DNA of 56,846 nucleotides, filler included, from Platydemus manokwari (lineage: Eukaryota): assembly GCA_037951405.1 (NCBI GenBank). It is 5 parts of 5 records of this genome, joined end to end, with 100 filler letters (N's around TTAATTAATTAA, not from the genome) between each part and the next. Parts side by side here need not be neighbours in the genome. Positions count along the whole stretch, not along the records: positions 1 to 9,471 come from JBBMOY011244651.1; 4 more parts are not named here. One strand, given 5' to 3'. The notes under the pieces were generated by a model, which was not told where the DNA came from, made no database searches, and saw nothing but the letters and a program-made list of their open reading frames with translations. Position 1 is the stretch's first letter; the number at the start of each line of letters is the position of its first letter. Below, in pieces: positions 1 through 56,846 of this stretch. The position numbers were made by a program, and so were the translations under genes.

Positions 1-18
1 GATAAAATATGAATATTC

Positions 19-1186
19 GGCTTAAGTTAAGAAAAAGGTTCCTTTGACCCAATTTTAAAGTAATGACTTTTCGTGAGTTATTTGATATTAAAATTTATTT
101 GTAATCATATATTTTAATGAAATTTTTACATTTTTGTGAGTTATTTGATATTAAAATTTATTTGTAATAATATTTTAATAAAATTTTTACATAAAATTCA
201 ATTTTAGTTTAGAAAGTAAAAATATTACTCCCGCAATCAGTACATATTATGGATCATGGATTCACAAAGCTACAATTAAATAGAAGTATCATTTTAAATA
301 TAAAATTTCTGTTTAACTTGTGTTTATTCCTTCCAGAGTCACTGGACTTCGATTGTAGACTAGAAATAATAAACAATTATTTCTTATTATATTTCTCCAG
401 TCTTTCAACAATTCAAATACCATGTTTTCAAAGTACACTATTATATTTGGCCCCTCTAAAATTGACCTCATCAATTTCTACTTCGCTTTTTATTCATAGA
501 TGTAGAATCTACAAAATTTTGTACCTTAATAAATAATTTTAAATTCTTAGTTTTATTTTCATAAAAATTGACACTATTTTCTGATTGTTGGTTTGCTTGT
601 GGATGTCATTTTGCTAATACATTTTTTATGTAAGCCAAATAACTTATTCAGAATGTAGAAAAGGGACAAGACCGAATTGTTGAGCCAAGCTCTTAGTTGA
701 ATTCCGAAATTAATTTTATATTTGCGGAATTTTCACCTGTATGATTTATTTGATCTGGATGAAACCTTGATTTCATAACACCATCTACAAGTTTTGGATC
801 TATGTATTTAATTTATTAAATAAATATCAATATACTTATTGTGAGACAAAACACAAGTACCTAGTTTCTTGCACTCATCAATAATTTCCAAATCACTTTT
901 GTACAAAATAACTATTAAAATCTTAGACATCGTTCCATTTGATTATAGTGTTTAAAAAAGATGTCCTCGCTTAATTTCAATTAATTGCTTTTTGATCTAC
1001 TTTGACCCGTTTTTCAAATAATTAATTTTTAGTGGATTTTAAAGCCACTGTGTGTATAATATTTGATTGTAAACAACTAAAATTTTTCTCAAGTACTTTA
1101 ATATAAAATTCAAAATGTTTTCAAAGAATTTAATGCACTCCACAAATTTAAAATTTAATTAGGACCATTTTTTTAAAATTTAGGGC
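19..1186 (-). mobile_element. Decayed Merlin (ISXO2/IS1595-like DDE) DNA transposon with TIR at 19-50 and an intron-containing transposase relic
   Basis: Minus-strand reading of ~490-228 across frameshifts and stops gives EVEIDE.NF.GAKYNS...W(V)F(G)IVER...LFLVYNRSPVTLEGI, then a GT..AG intron, then FVNP*SIICTDC, which is the Merlin motif order. The sequence GGCTTAAGTTAAGAAAAAGGTTCCTTTGACC at 19 matches the end of the 42277-42711 MITE. A possible decayed opposite TIR lies at ~1161-1186, so the right boundary is uncertain. Confidence 0.7.
73..192. repeat. Two-copy ~63-bp subterminal tandem repeat
   Basis: GTGAGTTATTTGATATTAAAATTTATTTGTAAT...AAATTTTTACAT begins at 73 and again at 136. Confidence 0.9.
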
Positions 1187-2985
1187 AATTTTCAAAATTT
1201 AGTCTTAAAACGATTATCATATTGCATGAACACTTTTTACGTTTTGTTAAAATATTCTAAATTTAATTTTAAAAACGAATGCTTCTAAATCAAACTTTAA
1301 AAATTCTACAGTTGCATTTCAAATTTATCAAATTTGAAGACTTGCTTAACATTGTATATGTAATTAAAATAATCCAAAATTGAATATTGATAAGAATCTT
1401 TGGACTCATCATTTTAATTATCTTCAATTATGATCTTCATAAATGATCCTAAAAATAAGATTAGCCTAAAGTAATGTTAGTAAACGTAATTAAGATTAAT
1501 GATAACACGTCGACGAATTATCTTTGTACAATCAGAGAATTATATTATCGTGTCTGGTCACACAGCAGTGATTTATCTTCGATTATTGAAATTATTTGCC
1601 TGATATATCTGAGAATAATTTGTTATTCTTTGTATTATTTTACAACTAATAGCTGTTTTGTACGAAAAAAATTATTTGTTATTGAATTGTTAAAATGACA
1701 AAATAAAAAAGGATTTTTTGGAATATCATTCACATGTATGTTTCTCAGTTCTAAATTCAGTTCTATTAACGTATCCAAGAAGGAAATGTTTTTCTAATTT
1801 ACAAATGCTTCAATCTTATTTATTGAATAAATGGTTCACAGAATAGTGGTTAACACCGGCAAATGGCTTTACGATTATTTTGTTGTGGTCATTATTAACG
1901 TGATTTTGAAATTTTATTCGTCACACGTTCATATGTATCTCGTGAAGGCTTCTATCGTAGTATGATGGCTGTTATTGGAATTATTACATCGCTAAATTCA
2001 AACCACTTGTCTGAACGTCATTATGTATTAATTATATTCATAGTTATTTATTCATGCATTATTTAGTTATCCATCTGAATCATGATAAAACAATGATCAG
2101 CTTATGTGTTTTATTATCCTATTTTTATATACGCTTCAATGATTTCTGATGTCTGGAAAAGAGTTATATTAATTGGGAAAGTTAATGCAAGGGATAATGC
2201 CATTTATTTATAATGAGAGTTTACTAAAGAGAAATAATAGCGAATAATCGGTTACCAGAGGTTCGCGTGATCACCGTGATCTGTGATTTGGAACAGGTTT
2301 TACTAGGAAGATTCATTCAATAATCAAATAGTGTTTACCGTGGTATTTGGTGAGAAGTGCCACTGTTTTTTACTGTGTTGTAAATTTAATGTGTGGGCGT
2401 ATGCTTTGCTTTGCTCATCTTATATGCTATGCTTTTACAGCCAACGGCGCTGCTTTTATTTTGTTTTCCATTTATTATTTGGGATTTTATAATGATCGGA
2501 ATATTTATCGATCCATTAATGTGACTGACAATGTGGGATCAAATATTATATTTTTTGAATATCACGTGAAAATAAAATTGATAAACTTAACCAACAAATG
2601 AATAACATCAAATGAGAAAATTGCAATTCATTTTAAGATTTAAAAATACATTTTTTCCTTAACATCAAACAGCAAAATTGATAAAACAAACTTTATTCTT
2701 TTTACAATTTTCAAATAAATTGAGCGTCACCGTAAAAAATATTTTTCTTTTACTTACAAAAATGCTTTTTGCAAGGTTGTTGCTTGTTAATGATTTATTT
2801 ATAATTTTTATTAATAATAATTTAAGTCAAAAATTATTGGAAATCATACGGTTTTCATAGGAAATTATATTTCATAATACGAACACTGTTTATTTTGAAC
2901 AATGAGCAAAAAATAGTGCAAATAAAATCAATAAATTATACATTTTTTGTTTAGATATTTAATTTTTAATTGTCTTTTATGAAAA

Positions 2986-3346
2986 ATGAAAAACACAAAT
3001 TCAAAAGGAAAGAGATAGGATTTAAGTATCAAGGAGAAACAGAAATTGTTAAAATTATTCGATGAAGATAAAGGTTGCTCTCAACTCTTTCTCTTATCAA
3101 AATATAATCTTTCATCAAACTGTATAAATAATGCTATCTAAAGACTCCATTTTGAATTCAAACTTGAATACGAAACAAAAACGAAAATCACGTTTACGTA
3201 GTGGATACCAAGTTGATGCCATCTCATATGAATGCCGTATTATGATAAACAAAATATGGGATTTGATTGAAGAAATTCAGGGAGAAAAAGCATCTAGACA
3301 ATTGAAAATCACAGACTTTATTATGTGTCAACTACATTCCTTGTGA
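2986..3346 (+). pseudogene. Internally deleted pogo/Tigger (CENP-B-like) transposase relic
   Basis: N-terminal KGKR*DLSIKEKQKLLKLFDEDKGCSQ...KYNLS..I (HTH_psq-like) and RKSRLRSGYQVD join directly to C-terminal RQLKITDF (PIP-box-like tail of pogo transposases). A stop and a frameshift are present, and no DDE core is seen. Confidence 0.6.
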
Positions 3347-3744
3347 ACCATTCTATTCGAACCATATCTAAAAGAAATATTGTAAATATTATTAATAATT
3401 TTTCAGCTTCAACCCATTCAACCCAATAACTTACTTCTAAATATCGATTAAACTGAGCGACAACACGTGTTTGGGAAAACTTTACGCCAACCGTCTTAAA
3501 GCCTCAAATGGCACAAGAGGTCTCGTACGATCTCAGACACAGGAGACTTTTCTTAAAAACCGTTCTATCAAGACATAAGAATTCTCATTAATAGCTAAAT
3601 TCAATTTTAAAGGAATTTGGGTTATTTATGGTATAAATCTAAAAATTAATTGTTTTCATTGTATTTCTGATATTGTATACATTGTCTTCTATAATTGTAA
3701 TTTCTTTGTTAATTTACAATTTATTTATTTTATTTACAATCATA

Positions 3745-4000
3745 GCAAACAACCAATCACAGCAGAGCTAGATAATAAACGAAAATCGGAAAAAGGGACA
3801 TAGTCACACAACAACGCAGAAATAGGGATTGACTAACCCCACTCGCAAAAACTAATCAGCCCAATAGGAACATGGAAAAGCAAAGATCGATTAAAAATTT
3901 GATACAAACAAGACACAAATACTACATACAGATTTCGAGTATAAATATCGATGTAAAGATGTCCAACTGCCAGTTGGAAGCCAGGTTTCGGTTATGTTTT
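3745..4000 (+). repeat. Dispersed repeat, copy A (possibly LTR-derived)
   Basis: AACCAATCACAGCAGAG...CACACAACAAC...CATGGAAAAGCAAAGATC...GTAAAGATG..CAGTTGGAAGCCAGG is colinear with the reverse complement of ~9690-9950. Confidence 0.75.
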
Positions 4001-7000
4001 GTAGTAGTACGAGTATTAGTGTATTTTTGTAAGATTGCTGATCAGTACGCAGGTTGGAAATAAAATCTGTAGCCTTCGAGTTTTGAAGTCAGTGATTATT
4101 CAGATGTTTAGAAGTAGAACTCAACATATATGATACAAAATTAACATCAAATCAGCCGAAAGAAAGAAAAGAAATAAGCTCAAATAACCTCACGAAAGAG
4201 TATAAATATTGGAATATTCCCGGGATTAATAGTGAATAATTTAAGTAACGATATGACTACACAATTTTGAAGCTGTCAGCTTTGATTTGTTCACTAAACG
4301 ATAGCTCATCCTTTAAAAAATAATAAAAAATGACAAACCAAAACCCAAACCAATATTATAAAAACATGGTTTTAATTAACGAAACCTAATAAAATGAGCT
4401 GTTTATGAATAAGTAATTTTATTCTAATCAGTTTGAATAGAGATGTCATTGAAATTGTGATAATATTTCATTTTGACTAAAATAGATTCGCGAAATATTT
4501 CCAGGAAATAATTAGCCCATGTTACACAATGATGAAAATAAAATAAAGATTTTGTGTGTATTAATTTTAATTTTACTCTTTTTATAGAAATCATATCGAT
4601 ATTACGAACACAGTTAATTGGATAAAAACACCTGAGAAAATGTTATTATGCCAATAACAAAATTAAAATGGAAACGTTTTATGTTTACTAATAGGTAAAT
4701 ATTATTGAATCAAACATTATGTTGTTGACATCATATTTTAATTAATTTACCTTGAGTTAAAAATATCTATGAAATTATATTTATTTTAGTCCACAGTTTC
4801 AATTCCGATCAAATGATATGATAGGTATTTTAGAAAAACTAGTAGTAAGAAAAACAAATTCCACTTAGGATTTTATATTTTTAAGCAGTGTGCAGAATAA
4901 TTTCTGGATATCGCTATTCGTGAAGTCTGATATATTTCTAAATAGAATAAAAAAATCACTTATGTTAGTTCAGATCATTTTATTTTATTTTATTTTAATC
5001 GATACCCGATAAGGTTTGGGAACTTGGTTTTTTGTACTCATTTAAATAAATGTGTAAATGAGAAAATGCAGATTGAAAAAAGATTAACATATTCAAAGAA
5101 TATACTTCAGCGGGTGGAGTTTTCGGACAATATAGCTAATTAAAATTATTTAAATTCCTTTTGTTGGAAAGTGGGTGTAGATAAAAGCTCTTGAAAAATT
5201 AATACTCAAGAAAGAGATCCGTTTAGGAACAAATTATTCCTGAAAAGAACCACGTATATAAAAAATCTTCAATGGAAAAAATCATTCATTAACAATTAAA
5301 ATTGATTTGTACTCATCGAAACTTTCTCCCTCTCAAGCAAATCATATAACTCCCGATGGGAGCTTTGAATTCCAGTTAAACGAAGCCACACGAGAATTGC
5401 TTATCTAGCTTCGAATTCCATTTGAGATAAATAAAAATGATAAAATAGATAGTAAAAAGCAAAAAACAGTAAAAATGTGTAAAGCAATTTAATCAAAGAC
5501 AATAAAAATTTTTAAAACATGATGGAGAAATCTGTCCAATGAATAGATGTTAATTATACCGAATTCATTCTAAAAAAGTTAATAAAAAACTTTTATTTAA
5601 AGGAACATAACAATCTAGATGCATTATTAGAGCTGAAAATCTTAATAAAGATTCCAGTAGCTCACATTTTCTCAAAGTAAAAACAATTATCACTTTATCA
5701 AGCTTTGTTTAAAATCTTTCTCAAAAACGTGACTAACGAATCAGCATGAATAATAAAAAAAGAATTTAAGAAATGTTGTTTTCGTTACTAAAAATAAACA
5801 TCCAATTAAACTTAGTATAGTATATCATGAAAGAAAACAATCTTGGAAAGAAATCCATAAAATAGTTGAAAAATGAGAGATAGCGCATAAACAAACGCCA
5901 AATAGTCAATGGTACAACATATTGTAAGCACTATTATATTAATTATGTCGATATTATTGTTTTGAGATCAACGGATTATTCTCAAGACTATCCTATCAAT
6001 TTAAGTAGGCGGTTCGTGACAATTCTCATCATTTCCATTATTTGTATTGTAACGATGGTTTTGGTCTTAGATGGATCACCAGTTTAAGTTGGAAAACATC
6101 TTAACATTCAGATCTAAAATTTCAGCGATATTTTTATCATCTCTGTAAATCATTTAATTTTCAAATTATAATGTGCTTTACACTTTTGCTATCATACATA
6201 TTGTTTGAAAATCAAACCAAGACATTCCTTCAAAAACTGTCAGATAAGTTGCGTATATAATCCAGCTTCCAATGGATTCTTTCAAATTCCAAAAATTGTA
6301 AAATCATATTTTTGCACCCCTTTGCAAACAAATTAGATAAAAGTTAATTCAAACAGGTCTCTTATCTGGTTAAAAATTATTTTATAAAACTTGAAGATTT
6401 TGATCTAAACAAAAAGGAATTATTTAAATTTATTGAGCAACAGATTATTCTGAATAAATCGAATCGAGCGCTTCAACGTCTGAAGTTTAAGCCCAAAATT
6501 TTACCATACTGTTATATATGCTCAATATAACGAAATCGGTACTGCGTTAAAACCAAATGAAATAAAATAATTTAAAGTATTGGTTTTTTATACTGGTTGT
6601 GGATGTGTTATGAGATTGGTTATCGAGGTGCTCGCTGTTGTACAGGTCGGACTCCAAACAATCTGTTGTGTTTCGTGCGAAGTATGTAGGTTGCGATTAT
6701 CAAATACTACAATAGCAAATTAACAAGTTGATTAATATGATTATGAAATAACAGAACTGGCGAAGTGTTGGCTCACTTAATCAGAAGGTAAGATTCACGA
6801 TACGGGGGAACCGTATAATGAATAAAAGCTATAAAAATGGCAGCAAAACGAAGAATGCGTTACTTAATACCGTATCTATCGACACTGTATGAAATTATTA
6901 CAAGTCGGGCTATACCTCGCTGACTAATTCAATCGGCTTGTGGAGGAGATTTCTGTTACGGTATGCTTGGATCGTAGCTGACTAATGCTTCTTTCTGTGA

Positions 7001-7898
7001 CTAATTTTCTCTAGCTGATATCGAATCGTAGTCTCTCAGCTATGTGACTGTGCTTTTAATCTGATAATTGGTTGTTTGCAATTAACTTCTTGGCTTTCAC
7101 TGTCTTCGCTAATTTTATTGCGCCCTGTTCTAAAGTTCTGTCATCTTATATATCATTTTTTGTTACGGTTTCATCCAATCATAATTTTTCTATTTCTTGA
7201 ATTTAAAAATCCTATTTTTGTTTTCTGTTCTATTTTTGCAATTATTTAGTTCTATTTTTAGATTCTTGTATTTTTTTATTCTTTTTTTGTAATTATATAT
7301 TTCTATTTTTAATTGCAAGTTTATTTTTAGAATTTTTATTTATGTGATTATATTTATGGGTGTAACATGTTATTCGTCGTTGTATGACTCACTGTGAGTT
7401 TGGATCCTAACAAAAGCACCAAATTTATTTAAAAGGTGTAGCATTTTAGCATCTTAAAATATGAAAACATAAAATAAAATATTTCCAAGATACTCACTAT
7501 CTAATAAATCTAAACAAAATTTTTATGCAATATTTTTCAACTATTTATACTAGTTGATAATATGTACTTTATATATCAAATATAATTAATTATAATTAAA
7601 TATAATTTTAATTATTATTTTTAATTAATTGCCTGATTGAGCCACGGGCATCCGTCATAGTCACAACTCAATCTGTAATCCATTATTAATTGGATTTCTT
7701 TAAGTTTTCGTACTCCAACGGGATTTGTCCTGATATCAATAATGTGTCAAAATTTATTGCCTATCAGTGCTTTAAAATCCCGCCGGGGTTTACGTGTATT
7801 TTTAGAAACAATATAGCAATCCTAGGTTTTGGATTACTTGATAAATTGGTCTCAAAATCAGTATATAAACGGATAGCTATATTCTAAATTTCTTTTAG

Positions 7899-7954
7899 TC
7901 TTATCTGTCTCTGGTACGAAGCACTGATGAGTTCTATGGAAGGCCGAAATAAGA
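7899..7954 (+). ncRNA. Type III hammerhead ribozyme (HHR1)
   Basis: Stem III UCUUAU/AUAAGA (6 bp) with triplet AUC, cleavage after 7905. Stem I UGUCUC-loop UGGUAC-GAAGCA has 1 mismatch. CUGAUGA is at 7924-7930. Stem II GUUCU-loop AUGGA-AGGCC has 1 mismatch. GAAA is at 7946-7949. Confidence 0.8.
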
Positions 7955-8025
7955 GATTATCCGTATCATATAGCCACTATCATTATCATTGGAACTTTGT
8001 TCTTGAAGGCTCCGAGAAATCAAAA

Positions 8026-8085
8026 AGTCCTATATATCTCTGAACTGAGGTACTGATGAGACCTACAGAGGGCCGAAACAGAACT
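8026..8085 (+). ncRNA. Type III hammerhead ribozyme (HHR2, partly degenerate)
   Basis: Stem III AGUCCUAU/ACAGAACU pairs 6 of 8, with an A.C mismatch next to the core and triplet AUA, cleavage after 8034. Stem I UAUCUC-loop UGAACU-GAGGUA pairs 6 of 6. CUGAUGA is at 8053-8059. Stem II is GACCU-loop ACAGA-GGGCC. GAAA is at 8075-8078. Confidence 0.75.
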
Positions 8086-8983
8086 CATTTTCAACAAAAG
8101 TAAGTTTATTAATTTTTTAAAAATTTTTGATAATCAATCAAATAGATTAAAATTTTTGAAAAATACAATTTTTCCTTAAAATCTGTAATTGCTAATTATA
8201 TACTTCTCAAAACTTTCCATTACATTTGATCATGGAATAATTATTATCAGCTTAACTTGAAACCACCAAGGCAGAAATACATTTTATAGACGATTTAAAA
8301 TACATAGAGAAAAGTTGAGAGACCACAAGCTGCATTGGTCGAAATGTTTAAAAGAAGCAATTCCATATGAATGGCAATGCGAAAGAATTATTAAAAATTT
8401 CTAACAAGATATAAGAATGTACTACAATTTTTCTAAAAATAAATCCTTATAATATATGAATTAAGAAAATATAAAATAATTTTTGATTGCAGAACATCAC
8501 CATGGAAGTAAGTTTGTTCAGACATTGATTTCCATAATGACCATGTTAATAAATCCCCATAAATCATCTCATGACATGTTAGGATTTTTAAAAATAAATT
8601 AAAATTTGTTGAAAATAAAAAATCGACTTTCAATAATATCTTTTGTTGGTGAGGATAAGGAGAGTACAGGACAAAACTAATATGATAATGATAAAAAAAT
8701 AATGAGATTTAATTATAAATCATGTTAACGAGCAACGAAAATGAGTTGGGAGGACAACGTGATTAATTTTTGATTGATTCAAATAATAGATTTTCTTCAT
8801 TTGAATCGATGGACGAATCATAAAACGTTTTGGGTTGCTCTGTGGTATTGATTTCTTTATTTTTCGGAAATAAATAATTTACCAATAAAACTTGCACAAA
8901 GAATGTTTTATTTTTATAATTAACACGAAATAATTTTTAATATTGTAGGAATAGTGAATATTATTGATTTCATAAATATTTTT

Positions 8984-9145
8984 TGTTAGCCGCTACTATT
9001 TTAAAAGCCACACATGATAAACGAACTGATAAGTCAAGACACTAAAAATCTATTTAAAGACAAATATTTAAACAAATAAATTTATTTTGATAAAAATATG
9101 ATTTTAAATAAATTAGAATTAAATTTGAATTAAAAATATCTCACA
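8984..9145 (-). mobile_element. Solo LTR of the TRIM family (internally shortened)
   Basis: TGTTAGCCGCTAC...TATCTCACA is the reverse complement of the TRIM LTR. It is flanked by TTTTT on both sides, a 5-bp TSD of low complexity. Confidence 0.85.
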
Positions 9146-9334
9146 TTTTTAATCTTTTTATTTTATTATTTGAAAAAATAAAATTGTTGTGGTTATTTAA
9201 AAGTATTGATTAGGTATTCTAAATTCAGTATTCTCAACTCAGTTTAGAGTGATGATATTGGCTTCTTATGGGTCTTTAAAAAAATATTGTGAATAAGAAA
9301 TCGCAGATCGACAAATAGAATACCACCAAATATA

Positions 9335-9471
9335 TATTAGGCTGAGTCAAAAGTTATTCATGTTTTTTAGTTGTTTAAAGTTTTTGTTTTACCCAATCAT
9401 TTAAACATAACATAGCTACGCAACATTTGGTACCATTTAAAAGCTCTTGAAAAGGTGAATCTATCTACCCT
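9335..9471 (+). mobile_element. Mariner/Tc1-type terminal sequence truncated by an assembly gap
   Basis: TA-TTAGGCTGAGTCAAAAGTTATTCATG... is near-identical to 32404-32473, and both copies run into N gaps. Confidence 0.6.
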
Positions 9472-9689
9472 NNNNNNNNNNNNNNNNNNNNNNNNNNNNN
9501 NNNNNNNNNNNNNNNTTAATTAATTAANNNNNNNNNNNNNNNNNNNNNNNNNNNNNNNNNNNNNNNNNNNNCGATAGTTTAAAGTATGTAGATTACGAAT
9601 CTGGTCAGACCTTATAATTTAATTATTAAATTTCTTATATAACACAATCTGCAAATTAGTGTCCCGACTTATGAGTAAAGCTTTACATG

Positions 9690-9950
9690 GACACGCAACC
9701 AAAGCTTGGTTTCCAACCGGTAGTTCTCCATCTTTACATCGGCATTTATACACAAGATCTCTGTCATTTTCTGTGTCACTACTGTAATACATTTTCAATT
9801 GATCTTTACTTTTCCATGTTTCTATGAGGTTTATTGGTTTTATTATGTGTGGGTTTGGTTAATTCCTATGTGTGTTGTGTTGTTGTGTGGTTATGTTCCT
9901 TTTCCACTTATCATTTTCTATCTTACTCTACTGTGATTGGTTGATTGCCT
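9690..9950 (-). repeat. Dispersed repeat, copy B (inverted relative to 3745-4000)
   Basis: Colinear diverged match to copy A. Confidence 0.75.
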
Positions 9951-12711
9951 TACATGTATGGTTGTGTAGGTATGCGAATGTTTAAAGTTCCGAAATAAGG
10001 ATTCCGATGTGCAAATCCGTTTTTCTTTTGTAAGATTTCACCTCATTCGACAATACTGAATTAAAATTCTTAATAAATTATTATCACTTAAACCACTAAG
10101 AAAAATTAAGATAAATACAAAATGAGGTTAAGATAGGGGTAGAACATATTTTTCTGATCATCATTGCTTCGATAAACATAATACATTTTGTGAACTAACC
10201 TGTCAATTAAAGGATATTTTCAGAGATATTTATTAAAACAAACAATTCAATATTTTAAAAACTTATTCATTATATATCGGGCGCATAAAGCAGTTTGAAT
10301 TTTTAAATGCGGATGTGTTCTTTAATGATCAATAATATAACTATTTAATTTGGCGTATTCCAAGTTTTTACCTTTGTAAGTCGGTACTTAATTTGATCAA
10401 ATAAAACCTTGGATGTCCAAAGAAGCTTTTTGAGAGGAAAAACTTTGGATTAAAACAAAGAGGAATAACAAGTCGATTTTTATGGATTGAAACACTGATA
10501 AGCTCGAAAGCCTTAACTGAAAGAATCACAAAATAAACTCTTCATATAACATCGTATAACATAAACCAGAAAAAGGACATTACTGTATTTATTGAAGTTG
10601 TGTTACCGAGTGCTATAATAATCCAATCGAATTTCATTATCAATTATTAACCACAATCAAAATTACTTCCTATTTGTCAGTAAACTCTATTTTCATAAAT
10701 TTTAATCCATATTTTCGGTTAATTTTCCAAATTATTATGAAACAATAAATCGGAATGAAAAATGAATATGGCATCAATTGCAGTGTTATTGGAAAAAAAA
10801 ATACAAATGCTCCGCGATGAAATTTTTTGAATTTAAAATCGTAATTTTCTGCTCTTACTCAGTAAGCATATCGAATTTAAATTCGATGAAATTAATTTCA
10901 AAAATTTTCTACAGCTTCAGTTCGGCTCATTCTGGTAATTTCCAAGGGCATCGTAGCATGTCATATGAAATCGATATTTGCAAGCCAAATTAGATTTTAT
11001 TATGTTCTTTCTTTAGGGGTTTGTTTAGTAATTGTTGTTGTTCGAATAATTGAAAAAAATGTGAAATGATTTTTACAATTTTGTTTCTTTCAATCAGCAT
11101 CATTATTTTTAAAATATTTTCAATGAATTTTTATAATTTTTTAATATGACATTCGTTGGTTTATAAAATAATTCAAACGCATTTTGTAAAATTAAATTCA
11201 TAAATTGAAAAATAAATATTTTATACCTAAATGAAGCCACAGAAATTTTCATTTTATTCCCAATTAATTTTAATGGTGAAATAATCGCCATTATATTATT
11301 GATAATGATTACGTCATAAACGTCGGGATAGGAACAGTAGTACAAATTGTTTTTAAGAAACAGTTTTTAATCGTTTTTTTAAATTAAATTGATTGATTGA
11401 TATCTTGTAAGGATTTGTTGGAATATTTTGCTAAAATTTACTGTGGTGAGTTGAACCCCAGTTGATAACGATTGTTTGATTATCACCAACACCGCGGATT
11501 AGATATATTTATCAATGTTTGCACTCTGGATCATGCTCAAATAACAAAGTCAAGATCAAATGATAATATAGTGACAGAAATAACGATCATAAAGTATTGA
11601 TGATCAGAATGATCACACAATGGAATAAGATTTTTAGAAATTTACTTACAATAAAAGACTGACAGTTTCTCTCGAGATTCAACTTATTTATCGACTTGTC
11701 ATGTATTTTTAGCCGTTGTCTTTTATCTTTATCGTATTTATTCGATGAAACAGTCTACCTACTAGATTTATTTAACTCTCGTGTTATTGGTTTACCTTGG
11801 TGCTGACAGTCAGTTGTAGATGCATGTTAATTGATGTTCGAATTTTTTCAGGAATTAGTGTTTTGGAGACATCTGATAGGCTATTGGTGTTTGCAGTCCT
11901 CGTATCTGTTTGTATTGAAGTTTTTGAGGGCTTTTCTTATCTCATCATAGGTACTTTGTTTGTCTTTGTTACACACGCAACAAAAATATCATGCATCACT
12001 TAGTGACAAGTGTTAATTCTTTCTTTAATTCTCTCAATACCCACTTTTTCAACCATCCTACATTCTTAATAACTTTATGATGAGTATTTTTACCATGTTA
12101 ATCACCATTTTGGTTATTTCATTATATTTTAATATAGAACCATATCATAACCATGACGTTCTTTATCAGTGCTTTATCATATACCTTAATTTCTAAATAT
12201 AATTTACCTGCTTGATGATTCAGATTTTTAATCTCTTCCTTCGATAAGATATATTCATTGTCTTTATTATTCAAAACTATTTCTCATAAATGCTTAGAAA
12301 ATTTCTATCCAAACTTAGATGTCATCATGAAAGATCTACCCAGCTTATGACAATAAATATCAACATCTTTGCGTCATTATAATTATTTTATCTATTGATG
12401 TGAAGACTTTTCTCAATTTTAATAGCTTCATATGAATAAAGCATTTGACTGGAAAAGGTGTTTTTAAAAAATTATTTTTATAATGCACAATCTAGGACAA
12501 GGAAATGCTAAGACTTTATTATAAACTATTGGTTTAGATATTAAATAATCAGCTTACACAATTGATTATTAGAACTATTCAAACATCGTTTATGTCGTTA
12601 AATTAAATACACTACAATGCGATATTAAAAGTAGAATATTACAAGGGGATAAACATGGGAATCATCGTAATAGAAGATATAATATTTACAAAATCACGTG
12701 ATCCCATATAC

Positions 12712-12834
12712 CAGAGGTGGCCAACTTTTGTGTACGTAAGATCGACTTTTCATTTGATTAACATCTCACGCGATCGACTAAAATTGGATTCAAGATCGAC
12801 CAGTCGATTGCGATCGAACGGTTGGCCACTCCTG
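12712..12834. mobile_element. 123-bp hAT-type MITE
   Basis: TIRs CAGAGGTGGCCAAC / GTTGGCCACTCCTG. The 8-bp flanks CCATATAC / TCATATAA match 6 of 8. Internal GATCGAC motifs are repeated. Confidence 0.8.
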
Positions 12835-15653
12835 TCATATAAGGCATTTCCATACTAATGATTCTTAGATTTGAACAACAATTTAATGAGAACAGAGTGA
12901 AAGATTTGAGAAATCCTCTTGAGAATATAATTAAAATGACGTCCTAAGTCACGTCAAAGAAAAACTGTCAGTTGTTCCATGAAACACTCAATAATTTTTT
13001 ATCAAAGCCGCTCCAATAAAAATGTATAAAAAAACAAAAAAAATTATTCACTTCAAAGACGTAATTGTTCACAGCAATTGTAAAACATACCATTTTCGAC
13101 AAAGGTAACATTTTTTTAAATCAATATCTTTCTGAATTCGATTTATTGTTAACATCTAACAATTTATTTGACCTAGCTTTAGCCCCCGGAACAGGGGAAA
13201 AGGAACTTAATTTTTATACGTGATCAACTTTATCGATTTATAACATTGACAAGAGTTCAACAAAAATTTATCTGAATAATTTAATATTAATGAAAATGTA
13301 TTTGTAAAAATTGTGAACGACTACTGTTCAATTTAATAAACAGCATTTCCAATGGTGATCAAAAACGTTGTAGAATTTACTTCTCTGTCATTGAATAAGT
13401 CATTTCTTAATTTTAATTTTTAAATTAATTAAACTGACCGCCATTACTAAATCAGTGAAGATATAAATATCATTTAAAATAAGAACTTGAATATTTAAAA
13501 TCAATCTCTGCTGATACTTCTAATTTTAAGCTTAAAAAGATTTCCGCTTTTTCTATTAAGCATGTATTGTGATAACTTGTTAGGTTTTATCTTTTTATGT
13601 TTGTTTAGCTCTGACTTGAAACGTTTACAAAAATTCTTTCTTTTCCCAGGACACAAAAATTATTACAAATTTAAAATTTTTTTAAAATTTTTATGTATTA
13701 TACTTAGAAAATAAAATTTTTAATTTTTATTGATTGATTTTAAAATTAAATTTCCATATTAAAACAATAATAATTTTTTTTTAAAATCACTACACTTGGA
13801 TGACCACGCAAATCAATAGCAAAAAAATATGTTTTTGATTCAATGACCGAAACAGAAGTAGAGATAATATGGTACACTTAAAGGTCACCAACGTTGAAGC
13901 AGATAAGAGTGTGAAAAGACAAATTTATGTTCTGATATGTGGAGAGATCAATTACGTGTGCAATGCGTATTTTGAACATTCTTGTGCTATACTATGTAAG
14001 ATTAGCTGCGTCAGTTTTTATATCATGATAATGATACGATATTAATGGGATAATTCAGCTTTAAATAATAACTATTAATCGGCAATACAGGAATCTAAAA
14101 GTATTGAAGGGTATATAATCCACATATCGCGTTGGAGCGTTTTGTCAGCAATTGATCTGATATTCACATTTAGGAGTTTCAAACGAATGTGGATTATATT
14201 TTGCAATAAATTTTTTCAGAGAAGAGCATTATGTTTTTACTATTAAAGTTGTATTTTTATCGGTTAGGATAGACATTGACTTTTTGGTAATGACAGTTCG
14301 TTTTAATTTACAGTTTTGATATTATATAATAACACAAGCATAGAAGAAAAATTGACAATATCATGACAATGAGTTGACCTCCCATTTAGCAAGTTTTTAT
14401 ATAATTAAGGTACAGATATCTTTTCGATATCTTTTCGAATCATAATTCTGCTTACACTACTAAATGCCATGGTCTTTTGCTATATTTATAATCAAGCATC
14501 TAGGTTTCAAGAATTTTTATTGCCTTTCATACATTTCAAGAACTCGTATTGGGTTACTTTTTACGGTTTCAGAAGCACCCATATGTGTAATTAGCTAAAA
14601 TAAAGCTTTTATGAAGAGTCCTAATTTGTTGGGAGATTCTTCCATACTGAACAGGTTGTAATTGGTTTGGAAAATAAAATATTGCGAGTAACATAAAATA
14701 TTAAACCATAATTTTATCAGTTACCGATATTTTATAATAAATCAATATCTTAACTTTCAAATTCCTTAGTGTTGACAAGAGTACGCCTTTATAATAAACG
14801 GATTCCTTATTAACGGATAAGGATTTCATTTTGAAAATTTTCAATCAATAATTTAAGTATATTATAAATATAATTGCTAGAAAATCAATAAAATTAAATG
14901 TTTGACTAATTTAGATAACACATTAAAGTAATGACAAGCCATATTATTATCACATCTTAATTTCTCTATAGCGCATTGTTCTTCGTCGGATAGAAAAGTT
15001 GTGAGAAGTCCTCAAGTCCTCAAGTCCTGACTTGTTAAAAAATTTAAAATTACAGCAAATATTATCCCCATAAATTTGATAAATGGATCAATAAATTCCA
15101 AAAAAATTTTATGAAAAATGTTAGAAAATGAAAACGGAATTTTAAAAATAAAATAAATTAGAAAATTCCACATTACTAACAATAGAAAGTAGTTGATTTC
15201 ATTCATAATTTATTTTATCCAAAAATGAAAAATGATAAAATATTTGTGGAATCGTTAACATTGTACGGTTTATTTCAAAGACATTTGACAGATTTACAAG
15301 AATATTGATCATCTTACAATAATTATTGATAACCAATACAGAGAACATCATAATATCCACTTTATCAATCACCAAATCCACTAGTTTCAATCAAACGGAC
15401 ATGCTAATGAACCCGGTTGATAATCAACTTGATAAATATTATGATTCCTCGGAGAATAAATTAGAAAAATTAAATTTTTTGCTGCTAGAATAAAATCACA
15501 TTTCAATTATTTTTAATAGAAATCAATGGAGAAACAAGCGATTCCAGTTTTGTGGAAAACATTTTGTTACATTGTTTCATGTCATGTTTCGGAATGGATC
15601 TCATTAAATCGTAATAAATTACTAGATTCATTAGATGATTTATGGATGACAAT

Positions 15654-15695
15654 TGTGAGCCGCTACGATTTTAAAAACCACACATTAAAAAGGCA
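15654..15695 (-). repeat. Fragment of the TRIM-family LTR end
   Basis: TGTGAGCCGCTACGATTTTAAAAACCACACATTAAAA resembles 38873-38910 and 8984-9020. Confidence 0.65.
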
Positions 15696-16421
15696 CTGAA
15701 TAGTCACGACATCCAATTATATTTCTTTCTTTGAAATCTTCGATTTTATTTGTATTCTTAATTAGCATTGTATCAAATGCTCACACATTTATCTAAAAAA
15801 CTCTTCTCTAAATCTTCTTTACATCTTCTCGACCTTTTCTTTATGTTTACTTTAGATCTTCTTTATAACTTATAAGCTACAAGAAAAGCTTAACTGATAT
15901 TATCTTGCGAAAAACCGGTTGAAAATGAAATCCGTTTAGTCTTCGATACAAGTGAATCACAAGTGACTAGTACCTATCTTAACGAGCCATTAGATTTCCA
16001 AGGTAATATTTTTTTATATGCGATTTGAAAACGATTTAAGAAGATCAACCCACTAAAGTATCTTCAATCAAAATATTCAAACAAATAACATAAAGAATGT
16101 TTTAATAATTCATTTTATAAAATTATTAGCTGGAATTCATAGAATATTTAATATATTTACAACCATAAAAAAGGGTTTTTTAAAATGCACAGATTTGGTG
16201 ATTTAAATCTATTTTTTGTGATGATACTAAAAGTAACACGAAATATTGAAATATTAATTTTATTGATTCTTGTTAAGACTCCAATAAACCTTAGATGTTG
16301 CCATGATTTCGTTCGTAATATCGAATTAAAAGAATAATATAAAATCCAAATTAATATTGTTTTCAATAAATCATTATTCGACCTAAGTCTTTAACTAAGT
16401 CAAAAATTAATTCTATACATA

Positions 16422-16455
16422 TGTGTGTGTGTGTGGGTGTGTATGTGGGTGTGTA
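16422..16455. repeat. Imperfect (TG)n microsatellite
   Basis: Directly visible. Confidence 0.9.
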
Positions 16456-17518
16456 TAAGTGATTTTATTCGTGAGAAGAATGCAATCTATTCTCAATGAT
16501 CAACCTATTTATTTAAGCATGAACATCTTTAGATTATCTATTAGTAATGAGTAAAATTCTGGCTAACATTTAAAATAAATAAATAATTTGTAAAAATAAG
16601 TAGTCGGTTAATGTACAGATAAAAAGTTTATTTTTAGAATGTCTTATCAATCAGTTCGAGAGTTTTTGACGAGTATTGATTTTATAGAAAACGATATTTT
16701 GTCTCAATAACGGAATTAAAAAAACTTTAAGCATCGGGACGAGTGGGACTGACATGGCAGTACTTAATAACAAAGTAATAACAAAGCAGAAGTAATAACA
16801 AAGAAATAATATAAGTATTTCCGTTGGTATTATTGGTGTATATCTACTTGATACCGCTGAGAAATACAGAAACAGAAACAATACCCGAAGCTTTTGAATT
16901 CATTGAATTTCCGACACAATGATCAGTTTTGTCTTTACCTAATTCCTAAATTTCTGTTATAAATTTTGTATGATAAAAAATTTAGGTCACTGTTTCAATG
17001 ACATGTCAACAATTGAGAACACAGGTTAAAAAGGTATATTATGGCATAAATAATTAAAAATTTTTCCCTTATCAATAATCACCTAAAATTGATTTCTGAT
17101 TAATAGTATTTTATTTGGGTGAACTCCAACAAGACATGCATGATATAATCACAATGGACAGGATTAATGGCAAAAAGCAGAGGATAATTACCACAAAATA
17201 ATGAACTGAATCAGGTAACAAATGAAGAATGAAAAGGAGTTGACACAGTTAGTGATTGACCTTCAATTTTTTTCATCAAGAAAATATTGAGGCAAATTAA
17301 ATGAAATTCTAATCGAAAGAGAATGATTAAAGATTGACTGCTTGTATATAAAATCTAATGATAAGTCTTTAAATACAAGAAAAGTAGACTAGACAAATAC
17401 AAGAGATAAGGCAAGAAAGACCACCTGCATGTATCTGTAATGAACAGCAAGAAACATTAAGAATTTAACCTGCGGATGAAGAAAAAATAATAAAAATACG
17501 CAAATATATAAATACGAG

Positions 17519-18271
17519 TGTGAGATGTTTTATATGAATTAAATTTCAATTTAACACTTAAATATTCACATTTTATTCAGATTTTATTCAGATTTAATTT
17601 TATTTTATAAAAAAAGTAAATTAATAATAAAATTGGAATTATTTGTTTAAATACTTGGACTTAAAATAGATTGTTTGTATCTTAACTTTTTTGTTTGATT
17701 TTAGTATATGGTTTTTTAAAAAGGTAGCGGCTAACATGGCGACCACGCATCTCGGATCGAGCCTGAAAAGATAAACGACTGTAGATTATAAAGATGATAT
17801 AAGAAAGAGATAGAGAAATTGTAGAAGAGATAAAAAGGGGATATAAAAGAAAATATAATGAGAAGATACAATGAAATATAGAATAGAAGATATAATAGAG
17901 GATATAAAAAGAGATATAACAAAAGATATAATGGAGATGAAAAAGAAGTTATGAAAAGTTAGAAGAATTAGGGTTTTCGTGTAATGAGATATGTCGATGA
18001 TTCAAGACAGAGACAATTAACAAAATCAAAGATTTTAAAGAAAGGGGGGTGTGAGATATTTTATATCGATTAAATATCAATTTAATTCAAAACAATTTTA
18101 ATTCACATTTTATTCAAATATTTGTCAGATTTAATTTTAATTTTATACAAAATTAAATTAATGTAAAATTGGAATTATTTGTTTAAATATTTGGATTTTA
18201 AATATATTGATTGTGTCTTGATTTTTCAGTTTCTTTTTAATGTGTATTTTTTAAAATAGTAGCGGCTAACA
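17519..18271 (+). mobile_element. Complete non-autonomous miniature LTR retrotransposon (TRIM), 753 bp
   Basis: LTRs at 17519-17736 and 18050-18271 run TGTGAG...GCGGCTAACA. PBS TGGCGACCACG is at 17737, PPT AAAGAAAGGGGGG precedes the 3' LTR, and the perfect 5-bp TSD ACGAG lies at 17514-18 and 18272-76. The interior is non-coding and purine-rich. Confidence 0.93.
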
Positions 18272-18705
18272 ACGAGTATCAATGACGAGTTTTAATTCAT
18301 TCCAATCTTTTTTCAACAAATCCAAATCTTGGCTCGAATTCAAATTGAATTCATTACAAGATCTTCGACCTCACGATTCACAGACGTTTATTTTTGTATC
18401 GTACAAATATCAATTAAAATTCCACAAAACTATTTTACAATGCTGTCTGAGTGAGAGGAAATGGATTATTGATTCATAATATGGGCAAAAAGAAAATGAC
18501 AAAACAGCAACAAAACATTGTTGTGATATCCTGTCGCGTAATTCGTACAAATGTTGCCGTAGAAACTACAAACCGGTATGGAAATGAGTCTCATATTTCT
18601 AACGATTTCGAATTTGAATAATCAATAGACCTCTTTTATTGTTATTGCTCGCCACTGATCTTTTTCCAAATGAGCGAATATCGATTGGAAAATAGTATTT
18701 CAACA

Positions 18706-19191
18706 TCATTGATTGATAAATTTTATTACATTTTTTAACTTTGGAAATTTTCGAAAATAAAGTTTAGGCATTTCAGGAAATCGATAGAAATTTAAAAATG
18801 TTTTATTAAGAGTGAATCTACTTTCATATATCGACAAAGCATATTTTCTACACTGTTTAATAGTCTGAACTAAATCTTCCTGGCTGTTATCAACGGTATT
18901 GTAAAAATGGAGAGACATTATGTCTTCGAATTCATTCTCAATGACAAAATTTAAATAAAAATGAACTTTAACTAGTTTCTTCTCAACATAATTATATCCA
19001 TTTATATGAATATCAATAAACAAATCTGGATTTTTTTTCTTCATTGCATATTGTCTTATAATAAAACTCAAATCTGGATTTTCATTATCATTTTCTTCCT
19101 CGATATCGAATAAAGGAAACTCACTAAGTATATCAACAGGCCTAAAACATGTTAAATTTGGTTTTCCTAAAGTATTAAAGTTATTTATCAT
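18706..19191 (-). CDS. Single-exon 161-aa hypothetical protein
   Basis: ATG-started, stop-free 486 nt in very AT-rich DNA, with globular-looking composition. No family recognised. Confidence 0.5.
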   Translation of the reverse strand: MINNFNTLGKPNLTCFRPVDILSEFPLFDIEEENDNENPDLSFIIRQYAMKKKNPDLFIDIHINGYNYVEKKLVKVHFYLNFVIENEFEDIMSLHFYNTVDNSQEDLVQTIKQCRKYALSIYESRFTLNKTFLNFYRFPEMPKLYFRKFPKLKNVIKFINQ

Positions 19192-21029
19192 TTAATTATC
19201 AATTAATGATGAATAATTGATTAACCATTACTTATCAATTCAAATAAAAAAATGAAATCAACTTTAAAACGTATTTCAAGAAAAATCATGAATTTGTGAT
19301 TAATTAAAATTCGATTATTAAACTGAAACATGAATTTTATCAGAAAACGTTCAGTATATATAATAGTTCAAATAAAATGCCTAACCTAAAATCTTGTTAT
19401 ATTACAGAAGATTCCTGGCATGTTGATTGTCTGATTCTGTGTTACAGAGAGATGATATTCTTGGTTATGGTTTTGGTAATTTATTAATTAGAAAGTTAGA
19501 ATATGATAAGAGATGGAATATAATAAGGTAATTATTTTAAATTGATTGAGTGATTAAAAATATCTGGTCATAAAAGTATATTTAAAATCAATATAACTTT
19601 TTATCCATCTAAGATTTATAAATTTCAATTCTTAGAATAATCAGTCTTTAGTTAACAGTGAATTATAATGTTCTGTCAATTTACGAAAAAGTTGTAATAG
19701 GTTGCTAATCATTGAATGTGATTATTTAGTTTTGTGTTTATCATCAATATGCTATTGTTTTTATCTCCGGGAATATTCGAGAGAATAAAAGTTATGTTTA
19801 ACAAATCAGACCATCGAAATAATATTCAACCAACCAAATTATAGTCTTTATTTATATTAGTGTTAGGGTTTCTCAAAAAGTGTATTTAATTTAATGAGTT
19901 GTTACTATTTAAAGTTCTAGGTGACGAGTTCGATTAGTTAGATAACCGAAAAGTTCTATTATCTGAATACAAAGATCCTAAGGATTCCCTAAATTATCCA
20001 ACAACATCTCAGGAATAAAAGCGCTGTTGTGATTCTCCAAAATAGAAAATTTTATATAAATAGACAGTAAAGTATATTTATAATCGATAGAAATATTGAC
20101 ATAGATAAATATTTAATTATCAAATGTACAGAAGGTTCTCCCGCAATGATTTAGCTGTCAATTATATCATCTATTGTTCAAGAACACAACTTTCACGGCT
20201 AGGGAAATGATGAGATTGATTTATTTATAAGATAAGTTTAAAATATTTTCGTAAAGCTATTTATACGAGCTTTGGCAATTATGAAAATATTACAATTAAT
20301 TGAGCGCATAATTTAAATAAAATCTTCTTCAAAAGACGTGATTGATAATTAGCAATTGTGAAAACTTTCTGCTTACATGTTGCTAAATTTATAATCAAAA
20401 TAATTCTCCAAAAATAAGACTGCAATAAGTTTCAAATTCAAAATAGTTTAATTTAAATGACAAAAAATTTATGTGCGGTTGTAAATAATAATAACACCGC
20501 TTATTTAGTATTTTACCTCTTTGTGACCTTTGCTTTATACTTGGGCATTCTATTGTTTTATGTTTTATTGTAGTGGACTTTGTTGAGTAACTCTTGTTCT
20601 TTGTCTTAATGTTGGAGGCTCTGCTAATAAGAGACCTTATCCTCACAAAACTATTATGTTTTAAAATTATTATTTTCGTCGTTTCCTATTTTTGCGCTGT
20701 CTTTGTTTTGCATGATGCTTTGTTTTACAAAGAACGTGTTTTAAAATTTTGTTTCTTTAGTTAAAATTTTATTTTTACTTCATTATTTTATTTTAATTTT
20801 ATTATATAAGTTTATATCATTCGCCCATCCTTAAAAGTTTTGCGTTCCGAAAATTCCCTTATCATGTACATTGTGTGTAGTACATACAATACATGAAAAT
20901 TGATACAAGATATGTGCAGGTCAGATCAAGTGGAGCAGAAAGTCGAATAACGTTATTCAGATAATGAGTCAGAGCAAATATGATTATTTACACAAATTGT
21001 CTATAATGTAATATTTATACAGGATTATT

Positions 21030-22620
21030 GATCGGTGCGGCATTTGTCATCATCGTTTTGTATCACATCTGTTTTGCTTTGCTTCTTCTTCGACTTCTCC
21101 TCAAAGTCTCGGTTGCGAAATTCAAGGTTCTTAGATTTATATTTCCTTATAGATGTACTGGATTCCTCGAATCTGTTCCTTCGACATATTGTTCTATGCA
21201 AGTACCGTTTGTCATCATATTTTCCTTTGTTGTTAGGTTTTCCTCAGTTAACCCTCTTGAAGTAGATGTAGATGGGATGTTATAGTCATAACGATGGAAA
21301 GCCTGATTATTGGCTTCCCCGCCAATATATAATTTTGCAGATTCTTCATCTAGGTCAATCATCTGGTTGTCTTTGTCTAGATCAGGGGTCTCCAAAGTAC
21401 GGCCTGCCAAGCTTACTATGAAACATACGAACATTATGACAAAATTAAGTGATACACATATTTATGATAATCGCGGTATTTTTAATGATGTTTCATCGCG
21501 ATTTTAGATATGTTCCAGAGCGCCCAGAGTTACGAAAATTACATAGATCATTCCATTTTCCGTTATCTCTGGCCCTCCAAATTTTAAAAAATCAGCTATG
21601 TGGCTCGTTGCTGAAAAAATTTGGAGACCCCTGGTTTAGATCAACGGGTCTAGAATTAGGTTTAGGAGTAGATCGGCTTTGTGAATTCTTTATTGTGTTA
21701 TCAATAATGTCCATTCGATTTGATGGTTCCTATTGTTTAGGTTCCTTATCAACGATATCCATTTCAGTAGCTATGTTGTAGCACCGTTGTCACATTAGAT
21801 TCTTTTTAATTCATCGATTTGGTGAGTTCGGGTTCACAAATTTATTCTACGAGATTAGTAGTTGTAAAACCTTATCATTTGGTGTCAGGGTGTTACCCGT
21901 TTACTAATATTGTGTTGCTTGAGGTGGTCTTGATTAATAAACTCATTTACCATTTAGACTCTTGTCTCAGGCCAAATCTTGCATTCCTAGGAGATGTTGC
22001 GATAGTGTTTTTAGGATATTGAGCAGTGAGGCCAGTTAGAATCCTGTCAAAAGATGATTGACTTTCTTGATGCTTTCGGGTTTTGAATTTTGTCATTGCC
22101 ATAGTTTTTTCGGTGACAAATCTTACAGCGTGATCCCTTGTAGTCCCAGATAGTGATTGAGATTATTGATCCTTTTACTTATTGACTCTGTAAATTAAAT
22201 GCAGTGGCCAGTGTACGAACAATGATGAGCATTGTTCTTTGCTCGAGTTGCTCTGCTGTCATGTGTAGATGTCATTAGGTGTGATGTGTGGATTATACGT
22301 TTCCACTGATCCACTAATTATAATGTAAATATTAAGACATATTTTCTCATTTATGTAGGCATATTCCGTTTGTATAAATGGTTTACTTATGATGTTTTCT
22401 TATGATATCAATGCATATAGCTACGATTTTATGCGGGATTCTGTTTCCAAATATAAAGTAGTTTGGGAGTAGATTCTCAAAGTATCTTCTGAATCCAGGG
22501 GTTGTAATCGTCTCAATGAGTTATTGATAAAAGTTATTGTATATATGGGTTTCTGTTGCATAAGTTTGGATGATAGGATAAATTTAAGAGAAGTGTGACA
22601 CTCCTGTACCAGGTAGAGCT
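21030..22620 (-). pseudogene. Decayed coding-like sequence, possibly a retroelement gag/ORF1, interrupted by a MITE
   Basis: The reading ...SRSTPKPNSRPVDL|DKDNQMIDLDEES... is continuous once the MITE and one TSD are removed. Upstream are HCSYTGH and CKICH knuckle-like remnants. Many stops. Confidence 0.3.
21383..21633. mobile_element. 251-bp hAT (Charlie-like) MITE
   Basis: Perfect 14-bp TIRs CAGGGGTCTCCAAA / TTTGGAGACCCCTG. The 8-bp TSD GTCTAGAT / GTTTAGAT matches 7 of 8 with a central TA. Confidence 0.92.
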
Positions 22621-22686
22621 TTAAATCTCAAATAAAAATATTAATTAACACAGATGAATGTTACTAAAGAATAATGAAATGACATA

Positions 22687-22821
22687 ATATTAGGTTGTCC
22701 CATATGAAATGTCCGATTTTTATATATTGAACTTTAAATCAAAGTTTTTTAAAAACTACTTAACATATACTTTGTTTTAATGTTTTATTTGATAGATATT
22801 TAGTGGTATATTCAAATTTCT
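22687..22821 (+). mobile_element. Mariner-type terminal sequence truncated by a gap
   Basis: TA-TTAGGTTGTCCCATATGAAATGTCCGATTTT resembles mariner TIRs and runs into an N gap. Confidence 0.55.
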
Positions 22822-22922
22822 NNNNNNNNNNNNNNNNNNNNNNNNNNNNNNNNNNNNNNNNNNNNTTAATTAATTAANNNNNNNNNNNNNNNNNNNNNNN
22901 NNNNNNNNNNNNNNNNNNNNNG

Positions 22923-22939
22923 ATAATAATAATAATAAT

Positions 22940-22989
<50 letters not shown>

Positions 22990-22990
22990 T
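22923..22990. repeat. (AAT)n microsatellite at a contig end
   Basis: Directly visible. It explains the poly-Y tail of ORF 22941-23426. Confidence 0.95.
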
Positions 22991-23000
22991 AACACAACAC

Positions 23001-26000
23001 CTTGTCGATATCTGATGAAATAATATCGCGATTCCTATGACGAATCTGGCATTTCAATTCATGTAGAAGAGCTGGATTTATTTGATCATTTCCGTCTATT
23101 TCATCTATTGGAAAAATCTGATCAACAATTTTCTTGAAAATATCCCGATCTTGAAAATGATTTGATATTTTTGGAATAATGATAGAATTGATCGATTGTT
23201 TTAATGCTCTAATGGGTTCATTATTGAACCAGTCTGCTAATTCTATTGCTTTCGGTATGAGCCTTTTAATCGATACCATTAAATGAGGTTGTAAACGGTG
23301 AATATCTTCTAATAGATTATCGATCAACGTTTCTAATTCGTTAGAGTTCGCCTCTTGACCGGCCATTATAAAGTATGGTTTGACGAGAAACTTGGTATCT
23401 ATTCCCACCATAAAATGTGTTCTCATTTGGCTCTATAATAAATATTGATCATAGTAATATCTATATTATAATATGATAATTATTGGTTTAACAGTGTTGT
23501 ATTGAGTTTCGTATTGATTGACTACTTTAATATTTAATAAGGTGGTGAGGATTTTAAGGTTTTGGTTGCCAGATGTTAGAAAACATAATCGGCTCGACAA
23601 ATCAAAGTCTACAATCGTATTGAGAATATTAAGAGAGAGAATCATTACAATTTGTCGACCAATATGCACATACCCAGTTTGAAGTTAATAAGACAATATC
23701 TACTTCAGTTCTTCATCAGCAAAGAGTAGTAAGCTTAATATCATATAAAATAATAGTGAGTACCTATATCCAGTTCGTATGTATATATAGAGAGAAAGAG
23801 AGACATAGAAAAAAAGAGAGCAAAGCTCGATAATCTTAAATTGATTTTGATCCAATATTGACAAAGAGCTCTCATAAATCACAATCTATTCAAGAAATTG
23901 TATCGCATTTGTCGTTTTGTTTATTGTTGTATAAAAGTAGTTTTTGTCAAACCTATTGTTATATATATTTGTATCTATCGGAATTGTTTTTGATTGAAAA
24001 AGTAAATTGGTGTCATCTAAATTATATCACATACTAATTGTGGTAGTGAAAGGAAAGAGGACAAAGTAATCGCCAAGTTATTTTTCTTAAAACTGTTACG
24101 TGTAATAATTTTAAAATGATGATGATTTTTTTTATAATAAGATTTTAAATGATTGTAGTAAAATAAAATTTCGTGTCGTATGGTAGGCAACATATGACTT
24201 CGTAAACTAGAAATGTAAAGATAAATAAAGAGAAAGCACTGAACGTATCAGTCTATTAATAACGATAATTTAATTGAATACTGCAGTTAAATATACTTTG
24301 TGTGTTGAACTATTTAATTTGTTTTTAATACGAATTTAATGAAATGGTAACAGTAGTCATGGTGACCTTGTTTACGAATTAGATTTTGAGAAGGTTAGTT
24401 ACTATTAAAAATTATAAAAGATTATGAATAAAAAATGCGATAAAAAGATAAAGAAAACATAGAAACGATAAAAGACATACAGAGAAGATAGATGATGTCA
24501 AGCAGTTAGAGAACATAGAAGCTGCAGAAAGATAAAAATTTCAATGACTAGAGAAAAGTATAATTCAATAACAAAATAGATAGAGAGAATCAAAGCATTT
24601 AAAGAAAGAGGGATGTGAGGGTGTGATGGTGGGATTTTAGAGATTTGATTTGTAACTGTAAAATAATTTAATTGTAGCTAACTATACTTTGTGTGTTGAA
24701 ATTCTTAATTTGTGTTTATCGAAATAAGAACATCTAACAAAGGCAGCCATATTCAACCATTCGAAAGAGAATTCTTTCCAACGAAATTATAATATACAAA
24801 GTTTTCAGCTATGATGTAGCTTTAATTATTCGATAACTGCATAAATCAATTAAAAAGATCAACATAAAAGCCATACTCTCAATGACATTGGAATCGATTG
24901 ATAATTAGAAGAATCCATTATTCCGGCAAACATACCAAATCCATATCGTACATCGATTAGTCTGTTATAAATACTAGTTTGTGAAACATAATGTACGCGA
25001 TACAGATAACTGGTTTGATTAGCTGCCATGTCACCTTCAACCCAATTTATTCCTTTATTTAATTTACTGTTCTGCAATTCTAAATGTTAAAGCCATAAAT
25101 AAATACCGAATATAAATACTAAGTGCTACCATAATAGAGTGATTGGATTACTCCAGATTCAGTTTTCGTCGTGTCAGGCCTATCGGATGATGGAACACAA
25201 TCTTTATCAATATTAAAGATCTCATCTCTGTCTTCCTTGAATAATCGACTGGGTGAAGATGACCGTCTAGTCTATAAATGCAAAGAGAAATTTCCCAAAT
25301 AAAACTCGATTGATAACAATGATCACAATTACCATTCTGAACTGTGGATTATCGGATAATTTTAATAGGAATTCATTATGTAATTTGTGGAGATCTTTGC
25401 TGAGTTGAGACATGTGAGATGGATTCATTTGATCTATCTTATCAACATACAACAAACTGCCAGACATCAGAGCTCCAATCATGTATTTTTCCAGCAAGCT
25501 CATTTCAACAAAACTATCCGAACAATGGACCACTAAATTTCTTCCCAGAATTTCAGATATGCTTTTCATAACCGAAATTCTGCTATCTGGTGTCCCAGCG
25601 ATTGCCGACACCTAAACGGTTTATTTTCTACTAATATTCACAACTCATAGACTAACCTCATAATTTCCAAGGCTCAATAACATGTTGATTTTAGCATGCT
25701 CACTAACAGGTGTTGTAACAAGATCACATTGGTCTATACTAATATATTCATAATCATATGATAATTCGGTGTTCAGGCATTCTATTTTCATATTTCTAGT
25801 AGCAACATCCTTACAAGCTCCATGCCAATTGCTTGTTTCAGAATCCAGATTATATTTTATAATGCTCTTATATGAGAATGAGTCTAATATGGGCTGACGA
25901 ATTTCTTGAAATTCTGCAAACACAAAACGGTATTTAAATATTCCACATAATGACATAATAAAGGAAAAAATAATATTGGATTGAAATCGTATCTTATTCG

Positions 26001-29000
26001 ATGATCATCAAAATATTAATGAAAATATGAAAATTCGATAACCATGTGTGACAGTTGTGGATTATTGTCATAGCAACTTCAACAATAATAGAACTACATG
26101 GCCATTCAGAAGTAACTCCATACTTTAAAATTTTATTAATTCTCCGTTGCTTTTATGTAAGATAGCGTCCCTCCAAATTTTCCTGTAATTGTTCACGAAT
26201 GACAGATCGAATATTTTTTTCTTTTTGTGTACCTTGATCTTGTAAAGAATTCGATTAGAGAAAATGAATTAAGGTCTATAAAGTAAAATGTAAAAGGATT
26301 CTCGAGTCTCGGAGAAAGTAAAATTCATCTTATCGAAACTGTAAAGTAGATATTATCGCTCATGGTGCCAGCAGTTATAAAATATATTATCTAACTCCAA
26401 ATAGGAAAATATGGACCATAATAACAAATGATTCACAGTCAAGAGATTACCTTCGAGTACATCAATATGTCGATCATTCAAGATCAGAAGATTTTGCATG
26501 GCCAATTTGATCCTTGATTTGTCCTTACTGTCAGTTTGGTACACTATCTTGTTGATATGACTTGCCAGATGGGTTTTCTTATAAATCAAATAAGATCTGA
26601 AATGAAAAGACCATAATAAGATCAGGTCCAATAAACATATACCGTAGCTGATGTAAATTTCGAGCTCCATCATTGAATGATACTCTCATCTGTTTTGTAA
26701 AATTTATCTTTTCCGTTAATAGCAACACTTGTAGGGGATATTTCATTAACCAGTTTTCGTAATTCTCAAAAATGTCATTTAATAACTCATCAGCTTGATT
26801 TCGGTGACCATCAGATATTTTTTGAGTTAACTGGATCGATATTACCATCAATTTAAATCTCGAAATCTAAAAATTCCCCATACTTGATCGATTTGTGTGA
26901 AAACTGTCGATTTGGTGTCCTCTGTCATAAATGCGCTGTCACTTGCTTTGTCGAGAGAATCATCAAATATTTGTTGAGCAACACAAGAGCTGATATACAA
27001 CTTCAGTGTTGATTTGAGAAAAAGTTCAAATTCTTTCAGCCACTGGCCGGCAACATTCATGGCTGGTAGGGGTTTAAGTAGTACTAGACTTTCATTGGTA
27101 ACACTCAAAACGGAAATGGCTTTTCTGTAATTGTTAGAAAACGTGTCTTGACAAAAGACAACATTTTCAATGGATGGAAAGCAAAGCTTTACAAATCGAT
27201 TAATCCTACTGATATCTTGTGATATCTCACAGCTCAACAATCGAATTATTTCATAATCAGGAATGAAATAAAGTCTGGGAAACAGATTTCGGGCATTGTC
27301 CAAGATATCATTGACGTCACAAATTATCGAATCCATAATTTCTATCAGCTGTTTCAGGATTTTCTTGAGATCGATATTTTCTTCCTCACTCTCAGACAGA
27401 AGTGCTCTGCCTAAAGGAATATGATGAAGAACAAGCGGTGAGAGTTTTAGTCCTGTAAGGATTGAAAGAAATTCTTTGTTGACGGTGATGAATTTTCCAG
27501 CTGATTCTAAATGGGCTTGGACGAAGAATTCTTCCTCAAAAACTCTTTCAAGGAACAGCCACTAAAGATAATACAATAATAAATCAAATAAATAGACAGA
27601 TTAAAGAAATAAAAAGATTTTTTAGATAAGAGCATTTTTAAATAAAGATCTTTACAAGGTAATAATCTAGAACTAATTAGGTTCTCAAGGAACATCAAGG
27701 AAAAGGCTAACAATTCAACTTCCGGTATAAGTACAATGTCCCAAATTGGTAAATGTAAGAAACGGTAATATTCAGTGGACATAATATTATACCAAAGAAA
27801 ATGACACATCAAACAAAAAAGTGACAAAAAATTTCAGATTCAGGAAGTCAGTGGAGAATAAAAATCCTCATGTGAGCGTCACAAGACAAACAATATTTAC
27901 CTTTATCTGGCATTCTTGTAGCATTCCCGTGACGTTCTGCAATTCTTCAAGAGCTTCTACTAATGCATTGTAGCGATCATCAGAATCTTTCTTCTCCCTC
28001 CTCGATTGGATCGAGATAATCGTATCAATGGTATCTTGATTTAGTTTGTTGAATTCTGAAACTAAATACATTTCCTTCCCGGTATTGTTGGTGATTGGCA
28101 ATCGACTTAGTCTGTCGAGATTATTCTTGATTTTAATGGACTCCTGGATATTATAATTCATAATCAATTCGACAAAACGGATCATCAGGAACCCACCTCA
28201 TATTGTTCAACATCTGATCGAACACGCATAATCGAAGGAGTATTCTGTCTCGAGACCATTTCCAATCGTTCTTCGTGCTGTTTTTTATAGCTATAATCTG
28301 GAATGTGAGGCACGAATTCAAACTCTCGACACATCCAGTATCGGAAATGATGTTCAAATTGCTTGTTGGCCTTGTCCTTTAGGGTTGCATCATTGTATAT
28401 AATATCGATTATTCTAGAAAATTGTCGAATATCAAAATCTATCAGCATTTGGACTGTCAATTCATCATAAGGATCGACAAAGGGTTGACCGATTTCAAGG
28501 AAAAATTGCTGCCAATGTTGTAACTAAAACTATTATTAATATTGGCAGATAATGATCGAAACCAAACCGTAAATATCGGAGATGATAATTGACTGAAAAA
28601 CGGTAAATAGCTACTAAATTCGTTAACGTATTCCTTCACCAAATGAACGATAGCAGTCCTACAATTTCTATCGTCTAGTGACACCGATATTTGTTGAAGC
28701 CAGTCGAGAATAATTTCAGCTGCTTGTGTAGGATTGAACTGGATCGATATAAAATATAAAAAATGATAAGGTAAAAAGGTAACATTAATAAACCTTTGAA
28801 AATAACGATGTTTTCCATTGGTGTAATTGTTGTTTGACATCTTGCAAGAGTTGCCAGTTGGAATGGATCAAACCCACCAGTGCAACAATACGATCCACGT
28901 CGATAGTTCTTGCAAGCTCCTCATTGGCTACAGATTGATAGCTCGAAAATAACATGTCAAGTTCAACTTTGATGGTGCTTATTTCCTGTCGAATCTGAAA

Positions 29001-31185
29001 TTATAATCAATAATAATAATAATACGATTAAATCTAAAAGTAAACTACTTATCCTGGAAAGGGGGGATCAAAAAACACATTGAAAAAAAATTGAATAAAA
29101 GGAAACAAATCCAATGAGGATTAAATTAGGGGTTTTGAAGTGTCGAGAACAAGAAATGCGAATATTACCCAATGATGAAATGAAAGCAAGTCTTACATTT
29201 ATAACTTCTTCCAGGATTACTTGTACGGGATCAGATATATTGGAATATCTTTCTATCAAAATCTTTTCTTCAATGAGTGTTGCCTTTTCTTGCAAGATCT
29301 TAATTGATAAATGAAATTGAAAAATAATCCAACATAAACCAAATATCCAGTGTAATAATAAATGTAAATAAGGCTGGGATAAATAGAGGTATTACATGCT
29401 ATTAGATATATATGATGTGTGTATATGTATTATAACAGTGATGGAATATGAGTGATTATTTGGAATATAGTTGTAGAATGATTTTGGAATAAGAAACATT
29501 TATATATGTTATTATAAAATATCTGTGGATTAGATAATGAAATATACAATAAAATGTCGGTTGAAGCCGAAATCAAATAAAACCAAATAAAAATTATTAT
29601 TGATATAAACGGTGATTTGAATTAGAATAATCCATTCTGAAATAATAAATTGATTAATTTTAATAGTTTATTGATTAATAATCACTTTTATTGAAATTTC
29701 ATAATTAATCAATAATATGATAAAAATTAAATAATCGATATTGATTAATAAATTAATTAATATTAATAAATAATAATGATAATATTATTATATGATATTT
29801 GTGAAAAATATATATTGATCTAAACCCAAAATAAAATTACAACAAATATTCATAGCCAAGCGATAACTGCACGAGACACATGCTGTTTATCTGGTGTCCT
29901 TTTATTTTCTTACCCAGTTTTGATGTGCTAGCCTAATATACCAGTGTTTATTAATGCCAATATAAGCACATTGCTGACTCAGTGTCATTTGATTAATTTT
30001 ACGAAATCGGTTTATGAAACATAAGTTTATTTTACGTTTTTTGAATTTATTTTAGGAAAAAATGAAAAAAATCGAATTAAATGCCAGTGGGATTGAGTTC
30101 AACAATGGACGTGAATCATTAAATATTGTTGATTCGAAATCCAATCCAATTCTGAAATCCAAGTAGAAATCAATACAGTGAGTCACTGTTATTTTATAAA
30201 GCTAGCATTGAAAACGAACTGAAAAATGACGAAACCAAATTATATTTGGATTATAAGTATTTAGAAAAATTATTTTTTCATTAAAATCTGATTTAAAAAT
30301 TTTTCAGATTTAAATTTATTATAAATTCCTACAAATAGGGGATTCTGTATCGGTGGAATATTTTATGGAATAATTCAATGGCTCAATAAACAGGAACGTA
30401 TAATAATATTTTTAATATAATATAATTATAATGATTAGCAAAAATAATAATAATATAGTTATAATTACAATGATTAGTAATAATAATAGTAATAATATTA
30501 TTATTAATAATAATAAACATAATGATAACATTAACAATAACAAAAATAATTAAAAAATTATCTTTAATATTATTTCCCCAATCGTTGTTTTCTTACATCC
30601 TGGCCAATCATAAAACACATCACTGACTTGTAGTAAATTAAAAATATCGAATAATCTGTTATATCTGTTATAATCTATTATTTTGAAACTAAAGATAGCA
30701 AACAGCAGGAAACATATATTTTCAATTTAATAATTGCCGTAATTAATGATCTCGAAAATTAAATCGGGTGAGGGTTATTTATTTATAATAAATTGGTGAG
30801 TAGAACAGTGAAATTATTGATGACATGGGANNNNNNNNNNNNNNNNNNNNNNNNNNNNNNNNNNNNNNNNNNNNNNNNNNNNNNNNNNNNNNNNNNNNNN
30901 NNNNNNNNNNNNNNNNNNNNNNNNNNNNNNNNNNNNNNNNNNNNNNNNNNNNNNNNNNNATTATTCCCAGAATCATATTTTGCCTTTGATCGTTCACATA
31001 ATCATTGGCGTCTTCTAATTGGAATAAAAACGATTCCCACAGTGTCAGCACCTCGTCCTCCATTATTTTGTCTTTATCATCTATGGGTTTTCCTGATGTT
31101 CTCAATACCTATATACATATTAATAATATCATTTAATATTATTATTACCATGATATTAATAATAATATAAATAATAATAAAGATA

Positions 31186-31227
<42 letters not shown>

Positions 31228-32330
31228 TCAAGCTAACATCAAACATTGATTTGATATAATCAACTGATTTCTGAAAGGCTGAATGGTTATCTCTGCAAAA
31301 ACCGATATGATCCGCAACTCTTGAAAAGGATTCGAAATCGGAACTTTTCGACTGAAGTATCTGAATGTCAAAATATACATCAATTCTAGCATTCTAATTT
31401 CTGTGTTAGTGTTTTTGAAAAAATTCCAGAAATATAATTTTAAATGAGAACAAGTGCTTTATTGTTTCATCGAATCCATCCCTATGACAACTCGCTTTAT
31501 ATTCATTTAATACTACCCGATTATTCAATGATTTACTGGTCGAAAATATATTTTGAATATATTTTCTAACATATCTTATACCCTACATATATGGCTAGAC
31601 TTATCACGATACAGAGACTGATAGTAAACGCTATAATTTTGTCATGAATTTGTAAAACACCCACTTCCAATTCACCACCGACAGTTCCAATAAATTCCAT
31701 GGCCCGTTTTCGAACGAGATCCAAAACGAATTCCAAGATAGATTGTAGCTCAAATTCCATTTCTGATAACAACTCCTCGGTGACTGATTCGAAATGAACG
31801 AGAAATATTTTGTTTGGCAAGGCCACTGTTCGTTCTATCGATTCAAGTTCATGAATGAAGCCTTTCAATTTGATCATTCTTTGCTATGAAATAAATAATT
31901 TGGAACCACATCAAATACAATCTTTACCTCGAAAATATAAGGCGATTGATCAATCCAATCAGATAACATATCCGTTTTGGACCATTCCAGATATTCTAAT
32001 CGGATCTCAATCAGCCAATTGTACTCCAAACACAAGGATTTCATTTCGTCTTCAGTCTCCCTGAACAGCTCATTGAATCCAGCAATCAAGTTCTGATAGA
32101 AGGAACTGAAGGTGAAGATATTTGTGATATTTTATTTCAAGAAATGGAATTGCAAACTTCATTTTCAAAGTTTCGAAAACATCGTTTGTAGTCAGTGGTG
32201 TGAATTTGGCAGGAATGGCACGGCCGATTAATTTCAGCGATGGTTGCGTGAAAATATTGGGATTTACTTTTGGAGGTGTGGCCACACGTAAATCATCATC
32301 GGACTTTTTCGGAAGATCTTTTTTCAAAAT
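23001..32330 (-). CDS. Dynein heavy chain-like (DNHD1-like) gene, partial: tail, linker and degenerate AAA1 with lid, many exons with short introns
   Basis: Motifs appear in dynein order: ARNLFPRLYFIPDYEIIRLLS, RFVKLCFPSI, WLKEFE, KYPLQVLLL, SYDYEYI..LVTTP, LGRNLVVHCSD, SGSLLYVD, IPMSLR, IIPKI..QDRDIFKKIVDQIFP. The introns I checked (near 25612-25656 and 26597-26642) are GT-AG and restore the frame. Both gene ends abut gaps. Confidence 0.88.
24214..24739 (+). mobile_element. Second, decayed TRIM-like element in a dynein-like gene intron
   Basis: Two direct repeats share TATACTTTGTGTGTTGAA..TTAATTTGT and end in TAACA (24352, 24739). TGGTGACC is PBS-like at 24360, the interior is purine-rich, and PPT AAAGAAAGAGGGA precedes TGT at 24614. 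No TSD found and the left end is uncertain. Confidence 0.65.
31160..31228. repeat. (AAT)n microsatellite, intronic
   Basis: Directly visible. Confidence 0.9.
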
Positions 32331-32403
32331 AAAACTTTATCAAACTATTAAAAAATGATATCGATTTATTGATAATATTAGTAGGAAGCTTATTGATTTT
32401 TAA

Positions 32404-32473
32404 TATTAGGCTGAGTCAAAAGTTATTCATGTTTTTTAGTTGTTTAAAGTTTTTGTTTTACCAAATCATTTAA
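32404..32473 (+). mobile_element. Mariner/Tc1-type end, second copy, truncated by a gap
   Basis: Near-identical to 9335-9405. Confidence 0.6.
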
Positions 32474-32719
32474 NNNNNNNNNNNNNNNNNNNNNNNNNNN
32501 NNNNNNNNNNNNNNNNNTTAATTAATTAANNNNNNNNNNNNNNNNNNNNNNNNNNNNNNNNNNNNNNNNNNNNATATTTGAATAAACTGAATTGTGAAAA
32601 AAAATGATGTTAATTAAATGGTGAAGTGAAAATATAAATTATTTGAGAATCAAATAAATTATTATTTTAAGTTATGTCATAAGCACATTCAGGCACAATA
32701 TTTATTTGAAAAATCTACA

Positions 32720-35670
32720 TACCTTCTCTCCCACCTGAAAAGCTCGATGTGTTCTTTTTACCCTGTCTCGGTTAGACATTATGTCGACTGCTACCTTTCT
32801 CTAGCTGCTGCTGCAATATCATCTCGAGTTTGATTCTTGTGGCTCACATCTGTATGAACATTGATCTTCCGTCCGTAGATTATCTCGAAAGACGACAACT
32901 TCGTTGTTGATTGATGTGTTGCCTTGATTCAGAACTCTAACCTTGGCAACAATTCAGCACATTTTTTCTCAGGACTCTTACCCTTTACTGTAGTTGTTAG
33001 CATATCTCGTACCGTCCTGATAACGCTTTCCACCATCCCGTTCGATTGATGCTGGTATGATGAGCTGAATTCATTTTTGATACCCAATTTTGAACACGTC
33101 CCTCTCATAAATTTACCTCCAAATTGTTTCCCGTTATCAGATTGAATGCTCTTTGGCTTTCCAAAACGATAAATCCACAAGTTTAAGACGACCTGGAAGA
33201 TTGTCTTTTTGTCTAGCTTAGATGTAGCAGTGAGGCTCACGGGTTTTCTGAATCTTTCGATAAGGACTACTAGGTACTTCTTGTTACTATGCATTGTGTC
33301 CATTTGTGCAATGTTAACCATGATATTCTCTTGAAACTCAGAGTCTAACCGAGACAGCAGAAATTCCTTTGTTCTGGATTGATCAATCTTTCTCTTTGTA
33401 CATATGATACATTCTTTTAGTATCTCTTTGATGGTGTTGAACATGTCTGGCCAATAAAAACTGCGAAGGTTTTCTTCGAGCCTAAGTGGAGAGCTCCTCG
33501 TGAATTGTTTTGACAAATTAAGCGGCAAAATCATTCGGTATTATAGCATGTAAACCTTTATCTTTCTCCAGCATCAGCTTATTGTCGATCACTTTCAGCT
33601 TATCTTTTATTCTAGTGCTAGTTAGAGTTATTTAAAAATTTAGAAATCTGAATATTTCTGCATCTTTATGCTGTGCTTCCTGTATTTTTCGCATTATCTC
33701 GGACTTTATTTGTATTTGAGCTAAAAATTTGGTTTTCGGCTTTTCCGTCTTTGCTTCATCATGTCTCGTCTTGCACTGCGAACATAGTGTCTCGTTGATC
33801 CTAGACAATCCATCTTCGTTGCTATCATTTTTTCCTTTTCTGTATCTTAAATAGAAATCGTATTCTGACAGCGCCACCATCCATGTTTGAAATTGAGGAC
33901 TGATCAATTTTTGTGTCGAGTTCAAAAATACTAGGGCTTTGTTATCGATCCTCACGTTGAATTTCTTCCCGTACAAGTATTGTCTAAAATAAATAACTTA
34001 CTCGTGGATAGCAAGCAGTTCTTTCCTGGTAACACAGTAACCAGTCTCGTGACTAGTCAGTAATCAAGTACAAGTATCTTGTTTTCTCTTAGGTAATCAA
34101 AAATTGGTGCTTCACACAGTGCCGACTTTAGCTTCAAAAACTTGTTTGACACGATTCTGACCGTTGTAATTCCTTATCTCCACCTACGGTTGCGATGTTA
34201 AGTAGAGCAGCTAATAAAACATAATCCGTGATGAATTGCCTGTAATAGTTTGTCAGTTCTAAAAATGATCGCAGTTTGCTGGTACGCTGTGGTACTGGGG
34301 CATCTCGTATAGGTTTGATTTTGACGTATTTTGTCTGTATGCACTTGGCACTGAATGTGTGGCCTAAAAACCTTACTTCATCTTTTGATAAACGTACATT
34401 TTCCCGAATTCACTTTTAGACCGGACTTTTGAATTCGTCAAAACACGCCTTTCAGTAGCTCGTCATGCTCTTACTCAGTTATTCCGTATATTAAAACATC
34501 ATCCAAATATACCACAATGCCTTTAAAGATCAATTCATCCAACAGCTAGTGCATTAGTTTTTGAAAGGTTGCTGGTGCTGTAGCTAGTCCAAACGGGAGT
34601 CTGTTGAAGCAGTATTTACCGGTTCTCGTGCTAATAGCTGTGCAATCTTGGGATCCCGGACTCCGTTCTACTTGGTAATAAACCTGTCGTAAATCTATCA
34701 AGGAGAAATATTTAGCATCCGCCAAACATTCTAGAAATTGCTGGATATCAGGCATGGGGAAACTAAATTTTTCTGTCACTCCATTGAGTATTCAATAATC
34801 CACACACATTTGCATCTATCCATCCTTTTTTCCTACGATGACCAATGGTGACGAATCGATTGTGGCCACCTCTTTTAGCTGAATCCCGAATGCATTCATC
34901 GTTTCAACACTTCTAATGAAATTGGGACAAATACTTTTTGCTATAACAACCTTAATTTTTATTTTTCTTTCCTTTCCACTTGGCAATCACATCTGAATAA
35001 CCCAGAGGGCGATCGGTATCCGATGAAAACACTCCATTAAGCGTAATAAAACTATCTTGCAATTTTAGGCTTCCCACTTCCTTCCAATTGTCCTCGCTCA
35101 TCACTGTGGTAGACCTTCCCGAATTCCACAACAACTCTACATCAGCTCCGTTGATCAACTCTTTACTCCACACCTTAGCGTCGTCCATCTTAAAAATCTC
35201 TTCACGTCTGGTTCCATTTCAAATTTTTTTGTTATCTTTTGATTCAACCCCATCGACGAAATGTATACGACAGAGTTATTGTGGTTTTTGTGATCTCCTA
35301 CCTTGTGGGTTTTCAATTGGATCAAAATGCTCCTCGATCTCATCCTGAATACATAAAATTCTAACTTCTACTCTGTGTCTTGTACCTCGTATTAGATGAC
35401 ATGATCTGAAATTATGGCTTTTTTGTCCGATTATTAAACATTTGTGACTTAGTGGACACTGGTTTCTGTAGTGTCCGCGTTCTCCACAGCAGAAGCAATT
35501 ATGTTCACGCAAGCGTTCTTCTTTGAGGTTTGGCATGCCTTGACACTTATCGTAAAGTTTCTTGACCATGTATTTCATCGAATACACTGGTCTTTCTCTA
35601 CCTGAAGTGAACTTCTGTTCTGATGTTATTGGGATGAGGTGGTTTATAATTACTGGACATGATGGCGTCG
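32720..35670 (-). mobile_element. Degenerate Ty3/Gypsy gag-pol (zinc knuckle, PR, RT, RNase H, IN)
   Basis: CFCCGERGHYRNQC knuckle, LWNSG (decayed LDSG protease site), FPMPDI..YFSLIDL..LPFGLATAPATFQ and YLDD (RT), KELLA..YGKKFNVRIDNKAL (RNase H), FYWPDM..CIIC..SDNGKQF..HQSNGMVE (integrase), in RT-RH-IN order. Many stops and frameshifts, LTRs not identified. Confidence 0.93.
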
Positions 35671-35879
35671 CAACTATTGATTTATCGAAATAATCAATTT
35701 TGAAAATTTAAAATATATCTCAGATATTATCTAACAAAAATAATAATTAAGATAATTATAATATTATTACAAAGTAATAAACATCGGTGGTTTCCATCAA
35801 AATATATATTTAAAAGTCACACATTTTTTGTTAAATATTTAAATAAATCTAAGATTTGTCTAACTTTACGGTCAGTTGT

Positions 35880-36992
35880 TTTTGATATCTTTTTTAGCCA
35901 CTCAATTCTTCGATATTTAGGCTGACCCTGTTACTCCGTCACTAGCGTCTGTATCTAAAATAATCTCTTTGTTTGGATCCTGAAAAGCCAAAATCGGAGC
36001 CATGCATAACTATTATTTTAGGTTTCCAAAACTTTCCTCACACCCTGTAGTCCACTCGAATTTCTTTTCAAAACCAGTCATCATCGCATTTAACAAATCA
36101 GTAATTTATGCGTAGTCTTTAATAAATCATCTGTAATAATTACATAATTATTCGAAAGACCTCAACTGGATTATGTAACCCGGGCTTTATTGCTTTTGTA
36201 AACTTTTTTACTTTGTTATTAGTTTCTATACCTTCTGCACTAAACGTATGGCCCAAGAAATTCAACTTTCTAGAGCCAAAATTTTTGGAATTGGTTTCTA
36301 AACCTGATGATTTAAAAAAACCTGAAAACCTTGTCCAGTTTCTCATTGTGTTTCTCTACTGTTCTTCCATAGACTAAAATATCATCCAGATAAACAAGAA
36401 CATCATTGTAAATCATATCCTTGAATATTGCATTGATTAGACTCTAAAAGGTTGCTGATGCAGTACATAATCCAAAAAATAATGTCTTAAAATAGATATG
36501 TCCGGTTATAGTGCTTAATGCTGTTTTCATTTTAGAATCCATTTCTTGCTATTAAGACCTTGCAGAATAAATAGTCTTGATATTTCTTCAATAGTGTTTT
36601 TCTTGTCAAATACCTCTGTCAATAGCTTCTTTTCCAGAAGTTCAAAACTATGGAATTTTTCATCTGGTCTTTGTTGCATTGCTGCAAAATCCGGAACCTT
36701 GTCGTACACTGTTTTGGTATTTAAAAATGTTTCTAAAAACCATTTTCCAATCTCTTCATTTGACAGAGCTTCATTAAAACTGCTGAATTGCCACAGTTGT
36801 TTGGCGTCTTATTGCAACAGTATGTCAAATGAAAATGATAGTTCCATTTGGAACCATTTATCAGCATTTTGGATTGATAAATCGAAACACGATTGCTTCG
36901 GAATCAAAAAAATCTTGAATTTTTATGGCATATTCGCAAAAGATTTTTTTATTTCGACGTTGTCGTCAGTAGAAACATCACTTGTTTCCATG
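35880..36992 (-). mobile_element. Second, internally deleted Gypsy relic (gag-like region joined to an RT/RNase H fragment)
   Basis: gag-like ..MQQRPDEKFHSF.. is followed directly by KTALST..FGLCTASATF, VYLDDILVYG, KLNFLGHTFSAEGI, FEWTTGCEESF and APILAF.DP..LDTDAS. Confidence 0.8.
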
Positions 36993-37100
36993 AAAGTTTT
37001 TATTTAAGAATCACATAAGTTTCTTGAATATTTATGCAAATCTAAGAATTATGTGAATTACAATATTATTTTAATTATCGCTAAGTATAAATTATAACTA

Positions 37101-50516: not shown

Positions 50517-53500
50517 GGTGGTTAAAAAAATCATTAATCAAACCATTTTTTATGAATAAATATTTATTATAATAATTAAATATCGATTATTAATTGAGAC
50601 CATCTGATTCTTTGATTGGTTTTTAAAGTGGAATATCAAAAAATATATACATTAATTAATGGAATAAATGAAATCGTTTTAGTTTTTAAATTGTAAAATA
50701 GTTGATCTCTACTGTTTGGTGATTTCGAAAGCCACGTCCACTGTCTAAACAAAACGTTGGACTTCATGTGTATTTTCGATATGTTGTGACATAAACATAC
50801 AAATAATTTCTGAAACAACACCCATGGAATTATAAAGAAAAATAAATAAAACATAAATTGATATACCTTTGCTTATAAGGTCGACTAATTTTTAATGAAT
50901 GAATCAGTGGAGAAATAATTTGACTTAGGTTTTGAATATTAAAGGAGTCTCAATTATTTTCGATATAGGTTTATTGAATTGTTACCAAAATAAGTTGTGG
51001 CTGAAAATGAATATGAATTGGTAGCAATAATTAAGATCCAGATTCTTCTCGTGTTTTAGATCAAGTTGAGAGTGTTAATCTATAGTCGTATTACACGATT
51101 AATTAAAATGCTTTGGAATTAATTAATTATATATTGTTCTAAATTAAAATGAAATCCCTTAAGTAAGTAAATAATTTAATGAATTATCAATATACATGTT
51201 AGTTTTTTTGACAAATGTTTCTGAAATGTTCTTTTTATTTTATGTATAATATTAATCAATAATTCTTTCTTGCCACAATCAGATTTTTTCATATCAATTT
51301 TTATTATATCTGAAATTCATCTTGTTCAAATAAATACAAAATCTACAATATTTATATTTCTTTAGGGATTTAGAAGATACATTCATGTTTTTGTTATCTC
51401 TAAATGTACATTTATTCCTTTAAAGAGAGAGAGAACTAAAATTGTTATTGAATTGATGATTTAAAAAATTTTAAACAAATAATAACATTTTCCTGAATAT
51501 TTTGATATTTAGAGAAATCCTCGACTATTTGTTTAGTAAATATCAAATTGAATAATTATAGAAAATTATAAATCTTAATAATACATTTAAATGTCGAAAT
51601 TATATTGATAATCTCTTTTCTCGAGAAAATCGTTTTTATTACCTTAAATTTTCGTATTTTTAACCATAAAATGAAAAAGATCAAAATTATCAACGAATTA
51701 CAATAAATTCCACTATATCACTTATTTCTAATATTTCAATTAGCCAAAAATTTCATGATTGATGTTTTTATTTATGACATTTCCAAAATGTTTAAATTTC
51801 AAACTGTTAATTTTTATTATTCTAAATCCATGGGATGTATTTTCTTAATTTAAATTTAATAAAGATTACAGCATGTTTTATCATTATTTAGTTTATTTGT
51901 AACTGATTAGAAATGTCTAAATAATATTTACAATTAATTAAATTCACCAAGATAGTTTTAAGTAAAAAAAACTTTGGAAATTTATTTGAATATATATATT
52001 TATCAATTATATTACAGTGACTAAAAATTAATCCGATTTTGTTTAAATATTGCTTCAATGTTTGTTATTCTTTCAAATAATTGTTAGAATATAATTATTT
52101 AGTAGAAAATAATTATTTCTTTAAGTTTTAATGGAAACTTATAATGTTGAAAACTCACAAATTTAAAATCTTATTCTTATAATACTTATAAATACGATTA
52201 TACTGATAAAAATATTGAAAAACCGAACATACTCAATTTAAAATCAATATATTTAACTAAACTCAAACATTAGAAATATAAGATGGACAAATTTGTTATA
52301 TAAACTTTACTTATTAATTAAATGGTCGTTCTTTGGTGGTACAAATTCGCTAAACTTATCACGGTTTCTAAAAATTGTAGATCTTTCCAATAAATTTGAG
52401 TTAAACTACTTAAACGAATGTAGTCAGTTGTGAAAAACTTTCGACAACATTTTATTGTGTCAGTGGAACATTTTTTCAAGGACAATGTTTAAGTGTACGT
52501 TGACCTTGATGATGATGATGGAAATGATGTTGAAATGTTAGAACAAAATTCATAACTACACATGAAACATTTTATAAATGGCTGTACTAATTAGTATTTC
52601 TTCAAGTAAAAAATATGCTTTACTAACTTGTACGAAACACAATAATGAGGCATACAATGCTACTTTCCAGAATTGTATTCATTGTAGTCTCAAAATTCTT
52701 AATTGCTGAATAATCGAGATTTTGAGTATAATAAACTTCTCTAGAAATAATGTTCCTCATTTACATATATTGACGTTGATTGCACCATGGGTTTCTTTAG
52801 AATTAATTAATATTACATAAATACCGAAACAAAAGAATTCACTATTTTCATTTTATTTAGTTAAGTTTTTGGGATTATTATGATTTGTAATTTAATTTAT
52901 TTTATATAAAAAGAAGCGTGTAAGCATTAGTTCGTTCATTCAAATAATAGCAAGTTATTCTATGTTCACTAACTATCATAGACCTGTGTAATTTATTAGT
53001 AAAGATCCGGAGAATGAATGATTTGGTGGACGAAAACAAACAGACCAATGGGCTTAAATGAAAGTTTTGATTGATTGGTGAATATCAAATAAATCGATGA
53101 AGTGTGGGTTGTAAAATTAAAAAATCAATTCAAAAAACGGCTCAAATTTTATTTTAATAAATCGTAATATCTGCGTATGTACCGCACTGTTCATAAACGG
53201 GTAAAATTATGAAATGCACAACATAGCAGAGAGAGAGAAACAATGGATGTCGCATAAAACAATGTAAAAATTCTATCAAATAACTCGTTACGAACTCATT
53301 AATAATAATGATTTTCAATAAATATCCAAGGTCATTTATAATCAATATAATGACAGTGGTATTCACTTATATTGAGTTTCCAAAGACGATGGCACACCAA
53401 ATCACCAGCAGAAAATATGATTGATATTATGAATATTTATCGATTCATTATTAAAATAATCGAATATTCTGTTTAAGAACTTTGACAAGTCCTTATTGAT

Positions 53501-53640
53501 TTTGTTTATTGATTTTTGAAAGCTTGCATTCTGCTATGAGGAGCGAGATGTTTATGTAATTAGGTGAACGATGAAATTAAAATATAAGTCTTATTGTATA
53601 GACTAATAATTTATATATAAAATATGTGCAATTTATTAAA

Positions 53641-53693
53641 TAATGATAATAATAATAATAATAATAATAATAATTATTATTATTATTATTATT
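53641..53693. repeat. Head-to-head (AAT)n-(ATT)n palindromic microsatellite
   Basis: The AAT run switches to an ATT run at about 53673. Confidence 0.9.
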
Positions 53694-56600
53694 GATAGCT
53701 AAATTTTACAATCAATAAGAAAACAAGAGGAATTATCTGTTTCCAGCTGTTGTTTAATCATTATTTATTCCAAGAGAAGTGCGAAAAATTAAATATAATC
53801 TAATAAAAATTCTTTAGTGAAATATGTTGAACAAATAACGATTTCATCGAAATAAGGGATAACATCATTATAATCGGATGCTGTTTGTTGTAGGTAGTGT
53901 TTCGCTTTTTAAAAACTGTCAAGAAACATTGAAGTAGAGTTAGATATTTGTTTTTATCGATGTACCTGCATTTCAGAGTTAAAACTGTTGAAATTTCGAA
54001 ATGAAATTTGATTTTCAAGAAATCCAATTTAAGCAGATAATCAATCCTAAAGTCATTGATTATTGGTTTATAAGCAGATGACGAAAATTTTATTTTTCAC
54101 AATTTTCTTGTGATCAGATAATTTATTATTTTGATTGTAAATTTATGAGAACTTATTATCGATAATTGTACGAATGGACATCATGCTAATATTGTTAGCA
54201 TTTTTCGGGCATCTTAGCAATTTACAGATATTTTAATGTTATTGAAAACAGAAGTAGAAAATTGAATAAATTAATATTATANNNNNNNNNNNNNNNNNNN
54301 NNNNNNNNNNNNNNNNNNNNNNNNNNNNNNNNNNNNNNNNNNNNNNNNNNNNNNNNNNNNNNNNNNNNNNNNNNNNNNNNNNNNNNNNNNNNNNNNNNNN
54401 NNNNNNNNNNNNNNNNNNNNNNNNNNNNNNNNNNNNNNNNNNNNNNNNNNNNNNNNNNNNNNNNNNNNNNNNNNNNNNNNNNNNNNNNNNNNNNNNNNNN
54501 NNNNNNNNNNNNNNNNAATTTTTTAATTTCTCTGTACGTTATCTTTACTAATTGATACATTGTGTCACAATTCAGAGCCATCATAATACTGACATATTGA
54601 TTTACAATGTACCAAAGTCTGAATAACGTTTTAACACAGACCATTCTAGAAATTAATTAAAAAAAAGATTATTATCGAGATTTGTTTTGGTCAAATTGAT
54701 ACCATATGATAAAACGAAATCAATTATATTTACTTAGATCAAGTATTGTACAGTGACTCGAAAACTGTAAGAAGCCAACATCGTTGAGACAAGTAAATGT
54801 CATTTGTTTTTGTGATAATTGATTGATGGTTTGAAGTGAAAAGCTCTTTGAATAGATTAAGACTTAACTGTGCTTTCGATGATAATTTTAACATTAATGA
54901 AAACAACATCATCAAAATACAAGTACTGATAATTATTTCTTGGTTATAATAATGAGATGAAAAATTAAGAATAAGTATATTTATTTAAATAGGTGTTTAT
55001 ATGAATTATTGGGTTTACTATTGATTCTATATAAGATGGATCGTAATATATTTATAAATATATCGAAGTTCTGAATTTGGTTTTTATAAGTAATATTAAT
55101 GGATGCACACGACTCCAAAAGTATATGCATAATTATGGATAAAAATAAAAAATTATTATATAGATTTAAAATAAAATAAATAATTCGATCAATAAGATAT
55201 AATTGTTATTACAGATTGTGGTTATACAATTAATTTGTTGAAATACAAGAATTACAATTAAATAAAAGCAATTTTTGCAAATAATCTGGTAATAATTATG
55301 GATAGTTCGAGCAATTGTATTAGCTAAAGTTGAGATTCTATTTCGTTAGAATTAATCAATGTTTGGCCTTTCTATTATGACTGTGGCTATTAAGTAACCT
55401 AATTTACTGGGCAGTTTGAAGGTGGTTAAGTATAGTATCTCCGTAAAAACAGAATTGTATTGAGTTTCAGGCCGATTTTAAGGAATTAATTTAACTTTAA
55501 TTGAACTAGGTTTACTCTAAAATTTCTAAGGTGTGAATAGAAGATATAAATTAAAATTTAGATTGTAAGGATTATACATATGGTAATACAGATTTACTCG
55601 ATGTGCGGCACTTGGGTTTTGAAATAATGAACTCTTATCGCTTAATTTTTCCGATAAATACGATTGTGGTTAATGTTAATCTGAGTTGGGTTTCGTAATA
55701 AACAATTATTAAGGGATAACAACGGTTAGTTTAATAAATGATTTTCCTCAAGAAAAATTTCCAATGATCAGGTGACAAGAATGGTTTATCTGATTTGGAT
55801 TTCCAAGACTTCGCAGCTGTTAAATTTGTAAGGAGTAAGTGAGGTTCGCACAATTGGATAATTATTTGAATATCAAGTCAGATTTCGTAAAGGGATATTG
55901 TATTGTGGTATCTTTTCATCTATACTATTTTCTAATTAGTTATTTTCTGTTTTTATTTTTTATATTCGTTTACCATTTTTATCCTATTATTTTTATGGTT
56001 ACTATATTTAGTCAGTAATTTTATTGATTTCTATTTTTGTATTTTCTTAAATCTATTTTTAGTTAGAGTAATATTCTTCATTTTTACTTTTCGGGGATGA
56101 CTCAGTGAAAGTTGAAAAATGTTTATTTATATTTTATTATTTATTTATTATAGGGTTGTAACCAAATAGAATTAAAGAGTAAAATAATCTTTTATCATTA
56201 TTAAAATTATATTTTTGTTTCAATTTAATTACCAGAAATACTGTTATCGTCATTATTAATATTTGCGAGTATGGTACATTAATAATTACATTAATGCGAA
56301 TTAATCATAATTATTTCCACAAATCAATTAATCCTAACATCGACAATGTCGCATTATTGTCAAACAACTGAAGTTTCAATATTGAATTATATATATTGGG
56401 GAATACGGGTTTAATTTATTCTGTGTACAACAAATGAAAATATATGTAAAACAAAGAACATATGTTGGTGGAAAGTAGACCGTAAACGCCAAAACTATAT
56501 CCAGGAAGACAAAAGACAACTCTGATTGACAGAACGTAATGGATAGAATAGAAATTTAATGTTTGTATAATTTGGTAATAGATTAATCGTTAGGTTTTAA

Positions 56601-56846
56601 ACATACAGTTTGGCAAAAGTCTTCCCTACTATCTGGTTGAGACATTTTCGTTTCGAAATATTCAACCTTGTCGACATTTTAATATAAGATTCATTAATAT
56701 TTTTATCTAATTCTGTTAAGCTATTGGGACCTTAAGCTAGTTGTATTACACATTGGATAAACATAAGAATAAAAATAGAATATTTAAAGATTCAATATGA
56801 TGGCTTAATAGATATACAAAAGTTAAATTTCTTTACGAAATAAATA

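What the first reader, a model, noticed from the sequence alone, without database searches (positions are those of the whole stretch)
7899..8085. Tandem type III hammerhead ribozymes defining a 129-nt self-excising unit (candidate minimal retrozyme or circRNA)
Seen: two same-strand motifs, each with NUH-stem I-CUGAUGA-stem II-GAAA-stem III, the same 6-nt loop 1 beginning UG and 5-nt loop 2 ending GA. Their stem III sequences differ yet each pairs with its own partner, and stem I differs by a compensatory G-C vs A-U pair. Established: tandem hammerheads define retrozymes, and most described animal genomic hammerheads are type I, while type III is typical of plant viroids, satellites and retrozymes. 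Inference: cleavage after 7905 and 8034 would release a 129-nt RNA that could be circularised, smaller than typical retrozyme monomers. Because the two copies are diverged rather than simple tandem duplicates, this may be an undescribed double-ribozyme element. HHR2 has an A.C mismatch next to the core and may be slow or inactive.
Basis: partly seen in the sequence, partly recalled or inferred. Interest (0 to 1): 0.9.

Follow-up and report, generated by a model that had tools for sequence, protein, structure and literature searches.

The report
Fossil double hammerhead in LTR-like repeat
Two decayed self-cutting RNA motifs (type III hammerhead ribozymes) sit side by side in an old copy of an ~830-base LTR-like mobile element scattered in hundreds of copies through a probably flatworm genome; this plant-style "retrozyme" layout was not found described for animals in the papers searched, but this copy is almost certainly dead.

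Summary
Taken alone they are weak. Rfam Hammerhead_3 gives 15.8 bits for one and nothing for the other, and neither folds as a hammerhead.

They are, however, a worn copy of a dispersed ~828-bp repeat with hundreds of copies in this genome. The family's majority sequence carries two canonical type III hammerheads 125 nt apart, each folding as a hammerhead at minimum free energy. Core and stem positions are conserved above background, and one stem I pair differs compensatorily between the two ribozymes.

The repeat is LTR-like: 5'-TGTTA...TAACA-3' ends, 4-bp target-site duplications (14 of 28 perfect), a conserved TATA box about 30 nt upstream of the first ribozyme, and all 57 loci solitary.

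The host is not a plant. Its mitochondrial code (AAA=Asn, ATA=Ile) points to a flatworm.

The best reading is a fossil solo LTR of an LTR-retrozyme-like family with a doubled ribozyme. The 129-nt "minimal retrozyme" reading is weak: the spacer is the least conserved part, the excised RNA is not unusually structured, and no arrays of the small unit were seen. No RNA data exist.

Verdict: new variant of a known kind; moderate interest.

The parts
6506..6509 (.). Possible left target-site duplication of the window copy (ATAC).
   Evidence: Sequence. It matches ATAG at 8142-8145 in 3 of 4 positions only if the 3' end is placed at 8141, so it is ambiguous in this copy.
6510..6577 (+). 5' end of the LTR-like element, beginning TGTTATATATGC (family positions 1 to about 90).
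   Evidence: The family majority sequence matches 6510-6565. Other copies match 6502-6571. Sequence read.
6578..7411 (+). Nested insertion of an unrelated ~834-bp dispersed repeat ending ..CCTAACA. It is flanked by a duplicated AAAG (6574-6577 and 7412-7415). It is not part of the hammerhead family.
   Evidence: At least 536 candidates elsewhere in the genome. Sequence. No hit of the family ribozyme model.
7412..8140 (+). Remainder of the LTR-like element (family positions 87-828), 82% identical to the family majority sequence.
7629..7854 (+). Multi-hairpin domain (family positions 330-545), with a 10-nt insertion in this copy.
   Evidence: The majority sequence folds at -69 kcal/mol (z -7.0) on the + strand and z -8.8 on the - strand, against mononucleotide shuffles. 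Both subfamily sequences keep the fold.
7862..7869 (+). TATATAAA box, 29 nt upstream of the first base of HHR1. It is identical in both subfamilies.
   Evidence: Promoter function is inferred, not shown.
7898..7955 (+). HHR1, a decayed type III hammerhead with site AUC.
   Evidence: Family model R1 gives 70.5 bits, but this copy was in the training set. No Rfam hit. Stems III/I/II paired 6/7, 5/6, 3/4. Does not fold as a hammerhead.
7905..7906 (+). Predicted cleavage site 1 (after C7905).
   Evidence: Position relative to the conserved core. Inferred.
7956..8026 (+). Spacer between the ribozymes. It carries the 5-nt insertion seen in part of subfamily B, which makes the cut spacing 129 instead of 125 nt.
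   Evidence: The spacer diverges 1.21 times the expected rate.
8027..8084 (+). HHR2, a decayed type III hammerhead with site AUA.
   Evidence: Rfam RF00008 gives 15.8 bits, E=1. R1 gives 69.7 bits, but this copy was in the training set. Stems III/I/II paired 5/7, 6/6, 3/4.
8034..8035 (+). Predicted cleavage site 2 (after A8034).
   Evidence: Position relative to the conserved core. Inferred.
7906..8034 (+). The 129-nt RNA that double cleavage would release (125 nt in the family majority sequence).
   Evidence: Not observed as RNA.
8088..8091 (+). TTTT run 4 nt after HHR2 (T4 in subfamily B, T5 in subfamily A).
   Evidence: A role as a terminator is speculative.
8136..8140 (+). Degenerate 3' terminus (AATCA, where the family has TAACA).

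Best explanation
Window 7898-8084 is the worn remnant of a doubled type III hammerhead that lies in the 3' quarter of an ~828-bp LTR-like retroelement. In the window the element spans 6510 to about 8140 and is split by a later 834-bp insertion.

The family has hundreds of solitary copies in a non-plant, most likely flatworm, nuclear genome. Each copy is bounded by 5'-TGTTA...TAACA-3' and a 4-bp target-site duplication, so it was inserted by an integrase of the LTR-retrotransposon type.

In the ancestral sequence a conserved TATA box lies about 30 nt upstream of HHR1. Both ribozymes are canonical, share the same stem III, and cut 125 nt apart.

The most likely mechanism is inferred by analogy with plant LTR retrozymes:
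1. LTR-initiated transcripts cut themselves at these sites.
2. [quoted passage not shown]
3. Double cleavage within one LTR also frees a ~125-nt by-product whose ends are held together by a re-formed hammerhead.

What is shown: the motifs, the family, the termini and duplications, and conservation of the ribozyme core and stems.
What is inferred: transcription, cleavage, circularisation, and the former existence of two-LTR parents.

The window copy itself is very probably inactive.
For: Family size: 452-688 first-look candidates; at least 150 hits of the family model at 58 bits or more, the scoring cap; 1319 contigs of a DNA run lie on one copy at 80% likeness or more.

Ancestral ribozymes:
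- The majority sequence has every conserved core base, A15.1-U16.1, H17, and three perfect helices, twice.
- The hammerhead fold is the minimum-free-energy fold of both (-19.2 and -20.0 kcal/mol).
- It is also the minimum-free-energy fold of natural intact copies L030 and L047 (z -2.7 and -2.9).

Selection on the ribozymes:
- 87.6% of cells pair, against 35-45% with slid partners.
- Stem I pair 2 is GC in one ribozyme and AU in the other. Four single copies show double compensatory changes.
- Core positions diverge at 0.68 of expectation (P=3.5e-5) and stems at 0.85 (P=5e-4).
- Between the two subfamilies there are 0 differences in HHR1, 3 structure-neutral differences in HHR2, and 33 in the other 483 positions.

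LTR nature:
- TG..CA ends with 5-nt inverted termini.
- 14 of 28 copies have a perfect 4-bp duplication and 10 more match 3 of 4; chance per copy is 0.008.
- There is no long inverted or direct terminal repeat; the only internal direct repeat is the ribozyme pair.
- A second, unrelated repeat nested in the window copy has the same end and a 4-bp duplication.

Analogy with plants: plant retrozyme LTRs carry a promoter upstream of a type III hammerhead that cuts off the 5' leader (PMC12029980), have 4-bp duplications, and leave many solo LTRs (PMC4918200).

Host:
- No RuBisCO in the assembly.
- The nuclear mitochondrial pseudogenes match a COX1 that uses AAA=Asn, ATA=Ile, AGA=Ser, TGA=Trp.
- Contigs carrying those pseudogenes share repeats with the window and with family loci.
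Against: - No copy with two LTRs, an internal region, a primer-binding site or a polypurine tract was seen: 0 of 57 loci share flanks, and there is no same-strand second pair on any contig among the 150 scored model hits. The retrozyme life cycle is therefore an analogy only.
- Rfam Hammerhead_3 stays far below its 48.5-bit cut-off: 15.8 bits in the window and 20.4-24.7 bits for the best copies.
- RNAalifold on 40 decayed copies predicts no pairs.
- None of 54 copies keeps both ribozymes intact.
- No RNA run exists for this organism, so transcription and cleavage are untested.
- No AATAAA signal lies downstream of the TATA box on this strand.
- The host phylum is inferred from the mitochondrial code, not from a named match. 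The assembly also holds gastropod-like and arthropod-like mitochondria.
Confidence: 0.6

Rival explanations
1. Ordinary solo LTRs of a now-lost autonomous Gypsy-like LTR retrotransposon. The ribozymes served the element in some other way, for example by trimming or attenuating LTR-driven or read-through transcripts, and there was no circular-RNA (retrozyme) cycle.
For: TG..CA ends and 4-bp duplications. All copies are solitary. The family is old, about 10% from its subfamily sequences. A second solo-LTR-like family lies in the same window.
Against: No coding internal region was linked to the family. I know of no autonomous LTR retrotransposon with canonical hammerheads in its LTR (my own knowledge, and the papers read). 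The shared stem III and the strongly structured upstream domain fit an RNA selected for processing and structure.
Confidence: 0.2
2. One reading: the ribozyme pair is a self-contained cassette whose product, a 125-129-nt circular RNA, is the functional or mobile unit (a minimal retrozyme). The LTR-like unit only carries and expresses it.
For: The TATA box lies about 30 nt upstream of HHR1 and a T4-5 run follows HHR2. Both ribozymes have the same stem III, so a circle would carry a complete hammerhead. The minimum-free-energy fold of the excised RNA brings its two ends together in that hammerhead.
Against: The spacer evolves faster than the rest of the unit (1.21 times expected, P=3e-5). The excised RNA is only 53-54% paired, with z +0.5 linear and +0.8 circular, unlike described retrozyme circles. 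No contig has three or more hits at 125-nt spacing among the 150 scored. Insertions are of the whole 828-bp unit.
Confidence: 0.12
3. A pseudo-LTR of a Penelope-like element, or a metazoan non-LTR retrozyme.
For: The host is an animal, and those are the known homes of animal hammerheads (PMC7229834; bioRxiv 10.64898/2026.07.22.740005).
Against: Topology is type III, not type I. Stem III is a stable 7 bp rather than minimal. The copies are dispersed and solitary, not tandem repeats. The ends are TG..CA with a fixed 4-bp duplication.
Confidence: 0.02
4. Chance resemblance; no ribozyme ever existed here.
For: The window copies fail Rfam's cut-off, a strict descriptor, and folding.
Against: The family majority sequence is canonical twice over. 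The strict descriptor finds 0 hits in 5 shuffles of 146 kb, against 9 real hits. Conservation and covariation signals are present.
Confidence: 0.01

Closest known systems
Plant LTR retrozymes (Cervera, Urbina & de la Pena 2016, PMC4918200; NbRZ1, PMC12029980)
   Same: A type III hammerhead sits inside an LTR, downstream of an LTR promoter. Insertions have 4-bp target-site duplications, many copies are solo LTRs, and the element is non-coding.
   Different: The host is an animal-type genome with about 27-31% G+C, whereas plant retrozymes exceed 55% G+C. Here the unit is 828 bp with two ribozymes 125 nt apart, against one ribozyme per 300-400-bp LTR in plants. The cleavage triplets are AUC and AUA. 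No two-LTR copy, primer-binding site or polypurine tract was found, and no RNA evidence exists.
Metazoan non-LTR retrozymes (PMC7229834; bioRxiv 10.64898/2026.07.22.740005)
   Same: Animal genomes, low G+C, and repeated hammerheads that could release small RNAs.
   Different: Those carry type I ribozymes in tandem arrays of 150-450 bp, have no LTR features and larger duplications, and give circles of 170-400 nt. This family is type III and dispersed, with integrase-type ends.
Penelope-like element pseudo-LTR hammerheads
   Same: Ribozymes in terminal repeats of an animal retroelement, often in pairs.
   Different: Those are minimal type I motifs with a very short helix III that act as dimers. 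Here each motif has a 7-bp helix III and closed helices I and II.
Sm-alpha / Sj-alpha SINE-like elements of schistosomes (cited in PMC2770079)
   Same: A hammerhead-bearing dispersed repeat in a flatworm.
   Different: Sm-alpha carries a single type I ribozyme in a SINE-like element. There is no sequence or architectural similarity to this family.
Cassandra, Helenus and Ajax: small non-autonomous LTR elements with a small-RNA gene in the LTR (PMC10886601)
   Same: A small functional-RNA module embedded in the LTR of a non-coding LTR element, with solo LTRs common. Helenus also occurs in animals.
   Different: Their modules derive from 5S rRNA or tRNA (Pol III promoters), not from ribozymes. 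They have 5-bp duplications and known two-LTR copies.
Eggplant latent viroid (+) hammerhead and its AUC variant (PMC1636495)
   Same: Type III topology. The AUA triplet, as in HHR2, is natural there. AUC, as in HHR1, is catalytically competent.
   Different: AUC is described as essentially absent from natural hammerheads, yet here it is the family state of HHR1. That RNA is a replicating viroid, not a genomic repeat.

Membership tests
Hammerhead ribozyme, type III | Conserved core C3 U4 G5 A6 N7 G8 A9 ... G12 A13 A14, the A15.1-U16.1 pair, and H17 not G. | tested here: met
   Present in both window motifs and in the family majority sequence. The core columns C27, G29, A30, G32, A33 and G49-A52 are invariant in the 40 rows, which were chosen for core and stem quality.
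Hammerhead ribozyme, type III | Three helices around the core, with helices I and II closed by loops and helix III open (family level). | tested here: met
   The majority sequences have 7, 6 and 4 perfect pairs, and this fold is their minimum-free-energy structure. Natural copies L030 and L047 fold the same way.
Hammerhead ribozyme, type III | The same three helices intact in the window copy. | tested here: not met
   Stems paired 6/7, 5/6, 3/4 and 5/7, 6/6, 3/4. The minimum-free-energy folds are not hammerheads. The strict descriptor finds no hit.
Hammerhead ribozyme, type III | Score at or above the Rfam RF00008 gathering threshold (48.5 bits). | tested here: not met
   15.8 bits for window HHR2 and nothing for HHR1. 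The best family copies score 24.7 and 20.4 bits. The model penalises the 6- and 7-nt loops and the A-U-rich helix III.
Hammerhead ribozyme, type III | Base pairs supported by covariation. | tested here: inconclusive
   One clear compensatory pair separates the two ribozymes (GC 13, AU 21). Four single-copy double changes occur, and 1 of 500 shuffles reaches the observed score. RNAalifold on the same decayed rows predicts nothing.
Hammerhead ribozyme, type III | Self-cleavage at H17, and loop 1-loop 2 tertiary contacts. | not testable with these tools
   This needs in vitro transcription. No RNA run is available.
LTR retrozyme | Type III hammerhead embedded in a long terminal repeat with TG..CA ends. 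| tested here: met
LTR retrozyme | 4-bp target-site duplication. | tested here: met
   14 of 28 perfect and 10 of 28 matching 3 of 4; P about 3e-22 for the perfect ones.
LTR retrozyme | Two LTRs flanking a short non-coding interior with a primer-binding site and a polypurine tract. | tested here: not met
   No shared flanks among 57 loci. No second same-strand pair on any contig among the 150 scored model hits. The assembly is very fragmented, so rare full copies could be missed.
LTR retrozyme | Expression as circular RNA bounded by the ribozyme sites. | not testable with these tools
   Only one DNA run holds the sequence and there is no RNA run.
Non-LTR retrozyme / Penelope-like pLTR | Type I hammerhead in tandem repeats of 150-450 bp, with long or variable duplications. 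| tested here: not met
   Type III topology, dispersed solitary units, and a fixed 4-bp duplication.
Solo LTR of an LTR retrotransposon | TG..CA termini with short inverted ends and a duplication of 4-6 bp, with no internal repeats. | tested here: met
Solo LTR of an LTR retrotransposon | A matching internal (coding or non-coding) region somewhere in the genome. | not tested

The most novel reading that the evidence does not exclude
This is the first LTR-type retrozyme lineage in an animal (a flatworm). It carries a doubled type III hammerhead per LTR, with AUC and AUA sites. When active, it released, besides unit-length RNAs, a ~125-nt hammerhead circle, smaller than the 170-400-nt animal retrozyme circles described in PMC7229834.
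Probability: 0.3. Interest if true: 0.8.

Novelty: new variant of a known kind. Interest (0 to 1): 0.6.

Why it matters
The literature I could search divides retrozymes cleanly. Plants have LTR retrozymes with type III hammerheads; animals have non-LTR, Penelope-related retrozymes with type I hammerheads (PMC7229834; bioRxiv 10.64898/2026.07.22.740005). One review only hints at unpublished type III elements in insects as a possible source of the plant elements (PMC7761336).

A flatworm-type genome with hundreds of LTR-like, 4-bp-duplicated units carrying canonical type III hammerheads would break that split. It would bear on where LTR retrozymes, and through them hammerhead viroids, came from. 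It would also give a natural example of the AUC cleavage triplet, described as essentially absent in nature (PMC1636495).

The window copy itself has no present function. The value lies in the family.

Tried and rejected
- Rfam over the whole window gave no hammerhead at E<=10. Narrow scans stayed below the threshold.
- RNAalifold on 40 decayed ribozyme rows predicted no pairs.
- No ORF of note lies in the window or near the single-copy hammerhead in L031.
- The sequencing-run search found one DNA run and no RNA. Read-end and back-joint tests for cleavage or circles were therefore impossible.
- Laying that run's contigs only confirmed high copy number. It also showed two back-joints of 116-117 nt from HHR2 to HHR1. 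These are most simply copies whose first ribozyme slot was converted to the second type, as in L051, so I do not count them as circles.
- A protein-atlas look-up of the host COX1 gave only generic barcode clusters and no phylum.
- Rejected on features: SINE (no A-tail, TG..CA ends); MITE, Ginger, Sola or piggyBac (inverted termini of only 5 nt, variable duplication sequence); and a tiny two-LTR element (the only internal direct repeat is the ribozyme pair).
- A search for two-LTR copies by pattern was dropped because no further genome letters could be read.
- A first dinucleotide-shuffle run on the long regions timed out. Mononucleotide shuffles were used instead.

Full report
OBSERVATION

- HHR1 spans 7898-7955, with CUGAUGA at 7924-7930 and GAAA at 7946-7949.
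- HHR2 spans 8027-8084, with CUGAUGA at 8053-8059 and GAAA at 8075-8078.
- Each has helix I closed by a 6-nt loop that begins UG, helix II closed by a loop, and an open helix III. That is the type III topology.
- The predicted cuts are after C7905 (triplet AUC) and after A8034 (triplet AUA), 129 nt apart.

On their own these two copies are poor hammerheads.
- Rfam finds nothing in a whole-window scan.
- In a 261-nt scan it finds only HHR2, at 15.8 bits (E=1) against a cut-off of 48.5.
- Both copies have a mismatch at the second pair of helix II, and HHR2 has two mismatches in helix III.
- Neither adopts the hammerhead fold at minimum free energy.
- A strict descriptor of my own finds no hit in the window.

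THE FAMILY

The region belongs to a dispersed repeat in the window's own 911-Mb assembly.
- There are 452 to 688 first-look candidates, 77-89% identical to one another and to a majority-rule sequence.
- A covariance model built from 40 ribozyme rows finds at least 150 places at 58 bits or more, which is the scoring cap.
- 1319 contigs of the one public DNA run that holds the window lie on one copy at 80% likeness or more.

Aligning 51 copies shows that the family's majority sequence carries two canonical type III hammerheads.
- All conserved core bases are present, along with A15.1-U16.1, H17 (C in the first ribozyme, A in the second), the G10.1-C11.1 pair, and perfect helices of 7, 6 and 4 pairs.
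- Both ribozymes have the same helix III (GUCCUAU with AUAGGAC).
- They are 84% identical to each other and are the only internal direct repeat of the unit.
- For both majority sequences the hammerhead is the minimum-free-energy structure (-19.2 and -20.0 kcal/mol).
- The same holds for natural intact copies L030 and L047 (z -2.7 and -2.9).
- The strict descriptor gives 9 hits in 146 kb of family loci and none in five shuffles of those loci.

Paired model hits on one contig lie 125-126 nt apart. The window's 129 nt comes from a 5-nt insertion carried by part of its subfamily.

SELECTION ON THE RIBOZYMES

- On 40 rows, 87.6% of cells pair, against 35-45% when the partners are slid by one to three columns.
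- Helix I pair 2 is G-C in the first ribozyme and A-U in the second (13 and 21 rows). This is a single event.
- Four single copies show double compensatory changes in helix III or helix II. One of them is the window's C-G to U-A change in helix III.
- Relative to base-matched rates in the rest of the unit, core positions diverge at 0.68 of expectation (P=3.5e-5), stems at 0.85 (P=5e-4) and loops at 0.89 (not significant). The spacer diverges at 1.21 (P=3e-5).
- The family splits into two subfamilies of 32 and 22 copies; the window is in the smaller one. Their majority sequences differ at 0 positions in HHR1 and at 3 positions in HHR2. Two of those three are G.U/A-U switches in helix I and one lies in loop 2. 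They differ at 33 of the 483 other positions compared (one-sided Fisher P=0.057) and at 5 of 67 spacer positions.

So the ribozymes were maintained while the family was active, and the spacer was not.

All copies are now old, about 10% from their subfamily sequence. None of 54 keeps both ribozymes intact by my criteria; 3 keep only the first and 6 only the second.

WHAT THE UNIT IS

- Full copies are about 800-840 bp. They start TGTTATATAAGC and end CCACTTAACA, giving TG..CA ends with 5-nt inverted termini.
- Of 28 copies with both ends recognisable, 14 have a perfect 4-bp duplication and 10 more match at 3 of 4 positions. The chance of a perfect match is about 0.008 per copy.
- There is no A-tail, no long terminal inverted repeat and no coding capacity.
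- Flanks of 57 loci share nothing with one another, and no contig shows a second same-strand pair. Every copy seen is therefore solitary.
- A TATATAAA box, identical in both subfamilies, lies about 30 nt upstream of helix III of the first ribozyme.
- A T4-5 run follows the second ribozyme.
- Upstream, family positions 330-545 form a multi-hairpin domain of unusual stability (z -7.0, or -8.8 on the other strand, against mononucleotide shuffles). Both subfamilies keep it.

In the window the unit runs from 6510 to about 8140. It is interrupted at 6578-7411 by a second, unrelated repeat of similar size that also ends TAACA. That insertion duplicated the 4 bases AAAG on entry.

These are the hallmarks of integrase-mediated LTR insertion. 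Penelope-like, SINE and DNA-transposon origins do not fit.

HOST

- The assembly has no RuBisCO large subunit.
- It has four distinct COX1 genes, all reading TGA as sense. By my own recognition, two look gastropod-like and one arthropod-like.
- All eleven degenerate nuclear COX1 fragments examined are closest to the fourth type.
- That fourth type places AAA at conserved Asn positions, ATA at Ile/Val positions and AGA at Ser positions. Translating it with code 9 restores the conserved GGFGNW and FPR-NN-SFW motifs. Code 9 is the echinoderm and flatworm mitochondrial code.
- Contigs with these fragments have 25-32% G+C, similar to the window at 27%. They share dispersed repeats with the window and with family loci.

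I infer a rhabditophoran flatworm, with the snail-like and arthropod-like mitochondria coming from prey, a host or contamination. An echinoderm seems unlikely, given the divergent COX1 (67-68% identity to the others) and the very A+T-rich genome. No named match supports the phylum.

MECHANISM

The nearest described system is the plant LTR retrozyme. It has a type III hammerhead in an LTR, an LTR promoter upstream of it, efficient removal of the 5' leader by the ribozyme, 4-bp duplications and many solo LTRs. Its proposed cycle has unit-length RNAs cut at two ribozymes, circularised, then copied by a Gypsy-type reverse transcriptase into cDNAs that may be solo LTRs (PMC4918200, PMC12029980).

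I take the present family to be the remains of such a lineage in an animal, with the ribozyme duplicated within the LTR.

Because both ribozymes share helix III, any pair of cuts gives ends that re-form a complete hammerhead. The 125-nt fragment's minimum-free-energy fold does exactly this.

Evidence against the 125-nt RNA being the selected product:
- The spacer evolves fast.
- The RNA is only 53-54% paired, with z +0.5 to +0.8.
- No arrays of the small unit were seen.
- The whole 828-bp unit is what inserts.

The retrozyme cycle itself remains an analogy. No two-LTR copy, primer-binding site, polypurine tract or RNA was available.

COMPARISON AND NOVELTY

The papers I could search place type III/LTR retrozymes in plants and type I/non-LTR retrozymes in animals. 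One review remarks on unpublished type III elements in insects. I found nothing on flatworms beyond the type I Sm-alpha elements.

The AUC triplet of the first ribozyme is described as essentially absent from natural hammerheads, although it is catalytically competent.

I rate this a new variant of a known kind. The window copy is a fossil.

NOTE ON METHOD

I computed a majority-rule sequence of the repeat inside scripts, as a coordinate frame and for statistics, before its LTR-like nature was clear. It is not reproduced here, and I propose no rebuilt version. My first notebook entry holds only the two 58-nt ribozyme majority strings.

Noticed in passing
window 6578-7411: A second dispersed repeat (at least 536 candidates in the genome) is nested inside the hammerhead element. 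It is about 834 bp, ends ..CCTAACA, and is flanked by a duplicated AAAG. It looks like a solo LTR of another family and has no hammerhead.
   Followed up: partly
L031 1501-1557 (-) = G000:C1153215:4691-4747: A single-copy, fully canonical type III hammerhead (Rfam 44.6 bits; hammerhead fold at minimum free energy, z -2.6) sits in an A+T-rich unique region with no nearby ORF. It also uses an AUC triplet and is unrelated to the repeat family.
   Followed up: partly
L032 796-850 (-) = G000:C1699800: A Hammerhead_3 match of 43.6 bits, with a CUGACGA core, lies on a 47.5% G+C contig. This probably belongs to another organism in the sample.
   Followed up: no
G000 contigs C1514745, C1389203, C1344449, C1440324 (L061-L064): The assembly holds four different complete COX1 genes: two gastropod-like, one arthropod-like, and one that uses the flatworm/echinoderm code. 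The sample is a mixture. Only the last type matches the nuclear mitochondrial pseudogenes.
   Followed up: yes
window 7629-7854 (family positions 330-545): A strongly structured multi-hairpin domain lies upstream of the TATA box (z about -7 on the + strand, -8.8 on the - strand). It is kept in both subfamilies, with one position pair improving a stem in subfamily A. Its function is unknown.
   Followed up: partly
L051 1681-1738 (-): In this copy the first ribozyme slot carries the helix I and loop 1 of the second ribozyme, which suggests gene conversion between the two. Two contigs of run X1 show matching back-joints of 116-117 nt.
   Followed up: partly
window 8961-9137, also 3248-3326 and 3894-3983: Short matches to other loci and to a contig bearing a mitochondrial pseudogene (L065, L015, L016) indicate further dispersed repeats in the window.
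   Followed up: no
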